Of a DNA stretch of 64,000 bases, positions 1 to 64,000 are shown piece by piece. The stretch is taken from contig CAWGIW010000004.1 of assembly GCA_963822825.1 (NCBI GenBank), positions 73,872 to 137,871 of the forward strand. Direction: 5' to 3'. Under the pieces are notes generated by a model. The model did not search any database and had not been told where the DNA came from. It saw only the letters and a program-made list of their open reading frames with translations. The DNA is from an uncultured Actinomycetes bacterium. Its GTDB lineage: Bacteria; Actinomycetota; Actinomycetes; Streptosporangiales; Streptosporangiaceae. The position numbers were made by a program, and so were the translations under genes. Positions within the stretch are counted from its first letter, which is position 1. The number at the start of each line of letters is the position of its first letter.

Positions 1-1
1 C

Positions 2-325
2 GCATCGGAACTTGGCGCCCACGCGCTGCTGGTCAACCCGTTCGACGTATCAGCCACCGCGCGGGCCCTGCACGAGGCGCTCACCATGCCCGATACCGAA
101 CGAGCAGCCCGCGGTACGGCCCTGGCCAAGGCTGGGTCGGCGCTGCCGCCCACGGCGTGGTTCCAGGCCCAGCTCGACGGCCTGGACCAGACGCCGTCGC
201 CGCGGGGCGGCCCGCCGCCTGACGGCAGGGTTCACGACGGCCAATCGCCCGACCGGAGACCGCCTGGCCGGGGGGGCGGCGGCTGGCGGGCCATCCGGGC
301 GCGGGGGGGCCGCTGGCGGCCCTAG
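2..325 (+). CDS. otsA: trehalose-6-phosphate synthase (GT20, OtsA-type), C-terminal fragment; 5' end outside window
   Basis: Frame 2 is open from the window edge. The translation ...ELGAHALLVNPFDVSATARALHEALTMPDTERAARGTALA...AWFQAQLDGL resembles the conserved OtsA C-terminus, and the gene is convergent with otsB. The last ~45 aa are Arg/Gly/Pro-rich and may be a shifted tail. Confidence 0.6.
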   Translation, partial: ASELGAHALLVNPFDVSATARALHEALTMPDTERAARGTALAKAGSALPPTAWFQAQLDGLDQTPSPRGGPPPDGRVHDGQSPDRRPPGRGGGGWRAIRARGGRWRP

Positions 326-1220
326 GGTGTTGTCCCGTTGACCGCGTCGGCCAGCCCGTCGAGCAGGGCGACGATTCCGTCCGGGCCGTCCACCACGAGA
401 TCCGCGGAGTCGAGGAGCTCAGCGGCGGTCTCCGCCGAGCCGCTGCACACGGTCAGGCCCGGGAGACCGGAAGCGCGCCGCGCGCGCACGGCGCGGAAGG
501 CGGCCAGATCACCGAGGTCGTCACCGCCGAACGTGATTGACCCTGGAGATCGTTCGGTAACGAGGGTGTTGAGGGCGGTGCCTTTGTCCGTGCCAGGTGG
601 CCGCAGTTCGATCACCAGCCGGCCCGGTTCCACGGTGAGGCCGGTCCGCTCGGCCAGCGCGTTAAGCGGGCCGCGCAGCATCTCGAGCACGCCCTGGGGG
701 TCCGCGGCGCGACGGGTGTGCACGGCCACCGCGATCCCCTTGTCCTCCGTCCAGGTACCCGGGGGGGCGCGGCGCCGGCCAGGACGGCAGGCAGTTCGTT
801 GCGGGCGGCCTCGACCCCGGGCGGGGGCGCCGGCGAGGCCAGGGCGCCGTCCTGCCAGCGTTCCCAGCCATAGTGGCCGAGCACGATCAGGCCAGGGACA
901 CCGGCCAAGCCGCCGAGTTCCACGGCGACGGCCGCGGGGCGGCCGGTGATCACCGCCAGCGTGCCGACGGCCGCGGTGAGCCTGCTCAGCGCGGCCGCGG
1001 CGGCCGGGTGCGCGTGCGCCGCGGCGGGGTCGGCCACGATCGGGGACAGCGTGCCATCGAAATCCAGCGCGATCAGAGCCCGGGCCGGTTCACGGAGCAG
1101 GGCGGCCAGGCCCGCCCGGCCCTCTGGCGTGCGTGGCCGGGGCAGCGTACGGGTGCCGGCCGCCCCGGTGCTGGTCATATCCGAGCCGGTCGGCTGGGTC
1201 CGGTCCTCCGGAGCGGGCAT
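322..1220 (-). pseudogene. otsB: trehalose-6-phosphate phosphatase (HAD-IIB, OtsB) with an apparent 1-bp frameshift in a G7 run (~759-768)
   Basis: The N-part (frame of ORF 612..1424) carries LIALDFDGTLSPIV and VITGRP. The C-part (ORF 322..729) carries KGTALNTLV and ITFGGDDLGD. Adding one G/C in the run at 762-768 joins them as ...APPPGTWTEDKGIAVAVHTRR. The start ATG at 1220 overlaps the upstream stop (TGATG). Confidence 0.8.
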
Positions 1221-1477
1221 CAGGGACTGTCGCCCCGCTCGGCGCGGGCCGAGCGCAGCCGGTGCCGCTTGGCGCGCTGCCTGCGGAGCCGGGTAACGAG
1301 CGCGGGGTCGAAGACGAGCGCCTCCGGGCGGTCGATGAGCTCGTTCAGCAGCTGGTAGTACCGCGTTGCGGTCATCCCGAGCGCGTCCAGGATCTCCTGC
1401 TCCTTGGCCCCGGGCGAGCGCCACCAGTTCCGCTCGAAGGCGAGGACGTGCTTCTCCTGATCGGACAGCGCCGCCAT
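1220..1477 (-). CDS. DUF3263 domain-containing protein
   Basis: MAALSDQEKHVLAFERNWWRSPGAKEQEILDALGMTATRYYQLLNELIDRPEAL is typical of DUF3263. A GGGAGG sits 4 nt upstream of the ATG at 1477, and the stop overlaps the otsB start. Confidence 0.8.
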   Translation of the reverse strand: MAALSDQEKHVLAFERNWWRSPGAKEQEILDALGMTATRYYQLLNELIDRPEALVFDPALVTRLRRQRAKRHRLRSARAERGDSP

Positions 1478-1604
1478 CTCGCCTCCCAGCCGCCCGGTAC
1501 TGGCCGCGCCGGGGCCATGGTCGGGGCGCGGCGCGGGTGGCGGCGAACCACCATCGTAGGCACGGTCTGTACGGAACGGCGCCGACGTCGTACGCTCACC
1601 CTTC

Positions 1605-2423
1605 GTGGCCACTTATGACTGCCTGACTTTTCTAACCGACTATGGCGTTGAGGACGGGTTCGTGGCGGCCTGCCACGGGGTCGCCGCCCGCATTTCGCCA
1701 GGTGTCCGGCTGATCGACATTACGCATCTCGTACCGCCAGGTGATGTCCGCCGCGGCGCCGCCGTGCTGGCTCAGACGCTCCCCTATCTTCCACCAGCCG
1801 TGCATGTCGCGGTGGTGGATCCGGGGGTTGGTACCGCACGCCGTGGTGTCGCCGTGGCGGCCGGGGACTGCATCCTGATCGGCCCGGACAACGGGCTGCT
1901 GTCCTGGGCAGTGGCCGCGCAGGGCGGGGCGAGCAGCGCGTACCAGCTGACCAACGGCGAGATGTGGCTGCACCCAGTCTCGCCCACGTTCCACGGCCGG
2001 GACATTTTCACGCCAGTCGCCGCGCATCTGGCGGCGGGCGCCGACCTCGCCTCGGCGGGATCAGAGATCGATGTAACGGACCTGGTGACGCTGCCCGCAC
2101 CGACCAGCCGGGTACATGACGGCGAGGCCGAGGGCGAGGTGATGTCGGTGGATCGGTTCGGCAACGTGCAACTGTCCATCGCCGCCTCCGACGCCGACCG
2201 GCTGGGCATCGGTTTCGGGTCGCCGCTTGTGGTGCGCTGTGGACGCCGCCAGCTAACCGTCCCCTATCTGGAGACGTTCGCCGCGGTGGCGCCCGGGGAG
2301 ATCGTGGCGTTCACCGACAGCGCGGGGCTCATCTCGCTGGCCGTCAACGCGGGTGATGCGGCACAGCAGCTCGGCCTGCCTCCCGGCGCGCACGTACGGC
2401 TGTCCATGGCGCCACCTTCGTGA
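1605..2423 (+). CDS. SAM hydroxide adenosyltransferase family protein (DUF62; fluorinase/chlorinase superfamily)
   Basis: 272 aa with LTFLTDYGVEDGFVAACHGV, VVDPGVGTARR, IGPDNGLL, PTFHGRDIFTPVAAHLAAG and DRFGNVQL, all family hallmarks. Confidence 0.85.
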   Translation: MATYDCLTFLTDYGVEDGFVAACHGVAARISPGVRLIDITHLVPPGDVRRGAAVLAQTLPYLPPAVHVAVVDPGVGTARRGVAVAAGDCILIGPDNGLLSWAVAAQGGASSAYQLTNGEMWLHPVSPTFHGRDIFTPVAAHLAAGADLASAGSEIDVTDLVTLPAPTSRVHDGEAEGEVMSVDRFGNVQLSIAASDADRLGIGFGSPLVVRCGRRQLTVPYLETFAAVAPGEIVAFTDSAGLISLAVNAGDAAQQLGLPPGAHVRLSMAPPS

Positions 2424-2507
2424 GCACTCCAGCCTCTTGGGCACGTCCTCGACCCAGCCGCCACGCTCTGGGCACCTAAACCATTCCGAACGTGGCAGAA
2501 TGCCTGG

Positions 2508-4751
2508 GTGGTTCACCACGGAAAGGTGGACGTCGTGGCGAGGAGGCTCCCCCGGCGTGCGCCCGCAGCGCTGGCTGCCGGGCTGGCCGTGGCGTGCGTC
2601 GCGCTCACGGCGGCGCCGGCCGTTGCCGACCAGCCCCGCCATGAGGAATGGTGGCTCAGCGCGCTGCACGTGACGACGGCATGGGAATCCAGCAAGGGTT
2701 CTGGTGTCACGGTTGCCGTGCTTGATACCGGTGTCGATTCAACGCAGCCTGACCTGGCCGGCTCGGTGGTCACCGGACCGGACTTCAGCGGGTCCGGGCG
2801 GCAGGCAGGTGCCCCATTCTGGGGTATCGATGGCACGGCGGTCGCGAGCCTGATCGCGGGCCACGGGCACGGCACCCAGGATGGTGACGGCATTACCGGG
2901 GTCGCTCCGGAGGCCAAGATCCTCTCCGTCCGGGTCACCCTGGAGGGCAACGATCCGGATCTGGCCAACGCGGGCATTGTTTCCGGCCTGCCGGGTTCCA
3001 TCGCCAACGGCATCCGCTACGCCGTCAATCATGGCGCCCAGGTCATCGACCTGCCACTGGACCCGGCGGTGCTGGCGATCGGCACCCCGAAAGGCAACGC
3101 GGGCGGCGCCGCCACCTCGGGCGGCCGTCCCCCGGGTGGCAGCCGGACCGAACGCGCGGCGGTGGCCTATGCGCTGAGCAAGAACGTGGTCCTGGTAGCG
3201 CCCGCGGGTGACGGAGGAGCAGGGACCGATCTCATCAACTACCCGGCGGCGTACCCCGGAGTGATCTCGGTGGGCGCCTTCAACCAGAGCTTCACCAAGG
3301 CCCCGTTCACCAGCCACCGGCCCTATGTCACGGTCACCGCGGCCGGGGATGGCGTCGAGGCGGCGACGCCGTCCGGGTATTCAATGCTGCACAGCACCAG
3401 CGCGGCGAGCGCCGTGGTGGCCGGCATCGCCGCACTGATCAGGGCGCAGTTCCCCACGCTGAGCCCCGCCCAGGTGACGAGCGCGCTCACCCAGAGCACC
3501 TCCTTCCGGCGGCCCGGCGGCCAGCAGAACGGATCGGGCTTCGGCACCGTCGACGCCCAGGCCGCCCTGTTGCAGGCGGCCCGGATCAACGCGACCGTCC
3601 CCGCCCGCTCAGGGTCGGGGGGCGCCGTCGTGGCTCCGACGTCCCCGCCCGTCCATGTGCATAGCGCGGGCATCTGGGGAACGCTGCGGTACGCCGCCTT
3701 CGGCCTGGCCGTCCTCCTGGTGCTGGGCCTGCTCGGATTCGTCTTCAACGGCCGCGTCCGGCGGCGGCGCGTTCGGGCCGCCCGGCTCGCACCGCTGCGG
3801 GATGTGCGGCGGACCGCCGTCCGCGCCCAGCCGAATTTCTCGGCCGTGCCCCCGGTCGCCGGACCCCAGTTCGGGACGGCTCAGTTCGGCGGGAACGCGT
3901 TCGCGGACGCCAAGTTCGGTCAGGCCAAGTTCGAGGAGTCCCAGTACGGGCAGAGCCCGTTCCCCGGAGATCAGTACGCGGAAACTCCGTTCCCCGGAGA
4001 CCAGTACACCGAGACCCCGTTCCCCGGGGATCCAGGGGCCGAGGCGCCGTTCCCGGGAGATCCGGTGGCCGAGGCGCCGTTCCCTGGGGGGCCGCTGGCG
4101 CAGACTCCGTTCCCGGAGGATCCAGCGGCTCCGGCGCCGTTCCCGGAGGACTCGTTGGGGGATACGCCGTTCCCCGGCACCCAGGTGTCCGGGACCGGCC
4201 CGTTCCCCGCGATCCAGCCTGGAGGCCCCCCCGACCGCACCGCGGGCAGCCCGCCCCGCGCCATCGCTCCAACTCCCAGGTCGCACGTGGTGCGCTCGCC
4301 ACGGATATCGGGCCATCCGCCCTGGGATCCAGCCCAGAAGCCGGACGGGGAACTCCCGTGGGCCGTCGGCCCCCCGGTCAAGGCGGTCGGACGATCGGCC
4401 GCGGCGCGCCGGGTGATCCCCACCGGTGCCCAGCCCTGGGGCCCGGCTGCCCACAGTGACCGGTCGCCGGATGACCCGGATCTGGGTGGGGCCGACCTGG
4501 ACAGCCCGGGATCGGAAAGCATGTTCCCGGACAACGTGGAACTAGGCAGCCGGGTACCAGGCAGCATGCCGTTGCCCGCCCCGGACTCCGGCCACGGCGG
4601 GTCAGCCGAGGACGCCGACGATGACGCTGAGGAAGGCAGCAGGCTCTACGTGTGGAACCCGGCCGATACGACGAAGCCCTACGCACGGCCTCACGAGGAG
4701 AGTCCGGCCGGAAACCGCCGCCGGGACCGGAATAGCCCCGGACCGGAATAG
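2508..4751 (+). CDS. S8 (subtilase) family, mycosin-like membrane-anchored protein with degenerate active site and long Pro-rich repeat tail
   Basis: Signal-like N-terminus, then AVLDTGVD (Asp box). The His box reads IDGTAVASLIAG (H to D), the oxyanion box reads APAGDGG (N to D), and the Ser box reads HSTSAASAVVAG. A TM helix (FGLAVLLVLGLLGFVF + RRRR) is followed by a ~330-aa tail with PFPGD decapeptide repeats. Confidence 0.8.
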   Translation: MVHHGKVDVVARRLPRRAPAALAAGLAVACVALTAAPAVADQPRHEEWWLSALHVTTAWESSKGSGVTVAVLDTGVDSTQPDLAGSVVTGPDFSGSGRQAGAPFWGIDGTAVASLIAGHGHGTQDGDGITGVAPEAKILSVRVTLEGNDPDLANAGIVSGLPGSIANGIRYAVNHGAQVIDLPLDPAVLAIGTPKGNAGGAATSGGRPPGGSRTERAAVAYALSKNVVLVAPAGDGGAGTDLINYPAAYPGVISVGAFNQSFTKAPFTSHRPYVTVTAAGDGVEAATPSGYSMLHSTSAASAVVAGIAALIRAQFPTLSPAQVTSALTQSTSFRRPGGQQNGSGFGTVDAQAALLQAARINATVPARSGSGGAVVAPTSPPVHVHSAGIWGTLRYAAFGLAVLLVLGLLGFVFNGRVRRRRVRAARLAPLRDVRRTAVRAQPNFSAVPPVAGPQFGTAQFGGNAFADAKFGQAKFEESQYGQSPFPGDQYAETPFPGDQYTETPFPGDPGAEAPFPGDPVAEAPFPGGPLAQTPFPEDPAAPAPFPEDSLGDTPFPGTQVSGTGPFPAIQPGGPPDRTAGSPPRAIAPTPRSHVVRSPRISGHPPWDPAQKPDGELPWAVGPPVKAVGRSAAARRVIPTGAQPWGPAAHSDRSPDDPDLGGADLDSPGSESMFPDNVELGSRVPGSMPLPAPDSGHGGSAEDADDDAEEGSRLYVWNPADTTKPYARPHEESPAGNRRRDRNSPGPE
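3957..4229 (+). repeat. 30-bp in-frame tandem repeat (about 9 copies) encoding PFPGDxxAEx decapeptides
   Basis: ccgttcc recurs at 3957, 3987, 4017, 4047, 4077, 4107, 4137, 4167 and 4200. Confidence 0.9.
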
Positions 4752-4785
4752 CCCGGACCGGAATAGCCCCGGACCGGAATAGCCA
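4725..4785 (+). repeat. 15-16-bp tandem repeat GACCGGAATAGCCC(C)G x4 spanning the stop codon of the S8 gene
   Basis: TAG triplets at 4733, 4749, 4764 and 4780 fall in frames 2, 0, 0 and 1. The one at 4749 is the actual stop. Confidence 0.9.
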
Positions 4786-4799
4786 GGGGGCCGGGCCAG

Positions 4800-5510
4800 C
4801 TAGGGCGGGCTCGAGCGCCGCGGTCCCGGCCGCTCGCCGTTCAGTTCTTCCTTGCGCACCGAGGCGTACATGGGCACGAACTCCTGGCCGGACAGCGCCT
4901 GGATCGCTTGCATGACCTGGTCGGCCACGGCGCGGCGCGCCTGAGCCCCGGCACTCTGTCCCTCATATTGACCGAAGGTCATCGGCGCGCCGATCCGGAT
5001 GCGGATCCGGTGCAGCCGCAGCATCGTGTGACCAGGCGGTAGCACTCGGTCCGTGCCAAGCATGGCGACCGGGATCACGGGCAGGCCCGAGTTGAGGGCC
5101 AGCCAGCCGACCCCCGTCCGCCCGCGGTACAGCCGCCCGTCCGGTGACCGGGTGCCTTCCGGATAGATGCCGAACAACTCGCCGTCGCGTAGCAGCCCGA
5201 GCGCCGCGTTCAGCATGTTCTGCGACGCCCGTGCCTCGGTCCGGTCCACCCTTAGTTGCTTGGTGGCGCGCATGTACACACCAGCGACCCGCTGGGCCGG
5301 CCGGGTGCCGGTGAAGTACTCCGACTTGGCCGCGAAGGTGAGCGGCCGGTCGAGAATCAGCGGGAGGAAGATCGAGTCGACGATCGACAGATGGTTGGAG
5401 GCGATGATGGCGCCGCCGGTGCGCGGGATATGCTCGCCGCCCTCGACCTCCGGCCGCCACAATAGATGCAGTAATGGGCCAGCCAGCGCTCGTGAGACCT
5501 GGTACTTCAC
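4800..5510 (-). CDS. 1-acyl-sn-glycerol-3-phosphate (lysophospholipid) acyltransferase, PlsC family
   Basis: 236 aa with the HX4D-type box (SNHLSIVD) and the YPEGTRS box. Confidence 0.85.
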   Translation of the reverse strand: MKYQVSRALAGPLLHLLWRPEVEGGEHIPRTGGAIIASNHLSIVDSIFLPLILDRPLTFAAKSEYFTGTRPAQRVAGVYMRATKQLRVDRTEARASQNMLNAALGLLRDGELFGIYPEGTRSPDGRLYRGRTGVGWLALNSGLPVIPVAMLGTDRVLPPGHTMLRLHRIRIRIGAPMTFGQYEGQSAGAQARRAVADQVMQAIQALSGQEFVPMYASVRKEELNGERPGPRRSSPP

Positions 5511-5524
5511 CCGATCCCTCCCCG

Positions 5525-7912
5525 CTATGCGAACCTCGACGGCAGGTCAAAGATAGCCGTCGTGGCCGCTCCCGGATACGGCACAGGCGGCCCGGCTGAC
5601 AGGATCGCCATGATCAGAGGCAACACGAGCGGAAGTTCGGCCGCTATCACCGTCACCCCAGAGTCCTCCGCGAACCAGCCGAGCACGGCCACCAGCCAGA
5701 TCGCCCCGAGGATCGTCTTCAGCAGCGGGATGCCCTCGTACCCGCGGACCAGCAGCCCGGCCCGGAACCGGGCCGGCCAGCCGATCAGCAGGCCGCCCGC
5801 GATGACGACCACCGGGATCACCAGGCTCCCCACGCTGACCGTCAGCGAGCCGACGTTGGAATTGACCTTCCGCCGCAGGATGCCGCCGGCCCCGCCATGC
5901 AGGACCTGCCCCACAAAGCCCCCGATGTCGGACCGCCCGGTGACCGGGACGAAGTAGTTCACCAGGGCGAACGCCGTGATCAGGAGCAGCCCGCTGACCG
6001 CCACGACCACCGCGCGCCGGGCATTGATCTTCACGCCGCCCAGCGCGGCGAGCAGCAGCAGGAACCCGGGAACCATGGCGATCGTCCCGCCCCCCTTGGC
6101 GCCGAAGCCCGGCCAGCCCGCAGCGACCACGGCGACCAAGAGCACGGCCCCGGCCGCGGCCACCGCGCGGCCGCGTGAGCCGTGCCGCAGCGCGGCGGCT
6201 CCGATCCAGGCGGCGCAGAGGATGCCTGACGCGCCGTAGATTTCGACCGCGTTGTTGCCGATACCGTAAAAGCGCCCCGCCACCAGCGCGGAAAGCCCGA
6301 ACGGCGTGCCCATCTGCAGCCGCGAGCCGGTCATCACGTCGAGGGCGATCACGCCAACGGTCACCGCGGCCACCACACCCGGCGGCCCGAGGGGATCGCG
6401 GCGCCACGGCCCGGCCCAGGCGATCGCGGCGATCACGGCGGCCCAGATGACGGTCATCGTGTACAGCAGCACGGCCGGGTGGCTGAGCAGCCACCATGGC
6501 ACCAGGCTGGCCAGGAAGGTGCCCGCGGGGACGCTTGCGGCGTACACACCCGCCACCCTGGCCATGACCCGGCGGCGGCGCTGCCGGTCCAGGCCCCGGC
6601 CCCACGGCAGCACCGCGACCAGGCTGAAAAACGCCACATAGCCGACGCCGACGATCAGGAAGAACCAGGTCATGGTGGCCTTGTAAACCTGGGCTGCGGT
6701 GTCCTGGCCGATGAGCCCGCGGATCGCGGCGGTCAGGTGGCCGCGGCTGCCCCGGGTCACCGGTGAGCCCACCGCATCAGCCGGGACGGGCTGGCCGCGC
6801 CAGCCCAGCACGCTGCGCGTCAGGTCAGGGAGCAGGGTCATCCCGGGCTGACGGGTGGAGGCGGCGGCGAGCTGGCCGGAGTGATAGCCCGGGCCACTGA
6901 CGATGATCAGTCGCAGGTGCGGTGTGGAGTCGTCCGCGGGGGCGGCTACCACCAGGATCGTGCCGGGCGGGAGTTCGCCGCTGAGCCGCCCGATCTCGCG
7001 GTCATCGGCACGGACCTGCGCGGCCCGCGTGCTGGCGGCCGAGGCCGCAGCGACCGCGCCGGAGCGGGTGGCAGACCCTCCTGCGTCTGCGGCCGGCCTG
7101 AGCGCACCCAGGTCCACCACGGTCAGTGGGCACCGCGCGAGGTCCGGGCGGGTGAGCGCGGACGCGGCCGGAAGGTAGGAGCTCACCGCCCCCGCTGGGC
7201 TGGCGAGCGCCAGTGCGGCGCCGGGCCCTACCGCGGTCGCGCACTGCCCGGGGCTGGCCGCCGAGGCCAGCAGCCCCCAGTGCGGGTTGTAATGGAACTG
7301 GGTGTTGTAGGCGGTGAGCGCGGACATTCGGGGCACCCGGGCGGCTACCGGGCGGCCCCGGCTCGGGCCTGACGTCCGGGAGACTATGGCCGGCAGCGAC
7401 TCGCACGATCCCGCTGCGGTCCGCGGGGCGGCCGCACGGGCACCCGCGTTCAGCGTCAGCCACCCATCAGCCGGGCAGGTGACTGTGGTGACCCCACTGA
7501 CCACGAGGGAACCCACCGAGCCGACACGAGCGAGCCGCCAGAGCGCGGGCGTGGCCGCCGCGGACACGTCGCTCCAGCGCAGCCCCGCGATCCCGACCAG
7601 CACCACGCGATATGACTGCACGGCCCCGCCGGACGCGAGACGCGTGACGGCAGCCTGACCGGCCGCCCCGCCCGGGCCGCTGCCCGACCCCGGGCCGCTG
7701 GCGGCTCCCGGAACGCTGGCCGCTCCCGGAACGCTGGCCGCTGTAGCCAGCGTGGTCCCGCCCGCGGCGGCCACAGCCAGCAGGGCAGACGCGAGAGCCA
7801 CGGTCCTGCGCACGCCGTTAACCGTATCCGGCCCCGGCCTGCGGCCGGATCCACGCCGGGCACTCCGCAGCGGACGGCCCGGGCGCGCCCACCGCCATCG
7901 ATGTGGCATCAT
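5525..7912 (-). CDS. large integral membrane protein of unknown function (extracytoplasmic N-domain plus about 10 TM helices)
   Basis: 795-aa ORF with high GC3. The N-terminus is signal/anchor-like and the C-terminal half contains many hydrophobic helices. It lies 14 bp upstream of plsC on the same strand. The start codon is uncertain. Confidence 0.6.
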   Translation of the reverse strand: MMPHRWRWARPGRPLRSARRGSGRRPGPDTVNGVRRTVALASALLAVAAAGGTTLATAASVPGAASVPGAASGPGSGSGPGGAAGQAAVTRLASGGAVQSYRVVLVGIAGLRWSDVSAAATPALWRLARVGSVGSLVVSGVTTVTCPADGWLTLNAGARAAAPRTAAGSCESLPAIVSRTSGPSRGRPVAARVPRMSALTAYNTQFHYNPHWGLLASAASPGQCATAVGPGAALALASPAGAVSSYLPAASALTRPDLARCPLTVVDLGALRPAADAGGSATRSGAVAAASAASTRAAQVRADDREIGRLSGELPPGTILVVAAPADDSTPHLRLIIVSGPGYHSGQLAAASTRQPGMTLLPDLTRSVLGWRGQPVPADAVGSPVTRGSRGHLTAAIRGLIGQDTAAQVYKATMTWFFLIVGVGYVAFFSLVAVLPWGRGLDRQRRRRVMARVAGVYAASVPAGTFLASLVPWWLLSHPAVLLYTMTVIWAAVIAAIAWAGPWRRDPLGPPGVVAAVTVGVIALDVMTGSRLQMGTPFGLSALVAGRFYGIGNNAVEIYGASGILCAAWIGAAALRHGSRGRAVAAAGAVLLVAVVAAGWPGFGAKGGGTIAMVPGFLLLLAALGGVKINARRAVVVAVSGLLLITAFALVNYFVPVTGRSDIGGFVGQVLHGGAGGILRRKVNSNVGSLTVSVGSLVIPVVVIAGGLLIGWPARFRAGLLVRGYEGIPLLKTILGAIWLVAVLGWFAEDSGVTVIAAELPLVLPLIMAILSAGPPVPYPGAATTAIFDLPSRFA

Positions 7913-7968
7913 CGCGCCAGAGCACGATCGATGTCACATCGATCGGATTCTGTCTGTTCCGAACTGGG

Positions 7969-9642
7969 CTAGGTGCAGATGTTCTGGCTCGCGGTCCTGG
8001 GTGCGAAGCTGGCCGAGGGCTGCGGGGCTGGTGCTGGTGCGGACGGCTCTGTGGCGTTGACCGTGGTGCCGTAGTTACTGCCGAGAACGAGCGTTACCGC
8101 CGAGGCAGTGCCCGTGACCTGCTGCAAGCCCGCACCGGGGACCTTGGATTCGAGCAGCTTGGCGTCGGCCGCCAAGCGGGCCGGGTACTCGATCACCGTC
8201 TCGGTAACGTTCTGCAGGCTGGTGGTGGTGCTGGTCGCCTGGAAACCATCCTGCTTCAGGATGCCCGCGACCGTGTCCTCGAGTCCAGCCTGCGCGGTGC
8301 CGTTCACCACCTCGACCGATACGGCGGCCGGGGCGAGTTTCGGCACCGCGGGCAGCGCGAACAATGCTCTGCCGACCTGCACGTCGTCCTGGAATGCCTG
8401 GAAGATCTGGCTGGCTTCGGGCTGGGTCCACAACACGTTGGCACTGTCGGTGGAGTCCACGAGGGACCGGGGATAAGTGGGCACCGTGAAGAAGGTCACC
8501 TGGCTGCGTTGCATGTGCTTGAGACTGCTGGCCAGCCTGTAGAGCCCGGTGATGCCCCCGAGTCCGGTGTCGATGGTGACCGACCTGGTGGCCGCGTCCA
8601 GAAAATTGTAGATCGCCACGGGGTTGAGCAGTTCGCTCTTGACCCGGCTGACCAGCGAGGACATGAAGGCCTGCTGCCTGACGATGCGGCCCAGGTCGCT
8701 GCCGTTGCCCAGGGTGTACCGGGCACGGACGTAGCCGAGTGACTGCGTGCCATTGAGCAGGTGATGGCCGACGGTCAGGACGAGCCCCGAGTTCGGGTCG
8801 TCGATCGGCGTCGTGTTGCATTCCCGGATGCCGCCGAGGGCGTTCACCATGTCACGGAAGCCCTCGAAGTTGATAACCACAAAGTGGTCGACATGGATGC
8901 CGGTGTCCTGCTCCAGGGTCTCGATTGTGCACGCGGCACCCAGCGCGGTCTTATTTCCGTTCAGGTTCCCGAGCGCGAACGCCTCGTTGATCTTGAACGT
9001 CGTCGGCGCGGACAATTGCCCGTTTCCCATCTCGCAGGATGGGATGCTGACCCAGGAGTCGCGTGGGATTGACATGATGTCGGCCCATTTCCGGCTGGCG
9101 GAAATATGCACGATCATCAGGGTGTCTGACTGGTCGGTGGTCAGGTTAGTGCCGAAGCCGCCGCCTTGGCCGTTGCGGGTGTCCGAGCCGATGACGGCGA
9201 TGTTCTCGGCCCGCGGGTGCAGGACGGGCGGCTGGTGTTTGAGAATCGGGGCGATGTTGACCTGGTGCAGGTTGCTGCTGAGGTGGCGGTAGGCGAGGTA
9301 GCCACCGACGGCGGCGATCAGCACGATGCTGGCCACGATGCCCGCGGTCCAGGCCAGGATCCGCTTCCCGCGACCTGGCCGGCGGCGATCGCGTGCCGGG
9401 CCTGGGCCTGGCGGTTCACCGGCAGCGGGTCCACCGGCGGCGGGTAGACCGGCGGCGGGTAGACCGGCGGCGGGTAGACCGGCGGCGGGTAGACCGTGAG
9501 GGGATTCACCGTCGGCCGGCGGGCCCTCCGGCGGCGCGGGCATGTCCGTGTGTGCTCCCCCTTCCCAACCGGTTGGGGGTTCCCGCAGGCCACCTGGCAG
9601 AGCGAGCAGGAAGGGCAAAACGGCCCGCCGCCTGGCGAGCAT
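7969..9642 (-). CDS. LCP (LytR-CpsA-Psr) family cell-wall glycopolymer transferase with LytR_C-like C-terminal domain
   Basis: IAVIGSDTR...SDTLMIVHI...MSIPRDSWV...KINEAFALG are LCP hallmarks, and a TM anchor is present. The N-terminus carries (GLPAA)n. The start may instead be the ATG at 9543. Confidence 0.85.
   Translation of the reverse strand: MLARRRAVLPFLLALPGGLREPPTGWEGGAHTDMPAPPEGPPADGESPHGLPAAGLPAAGLPAAGLPAAGGPAAGEPPGPGPARDRRRPGRGKRILAWTAGIVASIVLIAAVGGYLAYRHLSSNLHQVNIAPILKHQPPVLHPRAENIAVIGSDTRNGQGGGFGTNLTTDQSDTLMIVHISASRKWADIMSIPRDSWVSIPSCEMGNGQLSAPTTFKINEAFALGNLNGNKTALGAACTIETLEQDTGIHVDHFVVINFEGFRDMVNALGGIRECNTTPIDDPNSGLVLTVGHHLLNGTQSLGYVRARYTLGNGSDLGRIVRQQAFMSSLVSRVKSELLNPVAIYNFLDAATRSVTIDTGLGGITGLYRLASSLKHMQRSQVTFFTVPTYPRSLVDSTDSANVLWTQPEASQIFQAFQDDVQVGRALFALPAVPKLAPAAVSVEVVNGTAQAGLEDTVAGILKQDGFQATSTTTSLQNVTETVIEYPARLAADAKLLESKVPGAGLQQVTGTASAVTLVLGSNYGTTVNATEPSAPAPAPQPSASFAPRTASQNICT
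9421..9495 (-). repeat. 15-bp tandem repeat x5 (GGCGGCGGGTAGACC on + strand) encoding (GLPAA)n in the LCP N-terminus
   Basis: Four perfect copies at 9436-9495 are preceded by one degenerate copy. Confidence 0.9.
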
Positions 9643-9894
9643 TTCTCAGTTGGCAATGACGTAGATGCGGCGCCGTCAGTTGCCCGGCCCAGCCGCGAAG
9701 GCGGGCTTCCCCGCCGCTACGCTCCCCCCGACCCGTTGGTTCCCCTTCCGGTCACAGTACTCGCCGCCTCTTATCGGGCCCTTGCAGGCGCCCTTTATGC
9801 GGTGATTTGCCAGCACGCCCATTGAGCACGGCCATGAAGATCTCGTGCCATGGCGGCGGGCGCTGCCGCCTGATCGATGACGTGGGCTAGCGGC

Positions 9895-9931
9895 GGCGGG
9901 GCGGCCGGGTCCAAGCCCCGGCCGCCCCGCC
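9895..9931 (-). terminator. GC-rich hairpin (15-bp perfect stem) just 3' of the HAF-like repeat gene
   Basis: ggcggggcggccggg (9895-9909) pairs with cccggccgccccgcc (9917-9931). There is no U-tract, which is common in actinobacteria. Confidence 0.45.
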
Positions 9932-9949
9932 ACCGCTTATTTCACCGGC

Positions 9950-11239
9950 TTACCAGTGACTCGGCTGCTGACTCGCACCCGACGTTGGCACCGATGCCCC
10001 GGCCGGCGCGACCGCCGGAACCGACGTCGTCGGGGTCACGGTCGGAGTGACGGCCGGTTTCACGGTCACCGTCACGGACTGGGCCAGCCTCGGAGCGAAC
10101 GGCGCCGTGAAGCGGCCGGCCGCCAGCAGCAGGCCGTCGGTGTTCCCGGCGGCGTCGGTGTAGAAGCCGACGAGTTCGCCCGCGTTGTTCACGCCATTGA
10201 TCGTGGTGGCGCCGACGCCCAGCGGATCGCTCACGGTCTTCCACCCGCCCCAGCTGGTCCAGGTGAACCCGAAGGTCTTGGCGGCGGAGCCGCTTCCGTT
10301 CGTGTAGGTGCCGACCACCTCACGCGAGTCGTTGACCCCGAAGGCCTGGGTCATCGTGGCGCCCGGGAAGGCCAGCGTGGTGAGCCTGCCGTTCGGGTAC
10401 AGCAGGAAGGCCTTGACCACGCCCGCGGAATTGGTGAAGAACCCGGCGATGTCGCCCGCGTTGTTGATGGCCGAAGCGGTAAGGCTGGCCGCGCCCCAGA
10501 TGTAGATGGAGTGGAACCTGTGCCGGATGATGCTGTAGGTGTAGCCGTGGTTATTGCCCTTGGCGTCGGTGTAGAAGCCCACGGCGACGTCCGAGTCGTT
10601 CACGCCGAGGAGCTGGTTGACCGCCGGGCTGGCGTTGTTCGTGGTGGGGAAGTTGACGAGGTGGAAGCGGCCGCCCCAAGTGTAGAAGCCGAAGTTAGGG
10701 TTCACCATGCTGGCCGTGTTGTGGTTCGACGAGAAGCCGACCGTCACGCCGAAGTCGTTGAGCCCGGTGACCTGAGTCTGGGTCGAATCCGGGACGTTCT
10801 CATTCCTGTACCAGGATCCATCGCGTGACGCATTCAGCAGGTACCCCTTGTTCGGGTGGCCCTGCGCACCTGATCCGAAGTACCCAGCGATGAGCCCGTG
10901 GTTGTTGATCCCCAGCAGCTGGTTGAACGTCGGGTCGTTCTGATTGTTCAGCGTACTGAAGGACCAGATGCTCGCGGTGTGCGAGCTGAACGTACGGTGC
11001 GCCTGGGAGCTGGACGTCCCGCGCTCTTGGGAACTGGACGTCCGGTGCTCTTGGGAACTGTTCGTAGCGTGCTCGCGGCTCGAGTGATCCGACAGGCTGA
11101 TCTTTCCCGTCCCATTAAGGACGAGCGCGCCGAGTACGCTGCCGACGGCGACGGCGGCAATGCCGCCCATTATCATTTTCGGTCCGCGCTTCCCCGGTCC
11201 ACGCTTCCCGGGTCCGGCCTCGCGATACTTCGTCCTCAC
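9950..11239 (-). CDS. secreted repeat protein (HAF-family-like extracellular repeats, probable beta-propeller)
   Basis: N-terminal TM/signal region, then recurring G(I/V)N(D/N)xGxxxG(F/Y)(Y/F/T) units (LGINNHGLIAGYF, GLNDFGVTVGFS, GVNDSDVAVGFYT, INNAGDIAGFFT, GVNDSREVVGTYT, GVNNAGELVGFYT). Confidence 0.6.
   Translation of the reverse strand: MRTKYREAGPGKRGPGKRGPKMIMGGIAAVAVGSVLGALVLNGTGKISLSDHSSREHATNSSQEHRTSSSQERGTSSSQAHRTFSSHTASIWSFSTLNNQNDPTFNQLLGINNHGLIAGYFGSGAQGHPNKGYLLNASRDGSWYRNENVPDSTQTQVTGLNDFGVTVGFSSNHNTASMVNPNFGFYTWGGRFHLVNFPTTNNASPAVNQLLGVNDSDVAVGFYTDAKGNNHGYTYSIIRHRFHSIYIWGAASLTASAINNAGDIAGFFTNSAGVVKAFLLYPNGRLTTLAFPGATMTQAFGVNDSREVVGTYTNGSGSAAKTFGFTWTSWGGWKTVSDPLGVGATTINGVNNAGELVGFYTDAAGNTDGLLLAAGRFTAPFAPRLAQSVTVTVKPAVTPTVTPTTSVPAVAPAGASVPTSGASQQPSHW
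10979..11074 (-). repeat. 24-bp in-frame tandem repeat x4 encoding SSQE(H/R)xTS octapeptides
   Basis: ttgggaactggacgtccggtgctc and its variants are repeated head-to-tail. Confidence 0.8.
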
Positions 11240-11552
11240 TCAAGATCCCCTTTCCATGCGTCTCGATACGTAGCTTTTGGGTCCGCTCCCGAAGCTGGCA
11301 TCACAACTGCGGCTAGGGGCCACCGACCTCCTCCGCAACGGTTCGCAGCACGTACGGCGATCTACGGTGATCTACACAGCGGTGTGTATGGAAGTGATCA
11401 CGGAGATGACGCTAGCGGGCCAAGGCGGCCATTCCGGCCGACTCCGGGCCCGGGTTCGCGGACTGTAATATCTGACCTGCGATCCGCACGTTCCGGATCA
11501 CTTCCTCGATACGGGCCACGCACGGCGCTAGCCGGGTCAGGCCAGCAGGGGG

Positions 11553-11625
11553 AGCCGGTGAGCGGATTCGAACCGCTGACCTGCCGTTTACAAGACGGCT
11601 GCTCTGCCAACTGAGCTACACCGGC
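11553..11625 (-). tRNA. tRNA-Thr (anticodon UGU)
   Basis: The reverse complement folds as a cloverleaf: GCCGGTG / TA / GCTC-AGTTGGCA-GAGC / A / GCCGT-CTTGTAA-ACGGC / AGGTC / AGCGG-TTCGAATC-CCGCT / CACCGGC-T. The anticodon is TGT. No CCA is encoded. Confidence 0.95.
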
Positions 11626-11811
11626 GGGAGACTCCGTGCATGCTAGCCGACCCGCGGACCCGACCCGCGCATCCCGTGCCCGACCTGCGTATCTGCCTCT
11701 GAGTTCTGCATCGGGAGCGTTGCCGTGGCTCCAGCCCGGCCGCTGCCACCTGCTTGTCCGGCTAGTCCCGGCTCTCCCGGCCAAGACCCCGCTCAGGGCC
11801 CGGACACCGCA

Positions 11812-11843
11812 GGCCAGGACCCCCGGGGGGGATGGTCCTGGCC
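11812..11843 (-). terminator. hairpin 3' of the glycoside hydrolase gene
   Basis: ggccaggacc (11812-11821) pairs with ggtcctggcc (11834-11843), with a 12-nt loop. Confidence 0.35.
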
Positions 11844-11862
11844 TCCGCTCGGTGCCGCTTGG

Positions 11863-14800
11863 TTACGGTTCGGCGGTGGTTTTTATCTGCAACGGCGCCA
11901 CGGTTATCTGGTCAATGTTCGGCGCGGAACTCGATCGCAGCGGCTGCCCAACCCCACTGCCCGAGTAGATGACCCCGATCGTGGTGCCGTCGTAGTTGTA
12001 CTGCTGGTTGGCGATGAACTTGATGGTGTTGGCGCCGCGCCGGAGCATTACCGGAATCGTGAGATTCCAGAACTGATTCCAGTTGAAGGTGCTAGCGAAG
12101 TTGACATGGAATGTGGGCGCGCCGTTGACGCTGATGTCGGCTGGGTCGGTCATTAGGTCCGGGTTGTAATGCGTGGCCACTACCTGCTGGTTGTTGGCGA
12201 ACCGGACGGTCATCCCGTAGGTGCCGGTCACCGGCGCGCGCACGGTGAGGGTCAGTGAGTTAGCTGGGCCGTCGCCGATACCCGTGACTACGCCGCCGTT
12301 GGCCTGGCTGTAGCTGTTGTTAACCTTGGCCGTGCCGGTCAGCGTGCCGTCCTCGGCCTGGTAGGTAGTGACGTCCGGCTGGACGGCCGGACTCGTGGAG
12401 TCGACCGGGGTGACGGTCAGCTTGTCGAGCGTCACCTCGCCGCCATCGCCGGTGACCGCGACCTTGTTGATGCCCGCGCTCAGGTACACCCGGTCCCTCT
12501 GGGTGGACCAGTTCCGCGTGCTGGCACCGCCCAGCCGTCCGTCCAGGGACAGCGTGTTGACGGCGACCCCGGCCGTTCCCCCGCCCTTGGAGCGGAAGGC
12601 CAGATCCGAGTAACCATCGGCGGCGGAGTACACCCAGAACGTCGCGCTCTGGCCACGGCTCAGGTCGGCTGCCCCGGCGCCGGACTGGCCCTGCGCGCGG
12701 TAATCGGTGGTGGCGCCTTCGAGGCTGGCCTGCTCCGCCTCGTAGATGGTCGAGTCCTGGACGGCTGGATCGTTGAGCCGAAGGTCGATCTTGTTGATGA
12801 TGGCGTCGCCGTTCGTCGCGGCGCCGTTGGCCCCGGTGGTTGACAAGCTGATCTGGTGCTGGCCCGCGGTCAGGTGGACGGTGGTGTCGACGTGGTTCCA
12901 GATCACCCAGTTGTATCCGACCGGCAGCCAGACCTCCTGTGGGTTTGCGCCGTCGGTCCGGACGAAGATGTTGGTCGGGCCGGACACGTCGGTGGCGGCC
13001 GAGTTGCTCCCGTCGAAGATGGACAGGTTGTAGTCACCTGTCCGTGGCACATCCACGTTGAACGTGATGACCGTGGAAGAACCCGTCCGCAGCCCGCCCA
13101 CATCCTGCTCGCCAGCGGTGGCGAACCCGCCCAGGTTGCTGGGTGTCCCTTCGGTGTTGATGTTCCAGCCGGTGCCGGTGAGCGTGGCCTGCGAAGCCAG
13201 GTAGCTGTGGAGCCAGGTGTTGTCCGCCGGGGTCGCCGAGCCGGTCCCGCCCGGGGCCAGGATGACCTCGTAGGCGTCCATCGTGGGCGGTGACGCTGGC
13301 CTAGAGATGATCGTCCCGTTACGCCCGTTGCCGGACGAGTCGATCGCGGTGGCACCGCCAGTCTCGTCGAATTTGTACCACGCGACGTTGCCGGCGCCCG
13401 GCTGGCCGCCCGCGAGGGCGGCCACCTGGGCGGCGGTCAGCGCACTGTTGTAGATCTGGAAGTCGTTGACCGTCGCGGCCAGGTAAGGGTCGCCCGGGTA
13501 CTGCGACCGCCCGATCCAGTCCTGGGTCGTGTCACCGAGAGCTGACGGGTTCAACGTCATGTTGGTGTTGGTACCGACCGCCGTGCCGTTGACATACAGC
13601 GTCCCGGTCGTGCCGGAGAGCGTCACCGCCACGTGCGACCAGGTGTTGAGGGGCAGTTCCCCGGGCCGTTGATCTGCTGCTCGCCGCCGCCGCCGCTGGT
13701 GGTGATGGCGAACCGCAGCGGGCCGCCGCCCGCGTTCAGCGTCAGGAACATGTAGTCGTTGGTGCCGGTGCCGAAGTCGAACACCCGTGACCAGGCCGTG
13801 TCCTGTGAGGGATTGACCCACGCCGAGATGGTGAAGTCGCTGAGGCCCTGCGTGATGCCGGACGGCAGGTTCACGTATTCGTTGTTGCCGCACAGGCTCA
13901 GCGCGTTGCCGATCTTGCCCGCGACCCTGGGTCCGGTGGCGGTGCACGACGCGACGTTGCCGCCGGCCCCGTCCCCCTGGTCGCCGCTGGTCACCGGGAG
14001 CGTGATCGAGCCGGTCGCCCCGACCCGCACGTCCGAGTCGAACGTCCGGGTCGGCTGCGCCGCCGCACCCGTCATGCCGCTCCACCGGTCTTGCAGGACC
14101 GTGGCATGCACGGTGCGGCCGAAGATGGCCGGGTCGATGTGGTTGACGGTCACGCCCTCCGGCCCGGCCGCCCCGCCGCCGAGGATGATCCGCGCCTGCT
14201 TTTTCGCCCGGTCGAGGGTGGCCAGTCCCTGCAGCGTGTCGTCGGTGTTGCCGTGCGGCGGGGTCACCGCCACGGTGCTGCCGGTCAGCGAGGCGTACCA
14301 GTTAAAGAGCCACCACTGGGCGTTCGGGATGTTCTGCTGCGCCACCGAGTCGCCCAGCGACCCGTTGATGTTCCAGTACGCGAGATCCCCGTTGACCTTC
14401 TCGGCCTCGAGTGCCGACAGCCACGCGACCATCTGCCCGGGGCTGGTCAGCTGGTACCGGGCCGCGTACTCGTCGAGGTTGACCGGCAGGTGACGCGGCA
14501 TCCCGACCACGGCTTCCAGCGCCCGGTAAGCCGCCACGTCGGTGCGCACGGTGGAGGCGACCTGCAGCTCATGCCACGTCATAACGTTGGGCAGGCACTT
14601 GTTCGCCATGCAGAACTGCAGGAACGAGCCCAGCGCGGCTGGGAAGAAGCTGCTGAAATTCGGCCCGGCGATCCGCGCCTGCGGCCACAGACCCTTGATG
14701 AAGTTGAAGGTCTGCAGCCATTCGGCCTCGAACGCGGCGAGCGTGGTGGCGTTGGTGGTCAGTCCCGCGAACCAGTTGCCGTCCGGCTCGTTGTAGGGCA

Positions 14801-15254
14801 CCAGGATGATGCGGTTCTTGTAGGGGGACGTCAGGACCTGCTCGACCTCGGTCTTCATGTAGCCCTGGTACTGCGCGTAGCTGGTCCGCTCGTATGGGAA
14901 ATTGCGGTATACGTCGGTCATGTAGATAAAGACATCCCGGCCGCCGCTGGCGGCGAACGGCTTGGCGATCTCGAGCGCATCCGACCCCGGATGCTGCTGG
15001 CCGTCCTGCGCCTTCGTGTCCGTGGTCTGCAGGCCCATGCCCTGGATCAGGTTGTTGCTCGGCACGCCCTGGTCGTAGATTCCGTACAGGCTGCCCGACG
15101 CGCCGCCGGCGACCGGTCCGGTCGAGGCACCCAGATTCACGACGAGGTCATTGGGGGCGGTCGTGGCGCCTCCTGATGGTGCCGCCGCCGTGGTCAGGAC
15201 TAATCCCGACGCGGCCAGAATGACCGCCGCCGCGGTGGCTAGCTGCTTCCTCAT
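11863..15254 (-). pseudogene. large secreted glycoside hydrolase (clan GH-A-like catalytic domain + LamG/ConA-like domain + several CBM6/35-like modules), one apparent frameshift near 13659
   Basis: ORFs 13623..15254 and 11863..14085 join at ...GGGEQQINGPG|ELPLNTWSHVAVTLSGTTGTLYVNG if one G is added in ccgggg. Other supporting elements are a signal peptide, the NEPD and TWHEL motifs, and repeated YEAEQA / YQAEDG CBM starts. Confidence 0.7.
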
Positions 15255-15786
15255 CGGCTATCTCGCTCTCTTGGTCCGGGCCGGTGCGATGCGATGCGGT
15301 AGCTCCGCCGGGAGACTGGCGTCCGGGCTCCTCAACTGCTGGTCGCGTGCCGTGCGGCGATAGCCTCAACCCTCCGGCTGCGGGCGACCAAACACTGAAA
15401 TCTGGTCCTGGGCGTTCTGCTTCTCATGCCAAGATCCTTGACTCGCGCAACGCCATGCGTGCTCGCGCCGATCGTCTGACCTGCGCTCTCACGCGTCTCA
15501 CACGAACGAATTGCCTTGATCTATCCGACCGGGCACCGGGCTCCAGTTCGGCTGTGGGGCGGAGGAATACGTTTGCCTCGGACCCTAGAGCGCGTTAGAT
15601 GAGCGAGTCAAGCCTTTCGTCCTGTATCACGATGATCTGTCAGAGCCCACTCCCACGTGATCATGGAAGAAATCCTTTGCCTGGCGTAACACAGGCGTCT
15701 CACCGACCATAGCCAGCGCCAAGCCGGAGCCGGAGCCGGGGGCGCCGGCACCGAGTATCCGCGAATTGAAGAGCGCTCTTCTAATC

Positions 15787-16377
15787 GTGGATAGACGTCC
15801 GACGCCGCCGCTCTTGCCCATCTTGCGCTCCCAGCAGCAGGGCGAGATCCTTGCCCTGCTGCTGGGAGATCCTGACCTTGAGCTCAGCCTCACCGAGATT
15901 GCATAACGGACCGGCACCCCTCATCCATCGGTCTACCGGGAGATCCAGCGTGCGGAACAAGTCGGCCTGGTCAAACCCAGAAAGTGGGAAACATCCGACT
16001 AGTCCGGGCGAACACCGCCAGCCCGTACTATGTCGGCCTTGCTGACGTCCAGACGAGGGCCTTTGGCGTTCCTGCCGTCATCGCTGACGCCCTCCGGCCG
16101 GTAAGAGGTATTAGCGAGGCCTACATCTACGGATCGTGGGCCTCCCGGCATGAAGGGCAGACCGGTGAGCGTCCCGTAGGAGACATCGACGTTCTACGTC
16201 CTCGGTGAACCAGACCGGGATCAGCTCTATGACGCGCTCAGCGCGGCTGAAGGCCGTCTCGGAAGGGCCGTACAGGCCACAATCCGCGCCGCTGGCTGGC
16301 TGCATTCGGGGTCGGGGTCGTTCCACGACACGGTGACTAGCCGGCCGCTGCTAAGGCTGTCTCTTCTCCGAGATTAG
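15787..16377 (+). pseudogene. decayed winged-helix (ArsR/MarR-like) + minimal nucleotidyltransferase fusion gene
   Basis: LLPILRSQQQGEILALLLGDPDLELSLTEIA is followed by a TAA at 15904, then RTGTPHPSVYREIQRAEQVGLV. A frameshift near 15975 leads to VGNIRLVRANTASPYY...YIYGSWASRHEG...DIDVL. A further 1-bp insertion near 16195 leads to VLGEPDRDQLYDALSAAEGRLGR. Confidence 0.6.
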
Positions 16378-16405
16378 CCAAATGTTGGCCCTATGGGGTG
16401 ATCGT

Positions 16406-17332
16406 TCAGGCGGGCAGGGGTTCGCCCTTGAATACTTCCCGGGTGTGCCAGGACACATGGACAGCCGCTGGAACGGCCGTGCCGGGTCGCGGCGCCAGCC
16501 CTCGCCCGTGCAGGTCATACACCGCGCGGCCGGCCGGCGTTCGTGCGCTGAAGGCGGCGGACACCTGGACGCGGAGCGTCGCGTCCAGGCCCAGAACGCC
16601 CAGATCGAACAGTTTGTGGTGCAGAACGCACAGGGCCATGCCGTTGTCGAGGGCGTCCGGGCCGTCGAAGGCGAACCACCGCACGTGCGCCGCGTCGATC
16701 CCCATGCTGGCCCCGGCGAGTTGCCCGTCATAGCCGCAGAACGCGCACTGCCGGTCCCATCCGCGCAGTACGGCGGCCCGCCATCCGGGGCTGCGCCGCC
16801 GCTCAGCCAGCGCGGCATCGGGTCCCGGTAGAACGCCGCTGGCACCAAGCACCGCTTCAGGATCCAGGCCGGCCGCCTCCAGGACATCTGCCGCAACCGT
16901 CTCGGGGAAGTTGCTCAGCACCAGTTCCCGGGCGGCCGCGCTGACCAGTTGCGGACTGGCCAGCAGCGCGGACTCGACCGACGCCTCGAACTGGCCGACG
17001 ACGTGCCGCTCGGCGAGAGGCGTGACCAGATCCATCTGCACGTCCTGGTCGAGCACCCAGACCCCGTCCGCGCGCAAGCGGGTAAAGGGATAGGCGGCGC
17101 TCTGCGCCCGGCCGGTTCCCGACGGCGGCCCGAACTCCGCGATCAGGTCGGCCAGGGCCGCCTCGGCCGAGGACCACGGCAGTTCACTAGACCCCGTCGT
17201 GGCCAGACGGCCCAGGGCCAGCAGGACAAGGAGCGGCTTGTGCGGGGATCGCCGCCCACGCTGCCGGTGCTGGCGCAGCGACCCGAGCCGGGCAAGCACA
17301 TCCGCCGCCTCGCTGCCGGTGGGGGAATGCAC
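16406..17332 (-). CDS. HNH endonuclease with N-terminal modified-DNA reader domain; resembles short SBD-HNH (phosphorothioated-DNA-binding) type IV restriction enzymes
   Basis: N-terminal SPHKPLLVLLALGRL and AAYPFTRLRADGVWVL. The C-terminal HNH region is CAFCGYDG...IDAAHVRWFA...DNGMALCVLHHKLFD. Confidence 0.65.
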   Translation of the reverse strand: MHSPTGSEAADVLARLGSLRQHRQRGRRSPHKPLLVLLALGRLATTGSSELPWSSAEAALADLIAEFGPPSGTGRAQSAAYPFTRLRADGVWVLDQDVQMDLVTPLAERHVVGQFEASVESALLASPQLVSAAARELVLSNFPETVAADVLEAAGLDPEAVLGASGVLPGPDAALAERRRSPGWRAAVLRGWDRQCAFCGYDGQLAGASMGIDAAHVRWFAFDGPDALDNGMALCVLHHKLFDLGVLGLDATLRVQVSAAFSARTPAGRAVYDLHGRGLAPRPGTAVPAAVHVSWHTREVFKGEPLPA

Positions 17333-17429
17333 TCACCAAGCCTCCCACCCCCAGCGGGCCGAAGACCGCTAGGGGCAGTTGCCGCCCGTCCAGCGATCCC
17401 AGGGCGACGCCAGACGGCCTACGCGCCGG

Positions 17430-18110
17430 TTAAGCAGGCGGCCGGACCTCCACCAGCGGTGCTCCGCGGTCGGCGAACCAGCGCTGAAGGTCGGCGCCAT
17501 CGAGAAGGTGCGGCGAATCTGTGCCGACATCGATTGGCCCGTCGACCATCCCCTTGGTCTCCTCCACCAGGCCGCCCGCGAGTCGGGCCTCATCAAAGCC
17601 AGTTGAGTAACGGCTCTGGCCAAACGTGCATTGACGCAGATCGGCGCCCCGCAGATCCGCGCCGGTAAGCCGGGCTTGGCCGAACTGGGTCTCACGGAAA
17701 TCGGCTCGCCGGAGATCGGCATCCTCGAACTCGGACCGGTCAAGGTCCGCGCCGCGCAGGAACGCGTCCTGGGCGTCACAGGCGCGTCCTTCAACCTTCC
17801 GCAGGTCGCAGTGGGACAGGTCGGCGCCACGCAGGACCGCCCCGATCAGCCAGGCGTGGTAAAGATCCGCTCCCACGAGACGCACGCCGCTCAGGTTGGC
17901 GTCACTGAGTTCCGCTTCCACAAGGTCGAGACCGGACAGGTCGGCTCCCCTGAAGTCAAGGCCCCCGCCGTTGAGCAAGGACGCAACCGTCCGCGAGTCG
18001 TCGGGCAGTTTCTCGAGGGAGTCGAAGTAGTCTTCGAGCCTCCGGCGCGCGGCCGGGTCGTCGGGCCAGCGGCGCACGTTCTCGCGTGAGCGACCGTGCG
18101 TGATGGTCAT
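17430..18110 (-). CDS. pentapeptide-repeat protein; candidate immunity protein of the upstream toxin
   Basis: Consecutive A(D/N)Lxx pentads run across residues ~55-180 (GADLSGLDLVEAELSDANLSGVRLVGADLYHAWLIGAVLRGADLSHCDL...). The ATG at 18110 overlaps the toxin stop (ATGA). An alternative start lies at 18137. Confidence 0.8.
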   Translation of the reverse strand: MTITHGRSRENVRRWPDDPAARRRLEDYFDSLEKLPDDSRTVASLLNGGGLDFRGADLSGLDLVEAELSDANLSGVRLVGADLYHAWLIGAVLRGADLSHCDLRKVEGRACDAQDAFLRGADLDRSEFEDADLRRADFRETQFGQARLTGADLRGADLRQCTFGQSRYSTGFDEARLAGGLVEETKGMVDGPIDVGTDSPHLLDGADLQRWFADRGAPLVEVRPPA

Positions 18111-19381
18111 GATCCCCACACTACCTTTCCCTGCCATTCGGGATGGTCGGCCACGACCTGCTGCAACTGGGCCAAGCGGCCCGGCGACATCCCGTCGGGA
18201 TCGAGCATGACATTCTCGCCGATCCCCAGCGACTTATTGATCATCGATGTGAAACCTCCGGCAGATTGGGGGTTGCTGATAGGTCGCCCCGCATCGGCCT
18301 TGTAGCTGGGCTGGAAGTCAGGTGAGCTCTTGACGTCCCATCGCTGGCCGACGCCGTCAAAGAATTCACCTTGGTCTTTTCCGAAAGCATCGAGTGGCGC
18401 GCGGCTGATCGGTCCCGGAACCTGGCCGTCGGCCTCCAATTGCAACCCAACCTGCGCCTCCCGCACGGATGCGGGTCTAGATGCCCCACCGTGTGCGGGG
18501 TCTTTCGAGAGTTCCGAAATGCGGGCCTGGTATTCCGGCGTGCCGGGCGTGTACTGCGGGTCGGAGGAGGGTGAAGTACCGCCCGGTCCGCTATCGGCGT
18601 TCACCGGATCGACATGATCGTCACCGGCCGCGTGGCTCGCCAGGTCGCCCGCCGACGCCATCATCAGGCCGCCGCCGGCCACCACCCCGGCCGTAGTGAG
18701 CACGTTGATCGGGACCCCGGCAACGGCGCCCACGCCCGTGGCGTCGAGGACGAAGCCCGCACCGTCGCCGATGGCGCTCACCCCGGCGAGCATGGCGCCC
18801 CCGGCCATTCCGAGGCCGTCGAGCGGATGATTGATCATGGCATTGCCGAGCGAGGCCAGATCGTCGAGCGCGCTGGCGCCGACCTGCTCGGCGTCATGCC
18901 CGAGCCCTTCGAAGAAGTGACCGACGTCCGACCAGAACCCGGGCCTGCGCGGGGCCTGGTCGCGGGCCTGGCCCACGACGGCGTTGGCGGTGCCCGCGGC
19001 GTCGGCCAGCTGACGGCGAGCATTCTCGAGGGTGGACTTCGCGGCGTTCTTGTCGCCCTGATTCCACTGCTGGATCGCGGCGCCCGCCTGCTGCTGCGCC
19101 CACTCCAGCGTCGGAATGTACCGGTCGAGCGCGCTGGCAGCGTCCTGGAAACAGCGGCCCGCGATCAGCCACCGCTCCGGTTCGCCGTGGAAGCGCTGCC
19201 GGAAGGCATCGCCCGCCGCGCCACTCCAGCCGCCGGTGGTATCGATGCGCTTCAGGCCGTTCCCAGCCTCGGTGAGTACGGTGCTGTAGCCGTACATTTT
19301 GCCTGCCACCTGGGCGATCGAGCCCGCATTCCCTGGGACTAAGTTCTGGGGGTCGCTGGTCTCGCCGAGCTGCATCACCAT
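18107..19381 (-). CDS. T7SS-type polymorphic toxin: WxG-containing N-terminal secretion-signal domain, Gly/Ala-rich linker, C-terminal PD-(D/E)xK-like (restriction endonuclease fold) toxin module
   Basis: The N-terminus reads LGETSDPQNLVPGNAGSI...GGWSGAAGDAFRQRF...LDRYIPTLEWAQQQ, and the linker reads GMAGGAMLAGVSAIGDGAGFVLD.... The C-terminus reads REAQVGLQLE...FFDGVGQRWDVKS. The start (19381 or 19375) overlaps the upstream stop. Confidence 0.7.
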   Translation of the reverse strand: MVMQLGETSDPQNLVPGNAGSIAQVAGKMYGYSTVLTEAGNGLKRIDTTGGWSGAAGDAFRQRFHGEPERWLIAGRCFQDAASALDRYIPTLEWAQQQAGAAIQQWNQGDKNAAKSTLENARRQLADAAGTANAVVGQARDQAPRRPGFWSDVGHFFEGLGHDAEQVGASALDDLASLGNAMINHPLDGLGMAGGAMLAGVSAIGDGAGFVLDATGVGAVAGVPINVLTTAGVVAGGGLMMASAGDLASHAAGDDHVDPVNADSGPGGTSPSSDPQYTPGTPEYQARISELSKDPAHGGASRPASVREAQVGLQLEADGQVPGPISRAPLDAFGKDQGEFFDGVGQRWDVKSSPDFQPSYKADAGRPISNPQSAGGFTSMINKSLGIGENVMLDPDGMSPGRLAQLQQVVADHPEWQGKVVWGS

Positions 19382-19707
19382 TTCGAGGCCGCCGGATCGG
19401 TACCAGTGCGGCTCCGCAGGATCCCGCTGAGGTGCGCGATGACCGTCTTTTCGGCCTTCGCATAGGTCGCGGCCGACCGGGTGAGGCGGCTCGCGACCTG
19501 CTTGGCGTCGTTCGTCAGATGCTCGACGCCGATCTCCCACCGACCGCAGAAATCGGACACGGTGCCGGCCAGGGCATCGTCTCCGTAATCCGCCTCCGAA
19601 CTCCCGATGTCGCTGACCTTATTATTCTGAAGATCGCTCATCGCCCCGTTGACGCCCGCCGACGCCTGTACTAAGGCACCGAGGTCCACCTCGAACCCAT
19701 CGGACAT
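19375..19707 (-). CDS. EspC/WXG100-like small helical protein (type VII secretion associated)
   Basis: 110 aa: MSDGFEVDLGALVQASAGVNGAMSDLQNNKVSDI...FCGRWEIGVEHLTNDAKQVASRLTRSAATYAKAEK. A GGGGAGA RBS is present. This is the first gene of the toxin operon. Confidence 0.6.
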   Translation of the reverse strand: MSDGFEVDLGALVQASAGVNGAMSDLQNNKVSDIGSSEADYGDDALAGTVSDFCGRWEIGVEHLTNDAKQVASRLTRSAATYAKAEKTVIAHLSGILRSRTGTDPAASKW

Positions 19708-19828
19708 CTCGTCTCCCCACGTCTATGGACGCCCGTGCGCCAATCGTGCCCGCCCCGAACACCCCCGTGCACGGCAGCCGACACGCCCTTCTACGCTAAC
19801 CAATTGCTCGAAGCCGGACAATTAGTTC

Positions 19829-19950
19829 GGCACACCCCGGCCTTGCCCCCGGCACACCCCGGCCTTGCCCCCGGCGCACACCGGCCTTGCGCGTGCGCTC
19901 ACTTGCCTTGCCCCCGGCGCACACCGGCTTGCCCGGCGCACACCGGCCTA
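19829..19950. repeat. 22-bp tandem repeat (GGCACACCCCGGCCTTGCCCCC x2 perfect plus ~3 degenerate copies) in a divergent intergenic region
   Basis: The perfect copies are at 19829-19850 and 19851-19872. Degenerate ggcgcacaccggc(c)ttgcc units follow. Confidence 0.85.
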
Positions 19951-20097
19951 CCTCGGGCCCCGGCGGTTCACTGCTCCCGATCTGGGATTCAGGCGCCTGC
20001 CCGAAGCGTGAGCGCCGGGCACCCGACCGCGATGAGCTGGACCGGCAAGACGCCCGTTAGGCCGTCAAGATGTCCGGGCTCCTCTACCATCGGGCGC

Positions 20098-21408
20098 ATG
20101 TCGCCTGTGTCCCGTGGCCGCAAGGCTAAGTCCAAGACCAAAACCAAGAAGCGTGCCTCCGGACCCCCCAGCTCGGCCCGCCTCGACCCCAGTGACCTGC
20201 TGGTTAGGGCCAGGCTGTCGGCCTTCGAGGGGACGCAATCTCTGATGGGGCCGCCGGAGCGACCAGGGTGGTTCGATGCGTCGATCAAGAATGTCCTCGA
20301 TCAGGCCGGCGTCGTCATGGCCGCGCACGGGCCGCGGGAACTTGAACAGGCGGCAGCGGAGCTGGTCGGTGCCGAGCTGTACCGCACCGTCCATGACGAG
20401 CGCCACGGGGTGTGGTTCGACTGGCTGTTTGAGGAACTCGCGGACGCCGCGGCGGGCAGGGTCAAAGAAGAAGCCGACCGCCAGGATGAGGCGTGGCAGG
20501 CGCCATGGCGGCTGCTGTACGGTCTGACCTCAATCGGCTCACCCCCGCTGCGGTCTAGCGCGCAGCGCGCCTTGACGGAGGCCCGGAAAGGGCTGCCCGC
20601 CGGTGCGGCGAAGCAGCCGGACTGGCTACGGCTGCTCCCGAAGATCGCCGCGACCGGCCAGGTGTTCGAGATGCACGATGCGTATGGCACCCGCTTCGCG
20701 GTGATCGCGGGCTTCTGCTACCCAGGCGGCACCGACCCGTCGGTGTTCTTGTTCGACATCGACGCTTGCGGGTTCGTCCGCCTGGCCCGCGCCGGTGTGT
20801 TCGACGACGTCGAGCAGGCGGCCACCGCGTGGCGGGCGCAACTGGGCGGGGGCGCCCGCGGCGCCCGCCCCAGCCCGGTAGAGACGGCCGAACGCCTGTA
20901 CTGCCTCGTTCACCTGGATGAGGAGGAAGGCCTTCTCGACGGTTCCGAGCCGCGGGCGGTGATGGACAACTGGTTCCGGGCGAACCGGCGCTCGCAGGAT
21001 CTGGCGGACTCACTTCGCAAACGGGGGATGCCGCTGCCCGAGGCGAAGTCGCTCTACGACGACATCGACACGGTGCCGACCGAGGAGGCGTTCGCTAGCT
21101 GGTACCTGGGGCGGCACGGCCGCCCGCCGGATCTCGATGCGGTCGGTGCCTTGGCCGAAGAATGGCTGGAGGGGGCACTGCCCGGCACCTGGCATGCCGC
21201 GTCGCCGCACCGGGCCCGCTTCCAGCTGAACTTGATCAGCGACTGGATCCCAGGCCGGGTCACCGTGGGCGCCAAGGCGCTATTGCCGGAATGGGTTCGG
21301 TGGAACGGCGAGCAGTCCGGCCTCTCCGGGCCTCTCCTCGACGACGCGGTCGCGGCCGCCAGCGGGGATCCTCAGCCGTCGGGAGATTGCGCTGAAGCCA
21401 TCTCCTGA
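20098..21408 (+). CDS. hypothetical protein (437 aa) with Lys/Arg-rich N-terminus
   Basis: An in-frame ATG at 20098 gives MSPVSRGRKAKSKTKTKKRASGPP.... The body has normal, non-low-complexity composition. Upstream ORF sequence overlaps the tandem repeats and is unlikely to be coding. I recognise no motif. Confidence 0.55.
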   Translation: MSPVSRGRKAKSKTKTKKRASGPPSSARLDPSDLLVRARLSAFEGTQSLMGPPERPGWFDASIKNVLDQAGVVMAAHGPRELEQAAAELVGAELYRTVHDERHGVWFDWLFEELADAAAGRVKEEADRQDEAWQAPWRLLYGLTSIGSPPLRSSAQRALTEARKGLPAGAAKQPDWLRLLPKIAATGQVFEMHDAYGTRFAVIAGFCYPGGTDPSVFLFDIDACGFVRLARAGVFDDVEQAATAWRAQLGGGARGARPSPVETAERLYCLVHLDEEEGLLDGSEPRAVMDNWFRANRRSQDLADSLRKRGMPLPEAKSLYDDIDTVPTEEAFASWYLGRHGRPPDLDAVGALAEEWLEGALPGTWHAASPHRARFQLNLISDWIPGRVTVGAKALLPEWVRWNGEQSGLSGPLLDDAVAAASGDPQPSGDCAEAIS

Positions 21409-21459
21409 TCGGGCCACGAAACCGCCGCGCCGATGCCAGTCGCCGTGCGAATTAGCTGG

Positions 21460-22242
21460 TCATTCCCGGTCAGGCCGCTTCCAAGCAGCTTGGTCCCGGC
21501 GGGGACAGCCCCGGCCCGTCCAAGGGCAGATCTCAGGGTCGTAGTCATGGCCTGAGAGATCGCCCAGGAACTTGGCGTTGTCGCCGAAATCTCTATTGAT
21601 CCAGCGGGCAACCACGAGCACGGAGACGCGTTCCGCTCCCGTCTTATGCAACGAAAGGACGGCCGACCGCGCACGGCCTCCCCCGACCCAGGTGTCATCG
21701 ATGAGCAGTACATGGGAACCCGCCGGTAAGCGGGCATTCGCGCTGAAATGCTGCGGGTTGACGTCCCGGGGGAAGGGGGCTCTGGCCGCCGCCACCAGGG
21801 TGACCTCGGGCCTGATTACTAAGTGGGCGACGATCTCATGGAGGGGGTGCTCTCCTGGCTTGGCCGGCAGCGATGGCACCGTCGCCCAGTGAGTGACGGG
21901 GGCACCGGCGAGCGCACCCGGGCAGCCGACGTGCCTCGACAGCGCGAGAAGGACGAGCAGGGTCACGATGGTGCGGTGCTCAGCCAGAGGTGGCCGCGCC
22001 TTATAGCCGCGCATCACGTAGCCCGACTGCTGGCCCGCGACCGCGTAGGTCAGGAACGCGACGGGACCAGCCAGGTCGCCGCGGCGGCAATGTTCGCATT
22101 GGTAGCAGCGCTCATAGCCAGCGACCGGCGTCGCGCAGACGGCGCACGTCACGCCGCCACGCCGGACCGGATTCCGGAGGTAGCCGCCTGCCCTGGACAC
22201 CAGGGCAGCGCTCAGCCTCGCGATTGCCTCCTGGTCGGGCAT
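21460..22242 (-). CDS. ComF-family phosphoribosyltransferase-like protein (Zn-ribbon + PRTase)
   Basis: 4-Cys ribbon CAVCATPVAGYERCYQCEHC and PRPP loop HVLLIDDTWVGGGRARS. The start lies 2 nt after the DprA-like stop. Confidence 0.75.
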   Translation of the reverse strand: MPDQEAIARLSAALVSRAGGYLRNPVRRGGVTCAVCATPVAGYERCYQCEHCRRGDLAGPVAFLTYAVAGQQSGYVMRGYKARPPLAEHRTIVTLLVLLALSRHVGCPGALAGAPVTHWATVPSLPAKPGEHPLHEIVAHLVIRPEVTLVAAARAPFPRDVNPQHFSANARLPAGSHVLLIDDTWVGGGRARSAVLSLHKTGAERVSVLVVARWINRDFGDNAKFLGDLSGHDYDPEICPWTGRGCPRRDQAAWKRPDRE

Positions 22243-22244
22243 GC

Positions 22245-23192
22245 CTACGCCGACGTCAGGCGACGTAGCTCGGCACCGACGAATTCGCGTTCGGCGATCA
22301 ACTGATCGACGACGTCCAGGACCGAGTGGAGGCCGCTGGCCACGTGAACGCCGGGGCGGCTGACGAGAGCGCGAGCCCAGTCATTGCGCTCCACCACCAG
22401 GTCCGTAAGGATCACCGGCCGGCCGTGCTCGACCGCCAGTCGCGCCTGGACACGGGCGCCGCTGTGCTCGCCCGCCTCGACCACGATGGTGGCCAGTCCG
22501 TACCCGGACATCGTGGCGTTGCGCATCGGGAAGTTGTGCTTCTGGGGCGGCGCGTCCGGCCAGAACTGGGAAAGCAGGAGGCCGCGAGCGGCGATTTCCT
22601 CCTGCAGGTCCCGGTTCTCCGGCGGATAGGACCTGTTGATGCCGGTTCCGATGATGGCGACGGTGCGCCCCCCGGCGGCCAGGGCCGCGCGATGGGCCGC
22701 CGCGTCGATGCCCAGCGCCAGCCCGGCGACCACCGTCACCGCGCGGGCGGCAAGTTCGCGGGCCACACCGCCGGCGATGGCCAGACCCCGGGCCGATGCC
22801 TTCCGTGAACCCACGACGGATACCGCGGAATCCTCCCTCAGGAGGGCTCCGCGGGCGAAGAGGACGGGCGGTGCCTGATGAATCCCGCGGAGCCGGGCCG
22901 GGTAGTCCATGTCGAGGATGGTCACGAGCGTCCAGCCCTGCTGCGCCCAGGCATCAATCTCATGAGCCGCCGCATCGAGGGGGCCGGGCTCGCCCGCAGG
23001 ATTCATCAGCACCGCGGGCACCGTCCGGTGCCAAAGCGCCAGGGCACTCCCGGCCTCGAGGACGTCGGCGGTAATCTCAGCCCAGCGCATACCCGCCGGC
23101 CGCGCCCGGAGAAGAGCGACGAGCGCCGCTTGCTCCCGCCGCGCGCTCGCGTCCATGGTGCCAGAGTACGAGGAAGGCCCCTTCTCCTGCAT
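22245..23192 (-). CDS. DprA/Smf-like (SLOG superfamily) DNA-processing protein homolog
   Basis: VSVVGSRKASARGL, VVAGLALGIDAAAHRAAL, AIIGTGINRSYPPENRDL, LLSQFWPDAPPQKHNFPMRNATMSG. The ATG at 23192 is preceded by GAGGTGG. Confidence 0.8.
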   Translation of the reverse strand: MQEKGPSSYSGTMDASARREQAALVALLRARPAGMRWAEITADVLEAGSALALWHRTVPAVLMNPAGEPGPLDAAAHEIDAWAQQGWTLVTILDMDYPARLRGIHQAPPVLFARGALLREDSAVSVVGSRKASARGLAIAGGVARELAARAVTVVAGLALGIDAAAHRAALAAGGRTVAIIGTGINRSYPPENRDLQEEIAARGLLLSQFWPDAPPQKHNFPMRNATMSGYGLATIVVEAGEHSGARVQARLAVEHGRPVILTDLVVERNDWARALVSRPGVHVASGLHSVLDVVDQLIAEREFVGAELRRLTSA

Positions 23193-23304
23193 GCCACCAC
23201 CTCGAAGCGTCAACACGCACCCCGGCCGAACACACGTCGGCTGAACACGTTGACTGAACACACGTTCGGCCATCTCATCGTAATCCGACCGCAGGAGGAA
23301 CGGG

Positions 23305-24858
23305 ATGAACGGCGCGCAGGCACTGATCCGCACGCTGGCCGGGTGCGGCGTGGAGGTGTGCTTCAGCAACCCGGGTACCTCGGAGATGCACTTCGTCGCG
23401 GCGCTGGACACCGTCCCGCAGATGCGCGGTGTGCTGTGCCTGTTCGAGGGGGTGGCGACCGGTGCGGCGGACGGGTACGGCCGGATGACGGGGCGGCCGG
23501 CCGCGGCGCTGCTGCACCTGGGACCGGGGCTGGCGAATGGCCTGGCCAACCTGCACAACGCGAGGCGGGCCCGCACTCCCCTGCTGGCCGTCATTGGTGA
23601 TCACGCCACGTATCACAAGCGGTTCGACGCACCGCTGGAGTCGGATATCGACGCCCTGACCGGATCGGTCTCGGCCTGGACCCGCCGCCCGGCGCGCAGC
23701 GAGGACCTGGCCGCGGACGCCGCGGAGGCGGTCGCCGCGGCGATGAGACCGCCCGGCGGGATAGCCACCCTCATCCTGCCGGCCGACGTGTCCTGGTCCG
23801 AGGGCGCCGAACCAGCGCCCCCGCTTCCCGTCCGCGCACCCGCACCCGTCCCCGAGGACGTGGTCGGCTCGGCCGCGATGGCGCTGCGCAGCGGCGAGCC
23901 GTCGGTGATCCTGCTCGGCGGGGCCGGGGTGCGGCGCCCCGGCCTGGAGGCCGCCAGCCGGATCGCCCAGGCCACCGGCGCCCGGCTGCTGGGCGAGACC
24001 TTCCCGGCCCGGCTCGAGCGCGGCGCGGGCATCCCGGCCCTCGAACGGCTGGCCTACCTGGCCGAATTCGCGACCCAGCAACTCGCCGGGGCGCGGCACC
24101 TGATCCTGGCCGGTGCCCGCGCACCGGTCTCCTTCTTCGCCTACCCGGGCCAGCCCAGCTTCCTCGTGCCCGCCAACTGCCAGGTCCATGTCCTGGCCGA
24201 GGCGGGAGACGACGTGCCCGGGGCGCTCGCCTTGCTCGCCCACCTCATTGCCTCCAACGACAAGCCGTTGCCGCAACCGCCGCAGCGCCCCGCGCTGCCG
24301 GATGGTGATCTCACCGGGGAGACCGCCGCTGCCGTCATCGGCGCGCTGCTGCCGGAGGGCGCCATCGTCTCCGACGAGGCCAACACGTCCGGGTTCTGGC
24401 TGCCCGGAGCCACCGCGGGCGCGCCCCCGCACGACTGGCTCACCCTGACTGGAGGTGCGATCGGCCAGGGGCTGCCGCTGGCCACGGGGGCCGCCGTCGC
24501 CTGCCCGGAGCGCAGCGTCCTCGCTCTGGAGGCGGACGGCAGCGCCATGTACACCATCTCCGCGCTGTGGACCCACGCGAGGGAGCAACTGGACATCACC
24601 ACGATCATCTTCAGCAACCGCTCCTACGCCATCCTCAGCATGGAGTTGGCGCGGGTCGGCGCGGCAGCGACCGGGGAGGCGGCCCGCAGCCTGCTCGACC
24701 TGTCCCGGCCCACCCTCGACTTCACCGCCCTGGCCAGCGGCATGGGTGTCCCAGCCAGCCGGGCCGCCGTGGCCGCGGAATTCGCCACGCAACTGCGGCG
24801 GGCGCTCACGGAGCCCGGGCCACACCTGATCGAGGCCGTCCTGGCTCCGTCCGCATAG
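23305..24858 (+). CDS. thiamine diphosphate-dependent enzyme (acetolactate synthase large subunit-like)
   Basis: MNGAQALIRTLAGCGVEVCFSNPGTSEMHFVAAL...GYGRMTGRPAAALLHLGPGLANGLANLHNA; C-terminal GAIGQGLP...EADGSAMYT...IFSN. Confidence 0.85.
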   Translation: MNGAQALIRTLAGCGVEVCFSNPGTSEMHFVAALDTVPQMRGVLCLFEGVATGAADGYGRMTGRPAAALLHLGPGLANGLANLHNARRARTPLLAVIGDHATYHKRFDAPLESDIDALTGSVSAWTRRPARSEDLAADAAEAVAAAMRPPGGIATLILPADVSWSEGAEPAPPLPVRAPAPVPEDVVGSAAMALRSGEPSVILLGGAGVRRPGLEAASRIAQATGARLLGETFPARLERGAGIPALERLAYLAEFATQQLAGARHLILAGARAPVSFFAYPGQPSFLVPANCQVHVLAEAGDDVPGALALLAHLIASNDKPLPQPPQRPALPDGDLTGETAAAVIGALLPEGAIVSDEANTSGFWLPGATAGAPPHDWLTLTGGAIGQGLPLATGAAVACPERSVLALEADGSAMYTISALWTHAREQLDITTIIFSNRSYAILSMELARVGAAATGEAARSLLDLSRPTLDFTALASGMGVPASRAAVAAEFATQLRRALTEPGPHLIEAVLAPSA

Positions 24859-24946
24859 CGGAAGGGTTCGCACCGTAGTGGGAGACTACGGCGCGAACCA
24901 CATCCTCACCAGGCCCGGGGACCGCCACCCGGACCCGGCGAGGTCC

Positions 24947-26152
24947 TCAGGCCGCGGGGCCGGCGGTGACAGCCACGGTGGCGGTATGCGCCTGGCCGAA
25001 CCCGTCCGTCCAGCCAATGCTGATCTGGTCGCCGGGGTGGTAGTTCCCCAGCACCGACTCGATGTCCGAGGAGGACGTGATGGTGTGGCCAGCGACCGAG
25101 GTGATCTGGTCGCCCGCGGTCAGGCCGGCCTGAGCGACCGCTGACCCGGGCACCACCCCGGCGATCTCGACGCCGGAGCTACCGCCGAAGCCACCGTAGC
25201 CACCGTAGTTGCCGGTGCTAGAGGAGGTCTCCACGCCGAGGAACGCGGTCTCGCCCAGGTGTGTGGTGGACGACGCCGTGCCTGCCTCGATCTGGCTGGC
25301 GATCGAGGATGCTTCGCTGATCGGGATGGCAAACGCCTGGGTCTGGGTTTGCGTTGACCCGGACTGCGACTGGTAGCCAGTCGTGGAGGGGGAGGTAGAG
25401 GCGGCGGTGTCCATGCCGATGACTTCCCCGGAGGTGTTGACCAGCGGCCCGCCAGAATCGCCCGGCTGGATGCCGGCGTTGGTCTCGACGAGCCCGGTCA
25501 ACTGCTCAGCGTTTCCCGCCGACTCATCGGAGGCGGTGATCGTCTGGCCGGTTCCGGTCACGGTCCCGGTGGCTACGGACGGGGTGCCGCCCTTGCCGCC
25601 GGCGTTGCCCAGCGCGACCACTTTCTGGCCGGTCTGGGCGCTGGAGGAGCTGAGGGTTACTGTGCTGAGCCCGGAGGCGCCCTCAAGCTGCAGCACCGCG
25701 ATGTCTTTGGTCTTGTTGTAGCCGACGACCTTGGCGGTATAGGTGCGCCCGTTGCCGACGTCGGTGGCCTTGATCGAGGTCGCGCCGTCGATGACGTGGT
25801 TGTTGGTGAGCACCTCTCCGGTGGAGGTCAGCACCATTCCGGTGCCCGCCGCCGTGCCGTTCTGGTACCCCAGCGTGGACACGACATCGACCAGGCCCGG
25901 GTCGACCTTCGACGCGATCTGCGACGTGGTCAACACGGTGGCGCCCATCGCGTCGGCCGCACCCAGCCCGGCGAACGCCAGCGCGGCTACCGCGGCGACC
26001 GACGCGCCGGCCAGCAGGGCGTGGCGGCGCCGCGACGGCTTGTGCGGCTCGTACCCGCCTGGGCCGCCTGGGCCTTCGGGCCCAGCCCACAGCCCGTCGC
26101 GCGCATCCTGCCCCGGATTGTTCGAGACCGGCGGCTCGTAGACCGTGCTCAT
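24947..26152 (-). CDS. membrane-anchored trypsin-like serine protease with PDZ domain (S1C/HtrA-like)
   Basis: The triad context is TNNHVI, DIAVLQL and GDSGGPL. The C-terminal PDZ-like region is GVEIAGVVPGSAVAQAGLTAGDQITSVAG. Confidence 0.85.
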   Translation of the reverse strand: MSTVYEPPVSNNPGQDARDGLWAGPEGPGGPGGYEPHKPSRRRHALLAGASVAAVAALAFAGLGAADAMGATVLTTSQIASKVDPGLVDVVSTLGYQNGTAAGTGMVLTSTGEVLTNNHVIDGATSIKATDVGNGRTYTAKVVGYNKTKDIAVLQLEGASGLSTVTLSSSSAQTGQKVVALGNAGGKGGTPSVATGTVTGTGQTITASDESAGNAEQLTGLVETNAGIQPGDSGGPLVNTSGEVIGMDTAASTSPSTTGYQSQSGSTQTQTQAFAIPISEASSIASQIEAGTASSTTHLGETAFLGVETSSSTGNYGGYGGFGGSSGVEIAGVVPGSAVAQAGLTAGDQITSVAGHTITSSSDIESVLGNYHPGDQISIGWTDGFGQAHTATVAVTAGPAA

Positions 26153-26423
26153 CTGGGATCAACTCCTCCATTACGTGGTCACGCTGTTCGCGTCACTACC
26201 GATAGTCAGGTGCCAACCTGGAGGAATCCTTCGGCTGCCCTAGACGCTCGCTGACCCTTTCCTGAAGATTCGCTGACCATCATGGCTGACGCCCGGCCGC
26301 AGGCCTGGGCCGTTGCCGGTGCAGGCCACGTCATGGTGGGCCGGGAATGGTGAAGGAAAATCGTTGCGGAATTTAAAGGCCTGCCAGCGGCACACCGGCA
26401 CGCTCGGAGCGCGTCCTGGCGCC

Positions 26424-27236
26424 TTACGGCTTCTGGCCCACCCCGACGAGCGCCCAGAAGTTCCCTGGGTCGTCGGGCACGTCGTCTGGCGAGCCCGGCC
26501 GCCACAGCGGCATATTGACAAGTCCGGGGTCCACGAGCTCGAATCCGTCGAAGAAACGCAGGATCGCCGCGCGCGAACGCACGTGCGCCTGGGTCGACAC
26601 GCTGCGGTTGTACATCTTCTCGGCCGCCTGTACGACCGTGGGCCTGCTCTCATCCGTGGCGTGGCACAGCACGAGATAGCTGCCCGGCGCGAGCGCATCG
26701 CGCAGCGTCGCCACGATCCGCCACGGATCCTCGGCGTCACTGATAAAGGGCAGGACCGAGACGAGGAGCAGCCCGGCCGGGCGGCCGAGGTCGATAAGCC
26801 GCGCGATTGTGTCGTCGGCCAGGATCTTCTCTGGTTCGCGCAGGTCCGCGGCGATGATCGCGGCGTTCTCGCTGCCCGCGAGGATGGCCTTGCTGTGCGC
26901 GATCGCGACCGGGTCGATTTCGACGTAGGCCACCCGGGCGCCGGGATCGGCCTGCTGGGCGACCTCGTGCACGTTCCCCTCGGTGGGTATGCCGGAGCCG
27001 ATGTCGATGAACTGCCCGATGCCGACCCCGGCCAGGAAACGCACCGCCCGGCCGAGAAACTCGCGGTTGGCGCGGGCCATCATCCGGACGTTGGGATCGA
27101 CCGCGGCGATCGCCCGGCCCACATCCTGGTCGGCCAGGAAGTTGTGGCTGCCGCCCAGCAGGTAGTCGTAGACCCGGGCGGCGTTCGCCCGCTTGGTATC
27201 AACTCCCGGCGGTACCCAGCTCAGCTCGTCAGCCAT
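26424..27236 (-). CDS. SAM-dependent methyltransferase (DUF574/Methyltransf_19 family)
   Basis: MADELSWVPPGVDTKRANAARVYDYLLGGSHNFLADQD...FIDIGSGIPT. A GGAGG sits upstream of the ATG at 27236. Confidence 0.85.
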   Translation of the reverse strand: MADELSWVPPGVDTKRANAARVYDYLLGGSHNFLADQDVGRAIAAVDPNVRMMARANREFLGRAVRFLAGVGIGQFIDIGSGIPTEGNVHEVAQQADPGARVAYVEIDPVAIAHSKAILAGSENAAIIAADLREPEKILADDTIARLIDLGRPAGLLLVSVLPFISDAEDPWRIVATLRDALAPGSYLVLCHATDESRPTVVQAAEKMYNRSVSTQAHVRSRAAILRFFDGFELVDPGLVNMPLWRPGSPDDVPDDPGNFWALVGVGQKP

Positions 27237-27285
27237 CACGCCTCCAGTCCGGACGTGTGCGTCCCCGATATGTGCGCGGGTCTCC

Positions 27286-27400
27286 AGTCCGCTGGCTCGC
27301 GGCGCCGTCCGCGGGCTCGCGGCGCACCCGCAGGCTCGCGGTGTCCGCTGGCTCGCGGCGCACCCGCGGGCTCGCGCGCGGCTCGCGCGCGCCCGCGGGC
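27286..27400. repeat. 18-20-bp degenerate tandem repeat (CCGCNGGCTCGCGGCGC-like, ~6 copies) in a divergent promoter region
   Basis: gtccgctggctcgcggcgc / cgtccgcgggctcgcggcgc / acccgcaggctcgcggtg / tccgctggctcgcggcgc / acccgcgggctcgcgcgc ... Confidence 0.8.
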
Positions 27401-27497
27401 AGCTTCTGTATAAGCCATCCGCGGGCAGGCTCCCCGGAAACCGATTTTTTAGTGCCTCACGCCAGGCCCATCCGGCGCACATGATGCGATACATTTC

Positions 27498-29282
27498 GTG
27501 TTTGCACGATATCTCACGGTGCTGGCAATAGCGGCCGGTACCGGGCCGCCCGTGGGGGGGAAATTGCTCTCCCGGCCGTGGCCCGGGCAGGCCGCGGTCA
27601 GCCCGGCGAACTCGTCGTCAAAGTTGGTACGGATAGTGGTGGAGACACAGAGAGCCTGGGAGGGCAAGCCCCGGCTGCCACGGCGGCGCGAGCCAGACCT
27701 TGCTGGCCTCGCCGCGTTTACCCTGGACCCCCAGGGCCATGTGGCTTCATGGTCGGTGACCGCCACCCGGCTATTCGGGCATCGGGCGCCGGCCGTGGTC
27801 GGGCAGGACGTATGCGATGTGCTGATGACCGGCCCGGGCCAGCGGCAGCTGATCCGCCACGCACTCGATGAGGTCGCGGCGGGACGAGTCTGGACCGCAA
27901 CAGTGGCGGGCGGCAACCTGGGCGAGGGACGGTTCGCCATCCGCTGTGAGCCACCGGCCGGCCCAGGCAGTGGTGCGCTGGTGATCGCCCAACGGGCCTG
28001 GCCGCAGCCTGGCCCCAGCTGGCTGAACGAGGCGGCGGCACGGATCGGCAGCACGCTCGACCTGACCCAGACCGCCTCCGAGGTCGTCGACGCCGCCGTT
28101 CCCGGGTTCGCGGAGGCGGCTGTCATTTATGGAGCAGAACGCCTGCTCGCGGCGGATGAATTCACGTCGCCCGGGGCGGGCCGCAGGACGGTGGTGCGGC
28201 GGCTGGCGGTCCGGCTCGCCGACCAGGACGCGGCCGTCATCGACCGCCTGCTGCGTCCTGGTGAGGTACTCATCTTCGCGGAGGACTCGCCCCACGCCCG
28301 GGCGATGGCGACCGGCAGCCCGGTCCTGTTCGACCACGTGGACGGTGAGACCGCTGAACGGATCGCTAGCCAGCCCGGCGGTCAGGAGATCACCTCCAGC
28401 TACACGTCGTTCCTGGCGGCGCCGCTCATCGCCCGCGGAACGGTGGTGGGGTGCGCGACGTTCGGGCGGGTGCCAGCCAGCCCCGCCTTCAACCCGGGCG
28501 ACATAGCGCTGGCTGGCGAGCTCGCATCACGCGCCGCCGTATGCATCGACAACGCGCGGCTATACCACCGCGAGCGGCGGACGGCGCTTGCCCTGCAGCA
28601 GGGCCTGCTTCCCGGGCAGCCGCACATCCCGGCGGGCATGGAGGTCGCGCACCGCTACCTGCCGGTCGGCGCCAGCGTGGTCGGCGGTGACTGGCATGAC
28701 ATCGTCCCCTTGTCCGGTGGCCGGGCGGCACTGATCGTCGGTGACGCGATGGGCCACGGCCCGGAGGCGGCGGCGGTCATGGTGCAACTCCGGACCGCGG
28801 CTCACACGCTGGCCGACCTTGAGCTGCCACCGGGCGAAGTGCTGCGCAGGCTGGACCGGATGGTGGCAGGAATGACGGCCGCGCCGTTCGCGACCTGCAT
28901 CTCCACGGTCATCGACCCGGCGTCCAGCTCTTGCGTGATCGCGCAGGCCGGTCATCTGCCGCCCGTGCTGATGCTGCCCGGCGGCGTGCCACGGGTGCTC
29001 GAACTGCCGCCCGGTCTCCCCCTTGGCCTCGGCGCCGAATCCTTTGTCGCCACCCAGATCAGCCTTCCGCCCGGGGCCACGCTCGCCCTGTACACCGACG
29101 GGCTGGTGGAAAGCCGCACCCGGCCAATTGACGACGGGCTGGCCGCGCTACGGCACGCGCTCAGCTCCGCCCTCGCCGACCCAAGCATCACGCTGGGAGA
29201 CGCCTGCGAGACGGTGACCCAGACGCTGCGTCAGTACGGCGAGGACGACATCACCCTGGTCCTGGCCCGCATCAAGCAGTGA
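27498..29282 (+). CDS. PAS-GAF-PP2C (SpoIIE-type) serine phosphatase
   Basis: PAS-like FTLDPQGHVASWSVTATRLFG, a GAF-like middle region, and a C-terminal PP2C domain (VGGDWHDIV...LIVGDAMGHG...LALYTDGLVE). The start codon is uncertain. Confidence 0.8.
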   Translation: MFARYLTVLAIAAGTGPPVGGKLLSRPWPGQAAVSPANSSSKLVRIVVETQRAWEGKPRLPRRREPDLAGLAAFTLDPQGHVASWSVTATRLFGHRAPAVVGQDVCDVLMTGPGQRQLIRHALDEVAAGRVWTATVAGGNLGEGRFAIRCEPPAGPGSGALVIAQRAWPQPGPSWLNEAAARIGSTLDLTQTASEVVDAAVPGFAEAAVIYGAERLLAADEFTSPGAGRRTVVRRLAVRLADQDAAVIDRLLRPGEVLIFAEDSPHARAMATGSPVLFDHVDGETAERIASQPGGQEITSSYTSFLAAPLIARGTVVGCATFGRVPASPAFNPGDIALAGELASRAAVCIDNARLYHRERRTALALQQGLLPGQPHIPAGMEVAHRYLPVGASVVGGDWHDIVPLSGGRAALIVGDAMGHGPEAAAVMVQLRTAAHTLADLELPPGEVLRRLDRMVAGMTAAPFATCISTVIDPASSSCVIAQAGHLPPVLMLPGGVPRVLELPPGLPLGLGAESFVATQISLPPGATLALYTDGLVESRTRPIDDGLAALRHALSSALADPSITLGDACETVTQTLRQYGEDDITLVLARIKQ

Positions 29283-29291
29283 GGACCCGCG

Positions 29292-31331
29292 TTACAGCCG
29301 GCCGCAGTGCGCCCCGGGCGGGGGCGGGACGTCCAGGGTGGGGTTGCGGCCGAAGAAACCGGTGGGCTTGAGGGTGAACCCGCACCGGCTCACCGGCATC
29401 ACCGGCCAGTCCTCCGGCCGGGGGAAGTGCGTCGGCCCGAACGTGTGCCACAGCACGACGTCCACGCCGTCGATGTCCTGGTCCCCCGCGATGAACGCCG
29501 GGATGCCCGCCCCACCGGGATGCTGATTCACGAAGTCGCCGGCCGGGAACCGGTGCGCCGGGTCATATCGCGTCACCCACAAATGCTTCGTGGCGAATCC
29601 GGCCCGCGCGTACAGCGAGGACGACGGATCGGCGAGCAGCGTCGGCGCGGCCTGCGGGTAGAGGGTGAAGCCGACCGGCTGGCCGAACCGGTTGATCACC
29701 TCCGGATTGATCACCCGCCAGATCCGGTCCCGCTCGGGCGCGGCCAGCCGCCCGGCTTCCGACTCACTGGCCAGCCGGGTCACCGTTTGGGCCAGCAAAT
29801 TCCCAAACGGATTGCCGGCCCCCACGGCGCGGCCCTCAACGTCGATCTCGTCAACGGCGTTCGCCACCCCGTCGACCATCATGTCCAGCCGAGCGCTAAA
29901 CAGGTGCTGGTGAGCGGGGGCGCCCAAACCAGGGGCGACCTGGGTCACGTACGGATGGCCGTCGCCCGGATAGGCCGACGTGAACAACACCCCGGTCAGC
30001 TTCACCTCGCACTCGATCGTGCCATCCAGGTAGAGGTACCAGTAGAAGCCGTAGTCGTAGTTGCCGACGGTGCTGAAGAACGAGATGACCAGGCGCCGCT
30101 GGCGCCGGGACTGAGCCGAGCCATTGAAGAGATCAGTGTGCTTCCACAGGATGCCGAAGTCTTCCTCGTGGATACAGATGGCGTTGCGGATGACCCGCGG
30201 CTCGCCCTGGTCGTCGGTGACCGTGGCGTCCAGGTAGGCGACCTCGCCCAGGCAGTCGCAGCCCAGCTCCAGCGAGTTCGTCCACTTCCCGAGGAGGTAC
30301 TCGCCGGTGTCGAAGTAGTTCTGCCAGTACCGGGTGGGGCCCGGGTCGCCGTACGGGACCACCATCTCGGGGATGGAGGCGCGGTAGATCACCGGCCGGC
30401 GCCGGCCGGCGTCGTCGTAGCTGATCTGGTGCAGTGAGAGTCCCTCGCGGGCGTCAAATCCGACCCGCAGCGACCAGTTCTGCCACTCGACCGCGCTGCC
30501 TTCCAGGGTGAAACTCGGTCCCTCCGGCTGGGTAATCTCGATCGGCTTGAGGGTGGTCCGTTGCGGCCCGCTGACCGCCGGGTCGTCGTAATCACCCGAC
30601 TCCCGCGGGACCGGGAGCTCGAACTCGTCGATCACCTTGAAGACCCGGCCCTCGATCAGGTCCACGTAGGCGGCCACGCCGTTGACCGGATGCGCCCAGA
30701 CCAGGTCGTGCCTGCCCGCCTGCAGGAATGCGAGGACCCGGACCATCCGGCGGCCCTGCTCGTCAGCCACCCCGTACGACCCGGCCGTCAGCGGGCAGGC
30801 GCGGATCTTCGCGACATCGGTGAGCCCGCGCCGCGCCATGGCCGCGCGCCACTCCGGGTCGGCGTGCACCACCTTCTCGGCCAGCGCGAAGTCTTGGCCC
30901 AGGATCGGCACCTGGCCATCCACCAGCGGGTCCAGCGTCCGGCGCGACACGACCTCGCTGCGGCTCAGCGACACGACGACATCGCTGGACTCGCCGCTGA
31001 CCACGTCGATCAGGAACGCCCGCAATCGCCGGTCCGGGATTGCCCCGGCCGGGCCGGCCAGTACCGCGTCCTTGGGCGGCTCCTCCAGCCCGTAGTAAGC
31101 GAACCTGACCGTCTCGGTCAGCAGGGCCGCCTCGGCCAGGATCTGCCGCCCGGCCAGGAACTCCTCCGCGCTCGCTGGGTCGAGGGGGTGCGGCGGGACC
31201 GGGCTGGGGACCCCAGCGGACCTCACGGCGGCGTCAGTCATGAGGTCGCGGCGCGTAGACCCCGGCGCTGCGGCCGGGGTTGGGGGCCGCTTCCCTCCCT
31301 CCGTTTTGTCAGTGGGCAGCGGTACCGTCAC
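29292..31331 (-). CDS. copper-containing primary amine oxidase (TPQ enzyme)
   Basis: TPQ consensus TVGNYDYGFYWYLYLDG and the Cu ligand motif APAHQHLF. 679-aa ORF; the start may instead be the ATG at 31241 (MTDAAVRS). Confidence 0.9.
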   Translation of the reverse strand: MTVPLPTDKTEGGKRPPTPAAAPGSTRRDLMTDAAVRSAGVPSPVPPHPLDPASAEEFLAGRQILAEAALLTETVRFAYYGLEEPPKDAVLAGPAGAIPDRRLRAFLIDVVSGESSDVVVSLSRSEVVSRRTLDPLVDGQVPILGQDFALAEKVVHADPEWRAAMARRGLTDVAKIRACPLTAGSYGVADEQGRRMVRVLAFLQAGRHDLVWAHPVNGVAAYVDLIEGRVFKVIDEFELPVPRESGDYDDPAVSGPQRTTLKPIEITQPEGPSFTLEGSAVEWQNWSLRVGFDAREGLSLHQISYDDAGRRRPVIYRASIPEMVVPYGDPGPTRYWQNYFDTGEYLLGKWTNSLELGCDCLGEVAYLDATVTDDQGEPRVIRNAICIHEEDFGILWKHTDLFNGSAQSRRQRRLVISFFSTVGNYDYGFYWYLYLDGTIECEVKLTGVLFTSAYPGDGHPYVTQVAPGLGAPAHQHLFSARLDMMVDGVANAVDEIDVEGRAVGAGNPFGNLLAQTVTRLASESEAGRLAAPERDRIWRVINPEVINRFGQPVGFTLYPQAAPTLLADPSSSLYARAGFATKHLWVTRYDPAHRFPAGDFVNQHPGGAGIPAFIAGDQDIDGVDVVLWHTFGPTHFPRPEDWPVMPVSRCGFTLKPTGFFGRNPTLDVPPPPGAHCGRL

Positions 31332-31469
31332 TGAGTGAGTGCCCGGCCAGCGAGCGCGGCAAGCACCCGGCCCGGCGAGTGGCGCGGCGCGCGCCAGCCC
31401 GGTACCCGCACCGAGCTGGCACGCACCGGGTTGCCGCCCAGCCCGGCAACACCTTTGACGTGGACAGGT

Positions 31470-32945
31470 TCACTCATCCGCGACGATGGAACCAACCCGG
31501 TCTCCCAGCGACGGATCGCGCCTGGTCAGCACGGCCGCGTAGATGACCGACACGATGACCACGGCCAGCGCGGCGTACGGGAACCAGTCGTACGGGGCCG
31601 GCTGCCCGGGCTTGGACAGGTAGTAGACGGGGACGGCGATCGCGATCATGCCGAGGATCGGCAGCACCACGTGCTTGACGGCGCTGAACTCCTGCGGCCG
31701 GTACTTCCGGTAGTAGAACGGCAGGGCCAGGTTCGACAGGAAGTACACGACCAGGATCAAGATCGTGCCCATCGTGGACGACTCGACGAAGAAATTGATC
31801 GGGCTCATCCCGTTGTCGCCGGTGTGCCCGGTGAATATGTGGGCGAGCGCCCAGACCACGATGATCGCGGACGCGATAAGCACGAACGTGAAAATGGCGT
31901 TCACCGGCGTGCGTCGGGTCGGGTGCACCCGGCCGAGCCAGGCCGGCAGCAGGCCCTCGCGGCCGGCGTTGAAGATGAGCCGGCACTGGGAGTTCACGGC
32001 CGAGATCAGGACGCCGAGGGTGGAGGTCATCCCGGCGAAGAAGGCGAAGAAGGCGAAGATGGCCAGGACGCTGTGCGCCACCGTGATGAACGGGATCTGC
32101 GCGGCGCCGACCTTGCTCGCGCTGTAACCGAAACCGGTGAGCGTGGCGTAGGAGAACAGCACGTAGCCCACGGCCATCATCGCCACCGACAGGAAGACCG
32201 CCCGCGGCACGTTGCGCCGCGGGTCGCCGGTTTCCTCGGCGAGTGCGGCGGAGTTTTCCCAGCCGATGAACAGATAAATCGCCAGCGGGAAGCCCGCGGC
32301 CAGGCCGGTGAAGCCGTTGTTGATGTGTTTCGGTTCGAACGGCGTGAAGCTCAGGTGCCCGCCGTTCTTGATGATCAATGCGACCGACACGACGACCAGG
32401 ACCAGCATCTCGAAGCCGAAGAAGAGCCCGGCCAGCCTGGTGGAGACGCCCACGCCGCGGACCATCATCACCACGGCGCCTGCCGTCAGCACGACCGACA
32501 GGATCCCCCATGGGACATTCCAGCCGAAGTAGTAGTTCAGGACGATGGACAGGAACCCGCCGCAGATCGCCAGCACCGAGGAGATCGCGATGATGTAGCC
32601 CGCTCCGCACAGCAGCGCGGTGGTCACCGCGCTGGTACCACCGAAGGTCTTGCCGACGAACGAGATGAATCCGCCAGTTGACGGCATCGCCCTGGAGAAC
32701 TGGGACAGCGTGTTGCCCAGCAGCGCGATCGCGATGGCGGCCACGATGATCGTGAGCGGCGCCGCGATGCCCGCCGTGGCCACCAGGAACGCGAACCCGA
32801 AGTAGAAACTGTAGGCCGGGCCGATATTCGCCATCGTTGACGCGGAGATGTCCACCAGGCTGAGCGCGCCCCGGTTCAGCCGGTCCGCCGACTCGGGCGC
32901 CTTCGTCTCGGAGAACGGAACGGAAGCCGCTTCGCTCATATGCAC
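31470..32945 (-). CDS. APC-family amino acid/amine permease
   Basis: 491 aa with about 12 TM helices. The N-terminus has the typical NIGPAYSFYFGF and STGGFISFVGKTFGG. It lies upstream of the amine oxidase on the same strand. Confidence 0.85.
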   Translation of the reverse strand: MHMSEAASVPFSETKAPESADRLNRGALSLVDISASTMANIGPAYSFYFGFAFLVATAGIAAPLTIIVAAIAIALLGNTLSQFSRAMPSTGGFISFVGKTFGGTSAVTTALLCGAGYIIAISSVLAICGGFLSIVLNYYFGWNVPWGILSVVLTAGAVVMMVRGVGVSTRLAGLFFGFEMLVLVVVSVALIIKNGGHLSFTPFEPKHINNGFTGLAAGFPLAIYLFIGWENSAALAEETGDPRRNVPRAVFLSVAMMAVGYVLFSYATLTGFGYSASKVGAAQIPFITVAHSVLAIFAFFAFFAGMTSTLGVLISAVNSQCRLIFNAGREGLLPAWLGRVHPTRRTPVNAIFTFVLIASAIIVVWALAHIFTGHTGDNGMSPINFFVESSTMGTILILVVYFLSNLALPFYYRKYRPQEFSAVKHVVLPILGMIAIAVPVYYLSKPGQPAPYDWFPYAALAVVIVSVIYAAVLTRRDPSLGDRVGSIVADE

Positions 32946-33069
32946 TCCTCATGTCTGCCGCCGAAACGGCGGTGCCAGAAAACGGCTGCTACCTGCGATG
33001 GTGCCTTGCCAGGGCGATCACCGCCAGTGCCAAAAAACGATCATCGCTGAGCTTTGTTTCAGGTTGATC

Positions 33070-33310
33070 TCAATAGGGGTAATGCGCGGGCCCCGGCGTC
33101 ACCGTGAGCCAGCGCCGCTCGGTAAATTCCTCGATGTTTGAATCACCGCCCGACCGCCCCCCGAGCCCCGACTGGCCCATGCCGCCGAACGGGGCCAGCG
33201 CCTCGTCCTGCGGGGTCGCGTCGTTGACATGCACCATGCCTGCCCGCAACCGCCGGGCCAGGCCCCCCTGCCACACCAGATCGGCCGATCCCACCGCGTC
33301 CCCTCGCATC
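33070..33310 (-). pseudogene. aldehyde dehydrogenase C-terminal remnant (about 75 aa; N-terminal ~400 aa absent)
   Basis: ...LARRLRAGMVHVNDATPQDEALAPFGGMGQSGLGGRSGGDSNIEEFTERRWLTV matches the ALDH C-terminus. No ALDH-like sequence is found upstream in any frame. Confidence 0.7.
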
Positions 33311-33577
33311 CCCACTGAGGCCGTGCGGGGAACGCCTACCTCACCCGCAGGCGACCAGGGCGTTTCCCGGCACGTACGCCAGCCACATTTGGCAAGCGCT
33401 TTCCCAATTAGGCGCAAGTTACCTGAACCGTGACCTGCGACGCAAGAGTCGATCACGGAAAAATACGAGATCAAGCCGCCGTCCCAGCTGCGTGATCATG
33501 GCTTGCCTACGGTCCGTGAGCGACGAGATGTCCTGTGCCTCACGACGCCACGGTCCCCGGCAGCGGCCGGATCCCCT

Positions 33578-33781
33578 GGTCCGTGGACGCCCACTGCCGG
33601 GCGAAACCGTCACCACCCGCGCCTGGGCCTCCGGATACGCCTCTGATCCGTGGACGCCCACTGCCGGGGGAAACCGTCACCACCCGCGCCTGGGCCTCCC
33701 GGATACGCCTCTGATCCGTGGACGCCCACTGCCGGGCGAAACCGTGACCGCCCGCGCCTGGGCCTCCCGGATACGCCTCTT
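33578..33781. repeat. 67-68-bp tandem repeat x3
   Basis: The unit (g/a)tccgtggacgcccactgccggg(c/g)gaaaccgt(c/g)acc(a/g)cccgcgcctgggcctcc(c)ggatacgcctct starts at 33579, 33646 and 33714. Confidence 0.9.
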
Positions 33782-33885
33782 TGAGGCGATCGAGCGCGAG
33801 CAGGGCAACCCCTGAACGACACGGGTGCGTCACTGGTGTCGTCCCAACGACAGCAAAGGCCGCATCGGTGCTGTCGCAGAGGAAG

Positions 33886-35226
33886 TTAGGTGTAGGCGGA
33901 CTGGCGGAGCTGACGCTGGCCGCCGGCCCGAGCACCCCCGATGTCCCATCGACGCCATGTCCGGCGCCGTCGCCGACGGCGCCGGCTGCCTTCCAGGGGG
34001 TCAGGCCGACGGGCCCGGGGGCGGGGGCGCGGGGTGGTGCTCTCCCGGAGGACCACTTCGCCGGGAACCGGGACGATCCGTGGGCGGTCCGTGGCCAAGT
34101 CACCGAGGACCAGGTTGGCGGCCATCTCGCCCATGGTCTTCAGCGGCAGCCGCACCGTGGTGAGTGGCGGGTACACGTCGCGCAACGTGACTATGTCGTC
34201 AAAGCCCGCCACGGCGATGTCGGCCGGGACCGCGAGCCCCTCGGCCCGCAGCCGGGCGAGCGCGCCGACCGCCATGACGTCGGTGACGGCGAAGACGCAA
34301 TCCGGCAGCGGGCCGCCCCCAGCCAAGACCGTGCTCATCGCCTCATAACCGCCGTCCCTGGTGAATGCCCCGTAGATGATGTCCCGCTCATCCAGGCCGA
34401 CCGACCAGGCCCGCAGGCCAGCGGCGAAGCCAGCCAGCCGGTCCCGCGCGGTGAGCAGCCCGCGCGGGCCCGCCAGCACAGCAAAGCTGCGGTGCCCTTG
34501 CGCGACGAGGGCCTGGGCGAGGGACTCGGCGCCGGCCGCGTTCTCCGGCATGATCGTGTCCACGCCGAGCAGATCCTGCCCGACGCCGACGACCCGGCCA
34601 CCGGGCCGCCGGAACGCCTCGATCTCGTGGCGCAGGGCGTCGAGGGCGGCTACGTCATCGGACCTGCTGCCGACCAGGATGACCGCGCGGGCGCGCTGGG
34701 CCCGCATCAGCGAGACGTACTCCAGTTCGCCTGGCTCACCGGCCGAGGTGCTGGACAAGCACACGAGGAACTGGCGCGAGTAGGCAACCTCCATCAGGCC
34801 AGCGGCGATGGTGGAGAAGTACGGGTCGGCGATGTCGTGGACGACCACGCCGACCGTCGTGCTCTCGCCGGTGGCGACGGCCCTGGCCTGGAGATTGGCG
34901 GTATATCCGAGCTCGGCGACGGCCTGGTGGACCCGGCTGATCATTTGCTGGCCGACCTTGCGTGGTCCGTCGCTAACCACCCGGGACGCCGTGGTCAGCG
35001 AGACACCTGCCCGGTCAGCAACGTCCTGGAGGGTGACCTGCGACGGAGGCGGCGCACCGCCCGCAGCCGCGCCGCCCCCCGCACCACCGCCCGCAGCGCC
35101 GTGGCCGCCCCGGCTCGCGACGGCACTCACGGCAGCGCTGGCGGCCCGGCGGCGGGCGCCCCCGCCGCTCGCGACGGCACTCACGGCAGCGCTGGCGGCC
35201 CGGCGGCGGGCGCCCCCGCGGCTCAC
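33886..35226 (-). CDS. LacI-family transcriptional regulator with repeat-containing N-terminal extension; both ends uncertain
   Basis: HTH VTLQDVADRAGVSLTTASRVVSD and a periplasmic-binding-fold core ...VGVVVHDIADPYFS...FAVTDVMAVGA...AGFDDI. The GTG at 35226 is the nearest plausible start. The Arg-rich tail after VLREST may be a frameshift artefact. Confidence 0.75.
   Translation of the reverse strand: MSRGGARRRAASAAVSAVASGGGARRRAASAAVSAVASRGGHGAAGGGAGGGAAAGGAPPPSQVTLQDVADRAGVSLTTASRVVSDGPRKVGQQMISRVHQAVAELGYTANLQARAVATGESTTVGVVVHDIADPYFSTIAAGLMEVAYSRQFLVCLSSTSAGEPGELEYVSLMRAQRARAVILVGSRSDDVAALDALRHEIEAFRRPGGRVVGVGQDLLGVDTIMPENAAGAESLAQALVAQGHRSFAVLAGPRGLLTARDRLAGFAAGLRAWSVGLDERDIIYGAFTRDGGYEAMSTVLAGGGPLPDCVFAVTDVMAVGALARLRAEGLAVPADIAVAGFDDIVTLRDVYPPLTTVRLPLKTMGEMAANLVLGDLATDRPRIVPVPGEVVLRESTTPRPRPRARRPDPLEGSRRRRRRRRTWRRWDIGGARAGGQRQLRQSAYT
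35113..35220. repeat. 54-bp perfect direct duplication
   Basis: gctcgcgacggcactcacggcagcgctggcggcccggcggcgggcgccccc occurs at 35113 and again at 35167. On the minus strand it encodes GGARRRAASAAVSAVAS twice. Confidence 0.9.
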
Positions 35227-35236
35227 CTGAGCCCCC

Positions 35237-35575
35237 GTGTCACCCAAGGGCCCCACGTCTCCCACAGGCACAGCATCTCCCACAGGCACGGCGGCCCCCG
35301 AACGCATGGCGTCCCCGGAAGGCACAGCGTCCCCGGAAGGCTCGGCATCTCCCGAAGGCTCGGCATCTCCCGAACGCATGGCGTCTCCCGAACGCACAGC
35401 GTCTACCGAAGGCTCGGCGTCCCCGGAAGGCACAGCACCCTCCACAGACACGGTGTCTCCCACAGACACGGTGTCCTCCACAGACATGGTGTCCTCCACA
35501 GACACGGTGTCCCCCACAGACACGGTGTCCCCCACAGACACGGTGTCCTCAATAGGCACAGCGCCTCCCGATGCC
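35237..35575. repeat. 18-bp-period minisatellite (~18 degenerate copies) between the LacI gene and the divergent oxidoreductase gene
   Basis: The units are tcccacaggcacagca, tccccggaaggcacagcg, tcccgaaggctcggca and tcccacagacacggtg. The region is open in frames on both strands (SPEGTA/SPTDTV vs GDTVSV/GDAEPS). Confidence 0.9.
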
Positions 35576-35615
35576 GCGCGGACTTGACCCAGGTTTCCCG
35601 GCCAGCCTAGTCTCA

Positions 35616-35629
35616 GGAAAGTGCTTTCC
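35616..35629. promoter_or_regulatory. candidate LacI-family operator (palindrome GGAAAG-TG-CTTTCC)
   Basis: Perfect 6-bp arms, 63 bp upstream of the oxidoreductase ATG and in the LacI/oxidoreductase divergent region. It resembles LacI-type operators (xGGAAxCGxTTCCx). Confidence 0.4.
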
Positions 35630-35691
35630 CAACTGGAGCACACCGCACCGCACCGAGCACGCCGAACGTCGGCGGCGCCGAAGGGTCGCCT

Positions 35692-36843
35692 ATGTCGCGC
35701 AAGGTCGTCCATGTCGCCGTCAACGGCGTCACCGGCCGGATGGGCTACCGCCAGCATCTGGTTCGCTCCCTGCTGAGCATCAGGGACCAGGGCGGAGTGC
35801 TCCTCGACGACGGGACCACGGTCATCCCCGAGCCGGTCCTAGTCGGCCGCAACGAAGAAAAACTGCGCGAGATAGGCGAACGGCACGGCATCGGGCGCTG
35901 GACGACCAGCCTCGACGAGGTACTCGGCGACCCCGGCGTTGACATCTACTTCGACTCGCAGGTGACCACCGCGCGAGAGGCCAGCCTGCGCCAGGCCATC
36001 GCGGCGGGCAAGCACGTCTACACCGAGAAGCCCACCGCCGAGTCGCTCGGCGGCGCACTGAACCTCGCCTGCGCGGCGCGCGCGGCCGGCATCACCCACG
36101 GCGTGGTCCAGGACAAGCTGTTCCTGCCCGGCATGATCAAACTTCGCCGGCTGATCAAGGACGGGTTTTTCGGCCGGGTCCTGTCCATCCGCCTGGAGTT
36201 CGGCTACTGGGTCTTCGAAGGGGACGGGCTCGCCGCACAGCGACCGTCGTGGAACTACCGCGCGGAAGACGGCGGTGGCATCGTTCTTGACATGTTCCCG
36301 CACTGGCAGTACCTGCTCGAGGACCTCTTCGGCCCGATCCGGGCCCTCTATTGCCGTCGCGCGACGCACGTGCCCGTCCGCTGGGACGAGTCCGGCGAAC
36401 GATATGACGTCACGGCCGACGACGCCGCCTATGCGCTTCTTGAGTTCGAGGGGGGTGCCGTTGCGTCGGTCAATTCTTCTTGGGCAGTGCGGGTTAACCG
36501 GCGGGAACTAGTCGAGCTGCACGTGGATGGCACTCATGGCAGTGCCGTGGCGGGGCTGCGCAACTGTGCCGTCCAGCACCGGGTCAACACGCCCATGCCG
36601 GTGTGGAACCCAGACCTGCCCGATCCCATCGACTACCTGGCCCAGTGGACCGACATCCCGGACAACGGGGCCTTCGACAACGGGTTCAAGGTCCAGTGGG
36701 AGCTGTTCCTCGCGCGCGCGGCCGAGGGAAATCCCTTCCCGTGGGACCTCACCGAGGGCGCCAAAGGTGTCCAGCTGGCGGGGCTCGCGCTGCAATCTTC
36801 GGCCGAGGGCAGGCGCATAGAGGTACCGCGCCTGGCCTCGTGA
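35692..36843 (+). CDS. Gfo/Idh/MocA family oxidoreductase
   Basis: MSRKVVHVAVNGVTGRMGYRQHL is a Rossmann N-terminus, and GKHVYTEKP is the family motif. 383 aa. Confidence 0.85.
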   Translation: MSRKVVHVAVNGVTGRMGYRQHLVRSLLSIRDQGGVLLDDGTTVIPEPVLVGRNEEKLREIGERHGIGRWTTSLDEVLGDPGVDIYFDSQVTTAREASLRQAIAAGKHVYTEKPTAESLGGALNLACAARAAGITHGVVQDKLFLPGMIKLRRLIKDGFFGRVLSIRLEFGYWVFEGDGLAAQRPSWNYRAEDGGGIVLDMFPHWQYLLEDLFGPIRALYCRRATHVPVRWDESGERYDVTADDAAYALLEFEGGAVASVNSSWAVRVNRRELVELHVDGTHGSAVAGLRNCAVQHRVNTPMPVWNPDLPDPIDYLAQWTDIPDNGAFDNGFKVQWELFLARAAEGNPFPWDLTEGAKGVQLAGLALQSSAEGRRIEVPRLAS

Positions 36844-36893
36844 GCGGCCACAGTGACTGGCCCAGTCACTGGCAGAGCGACTGGCACAGCGAG

Positions 36894-38063
36894 ATGACCA
36901 CGGTCATCCGGCTGCCTGGCCGGCCGGAACCGCTGCAGATCTCGCCGTCGCCCTGGGCCGGGAGCCATCCGGTGCCGGTCTCGCGGCGCGCCTATGCCGC
37001 CGCGCACGTGGCTGCGTTCCCGGACGGCACCATCGACTGGGAGTCCACGATGGTGTTCCGGGATCATTTGTGGGCGCACGGCTTCGCGGTCGCCGACGCC
37101 ATGGACACCGCGCAGCGGGGCATGGGCCTGTCCTGGGAGCAGGCCAAGGAGCTCATCAGCCGCTCAGCCGATCGCGCCGCGGCCCGGCGCGCGGCCGGGC
37201 GGCCGGCCGGGCTGGCGTGCGGAGCGGGCACCGATCAGCTGGCGGCCGGCGGCCCGTACCGGCTCGGCGAGATCGTCACGGCCTACGAGGAGCAGCTTGA
37301 CCTGCTCCAGTCCGCGGGCGTGCAGGTGATCCTCATGGCCAGCCGCGCGATGCGGGCCAGCGCCCGATCCGCCGACGACTACCTGAACGTCTACGGATAC
37401 CTGCTGCGGCAGGCCGACCAGCCGGTCATCCTGCACTGGCTGGGTGAGGCCTTCGACCCCCAGCTACGCGGCTACTGGGGGGCCGCGGACTTCGAGACGG
37501 CCGCCGACACGGTGATCGAGCTGGTGCAGCGGGCCGAGGGCAAGGTTGACGGCATCAAGCTCTCGGTGCTCGATCACGGTCGCGAGATCGCGCTGCGGCG
37601 GCGGCTGCCGTCCGGGGTGCGCCTGTACACCGGCGACGATTTCAACTACGCCGAGCTCATCAAAGGCGCCCCTGACGGCCACAGCGACGCCCTGCTCGGC
37701 GCGTTCGCCGCGATCACCGCGCCGGCGGCCGAGGCGCTCCAGGCCCTGGACGCGGGCGATGTCGCCCGTTACGACGCGGCCATCGGCCCGACCGTGCCGC
37801 TGAGCCGGGCTGTCTTCGAGGAGCCGACCTTCAACTACAAGGCGGGCATCGCGTTCCTGGCCTGGCTCAACGGCCTGCAGCCGCATTTCGCGATGCTGGA
37901 CCATTTCCAGGACCGGCGGCCTGCCGCGCACCTGATCCGGGTCTTCGAGCTGGCCGCCGCGGCCGGCGCGCTGCTCACGCCCGATCTCGCGGTCGAGCGC
38001 ATGAACCGGTACCTGGACGAGGGCATTACCGGCGTGGGGAGCGCGGGCAGGAACCCTCGGTGA
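36894..38063 (+). CDS. DUF993 family protein (dihydrodipicolinate synthase-like TIM barrel)
   Basis: MTTVIRLPGRPEPLQISP...RRAYAAAHVAAFPDGTIDWESTMVFRDHLWAHGFAVADAMDTAQRGMGL. It sits in the conserved Gfo-DUF993-isomerase arrangement. Confidence 0.7.
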   Translation: MTTVIRLPGRPEPLQISPSPWAGSHPVPVSRRAYAAAHVAAFPDGTIDWESTMVFRDHLWAHGFAVADAMDTAQRGMGLSWEQAKELISRSADRAAARRAAGRPAGLACGAGTDQLAAGGPYRLGEIVTAYEEQLDLLQSAGVQVILMASRAMRASARSADDYLNVYGYLLRQADQPVILHWLGEAFDPQLRGYWGAADFETAADTVIELVQRAEGKVDGIKLSVLDHGREIALRRRLPSGVRLYTGDDFNYAELIKGAPDGHSDALLGAFAAITAPAAEALQALDAGDVARYDAAIGPTVPLSRAVFEEPTFNYKAGIAFLAWLNGLQPHFAMLDHFQDRRPAAHLIRVFELAAAAGALLTPDLAVERMNRYLDEGITGVGSAGRNPR

Positions 38064-38884
38064 TACCGGCCAGCCGGCTGTCCCTGAACCAGGCCACCGT
38101 CAAGTCCCTCACCCTGCCGCAGACCCTCGACCTGTGCGTGCGGCACGAGATCCCCGCCGTCGGGCTGTGGCGTGACCGGGTGGCCGAGCTGGGGCTGGCC
38201 GAGTCTGCCGCCGCCGTCCGCCGGTCCGGGCGGCACGTGTCCAGCCTGTGCCGGGGCGGGTTCTTCACGCACCCGGACGCCGGGGCCCGCGGCGCCGCCC
38301 TGGCCGACAACACGGCCGCCATCGAGGAGGCGGCCGCCCTGGAGGCCGACGCGCTCGTCCTGGTCGCCGGGGGCCTGGTGCCCGGGAGCCGTGACCTGGG
38401 CCTAGCCCGCCGGATGATCACTGACACGATCGCCGAGCTTGTCCCCCGCGCCCAGGAACTTGGCGTGCGGCTGGGCATCGAGTCGCTGCACCCGATGTTC
38501 TGCGCCGACCGCTGCGTCCTGGTCTGCCTCGGCGACGCCGTGGACATGGCGCTGCTGTTTCCCGCCGACGCGGTCGGCGTGGTCGTGGACACTTACAACG
38601 TCTGGTGGGATTCCCGGCTCACCGCCGACATCGCCCGGGCCCACGGGCGCATCGTGAGCTACCAGCTAGGCGACTGGATCAGCCCGCTCCCCGCGGACGC
38701 CCTGCTCGGCCGGGGCCACCTCGGCGACGGCTGCATCGACTTCGGGCCGATCTCGCGGCAGGTGCTGGCGGCCGGCTACGCCGGCTACACCGAGGTGGAG
38801 ATCTTCAACCAGGGCGTCTGGGATGCCCCGGCCGACGAGACCGCCGCCACCGTGAAGGCCCGCTTCGCCGCGCTGCTCGGCTGA
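38060..38884 (+). CDS. sugar phosphate isomerase/epimerase (xylose isomerase-like TIM barrel)
   Basis: LSLNQATVKSLTLPQTLDLCVRHEIPAVGLWRDRV...LGIESLHP...YTEVEIFN. A GTGA start/stop overlap links it to DUF993. Confidence 0.8.
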   Translation: MIPASRLSLNQATVKSLTLPQTLDLCVRHEIPAVGLWRDRVAELGLAESAAAVRRSGRHVSSLCRGGFFTHPDAGARGAALADNTAAIEEAAALEADALVLVAGGLVPGSRDLGLARRMITDTIAELVPRAQELGVRLGIESLHPMFCADRCVLVCLGDAVDMALLFPADAVGVVVDTYNVWWDSRLTADIARAHGRIVSYQLGDWISPLPADALLGRGHLGDGCIDFGPISRQVLAAGYAGYTEVEIFNQGVWDAPADETAATVKARFAALLG

Positions 38885-38942
38885 GCGTCGCCCGGCTGTG
38901 GATATCCATCAGTTCACCGCTCTTCGTTTCGGCCGGTGCGCG

Positions 38943-39864
38943 TCATCGGCCGGTGCGCGCCCGTTGCCGGACGGCGGGGGCGTCGCCTGGCAGCAGACCG
39001 CGGGCGCCATGGCGGGTCACGCTGACCGCGGCAGCGGCGGTAGCCAGCCGGACCGCCTCGCGGACCGGCAGGGCCTCGACCAGGCCGACGGCCAGCACAC
39101 CTGCGAACACGTCTCCCGCGCCGGTTGTGTTCAACCGTCTGCACGGCCGGGGCCTCGTGGAACCACCCGCCCTCCCCGGCGGCGACCGTGCCCTGCTCGC
39201 CGAGCGTGATGATCCCCCAGGAGGGGCCGAGCCGCCGCATCGCGTCAGCCGCCTGGGCGGCGTCGTCGATGCCGTCGACCGGGCGGCCGAGCAGGGCCGC
39301 CGCCTCCGTCTCGTTGGCCAGCAGGTAACCGACCCGGCGCAAGACATCAGGGGGCAGATCCCGGTACGGCGCGATGTTGAGGATCGTCTCGACGTGGGCC
39401 CGGCGGGCGACCGCGACGGCGCGCTCGACCGCACCGTCGGGGACCTCGAGTTGCAGCAGCAGGATCCGGGCCTGTTCGATCAGCGGCGCGGCCTGCTCGA
39501 CGCTGACCGCGTCGAGCAGGCCGTTCGCCCCAGGCACCACGGCGATGGAGTTGCGTCCCGCGCCATCCACCATGACGACGGCGGTTCCGGTAGGGGCCCG
39601 CGGGTCCTTCCGGACGAAGCTGACGTCCACGCCGGCCGCGACGAGCGCGGACACCTGCTCGGGACCGGCCGTGTCGGTGCCGACCCGGCCCACCAGCGCC
39701 ACGGAACCACCGATGGCCGCGGCGGCGACCGCCTGGTTGGCCCCCTTGCCCCCGTGGAGGACCTCCAGATGGCGGGCTCTGACCGTCTCACCGGGGACCG
39801 GGAGATGCTCGAGTCCGAGCACGAGGTCGCGGTTGATACTGCCGAGGACAACGACCCTGTTCAC
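38943..39864 (-). pseudogene. ribokinase/PfkB-family sugar kinase with a 1-bp insertion near 39130
   Basis: VVVLGSINRDLV...GGKGANQAVAAA...NETEA lies in one frame and TTGAGDVFAGVLAVGL...AAAAVSVTRHGA in another. Removing one A from gtt-gaa-cac-aac restores VDTTGAGD. The start is probably the GTG at 39864. Confidence 0.8.
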
Positions 39865-39913
39865 CTGCTGAAGATAGCCGAAGCAGTGCAGGGTAGGTCT
39901 CGAAGGAGTAGCC

Positions 39914-40567
39914 ATGACCACATCGCCTGACCGGGCGGGACGCCTGACCGAGTCACGCAGGCACCGTCAGTTCGCCGCACGCTACGACCGGTGTGGCGCG
40001 CCTGCTGAACGCGTCTGGGTCGCGGACCTCCGGGAGCGCCTGCTGAGCGGTGTTCAGGGAGACGTCCTGGAAATCGGCGCCGGCACGGGAGCGAACCTGC
40101 GGTTCTACCGAGCCGCCGACTGCGTGACCGCCACCGAGCCGTCGGCCTCGATGCGGGCGAAGCTCACCGCCAAGCTCGGCCAGGCTCAGGTGCCGGTCGA
40201 GGTCCTGGACGCGACGGCCGAAGCCCTCCCCTTCCCGGACGCGAGCTTCGACGCGGTCGTATCCTCCCTCGTACTGTGCACGGTTCCCGATCAGCCGCGA
40301 GCACTCGGCGAGGTCCGCCGGGTGCTCAAACCCACCGGCCGCCTGGTGTTTTTCGAGCATGTCCGGGCCCGCAGGCCAGCTTCTCTCGCCCAGGACATGA
40401 TCACCCCGCTGACCCGCGTGCTCGCCGCCGGATGCCACCCGAACCGCGACACCGCCGCGGCCATGGTGGCGGCCGGGTTCACCATCGAGACGCTCGGAAC
40501 CCTCAAGCCGATGCCGCACATGCCGCTGGTTGCCCCTTTCATCCACGGGATCGCCCGCCCCGCCTGA
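39914..40567 (+). CDS. class I SAM-dependent methyltransferase
   Basis: Motif I VLEIGAGTGANL and post-I FDAVVSSLVLC. 217 aa. Confidence 0.8.
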   Translation: MTTSPDRAGRLTESRRHRQFAARYDRCGAPAERVWVADLRERLLSGVQGDVLEIGAGTGANLRFYRAADCVTATEPSASMRAKLTAKLGQAQVPVEVLDATAEALPFPDASFDAVVSSLVLCTVPDQPRALGEVRRVLKPTGRLVFFEHVRARRPASLAQDMITPLTRVLAAGCHPNRDTAAAMVAAGFTIETLGTLKPMPHMPLVAPFIHGIARPA

Positions 40568-40648
40568 GCCAGAACGCTGAACGGCCCCACCCAGATGCCC
40601 ATGCCCGTCCGCGAACGCAGGACCACCCGCAGCCCAGGAAGGCAGAAG

Positions 40649-41267
40649 ATGCTCACCGAGAACGAAGCAGCCCAGCTCAGGATCCGCCGGGTCATCGAGA
40701 ACTGGGCATTGTTCCGCGACGCCGGGAACTGGGACGCCTTCGCCACGGTCTGGCACGACGACGGCTGGATGACGGCCACCTGGTTCCAGGGACCGGCCAC
40801 GGAGTTCATCAGGGTCAGCCGCCAGGCGTTCGACGCGGGCGTAAACATCCTCCACTTCCTCGGCGGCTTCAGCTGCGAGGTCCGCGGCGAGCGGGCCATC
40901 GCCCAGACCAAGATGACCATCCAGCAACGAGCCCCCGTCCACGGGATCCTCGTCGATGCGACGTGCACCGGCCGCTTCTACGACTTCCTGGAGAAGCGCG
41001 ACGAGGTGTGGGCGATCGCGCGGCGCCAGCCGATCTACGAGAAGGACCGGCTCGACCCGGTGGACCCGGCCGCGAAGCTCACCCTCGACCAGCAGGTCCT
41101 GGCGGCGCTTTCCTGAGGGCTACCGGCACCTGGCGTATCTGCAGTCCCAGGCCGGGTACACAGTCAAGCTCGGCCTGCCGGGGCTGCGCGGCCCGGAGGT
41201 TGAACTGCTCTACCGTGAGGGCCGCGACTGGCTGACCGGTTCGCCCACCCCCGGGGCGCCCCTGTGA
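40649..41267 (+). pseudogene. SnoaL-like / NTF2-family protein with an apparent frameshift near 41106-41111
   Basis: MLTENEAAQLRIRRVIENWALFRDAGNWDAFATVWHDDG... ends at 41116. The continuation PEGYRHLAYLQSQAGYTVKLGLPGLRGPEVELLYREGRDWLTG lies in the adjacent frame. Confidence 0.6.
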
Positions 41268-41322
41268 CGGGGCGACGACCTCCGGCTACTGAAAGGCTGC
41301 CCCGTCAAGACCCCGAGGGTGA

Positions 41323-41961
41323 CTACAGGTCGATCACAGCGCCCGGCGCCACCCGGGTGAGCGCACCGCCGCCCGGACCCGTCGCCAGCGGCAGCCAGTT
41401 GCCCAGCACGCCGATCCCCCGGTCGTTGAGCAACCCGTCGTGGATCGCGTACCCACGGCGGGGGTCAACCGCGCGCGCGTAGTCGATCATCTCCGACAGC
41501 TTCAGCCAGGGCGCGTTGACCGGCAGCAGCAGGGTCGCCACCGGGTCCTCGGGGATGGTCAGCGCGTCGCCGGGATGAAAAACCTCGCCGTCGATCATGA
41601 ACCCGGTATTCGGCACCAGCGGGATATCCCGGTGCAGCACCGCGTGTTCCTGGCCGTAGACCGCGACATCAAAGCCTTCGGCACTAAACGTGTCGCCATG
41701 GCTGATCGCGTGAACGCGTCCGCCGAATTCCGCGAACTGGCCGGCCACCGAGACGTTCGCCCAGACCCCCAGCCCGGGGTCGGCGCTCAGCGCCGCCCGC
41801 AGGACGTCAGCGTTCAGGTGGTCAAAATGCTCGTGCGTGATCAGCACCGCGCCCGCGCCGTCCAGAGCCTCCGGGCCGGTCCACACGCCCGGGTCGATGA
41901 CCAGGACAGCGCCATCCTTCTCCAGCCTCACGCAGGCATGCTCAAGCTTGGTTAGCCGCAT
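41323..41961 (-). CDS. MBL-fold metallo-hydrolase
   Basis: MRLTKLEHACVRLEKDGAVLVIDPG...VLITHEHFDHL (HxHxDH motif). Confidence 0.8.
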   Translation of the reverse strand: MRLTKLEHACVRLEKDGAVLVIDPGVWTGPEALDGAGAVLITHEHFDHLNADVLRAALSADPGLGVWANVSVAGQFAEFGGRVHAISHGDTFSAEGFDVAVYGQEHAVLHRDIPLVPNTGFMIDGEVFHPGDALTIPEDPVATLLLPVNAPWLKLSEMIDYARAVDPRRGYAIHDGLLNDRGIGVLGNWLPLATGPGGGALTRVAPGAVIDL

Positions 41962-42093
41962 GACATCTCCCTCGACACTCGAATTTTAATGCGAACCAGA
42001 TGGCCCAGAACTGCTATGTTTTAAAGTTGTAACTTTGCCGGTCTTTGCCCAGGCCCGGCCCAGAATCAGCCCGATCAGAGGACCTAGACGCTC

Positions 42094-42327
42094 GTGTCGG
42101 TATATGTGCTAGCCGCCCACGCGGCGGGTAGGACTCACGTGTCAAGTTACGCGGCGGCTTTCCCCTACCTCGTGACGCTGGTGATCGGCGTGATCCTCGG
42201 CCGGCTGTGGGGCAGGCGGGCGGGCCTGAGGCATCTGGGCGAGTACGAGTTCCGTAACCGCTGGCGCGGCGCCCGGTCGGTCCGCCGATACTTACTGCGT
42301 CCGGGCGGCTATCCCACGAACGTCTGA
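42094..42327 (+). CDS. possible small membrane protein (weak call)
   Basis: 77-aa ORF with one hydrophobic helix (FPYLVTLVIGVILGRLW), lying in an otherwise AT-richer intergenic region. I recognise no homology. Confidence 0.25.
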   Translation: MSVYVLAAHAAGRTHVSSYAAAFPYLVTLVIGVILGRLWGRRAGLRHLGEYEFRNRWRGARSVRRYLLRPGGYPTNV

Positions 42328-42336
42328 ACGGAGTCT

Positions 42337-43749
42337 GTGATGCCAGCCGGCAATGGCCTGCCCTCGGTCGAGCACGTAGTGGTCCTCATGCTGGAAAACC
42401 GTTCGTTCGATCACATGCTCGGGTTCCTCTACACCGATAACGGGAACGTCTCGCCTTCGGGGCAGCCGTGCGAGGGCCTGAGCGGAACCGAATCCAACCC
42501 GGCCAGCGCCGGGTCGCCGGTCAGCGTGTTCCGGATCGAGCCGGGCACGGCTAACGCGTACTTCATGCCCGGGGCCGACCCAGGTGAGGGGTACATGGCC
42601 ACCAACGCCCAGCTGTTCGGCGGGGCTGAAACCGCGACGCCACCGGCGGGCGCACCCACGAACGACGGCTTTGTCACGGATTTCGCGTACACCCTGAGCT
42701 GGCAGGCGAGGGAGGGCCGGCCGATCCTGCCCGGCACCGCCGCCAGCGACATCATGGGCTGCTTCGCCCCAGACACGCTCCCGGTGCTGTCCGCCCTGGC
42801 CAAGGGGTACGCGGTGTGCGATCACTGGTTCTCGTCGGTGCCCACCGAGACGCTGCCGAACCGGGCGTTCGCCTGCGCGGGGACGAGCCAGGGGCACATG
42901 GACGACAAGACGCACACGTTCACCTCGCCGTCCATCTTCGGCCTGCTGAACTCGAACAACCTGGGCTGGGCGATCTACGGGTACGACGCCCAGCCGCTCA
43001 CCAAGTCTGATTTCACCGATATCAGCCAGGCGGCGGCCAGCCACTTCGGCTTGTTCAAAGACTTCAAAGCGGCCGCGGCCGCGGGCACGCTGCCGGCCTA
43101 CACGTTCCTGGAGCCGAGCTGGGGCTCCGCCGGGAACAGCCAGCATCCCAACTACGACGTGGCGCTCGGCGAGCAACTCATTCACGACGTGTACGAGGCG
43201 GTGCGGGGCGGCCCCGGCTGGCCGCAGACCCTGCTGATCATCACCTACGACGAGCATGGCGGCTGCTACGACCACGTGCCTCCGCCGTCCGGCGCCACCC
43301 CGCCGGACCAGGACGCAGGCGAGTTCGGCTTTGATTTCACCCGGTTCGGTGTCCGGGTGCCTACGGTGCTGGTGTCACCGCTGATCGGCCCGGGGACGGT
43401 GTTCCGGGTCCCGGCGGACAGCGTGCCGCTGGATCACACCTCAATCCTCAAGACGGTGGAGCAGCGCTGGGGGCTGCCGCCCCTCACCGCCCGGGATGCG
43501 GCCGCACCCGGCGTGGGCAATGTGCTGACGCTCGCGACGCCTCGCACCGACGACGTGCTCGCCGGGGTTACCGTGCCCGTTTCCTCGGGGCCGGGCCCCG
43601 CTGCCGGAGAACCCTCGCACCTCCAGCAGATCGAGGCCGAGCTGATCTCGCGCCAGTTCCCGGCGGGCCAGTACCCGCCACCGGACGCGGCCGTAACTGC
43701 CCACCTGACCGCGGCCGACTACGAGCGCTACATCAGCGCCCACTCCTAG
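42337..43749 (+). CDS. phosphoesterase family protein (non-hemolytic phospholipase C / AcpA-type), no obvious signal peptide
   Basis: VEHVVVLMLENRSFDHMLGFLY, TLPNRAFACAGTS, ITYDEHGGCYDHVPPP, FGVRVPTVLVSP. The likely ATG is at 40 (42340), preceded by ACGGAG. Confidence 0.85.
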   Translation: MMPAGNGLPSVEHVVVLMLENRSFDHMLGFLYTDNGNVSPSGQPCEGLSGTESNPASAGSPVSVFRIEPGTANAYFMPGADPGEGYMATNAQLFGGAETATPPAGAPTNDGFVTDFAYTLSWQAREGRPILPGTAASDIMGCFAPDTLPVLSALAKGYAVCDHWFSSVPTETLPNRAFACAGTSQGHMDDKTHTFTSPSIFGLLNSNNLGWAIYGYDAQPLTKSDFTDISQAAASHFGLFKDFKAAAAAGTLPAYTFLEPSWGSAGNSQHPNYDVALGEQLIHDVYEAVRGGPGWPQTLLIITYDEHGGCYDHVPPPSGATPPDQDAGEFGFDFTRFGVRVPTVLVSPLIGPGTVFRVPADSVPLDHTSILKTVEQRWGLPPLTARDAAAPGVGNVLTLATPRTDDVLAGVTVPVSSGPGPAAGEPSHLQQIEAELISRQFPAGQYPPPDAAVTAHLTAADYERYISAHS

Positions 43750-44019
43750 GGTGAGGTCACGCCGCCGTTGTCGAACGCCTTGAGGTACTCCACGGCGACC
43801 GACTTACGCTGCTCGTCGATCATGGTCTCGCGGGCAAGCGCCATGACTGGCCTCCATCCTGAAGTCTTCCTCGACCATTGGACCCATTAGGCGCACATTA
43901 ATTCATATCGCGAACGTCATGCTCTCCCTGGGCGGCCAGGGTGTCAAGAGCCGCGAAAAGCACCTGCGGTGGTCCGGGCGGGCGGCTGGCGGACGCGCCC
44001 GAGGTGGTCAGATGGGCGG

Positions 44020-44856
44020 CTAGCGGACTCCGCCCGAACCGGTGGCCAGGCGAGCGGCGAGCTCGGAATCGATGTGCCGAGCCGCGGCGAGCAGGCGGGG
44101 CAGGAACTGCTTCTCCAGCGTCCGCATGGGCACCCGCGCCGCATGCGCGCTGGCGTTGATGGCCGCGACGACCTTGCCGGAACTGTCCCGGATCGGCACC
44201 GCGATGGACCGTACGCCCGCCTCAAGCTCCTGGTCCACCGCGGCCCAGCCTTGGCCGCGGACGGTGGCGAGCACCTCCCGCAGCCGGTCAGGGTCAACGA
44301 TCGTGTGCTCGGTGAGCTTGCGGAGGGTGGCGTGGCGCAGCAGGGTCTCGCGCTCGGCATCTGGGAGGAAGGCCAGCAGGACACGGCCCATGGACGTCGG
44401 GTACGGCGGCAGACGGGTGCCTACGGTGAGCGAGATCGTCATGATCCGGTTGGCTGACGCGCGGGCCACGTAGACGATGTCGTTTCCGTCGAGGACGCTC
44501 ACCGAGCATGACTCGTGCAGTTCCTCGGCGAGATCCTCCAGGTGGGGCTGGGCGATCTGGGCCACGCTGAACGACGAGAGGTAGGCGTAGCCCAGCGCGA
44601 GCACCCGCGGTCGGAGTGAGAACTGCCGCCCCGAACTGCCTACGTAACCCAGTTCCTGCAGGGTCAGCAGGAACCTCCGGGCCGCCGCGCGGGTCAGCCC
44701 GGTGAGCTCGGCGACCTCCGACAGCGTCAGCGACGGCCGCTCCGACGAGAAGCAGCGGATGACGGCCAGCCCCCGGTCCAGGGACTGGACGAAATCGGTC
44801 CGGCGCGGCCCGGTCGCTGCGGCCGGATCGGCGGCCGCGGCGCTCGATGTGTTCAC
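44020..44856 (-). CDS. IclR-family transcriptional regulator (PcaR/PobR-like)
   Basis: DFVQSLDRGLAVIRCFSSERPSLTLSEVAELTGLTRAAARRFLLTLQELGYV and a C-terminal effector domain. 278 aa. Confidence 0.85.
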   Translation of the reverse strand: MNTSSAAAADPAAATGPRRTDFVQSLDRGLAVIRCFSSERPSLTLSEVAELTGLTRAAARRFLLTLQELGYVGSSGRQFSLRPRVLALGYAYLSSFSVAQIAQPHLEDLAEELHESCSVSVLDGNDIVYVARASANRIMTISLTVGTRLPPYPTSMGRVLLAFLPDAERETLLRHATLRKLTEHTIVDPDRLREVLATVRGQGWAAVDQELEAGVRSIAVPIRDSSGKVVAAINASAHAARVPMRTLEKQFLPRLLAAARHIDSELAARLATGSGGVR

Positions 44857-44950
44857 ATAGCGAACGATAGCGCGTTTTGACCAGCTACCGCCAGACTGAC
44901 CAGCCCGGGCATCCCGCTGCGGGCGGTCACCGTGACGGATCCGTGAGCTA

Positions 44951-45029
44951 TCGCCGCCGACCCAGGCGCGCGTCCCGCCGACCCAGCGCGCGTCCCGCCG
45001 ACCCAGGCGCGCGTCCCGCCGACTCAGCC
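44951..45029. repeat. 21-22-bp tandem repeat x3.5 (CGCGTCCCGCCGACCCAGGCG) abutting the 3' end of the oxidoreductase gene
   Basis: tcgccgccgacccaggcg / cgcgtcccgccgacccagcg / cgcgtcccgccgacccaggcg / cgcgtcccgccgactcagccg. The last copy contains the stop codon (tca at 45024-45026). Confidence 0.85.
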
Positions 45030-46031
45030 GCCGGCGCCGCGTAGCGGCAGGCCCGCAGCGCGGTAGACATCGTCGATGACGGTCATCGTGGCGACCGCGT
45101 CTTCCGGCGTGGTGATCACCGGCTCACCGCGCAGGACCGCCGCGGCGAAGGCGCGCAACTGGTAGGTGTAGGTCGCTCCGCCCCGGACGTGCTCGCGGCG
45201 GGTGTACCCATCCGCGCTCACCGTCAGCCGGTTGAAACGCTGTGGCGCGAGGAAATTCAGGACCCGCAGCACGCCACGGTCGCCAACCGCCTCGACCCCG
45301 ATCCGCAGCACCTGGCTAGACCAGAGCGAGGCGTTCATCCGGGCTGCCGCTCCAGAGGGGAACCTGAATGATGCGGTCATCGCCCGGTCCACGTCCGGGC
45401 CGTGCCGCTTGGCCCTGGCCTCCACCACCCGCGGCTCACCGGGCCCGAGCAGCCGCAGGCAGTTGATGGCATAGCAGCCGGCGTCCATGGTCGCCCCGCC
45501 CGCCAGGTCGTAGGAATACCGGATGTCGGAGAAGCGGGGCAGCGGGAAACAGACCGACGCCTCCAGATACCGTAGCGGGCCCAGTTCCCCGTCGGTGGCG
45601 CCGTCGGGGCCGGCCACCACCTCGCGCATCCTTCTGGCCAGCGGGTGATAGCGGTAGTGGAAGGCCTCCATGACGACCAGCCCGGAAGCCTTGGCGGCCG
45701 CCGCGACCTGCGCCGCCTCCGCCGCATTCGAGGTGAAAGGCTTCTCGCACAGCACGTGCTTGCCCGCCTCGATCGCCCGCAGCGTCCACGGCGCATGCAG
45801 CGAATTCGGCAGCGGATTGTAGATCGCGTCGATGGCGGGATCGGCGATCAGCGCCGCATAGGAGCCGTGCACCACGGGGATCCCGTGCTTGGCCGCGAAG
45901 TGCCGGGCACGGCCGGGGTCGCGGGCGGCGACGGCGGTGATCACCACCTCGGGGACCAGGCGGGCTGGCTTGATCAGGGCAGCAGGAGTGATTCGCGCGG
46001 CACCGAGTGTGCCGATCCGCAGCCGGTCCAA
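45024..46031 (-). CDS. Gfo/Idh/MocA family oxidoreductase
   Basis: LRIGTLGAARITPAALIKPA...GKHVLCEKPF... The start is uncertain (TTG at 46031 suggested). The upstream part of the 388-aa ORF looks non-coding. Confidence 0.75.
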   Translation of the reverse strand: MDRLRIGTLGAARITPAALIKPARLVPEVVITAVAARDPGRARHFAAKHGIPVVHGSYAALIADPAIDAIYNPLPNSLHAPWTLRAIEAGKHVLCEKPFTSNAAEAAQVAAAAKASGLVVMEAFHYRYHPLARRMREVVAGPDGATDGELGPLRYLEASVCFPLPRFSDIRYSYDLAGGATMDAGCYAINCLRLLGPGEPRVVEARAKRHGPDVDRAMTASFRFPSGAAARMNASLWSSQVLRIGVEAVGDRGVLRVLNFLAPQRFNRLTVSADGYTRREHVRGGATYTYQLRAFAAAVLRGEPVITTPEDAVATMTVIDDVYRAAGLPLRGAGG

Positions 46032-46199
46032 CGACCACAACCCCAATCCACTGCCTCGCCTCGTCAACGCGACCACCTTAACGACCAAAAACGCTTCCGG
46101 GGTCGTCGCCGCCACCCCGGAACGCATCAGAGGTCGCTGGCGGCGAACTGGCCTCAGGCCGGGCGCGCGGGCGGCGGCCAGCTCGGGCACGCCCTTGGT

Positions 46200-47281
46200 T
46201 CAGGCGGCCGAGCTACGGTAGCGGGCCACCTCGTGCAGCGCGATGCCGGCCGCGACGCCGGCGTTGAGTGACTCGGTCGCCGCCGTGACCGGGATCTGGG
46301 CCAGCAGGTCACAGCGCTGGGCGACGAGCCGGGACAGGCCGCGTCCCTCAGAGCCGACGACCAGCACCAGCGGGCCGTCCGCGATGTCGAGATCGCTGAT
46401 CGGAGTGGGCCCCGCCGCGTCGAGTCCCACCACGAACAGGCCGGCCTCCTGGTAGGAGGTAATGGCCCGGGCCAGGTTGGGGGCCTGGGCCACCGGCACC
46501 CGGGCCAGCGCACCCGCGGACGCCTTCCATGAGCCGGCGCTCACCCGCGCCGAGCGACGGGCCGGGATGAGCACGCCGTGCCCGCCGAAGGCCGCCGCCG
46601 AGCGCACGATGGCGCCCAGGTTACGGGGATCGGTGATCCCGTCGAGAGCCACGATCAGCGGTGCCTGCCCGGCGGCGCGAGCCCGGGCGATCAGGTCGTC
46701 GGCGTGCGCGTAGTCATAGGGCCGGATCCGCAGGGCCAGGCCCTGATGGACGGCTCCCCCGGTCAGCCGGTCCAGTTCCGTCCGCCCCGCCTCGATCATG
46801 GGGATGCCCGCGTCGGCGGCCAGCCGGATCACCTCGCGGACCCGCTCGTCGGAGTCCAGCCGCGGCCCCGCGTACAAGGCGGTGGCCGGCACCCGGGCGC
46901 GTAGCGATTCCAGCACGGAGTTGCGGCCCGCGACCACCTCGGGCGCATCACCAGCACCACGAGGGCGGCCGCCCGGCGCGCGGTCCCCGAAGGTCCGGGG
47001 CGGCGGAGGCCCCCCAGAGACCTTTCCGGCCCAACGATTCCCAGCCCCCCCGGCCGCCCCCCGCCCTGACCATCGTCGCGCGACTCGCCACGGGCCCGGT
47101 CACGGGATGCCGCGGCCGCCGCGCGGCGCTGCGCCGGGTGCCCAGGCCGGTCGCGGGCGGGTGGCGTCGGTCCCTTGCCTTCCAAGCGCCGCTGGCTGTA
47201 CCCGCCGGTGCCCGGGCGGGGCTTCCCGGACTTGGTCCGGCCACCCCGGCCCGCCGCCCCAGTGGGTCCGCCGCGACTCAC
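46200..47281 (-). pseudogene. 23S rRNA (guanosine-2'-O)-methyltransferase RlmB (SpoU/TrmH family) with frameshift(s) in C/G runs around 46940-47100
   Basis: The catalytic part is intact (VVAGRNSVLESL...LDGITDPRNLGAIVRSA...VVGSEGRGLSR...ESLNAGVAAGIALHE). The N-terminal segment GGYSQRRLEGKGPTPPARDRPGHP is in another frame. The GTG at 47281 overlaps the cysS stop (GTGA). Confidence 0.75.
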
Positions 47282-48789
47282 CGCTTCAGCTCCCATCGGG
47301 GGCCATTCGGGGTGTCCTCGATGACCACTCCGGCCGCGTGAAGCTCGTCCCTGATCGCGTCGGCCGTGGCGTACTCGCCTCGCTTACGAGCGGCCTGCCG
47401 CTGCGCCAACGCCACGCTGACCAGCGCGCTGACGACCGGATGCAGGTCGTCATCCGGGCCGCGGGACACCCACGGCTCCGAGAGGGGGTCGAGGCCGAGC
47501 ACGTCCAGCATGGCCCGCACCTCGGCCAGCCTCACCACCGCCCGGTCGGCATCACCCGCGGCGAGCGCGTTGTTGCCGTCGCGGACCGCGTCGTGCACCG
47601 CGGCGAGCGCCTGGGGCACGCCGAGGTCGTCGTCGAGCGCGGCGGAGAACGCTTCCGGGAGCGCGACAGCAGGGGGCGAGCCGACCTCGGCCGACAGTGC
47701 CCTGGCTACCGCCGCGCCTGGTTGGCGCCTCGCGGCGACATCGCCGGTCTCGACCTCGTAGGCGGCGCGCTCCTCGCCTTCACGGGTCTCATATGTGCGC
47801 TGCTCGAACTCCGCCGCGCGGGTGACGAACCCCTCGATCCTGCGGTACGCGGCGCCCGCCTCGGCGAGGGCGTCCGGGGAGTACTCGATCCCCGAGCGGT
47901 AGTGCGCCTGACCCAGGTAGTAACGGAGTTCGACCGGGCGGATCTGGCTCACTATCACGCTCACGAGCAGGGAGTTGCCGAGTGACTTGCTCATCTTCTC
48001 CCCGGCCACCCCGACCAGGCCGTTGTGCATCCAGTACCGGGCGAACCCGTCACCGGCGGACCGGGACTGGGCCAGCTCGTTCTCGTGGTGCGGGAAGATC
48101 AGGTCGATGCCGCCGCCGTGGATGTCGAAGGTCGGGCCCAGGTACTTGGTCGCCATGGCCGAGCATTCCAGGTGCCAGCCGGGGCGGCCGGGTCCCCACG
48201 GCGTGTCCCAGGCCGGCTCACCAGGCTTCGCCGCCTTCCACAGGGCGAAGTCGCGCGGGTCCCGTTTGGCATCGTTGGTCTCTGTGTCGTCGGCCGGCCG
48301 CATGTGCTCGGGCCGCTGACCGGACAGCGCACCGTACTCCGGGTACGAGCTGATGTCGAAGTACACGCCGCCGCCGGCCGGATAGGCGTGACCATTGTCG
48401 ATCAGTCGCCGCATCAGGGCGATCATCTCGGGTACATGCCCGGTCGCCCGGGGTTCGACGTCGGGGGGAAGGCAGCCGAGCACGTCGTAGGCCCGGCTGA
48501 ACGCGCGCTCGTTGCGCTGCGCCACCAGCCACCAGGGCACTCCCTCGGCGGCGGCGGCACCAATGATCTTGTCGTCGATGTCGGTGACATTCCGGCAGAA
48601 CGTGGTCTGGTACCCGGTTGTCCTCAGCCAGCGGACGAGGATGTCGAAAACAACGCCGGACCTGATGTGCCCGATGTGCGGCGGTGCCTGCACTGTGGCG
48701 CCGCACAGGTACAGCCCGACCTTCCCGGCCGCAACCGGGGAGAACTCGCGCACCTGGCGCGCGGCGGTGTCGTAGAAGCGGAGCGTCAC
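47278..48789 (-). CDS. cysS: cysteine--tRNA ligase
   Basis: [16 protein letters not shown], the HIGH box (PPHIGHIRS), the KMSKS box, and [18 protein letters not shown] start at 48789. Confidence 0.95.
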
Positions 48790-49343
48790 GCAGCAAAGGG
48801 TACGGGATAGCGCGGACTGCCACGGCGGGCTCGGCCGGCTAGCCAGTGCACTCGATTGCTTTGCGTCAGCGGCGCTGCGCAACGCTGAAAATAACCGGCC
48901 AACATCTAATTCACGGTGAGTGGCGTGGCCACTCCAGCCGGCGGATCCAACGTGAGCAAGCCGTTCTGCCGATAAGTCGTTTCGACGCCTGTGAAATACG
49001 GCAAAGTCCTGGGGTGTGTCACCGACGGTAGCCACCGATATCCTGACATCATCTTTGTGAACAGCAACTGCCCCGCCGAGCACCAGATCGCCGCCTCTCG
49101 GCAGGTCAGTGGTGCGGAATGACGCGGCGGGAGGAGAGCCTTGGGGCGCCACACCGGCAGCTACGCCGATGACGCCGGATTGCGCGGGGCGGCGGAACGT
49201 TCGTCATTCCGGCGTCTTCTTTCTATCGCCCGGACGCCCGCGGTCACCCGTCGGCCCCCACCGCCGCCCACCGACACAATGGAGGGAGGGAAGCGGCGCT
49301 TCCTCCCCGGCCTCAACGCCGGGGTTTCCGCGCCGCAACCTCG

Positions 49344-50921
49344 ATGAATGAGAATGCCACTACGCCTGGCGGCCGCAGCGCGGACCTCTATCCCGGGCTA
49401 CGGCTGGTGGCTCTCGTCGCCGTGATCACGGGCGTGGTCTTGCTGGCCGCCGCCGCGTTCGTGCTGTCTTATGCGGGAATCCACGCGATCGCCCTGGCCG
49501 CCGGGGTCTCGCCCACCCTCGCCAAGCTGTATCCGCTGATCTTCGACGCCATGTTGGTCGTCGCCTCAGCCGCCGCGCTGGCGCTGCGCGGCGGGGGGTG
49601 GTGGACCAAGCTGTACGCGTGGCTGTCGCTCCTGGTCCTGCTGGCGGCCGCGTCCGCCGCGGACGCGATCCACGCCATGGGCGTCACCCTGCCCCGCCGG
49701 CCAACGGCGGCGGTGGTGGCGGTCACGCCGTGGGTGCTGCTGCTGATCGGGTTCGGGCTGTGGCTTGCCCTGCTGCGGCATCTCCGGGCCTCCCGGGCCG
49801 GGGGCCGGAGGCGCGGGAACGGGAGAGATCTGCCCGCCGCGGGGGCGCCCCACGGGACGTCCGCCGCCCCGCAGCCAGCCGTCGCCCGGCAGCCAGCGAC
49901 CGCCCCGCAGCTGACCGTCGCCCGGCAGCCGGCGGTCGCCCCGCCGCAGAGGCCGGCTGCGACGCAGCCAACGGCCGCCCCGCCGACGGCCACCGCCCCG
50001 CAGCCAACGGCCGTCCCGCGGCCAGCGACCGACCCGCCGACGCCCCCCCGGCCAGACGCGGCGAACCCGCCGCGCCGGGCGACTGAGGCGGTGCTCGCGC
50101 CAGAAACCACGGGTGCCGCGGCGCCCGTGGTCCCGGTCGCGGCCGGTGGCGCGGCGAGCCCGGCGGCCGAGACGGCCGTGCCCACGGGGGGATCCGGGAT
50201 CATCGCCGACGCTGGCCAGGCCACCACCGCCCGGCACGCCAAGGAATCCGCACATGCTGGCCCGAAGGCCACGGTCAGCGGCCTGGCCACGTTCACCGCG
50301 CGGGTCACTGAGGACACAGACGCCGCGGGCTCCGTGGATGCTGACCGCACCAGCGATCCCATCACCTCGGAGACGGGGGCTGCGCACCCGGCCGGTGCCG
50401 ACGGCTCGGTCAGCGCCGGCCAGGCCGGCGAATCCAAGGGCACCGCGGCCGCCGACGACCCCGCACACACCGGCCAGGCCGGCGAATCCAAGGGCACCGC
50501 GGCCGCCGGCACCGCCGACGACTCCGCACACACCGGCCAATCCAAGGGCACCGCCGCCGCCGGCCTGGCCGATGACTCCGCACGTACCGGTGAGGCCGGA
50601 GGACCAGGAGACGCCGAGGACGCCGAGCTGGCTCTCGACGCGGAGCCAGGCATGGACGACCCGACCAGCGATGAAGCCCACCCGGCTGGTGGGGCCGAGC
50701 CGGGTGATGGGGGTGAGCCGGGTGATGGGGCCGCCGGCAGCCCGGCCGCCGAGCCCGGGAGCGACCGCGCCGAATCAATCGGCGGCCAAGCCGGCCAGCA
50801 CGGGCCCGCGCCCGTCCCGCAGCAGCCGCTGCCAGCACCCGTGCCAGCGCCTTCGCCGCATTTCGACCGGATGCGAAGTACCCCGACACCACCTGGGGAA
50901 GAGCCAGAGCAGGAGGCATGA
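49344..50921 (+). CDS. DUF2637 domain membrane protein with long Ala/Pro/Thr-rich repetitive tail
   Basis: The N-terminal ~150 aa contain 4 TM helices (VLSYAGIHAIALAAGVSPTLAKLYPLIFDAMLVVASAAAL). The tail contains HTGQAGESKGTAAA repeats (DNA repeats ~50415-50590). Confidence 0.7.
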   Translation: MNENATTPGGRSADLYPGLRLVALVAVITGVVLLAAAAFVLSYAGIHAIALAAGVSPTLAKLYPLIFDAMLVVASAAALALRGGGWWTKLYAWLSLLVLLAAASAADAIHAMGVTLPRRPTAAVVAVTPWVLLLIGFGLWLALLRHLRASRAGGRRRGNGRDLPAAGAPHGTSAAPQPAVARQPATAPQLTVARQPAVAPPQRPAATQPTAAPPTATAPQPTAVPRPATDPPTPPRPDAANPPRRATEAVLAPETTGAAAPVVPVAAGGAASPAAETAVPTGGSGIIADAGQATTARHAKESAHAGPKATVSGLATFTARVTEDTDAAGSVDADRTSDPITSETGAAHPAGADGSVSAGQAGESKGTAAADDPAHTGQAGESKGTAAAGTADDSAHTGQSKGTAAAGLADDSARTGEAGGPGDAEDAELALDAEPGMDDPTSDEAHPAGGAEPGDGGEPGDGAAGSPAAEPGSDRAESIGGQAGQHGPAPVPQQPLPAPVPAPSPHFDRMRSTPTPPGEEPEQEA

Positions 50922-51554
50922 TGCCGCACACATCAGACATGGTCGAGATCGCGTCTGAGGCCGAACTCCGTCAGTTGCTCGGGACGCCCAGCCGGCGCGC
51001 GGCCACCAAAACCCGGCCCGTGCTGCGCCAGATGGACCGGGAGTGGCTGGCCGCTTCCCCGTTCTGCCTGATCGCGACCGCGGGCGCGGATGGCACCTGC
51101 GATGTCTCGCCGAAAGGTGACCCACCCGGCTTTACCTGCGTCATCGACGATTCTACGATCGCGATCCCGGATCGTCCCGGCAACCAGCGCGCGGACGGGT
51201 TCCGCAACGTGCTCAGCAACCCGCACGTCGGCCTGGTGTTCGTGGTGCCGGGGCGCGGGGACACGCTGCGCATCAACGGGAGTGCCCGGCTGATCCGCGA
51301 GGCGCCATTCTTCGACGACATGATCGTGAAAGGCCACCGGCCAGGCGTTGGCCCTCCTGGTCGAGATCGAGCAGGTCTTCTTCCACTGCGCCAAAGCCTT
51401 CATGCGCTCACAACTGTGGCACCCGGAGACGTGGAACCCGACGATGCTGCCGTCGGTCGCCTGCATCGTCAAGAGCATCCAGGACACCGAGGAGACGCTG
51501 GAGGAACTCGAGCACTACTACGGCCCGGACTACGCCAAGCGGCTCTATCGCTGA
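50918..51554 (+). pseudogene. pyridoxamine 5'-phosphate oxidase-family (FMN-binding split barrel) protein with a 1-bp insertion near 51344
   Basis: ...ASPFCLIATAGADGTCDVSPKGD...NPHVGLVFVVPGRGDTLRINGSARL...MIVKGHRP, then [28 protein letters not shown] in the next frame. An ATGA overlap links it to the DUF2637 stop. Confidence 0.75.
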
Positions 51555-51609
51555 CCCGATCTGGCCGGTGATCGGGTCTGGGCGCTGACCGCTGATCAAC
51601 AGGCCTAAG

Positions 51610-52129
51610 TCAGCCGCGGGGGGACCGGCCGACGCAGGATCGGCCGGCCGCATCCGGACCACGAGGGCGGTAGCGATGGCGGCGAGGCCTTCTCCCCGCC
51701 CGATGAGGCCGAGGCCATCCGTAGTGGTTGCGGACAGGTTCACGGCCACACCGCCCAGCGCCTCGGCGAGCACCTTCTCCGCCTCGTGGCGGCGCGGGGC
51801 GAGGCGCGGGCGTTCCCCGATGACCTGGATAGCTACGTTGCCGACGATGAACCCGGCACCAGCCAGGAGCGCGGCGGTCTCGCGCAGCAGCGCTGTGCCC
51901 GGTGCGCCCGCCCACCGCGGCTCGGCCGTGCCGAAGTGGGTGCCAAGGTCACCAAGCCCGGCGGCCGACAGCAGAGCATCGCAGGCCGCATGGGCGGCCA
52001 CGTCACCATCGGAATGGCCAACCAGGCCCTCTTCACCAGGCCAGAAGAGACCCGCCAGGTAGAGCGCCCGCCCGGCCCGAAAGGGTGAACGTCGACGCCG
52101 ACGCCTACCCTGGGCAGTTCTTGGGGCAC
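51610..52129 (-). pseudogene. ispF: 2-C-methyl-D-erythritol 2,4-cyclodiphosphate synthase with apparent frameshifts (~52065-52079, and G6 run 51618-51623)
   Basis: [15 protein letters not shown] lies in one frame. ([23 protein letters not shown])[23 protein letters not shown]...[23 protein letters not shown] lies in another. A +/-1 change in the G6 run gives a stop at 51610 or 51605 instead of a 70-aa read-through. Confidence 0.85.
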
Positions 52130-52147
52130 GTACGTCTGGGGGCAGTG

Positions 52148-52630
52148 TCAGGAGGCGAGGATCTCGTCAAGCAGCGCCTCAGCCTTGTCCTCGTTGGTCT
52201 TCTCGGCCAGCGCCAGCTCGCTGACGAGGATCTGCCGCGCCTTGGCCAGCATCCGCTTCTCGCCAGCGGACAGGCCGCGCTCTCGGTCCCGGCGCCACAG
52301 GTCGCGGACGACCTCAGCCACCTTGTTCACGTCACCAGAGGCCAGCTTCTCGAGGTTGGCTTTGTACCGGCGCGACCAGTTGGTCGGCTCCTCGGTGTGC
52401 GGGGCACGAAGCACCTCGAACACACGCTCAAGCCCTTCCTGACCAACGACGTCCCGGACACCGACCAGCTCGGCATTGTCCGCGGGAACGCGTACAGTCA
52501 GGTCACCCTTGTCAACCTTGAGGACCAGATAGGTCTTATCCTGGCCCTTGATCGAACGGGTCTCGATCTCTTCGATGCGAGCAGCCCCATGGTGGGGGTA
52601 GACGACGGTGTCGCCGACCTTGAAAGTCAT
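52148..52630 (-). CDS. carD: CarD-family RNA polymerase-binding transcriptional regulator
   Basis: [39 protein letters not shown]... over 160 aa. A GGAAGGGG lies 10 nt upstream of the ATG at 52630. Confidence 0.95.
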
Positions 52631-52954
52631 GTGGCACATACCCCTTCCGCTGTAGCAATGCTACCACGCCAAACAGGCGGCAATACCCACCGTTGACGAT
52701 AAACGCGCAGGTCAAGGGCCTCTTTTGTGGCCTCTAAAGTGCTCACGCGGGCGGCCGACGGGCCGGACCTGGCGTCTTTCGGCCGCGGATCTCATGGTCA
52801 GCGGCCTAGCGGACCGCGGCCGAGCACCCCGGCGACGGCCTCCGGGCCGCCCCGGGGACGTCGCTCAGCCACCTCGAAGACCATGGAGGATGGGGGCTTC
52901 GGTGACTTCAGGCCCCCAGGCACATACTTGAGGCAAAGACGTCACGCCGGAGAG

Positions 52955-53811
52955 ATGCACGTGAACATTGGCGGGAACCCGGACCGGGATGACTATGACC
53001 TGCCAGCCGTGGACATCGAGATCCCGGACGATGCCCGGGAGCTCGACCGTGACGTGCAGGCGTATCGCCGTGAGCTCGCGCGCGGCGCACGGCGGCGGCT
53101 GGCGCGGCGGCTGCTGCGGGACCGCTCACCCGTGGGGGCATGGTGCTCCCGCTGCTCGCCAGCTGCCTCGCGCTGACCCTTCTGGCCGGGTCACTCTCAC
53201 GATGTTCAGCGCTGGCCGCGGTCTCCAGGAGCCTGCTCAGCCGACCGCCATGGCCACGGCCGGACCTCCGACGCCCGCGCCAGCCCACGTCGGCGCCCTG
53301 CTTCCGGCCACTGCGGCCCGGGTTGAACGGCAGGCCGGCGCAGCTGCGGATGCTGGCCCCCGCCGTGCTGGCCCTGATCCCTTCCGTGTGCCGCTGCGTG
53401 ACCGCGTTGCGGCAGCTCAGCGCGCAGGCGGGCATCGCCGGCGTCCCGGTCTACCTCGTGGGAGCCAGCGGCTGGATGCCTGAGGTAACCACGCTGGCCG
53501 CCCAGACCAGCGGGAGGGCCGCGCATGTCGTCGACGACGCGGCCGACGTGCTCGGCTCGGTGTACCACCGCGCCGGGCTGACCGTGATCCTGGTCTACAC
53601 CAACGGCCTGGTCAGCGCGGTGCGGCGCGACCTTAGGCCGGGCGTTCAGCTGACCAGCAGCCTGCGGGCGCTCAGGTCCCCCAGGCCGCCGGGCATGGCC
53701 TCCTCGCCGGGCATGGCCTCCTCGCCGGGCATCGTCTCCCCGCTGGGCATCGTCTCCCCGCCGGGCATGGTTTCCTCGCCGCGCGTGACCTCCTCGCCGC
53801 GGGCGGCCTGA
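52955..53811 (+). pseudogene. conserved hypothetical membrane protein, fragmented over three frames
   Basis: MHVNIGGNPDRDDYDLPAVDIEIPDDARELDRDVQAYRREL..., then VLPLLASCLALTLLAGSL (TM), then LTMFSAGRG...LLPATAARV, then PAQLRMLAPAVLALIPSVCRCVTALRQL...VYLVG.... The pieces lie in different frames and the joins are inferred. A GGAGAG RBS is present. Confidence 0.45.
53689..53796. repeat. 18-bp tandem repeat x6 (CCGGGCATGGCCTCCTCG-like) encoding (PGMASS)n at the 3' end of the fragmented gene
   Basis: Copies occupy 53689-53706, 53707-53724, 53725-53742, 53743-53760, 53761-53778 and 53779-53796 (the last is degenerate). Confidence 0.85.
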
Positions 53812-53902
53812 CCGCGTGGGCCGGTGAAGGCTCGGGCCGCCGGCCGATACGCTGTGCGGCAATCCAGGTGGACCTCATCCAATCTCCCGAGGAGAGCACA
53901 CC

Positions 53903-54558
53903 GTGATCCTCCATGGCCGCAGCTCAACTGCGCTGCGACGGGCCGCCATCGCCGGGGTGGCAGCACTCGTTCCCGTCCTCGCCGGGTGCGAGGCCGGGAA
54001 CAACGCGCCGACGGACCAATGGCACCAGCCGACCACGGGTGCTTCTGCGACGCTCGACTCCGGCCGGTCGGGGCAGATCGCGATCCGCAACGTGTTCGTG
54101 CTCGGTGCGTCTGCGGACGACAGGTCACTCCCAGCCGGAAGTTCCGCAGGGCTCTATTTCGCCCTCGTCAACACCGGCGCCCTGGACCGGCTGGTCAGCG
54201 TGTCGGCGCCGGGCGCCGCCAGGTCGGTGCGGCTGCCGGGCAACGGGGTGACGCTGCGGGTTGGCCAGCCGGTCATGCTGACCGGTCCGGCACCCGGGGT
54301 CGTCCTGGATGGCCTCGTCCGGAGCCTGACCGGCGGCCAGTACATCCGGGTGACCATGGACTTCCGGAGAGCGGGCAAGGTCACGCTGACCGTTCCGGTG
54401 ATGCCGCGGACCAGCTACTACGCGACGTTCTCGCCCGCGCCGGCCGTGCCTACGGCCACGCCCAAGGCGTCCCCGACCGCCAAGGCGACCCCCAAGGCCA
54501 AGGCGTCCGGCCGGCCACGGCCTCACCCTCGGCCACCCCATCACCCTCGGCCACGTAG
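53903..54558 (+). pseudogene. lipoprotein (LpqE-like position next to carD), apparent frameshift near 54505-54515
   Basis: The lipobox is VLAGC. The mature domain reads ...IAIRNVFVLGASADD...YFALVNTGALDRLVSVSAPGA.... The in-frame ORF runs 1 kb antisense through regX3. Shifting frame at tccggccggcc gives ...KAKASG-PATASPSATPSPSAT and a stop at 54556. Confidence 0.6.
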
Positions 54559-54640
54559 CCTCGGCCACGTGGCGACGGCCACCTCACAGCGAACCACATC
54601 GTGGCGGCGAGGGCAGCAGCGGACGGCAGCAGGTGGAGCC

Positions 54641-55327
54641 TCAGCCGACGGGCTCGAACTTGTAACCGAGGCCGCGCACCGTGATGATGTGCCGCGGGTT
54701 GCCTGGATCGACCTCCGCCTTCGCGCGAAGCCGCTTGATATGGACATCAAGGGTCTTGGTGTCACCGACGTAGTCCGCGCCCCAGACCCGGTCGATGAGC
54801 TGCATCCGGGTCAGCACCCGCCCGGCGTTGCGCAGCAGGACCTCAAGAAGCTCGAACTCCTTGAGCGGCAACTGAACCTGCTCACCACGTACTGTCACCA
54901 CGTGCCGGTCCACGTCCATCCGGACCGGCCCGGACTCCAGCGTGGCGATCCCCTGCTCCTCGGGCTCGCCCCGGCGGCGGAGCACCGCCCGCATCCGGGC
55001 GACGAGCTCGCGGGAGGAGAAGGGCTTGGTCACATAGTCGTCCGCGCCCAGTTCCAGGCCGACGACCTTGTCGATCTCACTGTCCTTCGCGGTCAGCATG
55101 ATCACTGGGACACTCGACCGTTCGCGCAGCGTCCGGCAGACCTCGCTCCCGGGCAGCCCGGGCAGCATGAGATCCAGCAGGACCAGATCCGCTCCGTCCC
55201 GGTCAAAGGTCTCGATCGCGTCGGGACCAGTCGGGCAGACCGCGACTTCGAAACCCTCCTTGCGCAGCATGTAGGAGAGCGCGTCACTGAACGATTCTTC
55301 GTCTTCGACCACGAGCACGCGGGTCAC
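54641..55327 (-). CDS. regX3: OmpR/PhoB-family response regulator (RegX3-like)
   Basis: VLVVEDEESFSDALSYMLRKEGFEV...DLVLLDLMLPG...MLTAKD, plus a winged-helix C-terminus ...VHIKRLRAKAE...ITVRGLGYKFE. Synteny is gpm-senX3-regX3. The start is a GTGA overlap. Confidence 0.85.
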   Translation of the reverse strand: MTRVLVVEDEESFSDALSYMLRKEGFEVAVCPTGPDAIETFDRDGADLVLLDLMLPGLPGSEVCRTLRERSSVPVIMLTAKDSEIDKVVGLELGADDYVTKPFSSRELVARMRAVLRRRGEPEEQGIATLESGPVRMDVDRHVVTVRGEQVQLPLKEFELLEVLLRNAGRVLTRMQLIDRVWGADYVGDTKTLDVHIKRLRAKAEVDPGNPRHIITVRGLGYKFEPVG

Positions 55328-56469
55328 TTCACAGCCTCCCAGGCAGGTTGTGCAGCAGATGACGGGGGACCCGGCGCCGCGGTGCGGGCGCGAGTCGTGA
55401 CAGGGAGCCGCAGGGTGAACGTAGATCCTGCGCCTTCCTTGCTCCAGACCTTGATCTCGCCGCCGTGGGCGGCGGTCACATGCTTCACGATGGCCAGCCC
55501 CAGCCCGGTTCCACCGGTGGCGCGGGACCGCGCCGGGTCGACCCGGTAGAAGCGCTCGAAGATCCGCTCCAGGTCCCGTTGCGGAATCCCGATCCCCTGA
55601 TCCGCGACGCTGACTTCGGCGGTGTCGTCGCCGACCCGTCTCGTGCTGACCACCACGCGCGTCTGCTCCGGGCTGTAGGCGACAGCGTTCTCCAGAAGGT
55701 TGCGCAGCGCGTTGACCAGGAGGTCCTCATCGCCCATCACGACCAGCCCGGGATCTGTGGTCGCGGCGAGCTCGATGCCGTGCGCGTTGGCCTTCATCCG
55801 GCACCTGTCCAGCGCCTCGGCGACCACGATGGCCAGCTCGACCGGGATCGGGTCGGGGATGGGCTCAGCCGCCTGGATCCGCGACAAGATGATCAGGTCC
55901 TGAGCCAGCTTGGTGAGACGCGTCGCCTCCTGCCGCATCCGCCCAGCGAAGCGGCGGACCGCCTCGGGGTCGTCCGCCGCGTCCTCGACCGTCTCCGCGA
56001 GCAGAGCGAGCGCGCCGATCGGTGTCTTCAGCTCATGGCTCACGTTGGCCACGAAGTCCCGCCGGACCTCCTCCACCCTCCGGCTCTCGGTCTGATCCTC
56101 GGCGAGCAGCAGCACCAGCCCACCGCCGCCGACCGCGGAGCCGAGCGGCGCGACCCGCACCGCGAAGTTTGTCGTCCGGCCGCCGAGCTTGGCCCCGGAG
56201 ACCTCGATCTCGCCTTCCCGGATCTCGCCGTCCCTGCGTACCTGGCGAGCCAGCGCGAGCAGTTCGCCGACCATCAGCCTGTCCCCCTTGACCAGGCCAA
56301 ACGACCGGGCCGCCGCGCTCGCCCGCAGCACGTGATCCTCGCTGTCGATGACCACCGCAGACGAGGAGAGCACCGAGAGGACCGCCGCGATGCCCGCCGG
56401 AAGCCGGGCCGGCTGGCGTCGTTCGGCGTAGGAGGGCTGCGTCTTCACTACCGGCTTACGGATCTTCAT
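55324..56469 (-). CDS. senX3: sensor histidine kinase (SenX3-like)
   Basis: H-box FVANVSHELKTPIGAL, N-box LRNLLENAVAYSP, G-boxes DQGIGIP and GGTGLGLAIVKH. Confidence 0.85.
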   Translation of the reverse strand: MKIRKPVVKTQPSYAERRQPARLPAGIAAVLSVLSSSAVVIDSEDHVLRASAAARSFGLVKGDRLMVGELLALARQVRRDGEIREGEIEVSGAKLGGRTTNFAVRVAPLGSAVGGGGLVLLLAEDQTESRRVEEVRRDFVANVSHELKTPIGALALLAETVEDAADDPEAVRRFAGRMRQEATRLTKLAQDLIILSRIQAAEPIPDPIPVELAIVVAEALDRCRMKANAHGIELAATTDPGLVVMGDEDLLVNALRNLLENAVAYSPEQTRVVVSTRRVGDDTAEVSVADQGIGIPQRDLERIFERFYRVDPARSRATGGTGLGLAIVKHVTAAHGGEIKVWSKEGAGSTFTLRLPVTTRARTAAPGPPSSAAQPAWEAVK

Positions 56470-56728
56470 GCCGCGGCGGCTCCCGTCGCGAGGCGGCGGG
56501 GCGGGCCGATCGACGCGGCCATGATGGCCGCTAGCTGGACGTGCACACTTTGATGGTAGGCGGCGAGCAGCCCGAACGCGCGAGGCCGGTAGCCCATGCG
56601 CGACGCTATTTCCCAGGTATTCATAAATCGGCTAACCACCGGACATGAGCAGTTTGCCCAGATGCAACCGTGTGCGGTGGACGCATCCGGGCAAAAGGGC
56701 GTCGGCTATCCAGACCACCCCATCAGGA

Positions 56729-57472
56729 TCAGCGCCCCTGGGCCCGGACCGCCTCGGCTGCGGCCACGGCGGCCTGCGGGTCAAGATACCGGCCGCCACG
56801 GACCTGCGGCCGGAAATCCGGGCCGATGTCGTAGCAGAGCGGGATTCCGGTCGGGATGTTCAGCTCGGCGATGTCCGCGTCCCCGATCCCGTCCAGGTGC
56901 TTGACCAGGGCGCGCAGCGAATTGCCGTGCGCCACCACGAGCACGGTCTGGCCCGCGGCCAGATCCGGCACGATCGCGTCGTACCAGTACGGCAGCATGC
57001 GGCCCAGGACGTCCTTGAGGCACTCGGTGCGCGGCCGGAGATCGTCGGGCAGCAGCGCGTACCGGGGGTCATGGGCCGCCGACAGCGGGGAGTCGTCGGC
57101 CAGCGGCGGGGGCGGGGTGTCATAGGAGCGCCGCCAGAGCATGAACTGCTCGTCCCCGAACTCCTCGCGGGTCTGGGCCTTGTTCTTGCCCTGGAGCGCG
57201 CCGTAATGCCGCTCGTTGAGCCGCCAGGACCGGCGCACCGGAAGCCAGAGCAAGCCCGCGGCCTCGAGCGTGATGTTGGCGGTCTGGATCGCGCGGGTCA
57301 GCACGGAGGTGTGCACGACGTCGGGCTGTATTCCCGCCTCGCTCAGCAGCGTTCCGCCGCTCTCCGCCTCGCTGGCGCCGCGTTCCGACAGGCCCACATC
57401 CACCCAGCCGGTGAACAGCCCCTCGGCGTTCCACTCACTTTCCCCGTGCCGCAGCAGCACCAGCATCGTCAT
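56729..57472 (-). CDS. gpmA: 2,3-bisphosphoglycerate-dependent phosphoglycerate mutase
   Basis: [32 protein letters not shown]...[17 protein letters not shown]...[12 protein letters not shown]. Confidence 0.95.
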
Positions 57473-57552
57473 GGACAAGAGCCTAGTGTGGGCAGCCCCC
57501 CGGGCAAACGGGAACACCCCGCGAGGCGGCGTGGTTGATCAGGCGGAGGTGC

Positions 57553-58845
57553 ATGCCCGTGCCCCGACCTTTCCTCCGGCGGATCGCGACGATCAGTGTC
57601 CATACTTCTCCGCTAGAGCAGCCAGGCACCGGGGACGCCGGCGGCCTGAACGTCTACGTGGTGGAGGTCGCCAAACGGCTGGCGGCCCGCGGAGTCGAGG
57701 TGGAGATCTTCACCCGGGCGGTGTCGCGTGATGCCCCGCCCGTCGCCGAGCTTGTCCCCGGAGTGCTCGTGCGGCATGTGGCCGCGGGCCCGTTCGAGGA
57801 TCTCGACAAGGCCGACCTGCCTGCTCAGCTCTGCCATTTCACGTTTGAGGTGCTGCGCACGGAAGCGGCCTACGCGCCCGGCCGGTACGACCTCGTGCAC
57901 GCGCACTACTGGCTGTCGGGCCAGGTCGGAGCGGCGGCCAAGGAACGGTGGGGGGTCCCGCTCGTCCAGTCCATGCACACCCTGGGCCGAGTCAAGAACG
58001 CGGCACTGGCCTGGGGCGACGCCGCCGAGCCCGAGATGCGGATCCGGGGCGAGACGGAGGTGGTGGCCACGGCCGACCGGCTGGTCGCGAACACCGACGA
58101 GGAAGCGCGCCAGTTGACCGGCCTGTATGGGGCCGATCCGGCCAAGGTCTGGACCGTGAACCCAGGAGTGGATCTCTCGGTGTTCCGGCCCGGGTCGGCG
58201 GCCGCTGCCCGGCGGAGGCTGGGGCTGCCCGCCGGCCAGCCGGTCGTGGTCTTCGCGGGCCGGGTTCAGCCGCTCAAGGCGCCCGACGTGGTGCTGCGCG
58301 CCGCCGCCCGGCTGATCCGCGACGACCCGGCACTGGCCCAAACTTTGACCGTGGCCTTCGTCGGCGGCCCGAGCGGCGCCGGGCGGGCGGACCCCGACGG
58401 CCTGACCGAGTTGTCCCGGACCCTGGGCATCGCCGACGTGGTCCGGCTCGAGCCGCCCTGCCCGCAGCCGGAGCTCGCCGACTGGTACCGGGCGGCGACC
58501 GTGGTGATGGTGCCGTCGTATTCAGAGTCGTTCGGCCTCGTGGCGGTGGAGGCCCAGGCCTGCGGCACGCCCGTGCTCGCGGCCTCCGTCGGCGGGCTGC
58601 GGACGGCCGTCCAGGACGGCGTGTCCGGCGTGCTGGTGGAAGGCCACGACCCGGCCCGCTACGCATCCGTGCTCCGGGACCTGATCGCTTCCCCGGACCT
58701 GCGAGAACGGCTGTCCCGGGGAGCCGTGGCCCACGCCTCCCGTTTCGGCTGGAACGGAACGGTCGACCGGCTGATGGCGGTCTACACAGGCGCCATCAGC
58801 AGCGCCGAAGCGGCTAGCAGGTTCACCCGGGCGCTGCCTTCGTGA
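57553..58845 (+). CDS. mshA: D-inositol-3-phosphate glycosyltransferase (mycothiol biosynthesis)
   Basis: [47 protein letters not shown]...HAHYWLSG...[28 protein letters not shown] lies 5 nt before the ATG at 57553 (the ORF opens at 57535). Confidence 0.9.
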
Positions 58846-58870
58846 CTTTAGAGGGCGGCGGACGGTGCAC

Positions 58871-58935
58871 AGGCGGTCCTGCGCTGCGCCTGCGGCGCTT
58901 TTACGCGCTGGACCGCCCGTACACCGCCCGCCGCT
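58871..58935. repeat. dispersed repeat, copy A (intergenic mshA / YbjN-like)
   Basis: cctgcgctgcgcctgcggcgcttttacgcgctgg + gaccgccc..acac..ctgac. It is near-identical to 62508-62565. Confidence 0.8.
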
Positions 58936-58978
58936 GACCCGCTGGCTCGGCGTCGGAACTGGTAGCTGGGCTGACAGG

Positions 58979-59552
58979 ATGGCCCCTATGGATGATGTGG
59001 GCGAACCGCATGCGACGCAGGCGGATGCGGGCGCCGCGATCGAGTCGGCGCTGGCCGGCCTCGGGCTCGCCTGGGAGAGCCCGCAGCCCGGGAGCTACCT
59101 GGTCCGGCTGGAGGGGCAGCACAAGCTGGCCACCATGACCTGGCTCATCGCGGGGACCCACAGCCTGCACGTGGAGGCCTTCTTCTGCCGCCAGCCCGAT
59201 GAGAACCACGCCCGGTTCTACCGGTTCCTCCTGGAGCGCAACGGCCGGATGTACGGGGTGCATTTCGCGCTCGACCCGGTGGGGGACGTATACCTGGTGG
59301 GCCAGGCTCCCGCTGGCCTCCGCGTCCGCGGACGAGATCGACCGCATCCTGGGCTGCGTGCTCAGCTACTCCGACGAGAACTTCGACGCCGCACTAGCCC
59401 TCGGCTTCGCCTCGTCGATCCGCAAGGAGTGGGCGTGGCGGGTGAAGCGTGGGGAGAGCCTCGCCAACCTGCGCGCGTTCGCCGCTCTCGCCGATCCCGG
59501 GCACGGCGGGCCGGGCGGCACCCAGGGCCCGGACCCGGAGCCCGGGACCTGA
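58979..59552 (+). pseudogene. YbjN-domain (T3SS-chaperone-like, Rv0487-like) protein with a 1-bp insertion at ~59304
   Basis: ...YLVRLEGQHKLATMTWLIAGTHSLHVEAFFCRQPDENHARFYRFLLERNGRMYGVHFALDPVGDVYLVG, then (R)LPLASASADEIDRILGCVLSYSDENFDAALALGF in the next frame. Deleting the A in gcc-a-gg restores it. Confidence 0.75.
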
Positions 59553-59588
59553 CCAGCCGGACCTGACCAGCCGGACCTGAGCGGGCGG

Positions 59589-60998
59589 TCAGGCGGCTGG
59601 CGCCGGGGAGATGGAGCCGGGCGGCGGGATCACCCCGGGCCCGGACGCCGAGCACGCCAGCGCGCCCGGGTCGGTGGCGAGCAGGGGCTGGGCCAGTGGC
59701 GGCGGCGCCGCAAAGGCCGGCCTGCGCAGGTCGAGCAAGTCGAGCAGATCGCCCGCGTTGGCGTCCCGGTAGGTCAGGGCCGGGAGATTCCACTTGGTCT
59801 CCACGAGCTTCAGGATGCTGGTGTGGTCGTAGACCCGATGGGAGACATAGCGAGGCCGCGCCCACGGGGACACGACGGCGCAGGGCACGCGGAATCCGTA
59901 CCGGCCGAACCCGTCGTAGGCCGTTCCCTGCCCGGCGGGCACCTGCGGTGCGATGCTGTCCGGCGGCACCGCGCGCGGCGGGGGGACATGGTCGTAGTAG
60001 CCGCCGTGCTCGTCAAAGGTCCAGATCAGCAGCGTGCGCGACCAGCCCGGCCCGGCCATGACCGCGTTGATCACCTGGGCGGCGAACGCCTCGCCCAGGG
60101 CGATGTTCTGCGGGTTCTCCTCGTCCTGCGTGCCGTACTGGGGCTCGACCAGGCAGACGTTCGGCAGGGTGCCAGCCGCCGCGTCGGTGTAGAACCCCGC
60201 GATGGGGACGACCTTGGTGCCGAGGTTCTTCAGGTACAGCGGGGGATATAGCTCGGTGGTGGCGAGATTGGTGTAGTAGTCCTTCCAGGTGATGCCGTTG
60301 GCGTCGAGCTCATCGAAGATCGTCCCGTTCGGCGGGTAGTCGGTCAGCGCGGGGGTGGTGTCGTCAACCTGGCCGATGGAGGTGGCCGCGAGGAGGTAGC
60401 GCCGGTTCGGGTAGGTCTGGCCGAGCACCGAGCAGAAGTATCGGTCAGCGATCGGGAACGCCGACGCCAAGGAGTAATAGAAGGGCAAGTCAGCCTGCTC
60501 CCAGTAGCCCATCGCGACCGGGCCGCTGCCCGACTCGACGAACCCATCCAGCCTGCCGCCGGCGTACTGGGTGTGGCTGGCCAGCCAGTCCTGGGCGGGA
60601 TGCCCGGAAAGCTGGCAGGTGGTCGGCATCCGGAAAGCATGCTGGATCCGGCCGTCCGGGTAAGGGTTCGACGCCAGCGGCCGGCCGTCGCGGCCAAGCC
60701 GGAAACCGTCGGCGTCCCGGCGGCGGAGCATGCCCAGGTGGTTGTCGTAGGAGTGGTTCTCCATCATCACCACGACGATGTGCTCGATCTGCGGGATGGT
60801 GTCGGTACCCTCTGGCCATCGCGGGTACGGGAGCGACCCAGGCGCGCGCCGGTGGGCCTGCCCCGCTGCGCCCACCGGGATCCCGGGAGCCGCCCGCCAC
60901 GCCCCGGTGCCGGCCAGTGCGCCCCCGATCAGGCCCGCCTTCAGCAGCGATCGCCTGCTCGGCCCGTCGTTACCTGATGCTGCCTGCCCGCCGCTCAT
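59589..60998 (-). CDS. Tat-exported phosphoesterase family protein (phospholipase C / acid phosphatase AcpA-type)
   Basis: The Tat motif is SRRSLLKAGLIGGALAG. Family motifs are IEHIVVVMMENHSYDNHLGML, TYPNRRYLLAATS, WTFDEHGGYYDHVPPP and FGFRVPCAVVSP. Confidence 0.85.
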   Translation of the reverse strand: MSGGQAASGNDGPSRRSLLKAGLIGGALAGTGAWRAAPGIPVGAAGQAHRRAPGSLPYPRWPEGTDTIPQIEHIVVVMMENHSYDNHLGMLRRRDADGFRLGRDGRPLASNPYPDGRIQHAFRMPTTCQLSGHPAQDWLASHTQYAGGRLDGFVESGSGPVAMGYWEQADLPFYYSLASAFPIADRYFCSVLGQTYPNRRYLLAATSIGQVDDTTPALTDYPPNGTIFDELDANGITWKDYYTNLATTELYPPLYLKNLGTKVVPIAGFYTDAAAGTLPNVCLVEPQYGTQDEENPQNIALGEAFAAQVINAVMAGPGWSRTLLIWTFDEHGGYYDHVPPPRAVPPDSIAPQVPAGQGTAYDGFGRYGFRVPCAVVSPWARPRYVSHRVYDHTSILKLVETKWNLPALTYRDANAGDLLDLLDLRRPAFAAPPPLAQPLLATDPGALACSASGPGVIPPPGSISPAPAA

Positions 60999-61295
60999 GA
61001 TGACCCATCCCGTCCCGGTGCCCGCGACCCGGCCGATAGTGTCCCAGCCGTTGAGTACCGTGGCGTGGCTATCATGTGACAGATCGTCGACAAACCGACG
61101 TCATATCGGCAACATGAGCAACCCGGACAGCTGAACTTTCCGGGCCGGCCGGACGTTGCCCAGAGCAGACGCCCTCAGGAACAGTGCGATCGACTCCCAG
61201 CTAGCCTTAGGGTCCGTCTGATTTGCTGATAAACGTCTTATGCCCGGTGCGCTGGTGCTGGCGCGCCAGCCGTGGCAGTGCGGGAGGAGGGGCTC

Positions 61296-61709
61296 ATGCG
61301 GCGGAATGACGTGCGTTTCGCGGTCGCTGCCCGTGAGGACGGCCTGCGCCGGGTCAGGAGCCTGACCACACGCATCGGCGCGGCCGGCGTGGTGTCATCC
61401 GCGGCCATCGCGCTCGCGCTCGGCCACCCAGCCGGACCAGCCATCCAGCCCGCGGCCGGGAACGGTACGGCCAGTCCAAGCCAGACCGGGCCCAACGAAA
61501 ACAGCCCAAGCTCGAGCACGTCACCCGGCAACTCAGCCAACGGTAACTCACAGCCGGCCAGCTCACCGGCGGGCAGTTCACCGCCGGGCAGTTCACCGCC
61601 GCAGACCTCGCCGCCCAGGACCTCGCAGCCGAGCAGTTCGCCGCAGGCGCCCGCGCAGAGCCCGGTACCAGCGGCGGGCTCCGGCCAGGTGGTCTCGGGC
61701 GGATCATGA
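61296..61709 (+). CDS. membrane-anchored Ser/Pro-rich protein of unknown function
   Basis: MRRNDVRFAVAAREDGLRRVRSLTTRIGAAGVVSSAAIALALG is followed by a low-complexity S/P/N/G tail. The stop overlaps the next start (ATGA). The ORF opens at 61272. Confidence 0.5.
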   Translation: MRRNDVRFAVAAREDGLRRVRSLTTRIGAAGVVSSAAIALALGHPAGPAIQPAAGNGTASPSQTGPNENSPSSSTSPGNSANGNSQPASSPAGSSPPGSSPPQTSPPRTSQPSSSPQAPAQSPVPAAGSGQVVSGGS

Positions 61710-62635
61710 CCTCGGCGGCTCCTGCCGGATCACTGTCCGGCGCGCTGCGCGTGGGCGGAACGCTGCACGTCATGGCGGGGCACGGGGCGGTCGCCGGGCA
61801 TGGGGCGATCGTGGTCACCTCGTCCACCCCGCTCTGGTACACCACCCGGGCCACCGGCCTGGTGGCGCTGGTGCTGCTGACCGTGAGCATGGCGCTGGGC
61901 CTGCTCACCTCGGTGCGTTACGAGCACCCGCGCTGGCCCCGGTTCATCACCATCGGCCTGCACCGGAGCATCTCGCTGCTCGCGTGCGCCTTCACCGCGG
62001 TGCACATCGTGACCACGGTGCTGGACAGTTTCGTGCCGATCGGGGTGGCGGACGCGTTCGTGCCGTTCATCTCCGCGTACCGGCCGATCTGGCTCGGGCT
62101 CGGTGCGATCGCTACCGACCTGCTGATCGCGGTCACGGTGACCAGCCTGCTGCGGGCGCGGCTGGGCTACCGGGCCTGGCGGCTGGTGCATTGGGCCGCG
62201 TACCTGTGCTGGCCCGTCGCGGTGGTGCACGGCCTGGGCACGGGGAGCGACACCATGACCCGGTGGGTGCTGGTGCTAACCCTCGGCTGTGTGGCCGGGG
62301 TCACCGGCCTGGTGGCCTGGCGGCTGGTCCAGGGCTGGCCCTCCCGCGCGGGCCTGCGCGTCGCGGGCGCGATCACGCTGGTGATCTTCTTGATCGCGGC
62401 GGGGGTCTGGCTGATGGCGGGGCCGCTGAAGCCGGGCTGGTCCCGACGGGCTGGTATGCCGGCGCTGGTGCTTACCGTCGGGGGGGTGCGGGCGGCCACG
62501 GGCCGCCCTGCGCTGCGCCTGCGGCGCTTTACGCGCTGGGCGCCCCGCGACCGCCCACACCTGACTGACGGCGTTACCGGCGGGCGGATTTCAGCGGCGT
62601 CCGGGGGACCATCGGCCTCGCAGGTCACGAAGTGA
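61706..62635 (+). CDS. ferric reductase-like (MsrQ/YedZ-like) transmembrane haem-binding domain protein
   Basis: PLWYTTRATGLVALVLLTVSMALGLL...GLHRSISLLACAFTAVHIVTTVLD...WRLVHWAAYLCWPVAVVHGLG, with His pairs in TM helices. Confidence 0.75.
   Translation: MTSAAPAGSLSGALRVGGTLHVMAGHGAVAGHGAIVVTSSTPLWYTTRATGLVALVLLTVSMALGLLTSVRYEHPRWPRFITIGLHRSISLLACAFTAVHIVTTVLDSFVPIGVADAFVPFISAYRPIWLGLGAIATDLLIAVTVTSLLRARLGYRAWRLVHWAAYLCWPVAVVHGLGTGSDTMTRWVLVLTLGCVAGVTGLVAWRLVQGWPSRAGLRVAGAITLVIFLIAAGVWLMAGPLKPGWSRRAGMPALVLTVGGVRAATGRPALRLRRFTRWAPRDRPHLTDGVTGGRISAASGGPSASQVTK
62501..62565. repeat. dispersed repeat, copy B (inside the 3' end of the ferric reductase-like gene)
   Basis: cctgcgctgcgcctgcggcgctttacgcgctgg + gcgccccgcgaccgcccacacctgactgac. 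See copy A at 58871. Confidence 0.8.
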
Positions 62636-64000
62636 GCGGGCCACACGGTCCCGGGCCGAACCGGCGCACGCCGCCGTCCGGCCAGGTGCCGGGCGGGCGC
62701 GTGCTGGCGCCGGGCCAACTGCCCCGGCTGATCGGCGGACGTGGTCCGCTGGGGCTGCGCGGGCACATCGAGCGGTACGGCCCGATGCCAGCTAACCCGG
62801 GACCGGACGGCGGCCGGGGTGGCCACGGCGGGCCTCAGCAGCTGATCGTCAGGGTCGAGCGGGCCGGGCTGACCGGGCGTGGCGGCGCGGGCTTCCCGAC
62901 CGCCCGCAAGATGCGCGCCGTCGCCGGGCGGAAACGCGGGGGACCCGCCGTGGTGGTCGCCAATGGGGTCGAATCCGAGCCCGCCAGCAGCAAGGACTCG
63001 ATCCTGCTCAGCCAGTCCCCGCACCTGGTGCTGGACGGCATCGCGGCGGCCGCGGCGGCGGTCGGCGCCAGCGAAGCGTACCTGTGCGTGGACGGCCGCC
63101 ATCCGCGCCGGGCCGGGCAGCTCTCGGCGGCCATCGCGGACCGCGCGGACGCCGGGATCGCCGAGGTGCCAGTCCAGCTGGTCTCGTTGCCGGACAGGTA
63201 CGTGGCCAGCGAAGAGTCCGCGCTGGTGAACTTCCTGAACGGCGCCCCCGCGGTGCCCGGGTACGTCCCGCCGCGCCCGTTCGAGCGCGGCGTGGGCGGC
63301 CGGGCCACGCTGGTGAACAATGTGGAGACGCTGGCGCATATCGCGCTGATCGCCAGGTACGGCCCGGACTGGTTCTGCTCCGTCGGCACCCAGGCGGCCC
63401 CGGGTTCCGCTCTGCTCACGATCAGCGGCGCGGTGCGCAGGCCCGGGGTCTACGAGGTCGCCCTGGGCACCAGGATCGGGGAGCTTATCGCGCTGGCCGG
63501 CGGGGCGGCAGAGCCGCCGCAGGCACTCCTGGCCGGCGGGTATTTCGGCGGCTGGCTGCCGTTGCCCGCCGCCGTCAACGTTCCGGCGAGCCACCCCGGC
63601 CTGCGGTCGGCGGGCGGCGCGCTTGGCGCCGGCGTACTGATCGTGCTCCCCGTATCCGCCTGCGGAATCGCGGAGACCGCGCGGGTCTTCCGTTACCTGG
63701 CGGGCCAGAGCGCCGGCCAGTGCGGGCCGTGCACCTACGGGCTGCCGGACATCGCTGGCGCATTGGACCATATCGCCTGGCAGGGCGGGAATGAGCGGGC
63801 CGACGCCTGGATGCGGCAGCTTATGCCGCTGGTGGCCGGGCGCGGGGCCTGTCATTTCCCCGACGGGGCGGTGGCCCTGGTCGCGAGCGCGCTCCGGGTG
63901 TTCGGCGCGGATCTGGAGCACCATCTGCGGTATGGGCCGTGCCCGCGGGCCGCCCGGGCCCCCCTGCTGCCCGTCCCGGGGCCCGGCGAGCGCCCGCGGG
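62632..64000 (+). CDS. NuoF-like NADH-binding / 4Fe-4S (SLBB + NADH_4Fe-4S) domain protein; 3' end outside window
   Basis: Frame 1 is open from the GTG at 62632 (GTGA overlap with the upstream stop) to the window end. Supporting motifs are RVERAGLTGRGGAGFPTARKM, VVANGVESEPASSKD, LVNNVETLAHI and GQSAGQCGPCTYGLP. It is absent from the ORF track because no stop lies in the window. Confidence 0.8.
   Translation, partial: MSGPHGPGPNRRTPPSGQVPGGRVLAPGQLPRLIGGRGPLGLRGHIERYGPMPANPGPDGGRGGHGGPQQLIVRVERAGLTGRGGAGFPTARKMRAVAGRKRGGPAVVVANGVESEPASSKDSILLSQSPHLVLDGIAAAAAAVGASEAYLCVDGRHPRRAGQLSAAIADRADAGIAEVPVQLVSLPDRYVASEESALVNFLNGAPAVPGYVPPRPFERGVGGRATLVNNVETLAHIALIARYGPDWFCSVGTQAAPGSALLTISGAVRRPGVYEVALGTRIGELIALAGGAAEPPQALLAGGYFGGWLPLPAAVNVPASHPGLRSAGGALGAGVLIVLPVSACGIAETARVFRYLAGQSAGQCGPCTYGLPDIAGALDHIAWQGGNERADAWMRQLMPLVAGRGACHFPDGAVALVASALRVFGADLEHHLRYGPCPRAARAPLLPVPGPGERPR

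Follow-up and report, generated by a model that had tools for sequence, protein, structure and literature searches.

Background

The pair CdiA-CT(E479)/CdiI(E479) of Burkholderia pseudomallei consists of a tRNase toxin and its immunity protein and is structurally solved (PDB 5J4A, Pfam PF18664; E479 data from the review PMC9086364). The polymorphic-toxin domains Tox-REase-1 to -10 are predicted to have a restriction-endonuclease fold. For Tox-REase-2, the accessible part of Zhang et al. (2012) gives the motifs E, DG, [DE]xK, T and W, an occurrence in Actinobacteria and an association with WXG and PrsW, and lists no immunity protein. As immunity scaffolds, the same part presents HEAT repeats with Tox-REase-7, ankyrin repeats with Tox-AHH, and LRR, and makes no mention of pentapeptide repeats. 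Pentapeptide genes next to toxins were described elsewhere. The GH-E toxins are nuclease toxins with a neighbouring YjbI-like pentapeptide gene, and no other immunity gene was found for them (Jablonska et al. 2017, PMC5714182). A preprint of July 2026 places the T7SS toxin DYE20_11250 of M. chelonae beside an 'antitoxin' annotated as pentapeptide protein, DYE20_11255 (bioRxiv 10.64898/2026.07.13.738213).

The window analysed here, a stretch of 64,000 nucleotides from an uncultured Actinomycetes bacterium, holds a gene for a putative nuclease toxin directly followed by a pentapeptide-repeat gene. In this it resembles the GH-E systems, which differ by their His-Me finger fold, their T6SS context and a repeat protein to which no role was given (PMC5714182).

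Results and discussion

Organisation of the cassette

Three overlapping minus-strand genes (19707-17430) recur as a discrete cassette in differing genomic contexts (Table 1). The limits of the block, 17415 and 19844, are the points where a nucleotide homology of 80-89 % starts and ends in four loci with at least two other genomic contexts; the conserved block ends with the stop codon of gene 3 in L003 and L051, and 15 nt past it in L047 and L049. A Shine-Dalgarno-like run, GGGGAGA, is located upstream of the gene 1 ATG. The promoter and terminator scan revealed no promoter-like site and one terminator-like site, at chance level, within gene 2 but on the strand opposite to it.

Table 1 Features of the toxin cassette, with positions in the window
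Feature	Position	Strand	Description
Cassette block	17415..19844	minus	~137 nt upstream region, then gene 1, gene 2, gene 3
Gene 1	19375..19707	minus	110-aa ORF overlapping gene 2; putative EspC/WXG100-like partner of the toxin N-terminal domain
Gene 2	18107..19381	minus	424-aa polymorphic toxin; alternative starts 19378, 19375
T7SS_signal domain	19040..19375	minus	gene 2 residues 3-114; WxG motif GGWSGAAGDAF; PF21725
Hydrophobic Gly/Ala-rich centre	18596..18889	minus	gene 2 residues ~165-262; read from sequence
C-terminal toxin domain	18110..18559	minus	gene 2 residues 275-424, 150 aa; unannotated family, PD-(D/E)XK-like constellation
E34	18458-18460	minus	helix preceding the core motif
Core motif D68-x6-D75-V-K77 (FFDGVGQRWDVK)	18329..18358	minus	predicted beta2-beta3 hairpin
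Gene 3	17430..18110	minus	226-aa pentapeptide-repeat protein, inferred cognate immunity protein; PF00805
Repeat tract	17601..17963	minus	gene 3 residues ~50-170; ~24 pentapeptides, interrupted by a conserved DLRKV-GR-C-A segment

An earlier reading of the sequence only had described three minus-strand genes chained by a TGATG at 19373-19377 and an ATGA at 18107-18110, and the ORFs and overlaps agree with this description. Gene 2 ends at the TGA 18109-18107 and may start at ATG 19381 (424 aa), GTG 19378 or ATG 19375; ATG 19381 is the start picked by gene callers in close relatives, with 424 aa and a 7-nt overlap onto gene 1. Since all these start choices overlap the gene 1 TGA (19377-19375), the first junction is correct, and so is the second, because the ATG of gene 3 overlaps the TGA of gene 2. 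With gene 3 starts taken as the codon closest to the toxin stop, the putative start lies at most 7 nt from that stop in 41 of 41 related genome loci, with the identical 4-nt overlap in 30 of the 41. The overlaps, together with the T7SS_signal match, bear out the earlier proposal of a toxin cassette with translational coupling and an N-terminus of T7SS type.

Gene 1 and the N-terminal part of the toxin

Residues 3-114 of gene 2 matched T7SS_signal (PF21725) with E = 4.7e-33 and 115.5 bits against a cut-off of 27 (Pfam). The sequence strings quoted earlier, GGWSGAAGDAF, REAQVGLQLE and FFDGVGQRWDVKS, were all found in gene 2. The hydrophobic Gly/Ala-rich centre is possibly a membrane-insertion or translocation segment; Nocardia relatives with other N-termini carry analogous hydrophobic stretches.

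Gene 1 had been read as an EspC/WXG100-like protein of 110 aa. The length is right and the likeness is weak and confined to homologues: gene 1 itself has no Pfam match and no WxG motif, while among its 69 homologues EspC (PF10824) was weakly matched by 19 of 43 (best E = 7.1e-5) and WXG100 by 6 of 43. The AlphaFold2 model (pLDDT 81.8) consists of two helices, 9-28 and 44-98, and gave no match in Foldseek. Gene 1 accompanies the T7SS_signal N-terminus irrespective of the toxin domain. T7SS core genes (EccB/C/D, MycP) were absent among 20 window ORFs scanned, ten flanking the cassette and ten of the largest elsewhere, which is in line with the earlier statement that the window has none.

The C-terminal toxin domain

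As a single sequence, the C-terminal domain of gene 2 had no match in Pfam, in NCBIfam or by phmmer against the PDB sequences. Its family comprises 603 cluster representatives; the metagenome scan used a 10-sequence subset of the alignment, and the phage collection contained no homologue. Of 166 family members, 152 carry the domain at their C-terminus, and it is fused to WXG100_2, WXG100, PT-HINT, PT-TG, eCIS_core, T7SS_signal, PrsW and VgrG-like modules. Among 40 diverse members, E34, E42, R53, D68, W74, D75, K77 and D120 are invariant or nearly so, with D68 and W74 invariant and D75 and K77 conserved to at least 90 %. E65 also belongs to the conserved residues of the family, together with E34, D68, D75-x-K77 and D120. 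The pattern E...D-x7-D-V-K of the sequence-only reading was thus correct in its constellation and off by one in its spacing, which is D-x6-D-V-K. The domain is acidic, with a pI of about 4.2-5.3 in 37 of 42 members. So low a pI is uncommon among proteins that bind nucleic acids non-specifically, and an acidic mimic becomes a less obvious binding partner.

The AlphaFold2 model of the domain (pLDDT 94.2) shows a helix, three strands, a helix and a strand, an order that in this predicted model agrees with the PD-(D/E)XK core. A helix spans model positions 29-43, a short strand 66-67 is directly followed by D68 (strand 2), and the strand 73-78 (strand 3) bears D75-x-K77. The PD-(D/E)XK pattern is present with an acidic residue on helix 1 (E34), an Asp at strand 2 (D68) and the (D/E)xK on strand 3 (D75-x-K77). 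In an hmmsearch of the family profile against the PDB, only 5J4A, CdiA-CT(E479), was obtained (E = 0.043). The alignment of the toxin family with the CdiA-CT(E479) family by hhalign reached a probability of 90.6 % and a score of 43.2 over 124 columns; the controls scored 13.2 and 11.7 for reversed alignments and at most 13.9 for 30 column shuffles, with probabilities of at most 0.4 %. These profile comparisons support a remote homology of the toxin domain to a structurally solved PD-(D/E)XK toxin.

Both are C-terminal polymorphic-toxin domains, and the order of core elements in the predicted model equals that of CdiA-CT(E479). The catalytic residues E204, D229 and D243 of E479 align with E34, E65 and D75 (PMC9086364 and hhalign), and an invariant Arg in a RAP motif is common to CdiA-CT(E479) and the toxin family. 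Unlike a member of the E479 family, the domain has no membership at the level of Pfam or HMMER; its canonical lysine, K77, corresponds to a Met in E479, and the H275 of E479 is missing from it. Delivery differs as well, by T7SS, eCIS, HINT or VgrG modules in the toxin family and by CDI/T5SS in E479, and the pentapeptide beta-helix of gene 3 is unrelated to CdiI(E479).

A fold search, proposed earlier as a check of the PD-(D/E)xK signature, did not bear it out: neither the PDB (best E = 0.03) nor BFVD (best E = 0.07) yielded a significant Foldseek match to the toxin model, hence no significant REase-fold match, and the Pfam models Tox-REase-1 to -10 matched neither the window protein nor any of 83 full-length members or 40 isolated domains. 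The signature itself stands on the conserved constellation and the remote homology to the solved toxin. Many of the weak BFVD matches were named endonuclease; 5J4A was not among the best 50 Foldseek matches listed. CdiA_C (PF18451) and PF18664 had likewise no match at the curated threshold in the window protein, the 83 full-length members or the 40 domains, the best CdiA_C result being a single member with E = 0.09.

Several candidates were rejected. Ntox1 matched 2 of 83 full-length members and 0 of 40 isolated domains; absent from all the latter, the match probably lies outside the toxin domain. Ntox37 was matched by one member only (E = 0.011), and a designed helical repeat in the PDB, obtained with the A2 profile, was a spurious match in the N-terminal extension. 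The family shares with Tox-REase-1 to -10 the predicted restriction-endonuclease fold in a polymorphic-toxin domain, and resembles Tox-REase-2 in its motif pattern, actinobacterial range and WXG/PrsW fusions. An identity with Tox-REase-2, raised by this motif list, was discarded as the Pfam model does not match.

The pentapeptide-repeat protein in the immunity position

A homologous repeat protein is encoded directly 3' of the toxin domain in 67 of 67 loci, namely 41 of 41 close loci (Nocardia, Actinomadura, Actinoallomurus, Rhodococcus and an uncultured Actinomycetota MAG), 25 of 25 distant ones and one plasmid. Ten of ten repeat proteins tested from distant loci passed the PF00805 gathering score. 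The sequence-only reading had placed the pentapeptide-repeat gene in the immunity position and proposed a survey of downstream genes; the close loci, the distant loci and the plasmid all conform to it. On the P. polymyxa (Paenibacillus) plasmid NZ_CP133769, the repeat gene is followed by the displaced remnant of a GH-E toxin and by a gene for ankyrin repeats, which are a listed immunity class.

Homologues of gene 1 and the T7SS_signal domain carry other toxin domains: with Ntox28, a CdiI_3 immunity gene lies downstream, and with another toxin domain a 144-aa gene. Two features of a polymorphic toxin system are present, a trafficking N-terminus with an exchangeable C-terminus and a 3' immunity gene that changes with the toxin domain. 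Because the downstream repeat protein is constant and other genes take its place when the toxin domain differs, the assignment of gene 3 as putative immunity protein of the toxin is well supported.

Gene 3 matched Pentapeptide (PF00805) with E = 1.7e-36 and 123.8 bits against a cut-off of 20.2 (Pfam). It is the A(D/N)Lxx repeat protein of 226 aa that had been described, though not almost entirely composed of repeats: the tract of residues ~50-170 is flanked by conserved non-repeat segments of ~45 aa at the N-terminus and ~55 aa at the C-terminus. At four pentapeptides per coil the tract would form about six coils. The similarity to the gyrase-protecting families is weak and partial, with scores under the NCBIfam cut-offs of Qnr (40.8 vs 240 bits) and MfpA (35 vs 360 bits). 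Divergence is faster in the gene 3 family (mean distance 0.52) than in the toxin (0.38), and the distance matrices correlate with r = 0.68. In the close clade, the non-repeat loop with its basic residues is strongly conserved. A role of this DLRKV-GR loop as active-site plug was rejected, since distant members have not kept the basic residues of the loop.

To our knowledge, protection of gyrase from poisons is the only well-understood function of the abundant bacterial pentapeptide-repeat proteins. Gene 3 resembles Qnr, MfpA, AlbG and McbG as an acidic rod with the PF00805 repeat fold and as a probable protective or 'immunity' factor against a toxic agent. The target of these four is DNA gyrase, and the poisons they counteract are small molecules or peptides, whereas gene 3 is tied to a protein toxin domain and carries conserved extensions of its own at both termini.

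The pair is also similar to Tse6/Tsi6a of Stenotrophomonas rhizophila and to DYE20_11250/DYE20_11255, as these are described in a preprint text that gives no sequence for Tse6 or DYE20. The toxin domain there is rare and of unknown function, has varied delivery modules and is found in Actinomycetes as well as in further phyla; its immunity protein is a pentapeptide-repeat protein by annotation or modelling. The preprint (10.64898/2026.07.13.738213) contains no analysis of the pentapeptide link or of any mechanism. The earlier remark that such a pairing was not known to be characterised has to be narrowed: the pairing is not wholly unreported and was partly anticipated by this one preprint of 2026, while a mechanism was not given there.

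Proposed mechanism

With a probability of roughly 60 %, we regard the cassette as an export module, a PD-(D/E)XK nuclease toxin and a gene 3 immunity protein that binds the toxin directly, maybe in a substrate-like manner. The gene anatomy, the domain identities, the co-occurrence throughout the family, the modular swapping and the remote homology are results of the analysis; toxicity, nuclease activity, direct binding and mimicry are what we infer. Gene 1 and the T7SS_signal N-terminus of gene 2 would be the constant export module, presumably for a T7SS encoded elsewhere in the genome. The last 150 residues of gene 2 would be the exchangeable toxin, a metal-dependent PD-(D/E)XK nuclease and sister family of the CdiA-CT(E479) tRNase with E34, E65, D68, D75, K77, E115 and D120 as candidate catalytic residues. 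Its substrate could be tRNA/RNA or DNA; RNA may be considered since the nearest characterised relative, CdiA-CT(E479), cuts tRNA and not DNA. In the producer cell, the beta-helix of about six coils in gene 3 would bind the toxin domain and block the substrate cleft, and may take there the place of a nucleic-acid duplex.

Nucleic-acid mimicry by gene 3 is plausible as such. As a tentative proposal, the beta-helix would imitate the nucleic-acid substrate of a PD-(D/E)XK toxin, either duplex DNA or the acceptor/T-arm helix of tRNA, and neutralise the toxin in this way. The acidic toxin domain does not favour a simple electrostatic mimicry, and the kind of inhibitor does not follow from the fold, since the homologous E479 toxin has an immunity protein without relation to pentapeptide repeats. 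With the same cassette and the same immunity role, the repeat protein might instead be a rigid scaffold that makes idiosyncratic contacts, e.g., by the DLRKV-GR-C loop, without any imitation of DNA or RNA. We consider this possible, but do not expect it: toxin and repeat protein are both acidic, HEAT, ankyrin and LRR scaffolds are already listed as immunity proteins by Zhang et al. (2012), and the close clade strongly conserves the basic non-repeat loop. No result speaks directly against a scaffold; distant members have not retained the basic loop, and the beta-helix is, in its size and rod-like form, compatible with mimicry.

It is rather unlikely that the C-terminal domain is a non-nuclease enzyme or a binder, with the repeat protein still acting as immunity protein. 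Foldseek and the Pfam nuclease models gave no significant match, the catalytic H275 of E479 aligns with the non-catalytic S110 in the hhalign alignment, and the preprint of 2026 gives an ADP-ribosyltransferase prediction for the possibly related M. chelonae toxin. Its authors, however, saw no ADP-ribosyltransferase motif, the hhalign link to the solved PD-(D/E)XK tRNase is well above the controls, and the acidic residues and the lysine are placed on the expected secondary-structure elements of the predicted model.

A shielding of the cellular target, as by Qnr, MfpA, McbG and AlbG on gyrase, would make the toxin a topoisomerase poison. All functionally characterised bacterial pentapeptide-repeat resistance proteins act on gyrase or topoisomerase (PMC7897471, PMC10886550), and gene 3 has a weak and partial similarity to the Qnr and MfpA models. 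Its scores far under their thresholds, the homology of the toxin to a nuclease fold, and a divergence faster than that of the toxin, unexpected for the binding of a highly conserved target, render this explanation very improbable. The repeat protein as an accessory factor, chaperone or co-secreted partner, with the immunity encoded elsewhere (cf. T6SS VgrG/DUF2169 clusters), has precedents in reported T6SS accessory pentapeptide proteins (Kim et al. 2021) and in the neighbours of GH-E nucleases without assigned role (PMC5714182), but is hardly to be expected here, where the association follows the toxin domain across T7SS_signal, WXG100, HINT, eCIS and VgrG-like N-termini rather than the secretion module, is lost once the toxin domain changes, and no further gene is conserved downstream.

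Conclusion

The co-occurrence points to a new role for the pentapeptide-repeat family, toxin immunity. A large toxin family outside the curated domain libraries, with a pentapeptide-repeat partner in every locus examined, offers a second and genetically tractable context for the function of this fold. As the pair is compact, a toxin domain of 150 aa and a protein of ~220 aa, a direct test of nucleic-acid mimicry is feasible. The catalogue of polymorphic toxins gains a nuclease-like toxin family so far without annotation, together with an immunity class, and many C-termini now called 'hypothetical' in soil metagenomes and in Nocardia, Actinomadura, Rhodococcus and Paenibacillus would be better annotated. 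If true, mimicry would be a second general role of pentapeptide-repeat proteins beyond topoisomerase protection. Polymorphic toxin systems would then have their first immunity class based on mimicry, and this class would be conserved in Actinomycetota, Bacillota and Myxococcota.

Organization and mobility of the cassette

The three overlapping minus-strand genes that the sequence-only reading placed between 19707 and 17430 were confirmed, with their stop/start overlaps and all quoted motifs; the spacing D-x7-D-V-K had to be corrected to D-x6-D-V-K. The window has a high G+C content of about 65-75%. Gene 2 has three candidate starts (ATG 19381, GTG 19378 and ATG 19375), and all candidate start regions contain the TGA of gene 1 (19377-19375), while genes 2 and 3 are joined by ATGA at 18110-18107. 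Pfam and NCBIfam gave no match for gene 1. They gave none for the final 150 residues of gene 2 either (275-424, the predicted toxin domain), nor did PDB sequences.

Features of the cassette and of its neighbourhood in the window
Feature	Position	Strand	Length	Remarks
Gene 1	19707-19375	minus	110 aa	GGGGAGA Shine-Dalgarno-like run upstream
Gene 2	TGA stop 18109-18107	minus	424 aa counted from ATG 19381	Predicted toxin
Gene 2, N-terminal domain	residues 3-114			PF21725 'Putative T7SS secretion signal domain' (Pfam, E = 4.7e-33)
Gene 3	18110-17430	minus	226 aa	PF00805 Pentapeptide (Pfam, E = 1.7e-36)
HNH_2 endonuclease gene	16406-17332		308 aa	~100 nt downstream of gene 3
Stretch absent from L047 and L049	19845-21513		~1.67 kb	Between gene 1 upstream region and Cys-rich gene
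ORF in this stretch	19735-21408	plus	up to 557 aa	No Pfam match
Cys-rich gene	21460-22242		260 aa	No Pfam match; adjoins DprA-like gene
DprA-like gene	22245-23594			DNA_processg_A; weak SLOG LDcluster4 match
ORF, Laminin_G_3	13623-15254	minus		Profile positions 2-75
ORF, Laminin_G_3	11863-14085	minus		Profile positions 72-151; overlaps preceding ORF
Subtilase gene	2508-4751		747 aa	Peptidase_S8; 13 kb from cassette

The window shares nucleotide homology with four loci from two or more other genomic contexts; this homology started ~120-137 nt upstream of gene 1 and ended at, or at most 15 nt beyond, the gene 3 stop. From these limits the three genes move as a unit. No other conserved gene was present downstream of gene 3 in the compared loci.

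The homologues of gene 1 (n = 69) carried no functional names except a likely mis-annotation (ApbE) and a UniRef entry whose name starts with 'Excreted virulence factor E'. Weak matches to EspC (PF10824) were obtained for 19 of 43 homologues (best E = 7.1e-5), to WXG100 for six, and to DUF6317 and DUF6507 for four each, but the window protein itself matched none of these models. Its AlphaFold2 model consists of two helices, 9-28 and 44-98 (pLDDT 81.8, pTM 0.53), and retrieved nothing with Foldseek. The weak matches and the two-helix model suggest 'EspC/WXG100-like helper' as a reasonable but tentative label. A T7SS_signal toxin was always located 3' of gene 1, whichever toxin domain it carried.

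Neighbouring genes

In the soil-metagenome contigs L047 and L049, otherwise syntenic with the window, the stretch upstream of gene 1 is missing and 116 bp stand in its place. The DprA-like and Cys-rich genes (21460-23594) are kept beside the cassette in L047-L050; rather than serving competence, this pair may form a conflict system centred on nucleotides. At the position of the HNH_2 gene, the syntenic L047-L049 have an SMC_N/AAA_15 ATPase gene on the opposite strand and L050 has no called gene, thus this flank is a variable, defence-island-like spot. Further away, the two Laminin_G_3 ORFs look like parts of one secreted protein that binds carbohydrate, interrupted by a frameshift near 13623-13700 that would reflect a pseudogene or an error in sequencing.

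A family of predicted C-terminal toxin domains

A word-indexed search with the toxin domain yielded just 19 close relatives. An exhaustive profile search of 1.84 billion cluster representatives retrieved 603 proteins with E <= 0.001, 223 of them with E <= 1e-10. The domain ended at most 10 residues from the C-terminus in 152 of 166 retrieved proteins, and was preceded by WXG100_2, WXG100, PT-HINT, PT-TG, eCIS_core, T7SS_signal, PrsW or VgrG-like Phage_GPD/Phage_base_V modules, which by their Pfam assignments are classical delivery or processing modules of polymorphic toxins. Source names were 'hypothetical' or described the N-terminus only; named members came from Paenibacillus ('phage baseplate assembly protein V') and a Kofleriaceae MAG. 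A scan of one genome per species gave 41 loci in Nocardia, Actinomadura, Actinoallomurus, Rhodococcus and an uncultured Actinomycetota MAG. The C-terminal domain of gene 2 is a real and widespread, unannotated family of predicted toxins.

On metagenome contig L001 (4202-5474) the toxin was called as two genes, of 288 aa (T7SS_signal) and 157 aa (toxin domain); it is probably frameshifted, with an intact pentapeptide gene. A Transposase_20 gene lies ~1.1 kb upstream, on the far side of the homologue of gene 1 and of a gene of 90 aa. In Actinomadura atramentaria (L042, 6001-6249) just residues 2-84 of the domain were recognisable and no pentapeptide gene followed; this toxin tip has probably degenerated or recombined.

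Fold and likely chemistry of the toxin domain

Across 40 diverse aligned domains, D20, E34, E42, R53, D68 and W74 (domain numbering) were invariant, and D75, K77 and D120 were at least 90% conserved. The AlphaFold2 model, based on a 19-sequence alignment, had a pLDDT of 94.2 and a pTM of 0.87. It comprises, in order, a helix (29-43), two short strands (51-52 and 66-67), a strand (73-78), a helix (100-112), a strand (115-120), a helix (126-137) and a strand (146-148). E34 is predicted in the first core helix, D68 right after the second strand and D75-x-K77 in the third strand, which we take to be the canonical PD-(D/E)XK arrangement.

The restriction-endonuclease fold proposed in the sequence-only reading was supported by remote homology to CdiA-CT(E479), hereafter E479, of Burkholderia pseudomallei, but not by structure comparison. 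Foldseek with the model gave nothing significant against the PDB (best E = 0.03, TM <= 0.34) or BFVD (best E 0.07); several of the weak BFVD matches carry the names endonuclease, VRR-NUC, Vsr or restriction endonuclease, a hint only. In all PDB sequences, hmmsearch with the 40-sequence profile had a single match, 5J4A chain A ('tRNA nuclease CdiA', E = 0.043). When the toxin family was aligned by hhalign to a small alignment built from the 5J4A family, whose members carry PF18664, the probability was 90.6% (E = 1.3e-6, score 43.2, 124 columns); with one or the other alignment reversed the scores were 13.2 and 11.7, and 30 column shuffles reached a score of at most 13.9 and a probability of at most 0.4%. 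E479 is a Mg2+-dependent PD-(D/E)XK tRNase with the active site E204, D229, D243, H275 and D285 (PMC9086364). By hhalign, E204, D229 and D243 correspond to E34, E65 and D75 of the toxin family, and both families have an invariant Arg within 'R-A-P'. The canonical Lys (K77) is kept in the toxin family, whereas E479 has Met there, and the active-site His of E479 is missing from the toxin family. PF18664 and the Tox-REase Pfam models matched none of 83 full-length or 40 domain-only members; by these profiles the predicted toxin domain is a separate family, outside PF18664 and all Tox-REase Pfam families. Its nearest characterised relative, E479, is an RNase. The two Burkholderia toxins of this fold, E479 included, are tRNases, and the E. 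coli TA271 toxin of this fold is a DNase.

The pentapeptide-repeat protein as predicted immunity partner

A full-length gene 3 homologue with 41-75% identity (tblastn) started within a few nucleotides of the toxin stop in each of the 41 loci where the domain is complete, i.e., 39 of the 41 genome-scan loci and metagenome contigs L001 and L002, irrespective of the toxin N-terminus. The two loci without it were the truncated remnant L042 and L043, at a contig end. Taking the start codon nearest to the toxin stop, the same 4-nt overlap was present in 30 of the 41 loci and all starts lay within 7 nt. For distant members (~35-50% toxin-domain identity) a same-strand pentapeptide ORF was directly downstream in 25/25 loci, three from contig look-up and 22 from a metagenome scan; all ten of these ORFs run through Pfam passed the gathering score of PF00805. 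On the Paenibacillus polymyxa plasmid NZ_CP133769 a VgrG-like toxin with the domain is followed by an independently annotated 'pentapeptide repeat-containing protein', a GH-E nuclease remnant (40 aa) and an ankyrin-repeat gene, as is usual in arrays of displaced toxin-tip and immunity cassettes. The T7SS_signal toxins encoded downstream of more distant gene 1 homologues differ both in their C-terminal domain and in the gene that comes next: Ntox28 is paired with CdiI_3, an unassigned domain with a 144-aa gene. Survey of the genes downstream of the homologous domains upheld the immunity position claimed for the pentapeptide gene. From this family-wide association the pentapeptide-repeat protein is the predicted cognate immunity partner of the toxin domain.

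The repeat proteins share an N-terminal segment (R-x2-V-x-R-W-P), a C-terminal tail (LLDG-x-L-x2-WF-x3-GAP-x-V) and an interruption of the repeats (DLRKV-GR-C-A). They diverge faster than the toxins (mean distance 0.52 vs 0.38), and the two distance matrices correlate with r = 0.68, a correlation confounded by phylogeny.

Proposed mechanism

Export of the toxin via a type VII system is suggested by its Pfam domain name and WxG motif, together with the EspC-like partner. Among 20 window ORFs scanned there were no Ecc or MycP genes, in agreement with the earlier statement that core genes are absent. The subtilase gene was not taken as evidence of such a system because it is longer, at 747 aa, than is known of T7SS mycosins, and no Ecc genes are near.

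Through translational coupling, toxin and immunity protein should be produced together. In solved PD-(D/E)XK CDI toxin-immunity complexes the immunity protein binds over the active-site cleft (PMC9086364); by analogy, we favour neutralisation in which the repeat protein would bind directly over this cleft of the toxin. Nucleic-acid mimicry by the β-helix of gene 3, for which the sequence-only reading suggested a DNA decoy, is plausible for an acidic, rod-shaped repeat fold with a partner of nuclease type, but its simple electrostatic form is not favoured by the acidity of the toxin domain itself (37 of 42 members, pI about 4.2-5.3). A Qnr-like target protection is unlikely, since gene 3 scores far below the model thresholds, the toxin has homology to a nuclease fold and its repeat partner is quick to evolve. 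The earlier interpretation is partly supported: cassette, nuclease-fold toxin and pentapeptide immunity position hold, with a family-wide association, whereas DNA mimicry is a conjecture and the nearest characterised relative acts on RNA.

Relation to previous work

Zhang et al. (2012, PMC3482391) describe ten Tox-REase families, more than 50 numbered Imm families and several named ones, and count HEAT, ankyrin and LRR repeats among the immunity proteins; in the portions consulted, the term 'pentapeptide' is absent. Tox-REase-2 has there the motifs E, DG, [DE]xK, T and W, occurs in Actinobacteria with WXG and PrsW, and has no immunity protein listed. YjbI-like pentapeptide genes were reported beside GH-E toxins with no role assigned (Jablonska et al. 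2017, PMC5714182). The P. polymyxa plasmid (L079, 1-167 and 6426-8186) echoes this neighbourhood: the VgrG/DUF4280 cluster of the toxin includes another 'pentapeptide repeat-containing protein' gene upstream, with the GH-E remnant and ankyrin gene downstream of the immunity gene. In a July 2026 preprint, a Mycobacterium chelonae T7SS toxin is reported as structurally similar to Stenotrophomonas Tse6 and its 'pentapeptide repeat-containing' antitoxin as resembling Tsi6a (bioRxiv 10.64898/2026.07.13.738213); this pair may belong to the same family as the window cassette. The pairing of toxin domain and pentapeptide protein was analysed or tested in no paper found by literature search. The toxin domain defines an unannotated family of predicted toxins, and the cassette would offer a tractable second function for pentapeptide-repeat proteins.

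Follow-up and report, generated by a model that had tools for sequence, protein, structure and literature searches.

A mobile actinobacterial operon of DprA-like and ComF-like phosphoribosyltransferase genes with DNA-damage promoter motifs enriched upstream

The stretch of DNA analysed here, further referred to as the window, is 64 kb long and contains a gene for a DprA-like protein followed by a gene for a zinc-ribbon phosphoribosyltransferase (PRTase). The two genes form one operon, which behaves as an autonomous, horizontally mobile module. DNA-damage promoter motifs are enriched ahead of this operon, and this is a new observation; no report of a LexA or PafBC promoter link for such pairs was found in the literature searched. 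We give about an even chance to the reading that the pair is a DNA-damage-inducible effector-antagonist module similar to ShosTA and PsyrTA. In favour of this reading are the coupling of the two genes, their mobility, the recurrent adjacency to defence genes, the conserved ligand-binding residues and the enrichment of promoter motifs. Toxicity of the PRTase, its antagonism by the DprA-like protein and anti-phage activity of the pair are predictions that follow from this reading.

The gene pair and its proteins

The features of the window are listed below in its own coordinates.

16406-17332: gene for a phosphorothioate-DNA-dependent HNH restriction endonuclease (NF045808, 250 bits)
17430-19707: cassette of genes for a WXG-like protein, a T7SS_signal toxin and a pentapeptide-repeat protein
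21460..22242, minus strand: PRTase gene (zinc-ribbon, ComF-like phosphoribosyltransferase), open reading frame of 260 aa plus stop
21505..21528, minus strand: codons of the C-terminal CPWTGxxCP motif (C239, C246), conserved in alignments A1 and A2
21664..21711, minus strand: codons of the PRPP-binding loop VLLIDDTWVGGGRARS (residues 178-193), with D183, W185 and G188 invariant
22096..22146, minus strand: codons of the N-terminal 4-Cys zinc ribbon (C33, C36, C46, C49), invariant or nearly so in alignments A1, A2 and A5
22245..23192, minus strand: DprA-like gene, assigned by open reading frame and start site, 315 aa plus stop
22386-22946: DprA Rossmann/SLOG domain (residues 83-269), preceded by an N-terminal region of about 80 aa and followed by a short C-terminal helix region
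23193..23304: spacer between the divergently transcribed DprA-like and TPP-enzyme genes, holding both promoter elements below
23254..23269, minus strand: degenerate LexA SOS box CCGAACGTGTGTTCAG, located 62-77 nt ahead of the start codon of the DprA-like gene
23269..23290, minus strand: PafBC-type promoter remnant GGTCGG-N10-GATGGC, aligned with TGTCGA-N10-GATAAT of the closest locus, L001

The DprA-like gene starts at ATG 23192 behind a GAGGTGG ribosome-binding site and stops with TAG at 22247-22245. The longest open reading frame extends to 23594; however, the codon statistics of the extension are those of non-coding DNA, it overlaps with the divergent gene for the TPP enzyme, and homologues align starting at residue 1 of the 23192 start. 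Hence the start was set at 23192, and the protein has 315 aa instead of the 316 given in the earlier note. The PRTase gene runs from ATG 22242 to its stop at 21460. The length of 260 aa and the 2-nt gap between the genes, both claimed before, agree with this frame and with the junction, which reads TAG-GC-ATG.

The DprA-like protein matches Pfam PF02481 (DNA_processg_A) at residues 83-269 with an E-value of 7.7e-60. Unlike E. coli Smf, it has no winged helix at the C-terminus (no PF17782 match), and on the dprA equivalog model TIGR00732 it scores 169.8 bits, under the cutoff of 191.15; both results agree with the earlier view of the gene as non-housekeeping. Its best 150 matches among 1.84 billion representatives are all short DprA-like proteins, most of them about 280-340 aa long. 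Residues R130, R224 and R251 are invariant in alignment A3 and correspond to R139, R234 and R261 of ShosA, which are its ssDNA-binding arginines (PMC12961424).

In the PRTase, both the 4-Cys ribbon and the PRPP loop that had been described are present. Of the acidic pair D182-D183 in this loop, the second residue does not vary among 124 sequences, and the first is either D or E. The invariant H104 and C107 may form, together with C239 and C246, a second metal site. The protein passes no curated threshold and is left unannotated by Pfam (Pribosyltran E = 0.0075, under the gathering score), and it has no comF match at E <= 0.1. Alignment with ShosT, PsyrT, ComF and generic PRTases is confined to the PRPP loop; a sequence search of PDB with the protein or its profile yielded only PRPP-loop matches to generic PRTases and did not recover ShosT. 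An AlphaFold model built from a deep alignment has a pLDDT of 94.2 and replaced an earlier poor one from a shallow alignment (pLDDT 66.6). Foldseek with the new model found no close relative in PDB or BFVD, and the fold matches, to APRT, H. pylori ComF and ShosT, are weak throughout. The PRTase is a separate ComF-like family without a close solved structure.

Defence-system HMMs score the pair no better than the housekeeping Smf and YhgH (ComF) of E. coli. The ShosA model PDLC03961 gives 198 bits to the window DprA-like protein, 195 to E. coli Smf and 284-323 to true ShosA; with PDLC02997 the respective values are 79.6, 73 and 765. The match to the PsyrA model (106 bits) is not specific, because Smf scores close to it (92 bits). 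On the ShosT model the window PRTase has 12.9 bits (E = 0.018), E. coli YhgH 27, true ShosT 141-973, and members of the PRTase family reach at most about 30 bits, by the PRPP loop only; YhgH outscores the window PRTase on the PsyrT model as well. Since these controls equal or outscore the window proteins, the defence HMM matches were discarded as evidence. Their control-level scores, along with the restriction of PRTase similarity to the PRPP loop of ShosT and PsyrT, count against the effector-antagonist reading. The failure of these models to separate the pair from housekeeping DprA and ComF also means that defence censuses probably overlook the pair or run the risk, for its DprA-like part, of counting housekeeping genes as defence genes.

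Distribution, neighbourhood and mobility

In 71 of 80 PRTase loci (71 of the 78 assessable actinobacterial ones) the PRTase gene is directly preceded by the DprA-like gene in the same orientation, and the two genes overlap or are separated by at most 9 nt in 56 of 70 measured cases. They are the only gene clusters common to the loci; the flanks are mostly unrelated and differ across genera. Six loci (L015, L028, L040, L042, L053 and L066) have the PRTase without an adjacent DprA-like gene, which is awkward for a strict toxin. One of them, L066, shares a Mycolicibacterium contig with a second PRTase-family locus, L063, that has the DprA-like gene. Broken DprA-like or PRTase reading frames at several loci were considered as a signature of toxin-antitoxin decay and set aside, given that many of the assemblies are apparently long-read MAGs and the frameshifts may be sequencing errors.

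The PRTase family comprises at least 612 plus 865 homologues. It is abundant in Actinomycetota, where searches returned from hundreds to more than 1,000 proteins, and its sources are soil metagenomes, Actinomadura, Mycobacterium (including M. abscessus), Rhodococcus, Streptomyces plasmids and Gordonia phages. Some copies of the pair are plasmid-borne, and most are chromosomal. More distant PRTases on plasmids of Streptomyces, Mycobacterium and Rhodococcus also have a DprA-like gene ahead, the partner of a DprA-like gene on Streptomyces plasmids encodes a canonical-looking ComF protein, and on one Streptomyces plasmid a lexA gene of its own lies near the pair. In the Gordonia phages Vasanti and Bosnia the pair is located in the lysogeny region, beside integrase or repressor genes; it is gp30-gp29 in Vasanti and gp41-gp40 in Bosnia.

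The neighbours include defence genes repeatedly. The pair adjoins a type III-like restriction-modification system on M. abscessus contigs and an MmeI-type enzyme in Mycolicibacterium, and PADLOC applied to 142 non-redundant neighbour proteins detected components of DISARM, MADS, Lamassu, AriA and type I, II and IV restriction systems. The PRTase also recurs beside SbcD-SbcC-NurA-like operons and directly after TrwC relaxase genes. In the loci examined, the pair had no competence-machinery genes as neighbours.

In the window itself, the HNH restriction enzyme and the toxin cassette named in the earlier note are present. The open reading frame at 19735-21408, labelled there a decayed wHTH-NTase gene, has no family match, and loci L011 and L004 have intact homologues of 61-66% identity close to the pair, so this label was dropped. 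The description of the surroundings as defence-like was not upheld either, since ordinary accessory genes make up most of them; such mostly ordinary neighbours are a further point against the effector-antagonist reading.

The possibility that the pair is a competence or DNA-uptake remnant, or simply the housekeeping dprA and comF of this genome, is very improbable in our estimate. The Pfam DprA domain, the ComF-like architecture of the PRTase and the similar scores of E. coli Smf and YhgH on the same HMMs would fit it. However, the DprA-like protein falls under the equivalog cutoff, the window PRTase lacks a comF match, and the variable context, the carriage by plasmids and temperate phages and the presence of two PRTase loci on one contig are not what it predicts; moreover, the intactness and tight coupling of the two genes and their conservation in more than 70 loci argue against decay. 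The earlier note, which took the pair as non-housekeeping and gave a competence-like remnant as the alternative, is borne out in its first choice by the same facts, including the conservation of only two genes.

Alternatively, the pair might serve the mobile element and not the cell, protecting or establishing incoming plasmid or phage DNA or countering host defences, with expression at SOS or prophage induction. The plasmid carriage, the position of the PRTase directly after TrwC relaxase genes, the lexA gene near the plasmid-borne pair and the two temperate phages that carry the pair with DNA-damage promoter motifs upstream are consistent with this. Against it, the copies are mostly chromosomal, and the window and L001 belong to one lineage in which the pair has stayed in a syntenic position next to a metabolic gene. 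The PRTase occurs in just 2 of 50,697 phage records, and scans of IMG/VR with the family profile and both phage PRTases gave no match. To our knowledge, no anti-defence protein has a PRTase plus DprA-like architecture. We consider a role of this kind improbable.

Promoter motifs upstream of the operon

LexA SOS boxes (motif TCGAAC-N4-GTTCGA, at most 2 mismatches, positions −26 to −75) were found upstream of the operon in 21 of 65 loci versus 0.64 expected. PafBC-type promoters, with the motif taken from PMC8635444, precede it in 17 of 65 loci versus 2.05 expected. The SOS boxes of L034, L037 and L039 are perfect, as is the PafBC motif of L065. Phage Vasanti has an SOS box upstream of its pair. 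Binding of LexA or PafBC to these upstream sites is predicted from the motifs.

The box in the window is weak: the core of CCGAACGTGTGTTCAG is intact, and it has 3 mismatches and a PWM score of 14.5 bits compared to the training minimum of 17.9. It is the sole CGAAC-N4-GTTC in the 64-kb window, and its position is homologous to that of good boxes in related loci. The aligned PafBC-type element scores just 4.2 bits because its −10 element lacks the final T; a functional promoter of this type is not claimed for the window, where its function is doubtful. The same intergenic region contains three tandem ACGTGT(GT)TC(A/G)G repeats at 23231-23268. The degenerate box and the defective −10 element of the window weigh against the effector-antagonist reading. 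So does the type of control, as regulation by LexA and PafBC is typical of DNA-repair genes.

A broader reading, which we hold only tentatively and regard as unlikely, is that the pair belongs to the actinobacterial DNA-damage response as a hitherto unrecognised branch, controlled by both LexA and PafBC. The PRTase would act directly on DNA or nucleotides, e.g. phosphoribosylating bases or ssDNA ends, and DprA/RecA would process the product. If true, ComFC-DprA, ShosTA, PsyrTA/RqlHI and this actinobacterial family would be versions of one ancestral pathway in which a PRTase acts on ssDNA and DprA resolves the outcome, and its use in defence would go back to repeated borrowing by mobile elements.

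Proposed mechanism and comparison with known systems

In the effector-antagonist reading, the operon promoter would normally be blocked by LexA and in many relatives would need ssDNA-activated PafBC; the module would therefore be switched on by DNA damage or by ssDNA arising from phage or plasmid activity. This induction is what the promoter link predicts. The PRTase would be the effector, binding PRPP via the loop with the retained acidic pair and transferring or consuming phosphoribose. The acceptor might be a nucleobase, a nucleotide or DNA, and the action would harm DNA replication. The DprA-like protein would bind ssDNA, probably engage RecA and counteract the effector. By analogy, this logic would match that of the toxin-antitoxin defence systems ShosTA and PsyrTA/RqlHI.

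The PRTase is close in architecture to ComF/ComFC (GntX/YhgH), where a Cys4 zinc finger is likewise followed by a type I PRTase domain, and ComFC too is a functional partner of DprA, in natural transformation. H. pylori ComF (7p0h) is the best whole-length structural match, though weak (TMq 0.39), and the match to YhgH has 16 bits. The comF model TIGR00201 weakly matches 19 of 28 family members and GntX 14 of 28, with the best E-value of 7.7e-6; the window PRTase is at least as similar to ComF as to ShosT or PsyrT. On the other hand, the family consensus of the PRPP loop is DDTWxxGG(H/R)AQS versus DDVxTTGxT in ComF (the window loop is DDTWVGGGRARS, which is not the canonical DDxxTTGxT), the family has an additional conserved H/C/C/C set, and, in contrast to ComFC and DprA, the two genes are united in one mobile operon with no competence genes nearby.

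The main rival reading, which we see as possible though rather unlikely, is that of a non-toxic, DNA-damage-inducible pair for ssDNA processing or recombination mediation, an accessory version of the ComFC-DprA partnership. The ComF-like protein would hand ssDNA to the DprA-like protein, which would load RecA, and the pair would aid repair or recombination of the host or the element. The ribbon-PRTase architecture, the weak comF and GntX matches, the H. pylori ComF fold match, the canonical-looking ComF paired with a DprA-like gene on Streptomyces plasmids, promoters of the kind common in repair genes, the SbcD-SbcC-NurA-like and TrwC neighbours and the intact ssDNA-binding arginines all agree with it, and so does the tolerance of solo PRTase genes. 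What it does not readily accommodate is the patchy mobile distribution with two PRTase loci on one contig, the recurrent location in prophage lysogeny modules and next to restriction-modification and further defence genes, and the lack of competence-machinery genes beside the pair in the loci examined. Moreover, DprA-like plus PRTase pairs known outside competence loci are toxic (PMC4670107, PMC11961720). More generally, all non-competence pairs of this kind that were studied experimentally are toxin-antitoxin and/or defence systems (PMC11961720, PMC12961424, PMC4670107, PMC9122126). These DprA-like plus PRTase anti-phage toxin-antitoxin pairs are a known kind, with studied examples only from proteobacteria and Bacillus. 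The likeness of the actinobacterial pair to them is one of the arguments for the effector-antagonist reading.

The anti-phage pair from a P2 hotspot that the earlier note mentioned is ShosTA (PMC9122126; preprint 10.1101/2022.05.11.491447), and the remark that its mechanism is unknown is outdated (PMC11961720, PMC12961424). Like the pair studied here, ShosTA is an operon of two genes in which the DprA-like gene precedes the PRTase gene (the gap is 1 nt in P2_4C9 and 2 nt in the window), and it is carried by temperate phages and defence islands. ShosA also lacks the winged helix and has the three ssDNA-binding arginines in common with the window protein, and the acidic pair D331/D332 of ShosT, essential for toxicity, has a counterpart in D182-D183. 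The differences are as follows. ShosT has 424 aa and an N-terminal pyrophosphatase-like domain (PMC11961720), whereas the window PRTase has 260 aa, the 4-Cys ribbon and the C-terminal Cys pair, and no hydrolase domain. Only the surroundings of the PRPP loop, about 35-70 residues, are similar between ShosT and the PRTase family, whose profile scores 12.2 bits against ShosT. P2_4C9 ShosTA has no LexA box within 147 nt upstream, in contrast to the LexA and PafBC motifs of the actinobacterial family. Judging by these sequences, the window PRTase is not a ShosT orthologue.

A short ShosT-type pair, gp51-gp52 of the P2-like Burkholderia phage Mana, consists of a DprA-like gene and then a small overlapping PRTase gene, with an integrase gene adjacent and a proteobacterial LexA box upstream. 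Its PRTase differs by the length of 225 aa, the absence of the zinc ribbon and a canonical DDVLTTG loop, and it scores 141 bits on the ShosT model versus 5.9 bits on the actinobacterial PRTase family profile.

In PsyrTA/RqlHI, too, a DprA-like protein is the partner of a ComF-like PRTase, and genotoxicity and SOS induction are mediated by the PRPP pocket of the latter (PMC4670107). Of 28 family members, 16 weakly match the PsyrT model in its C-terminal PRTase part. PsyrT has a RecQ-like helicase domain that is absent from the window PRTase, where matches are limited to positions of about 574-685 of the 689-position model. The two genes are in the opposite order, with rqlH ahead of rqlI (PMC4670107), whereas in the actinobacterial pair the DprA-like gene is upstream.

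The pair most resembles ShosTA and PsyrTA, yet is not a recognisable member of either. Its ComF-like PRTase links defence toxin-antitoxin systems to the unexplained role of the ComFC PRTase domain in natural transformation.

The gene pair and its family

Two minus-strand ORFs occupy positions 21460-23192 of the window, and only the dinucleotide GC separates the stop codon of the DprA-like gene from the ATG of the phosphoribosyltransferase (PRTase) gene. The pair proposed in the earlier note is therefore real.

23192 (ATG) to 22247-22245 (TAG), minus strand: DprA-like gene, 315 aa, GAGGTGG before the start
22242 (ATG) to 21460, minus strand: PRTase gene, 260 aa
23305-24858, divergent from the DprA-like gene: TPP-enzyme gene

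The DprA domain (PF02481) matches residues 83-269 of the first protein (7.7e-60), in line with the earlier assignment, the length of 316 aa given there being corrected to 315. A 449-aa version of this ORF was rejected as an artefact, because its extension runs into the TPP-enzyme gene and the alignment with homologues begins at residue 1 of the protein started at 23192. The PRTase stays below every curated Pfam and NCBIfam threshold; the four-cysteine ribbon (C33/C36/C46/C49) and PRPP loop (VLLIDDTWVGGGRARS) described previously were confirmed.

At least 612 PRTase homologues were found with the single sequence and 865 with a profile of divergent members; all those bearing names, in both searches, belong to Actinomycetota. 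A genome scan yielded 80 PRTase loci in Streptosporangiales, Mycobacteriales, Pseudonocardiales, Streptomyces, Arthrobacter, Cellulomonas and others. The DprA-like gene lies immediately 5' on the same strand in 71 of them (two of the other nine are truncated by contig ends), with an overlap of at most 8 nt or a gap of at most 9 nt in 56 of 70 measured cases. Clustering of all neighbouring ORFs left only these two genes common across loci. Flanking genes are unique in most genera, one MAG lineage being syntenic; the divergent TPP gene is shared, at 88% identity, by the window and its closest relative, L001. The two genes form a module that is both conserved and autonomous. The best-supported reading, to which we give an even chance, is that of an effector-antagonist module induced by DNA damage or ssDNA and working like ShosTA and PsyrTA.

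Neighbouring genes and mobile carriers

16406-17332, minus strand: intact phosphorothioate-DNA-dependent HNH restriction endonuclease, SprMcrA type (NF045808, 250 bits; Pfam HNH_2)
17430-19707, minus strand: polymorphic toxin cassette (WXG-like protein of 110 aa, 477-aa T7SS_signal toxin, pentapeptide-repeat protein)
19735-21408, probable start near 20098, plus strand: uncharacterised ORF, convergent with the PRTase gene

The HNH endonuclease, which implies that host DNA is not phosphorothioated by the host itself, is the sole defence-related neighbour in the window; the others are ordinary accessory genes. The pentapeptide-repeat protein is probably the immunity factor of its cassette. A comparable cassette (EspC-like and 448-aa proteins) follows the pair in M. 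abscessus (L092, 9106-11288), with no detectable homology between the 477-aa toxin and the 448-aa protein. The ORF at 19735-21408, formerly taken for a decayed wHTH-NTase gene, has no match in Pfam, PADLOC or NCBIfam, and homologues with 61-66% identity adjoin the pair, in differing orientations, at L011 (8701-10179) and L004 (about 2596-3744). It is thus not evidently a pseudogene but a neighbour that recurs and is uncharacterised. Third-position GC is 0.76-0.83 in the genes of 16400-22250 versus 0.84-0.93 in flanking genes, consistent with an acquired segment.

PADLOC analysis of 142 non-redundant neighbours (59 loci, two genes on each side of the pair) identified DISARM DrmA/DrmB, MADS, LmuB, AriA and Dodola, as well as type I/II/IV restriction components. 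On M. abscessus contigs a type III-like methylase/helicase restriction-modification pair is followed by the DprA-PRTase pair and then by an ESX-type toxin cassette; in Mycolicibacterium the pair is located after an MmeI-type enzyme.

The pair is present on Mycobacterium, Rhodococcus and Pseudonocardia plasmids. A DprA-like gene also precedes more distant plasmid-borne PRTases, among them canonical-looking ComF proteins on at least two inspected linear plasmids of Streptomyces, a genus with about 25 plasmid records that give a DprA-like match. On a Streptomyces liliifuscus plasmid (L098, 3264-7669), DprA-like and canonical ComF-like PRTase genes are followed by genes for an M48 metalloprotease and an NTase-domain protein and by a lexA gene carried on the plasmid; on an M. 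intracellulare plasmid (L083), too, the pair adjoins an NTase-domain gene. Among 50,697 phage records the sole carriers are two unrelated temperate Gordonia phages with the pair in the lysogeny region, Vasanti (gp30 and gp29, near the integrase) and Bosnia (gp41 and gp40, between repressor and integrase); their DprA-like proteins are 54-56% identical, and their PRTases 39-41%, to those of the window. IMG/VR scans revealed no carriers. At L053 (707-3846) and L066 (4593-9071) a PRTase gene lacking a DprA-like partner lies immediately 3' of a TrwC-type relaxase/helicase gene, overlapping it by 4 nt in L053 and encoding a longer protein (356 aa) in L066, which indicates carriage by conjugative elements. 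That the module functions for the benefit of the mobile element seems unlikely to us.

An SbcD-like/SbcC-like (AAA_23/SMC_N)/NurA-like operon lies immediately 5' of the PRTase gene in L028 (2130-8774), L040 (3047-8741), L005 and L013, the DprA-like gene being absent from the first two and present in the last two. PRTase genes with no adjoining DprA-like gene occur after TrwC relaxases (two), after this operon (two) and after an ECF sigma factor (one); one Mycolicibacterium contig bears both a paired locus (L063) and an unpaired one (L066). PRTase genes without a partner count against an effector-antagonist module. They favour its chief rival, a non-toxic pair for ssDNA processing or RecA mediation, which we consider possible at clearly lower probability. 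The two readings are compatible and not mutually exclusive.

Association with DNA-damage promoters

The actinobacterial LexA box, after the M. tuberculosis SOS box, is TCGAAC-N4-GTTCGA. Within 160 nt upstream of the DprA-like gene it was found with at most two mismatches in 21 of 65 assessable loci, given 0.64 expected from the background rate. Six boxes are perfect, and all lie at -26 to -75, the majority at -26 to -54. The PafBC-type motif, tGTCgg-N10-tA-N3-T (PMC8635444), occurs in 17 of the 65 loci versus 2.05 expected. In several loci (L001, L005, L025, L030, L034, L045, L050) the -10 element of this motif adjoins or runs into the SOS box, a geometry that would be expected of activation by ssDNA-bound PafBC together with LexA repression. 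Good PafBC-type motifs are also seen in two PRTase-only loci (L015, L028). Vasanti has an SOS box with one mismatch at -43, and Bosnia the element TGTCGTAG-N8-AACAAT upstream of the pair. In Burkholderia phage Mana (L086) a proteobacterial LexA box, CTGTATGCATAAACAG, lies at about 2703-2718, some 90 nt 5' of a true ShosTA-type pair; from this single case, SOS control of DprA and PRTase pairs may extend beyond Actinomycetota.

The promoter association is a new finding: in the searchable library we found neither a DprA-PafBC link nor a LexA link to DprA and PRTase pairs. Repair genes are typically under LexA and PafBC control, which again favours a non-toxic pair over an effector-antagonist module.

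The homologous stretch of the window reads GGTCGG-N10-GATGGC, then CCGAACGTGTGTTCAG; nowhere else in the 64 kb does CGAAC-N4-GTTC occur. By PWM this SOS box scores 14.5 bits (training minimum 17.9) and the PafBC-like element 4.2 bits; with such scores, regulation in the source genome may be weakened. Higher SOS-box scores are reached at 52416-52431 (TCGAACACACGCTCAA, 17.0 bits) and at 41979-41994 (TCGAATTTTAATGCGA, 15.9 bits), the latter in a divergent intergenic region beside an MBL-fold hydrolase gene. The promoter region (23231-23268) also contains three tandem copies of ACGTGT(GT)TC(A/G)G, which look like duplications of the SOS box's right half.

Comparison with housekeeping and defence proteins

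The DprA-like protein has a Rossmann domain between an N-terminal region and a short segment at the C-terminus; unlike E. coli Smf, it has no winged helix, and its score is under the dprA equivalog cutoff. The competence remnant offered by the earlier note as its alternative is now very improbable, while the finding itself stands, richer in detail than that note could see.

Conserved PRTase positions in the alignments include the four ribbon cysteines, Y80-K81, H104, C107, P123-S124, R159, D183, W185, G188-G189, S193, R213, C239 and C246; H104/C107/C239/C246 suggest a putative second metal site. The structure model, built with a deep alignment, is confident (pLDDT 94.2, pTM 0.91), and its Foldseek matches are all weak: yeast APRT (1.4e-4), H. 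pylori ComF (1.8e-4, the longest alignment, TMq 0.39) and ShosT (9.4e-4). The family profile gives 16.2 bits with E. coli YhgH/ComF, 12.2 with P2 ShosT and 5.9 with the Mana PRTase, all three alignments being confined to the PRPP-loop surroundings. The PRTase is a distinct ComF-like family, and this ComF-likeness, too, favours the non-toxic pair over the effector-antagonist module.

Scores against PADLOC models
Window DprA-like: ShosA PDLC03961, 198 bits; PDLC02997, 79.6 bits
E. coli Smf (housekeeping): PDLC03961, 195 bits; PDLC02997, 73 bits
P2_4C9 ShosA (true member): PDLC03961, 284 bits; PDLC02997, 765 bits
Mana DprA (true member): PDLC03961, 323 bits; PDLC02997, 74.1 bits
Window PRTase: ShosT PDLC03962, 12.9 bits
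E. coli YhgH (ComF): PDLC03962, 27 bits; PsyrT PDLC03928, 33.5 bits
P2_4C9 ShosT (true member): PDLC03962, 180 bits; PDLC03012, 973 bits
Mana PRTase (true member): PDLC03962, 141 bits

The check by defence-system models suggested earlier does yield a ShosA match of 198 bits, but housekeeping Smf reaches 195; PRTase family matches to the ShosT and PsyrT models are weak. As Smf and YhgH score similarly or higher, these matches are void as evidence and leave membership in ShosTA or PsyrTA unestablished. The pair brings to light a large family of Actinomycetota whose members the present defence models do not tell from housekeeping genes, provides a concrete, testable regulatory tie to DNA-damage responses through LexA and PafBC, and connects ComF with defence PRTases.

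In ShosTA and PsyrTA/RqlHI a DprA-like antitoxin is joined with a PRTase-domain toxin (10.1101/2022.05.11.491447; PMC9122126). ShosT (424 aa) is a pyrophosphatase-like domain fused to a PRTase, its toxicity requires the PRPP pocket, and what ShosA binds is ssDNA and RecA, not ShosT (PMC11961720, PMC12961424). In RqlHI genotoxicity comes from the PRTase domain, and RqlI co-immunoprecipitates with RqlH only if that domain is present (PMC4670107). Invariant R130, R224 and R251 of the DprA-like protein correspond to the ssDNA-binding arginines R139/R234/R261 of ShosA (PMC12961424). The window pair shares with these systems the pair architecture and ligand-binding residues, and its gene order is that of ShosTA in P2_4C9.
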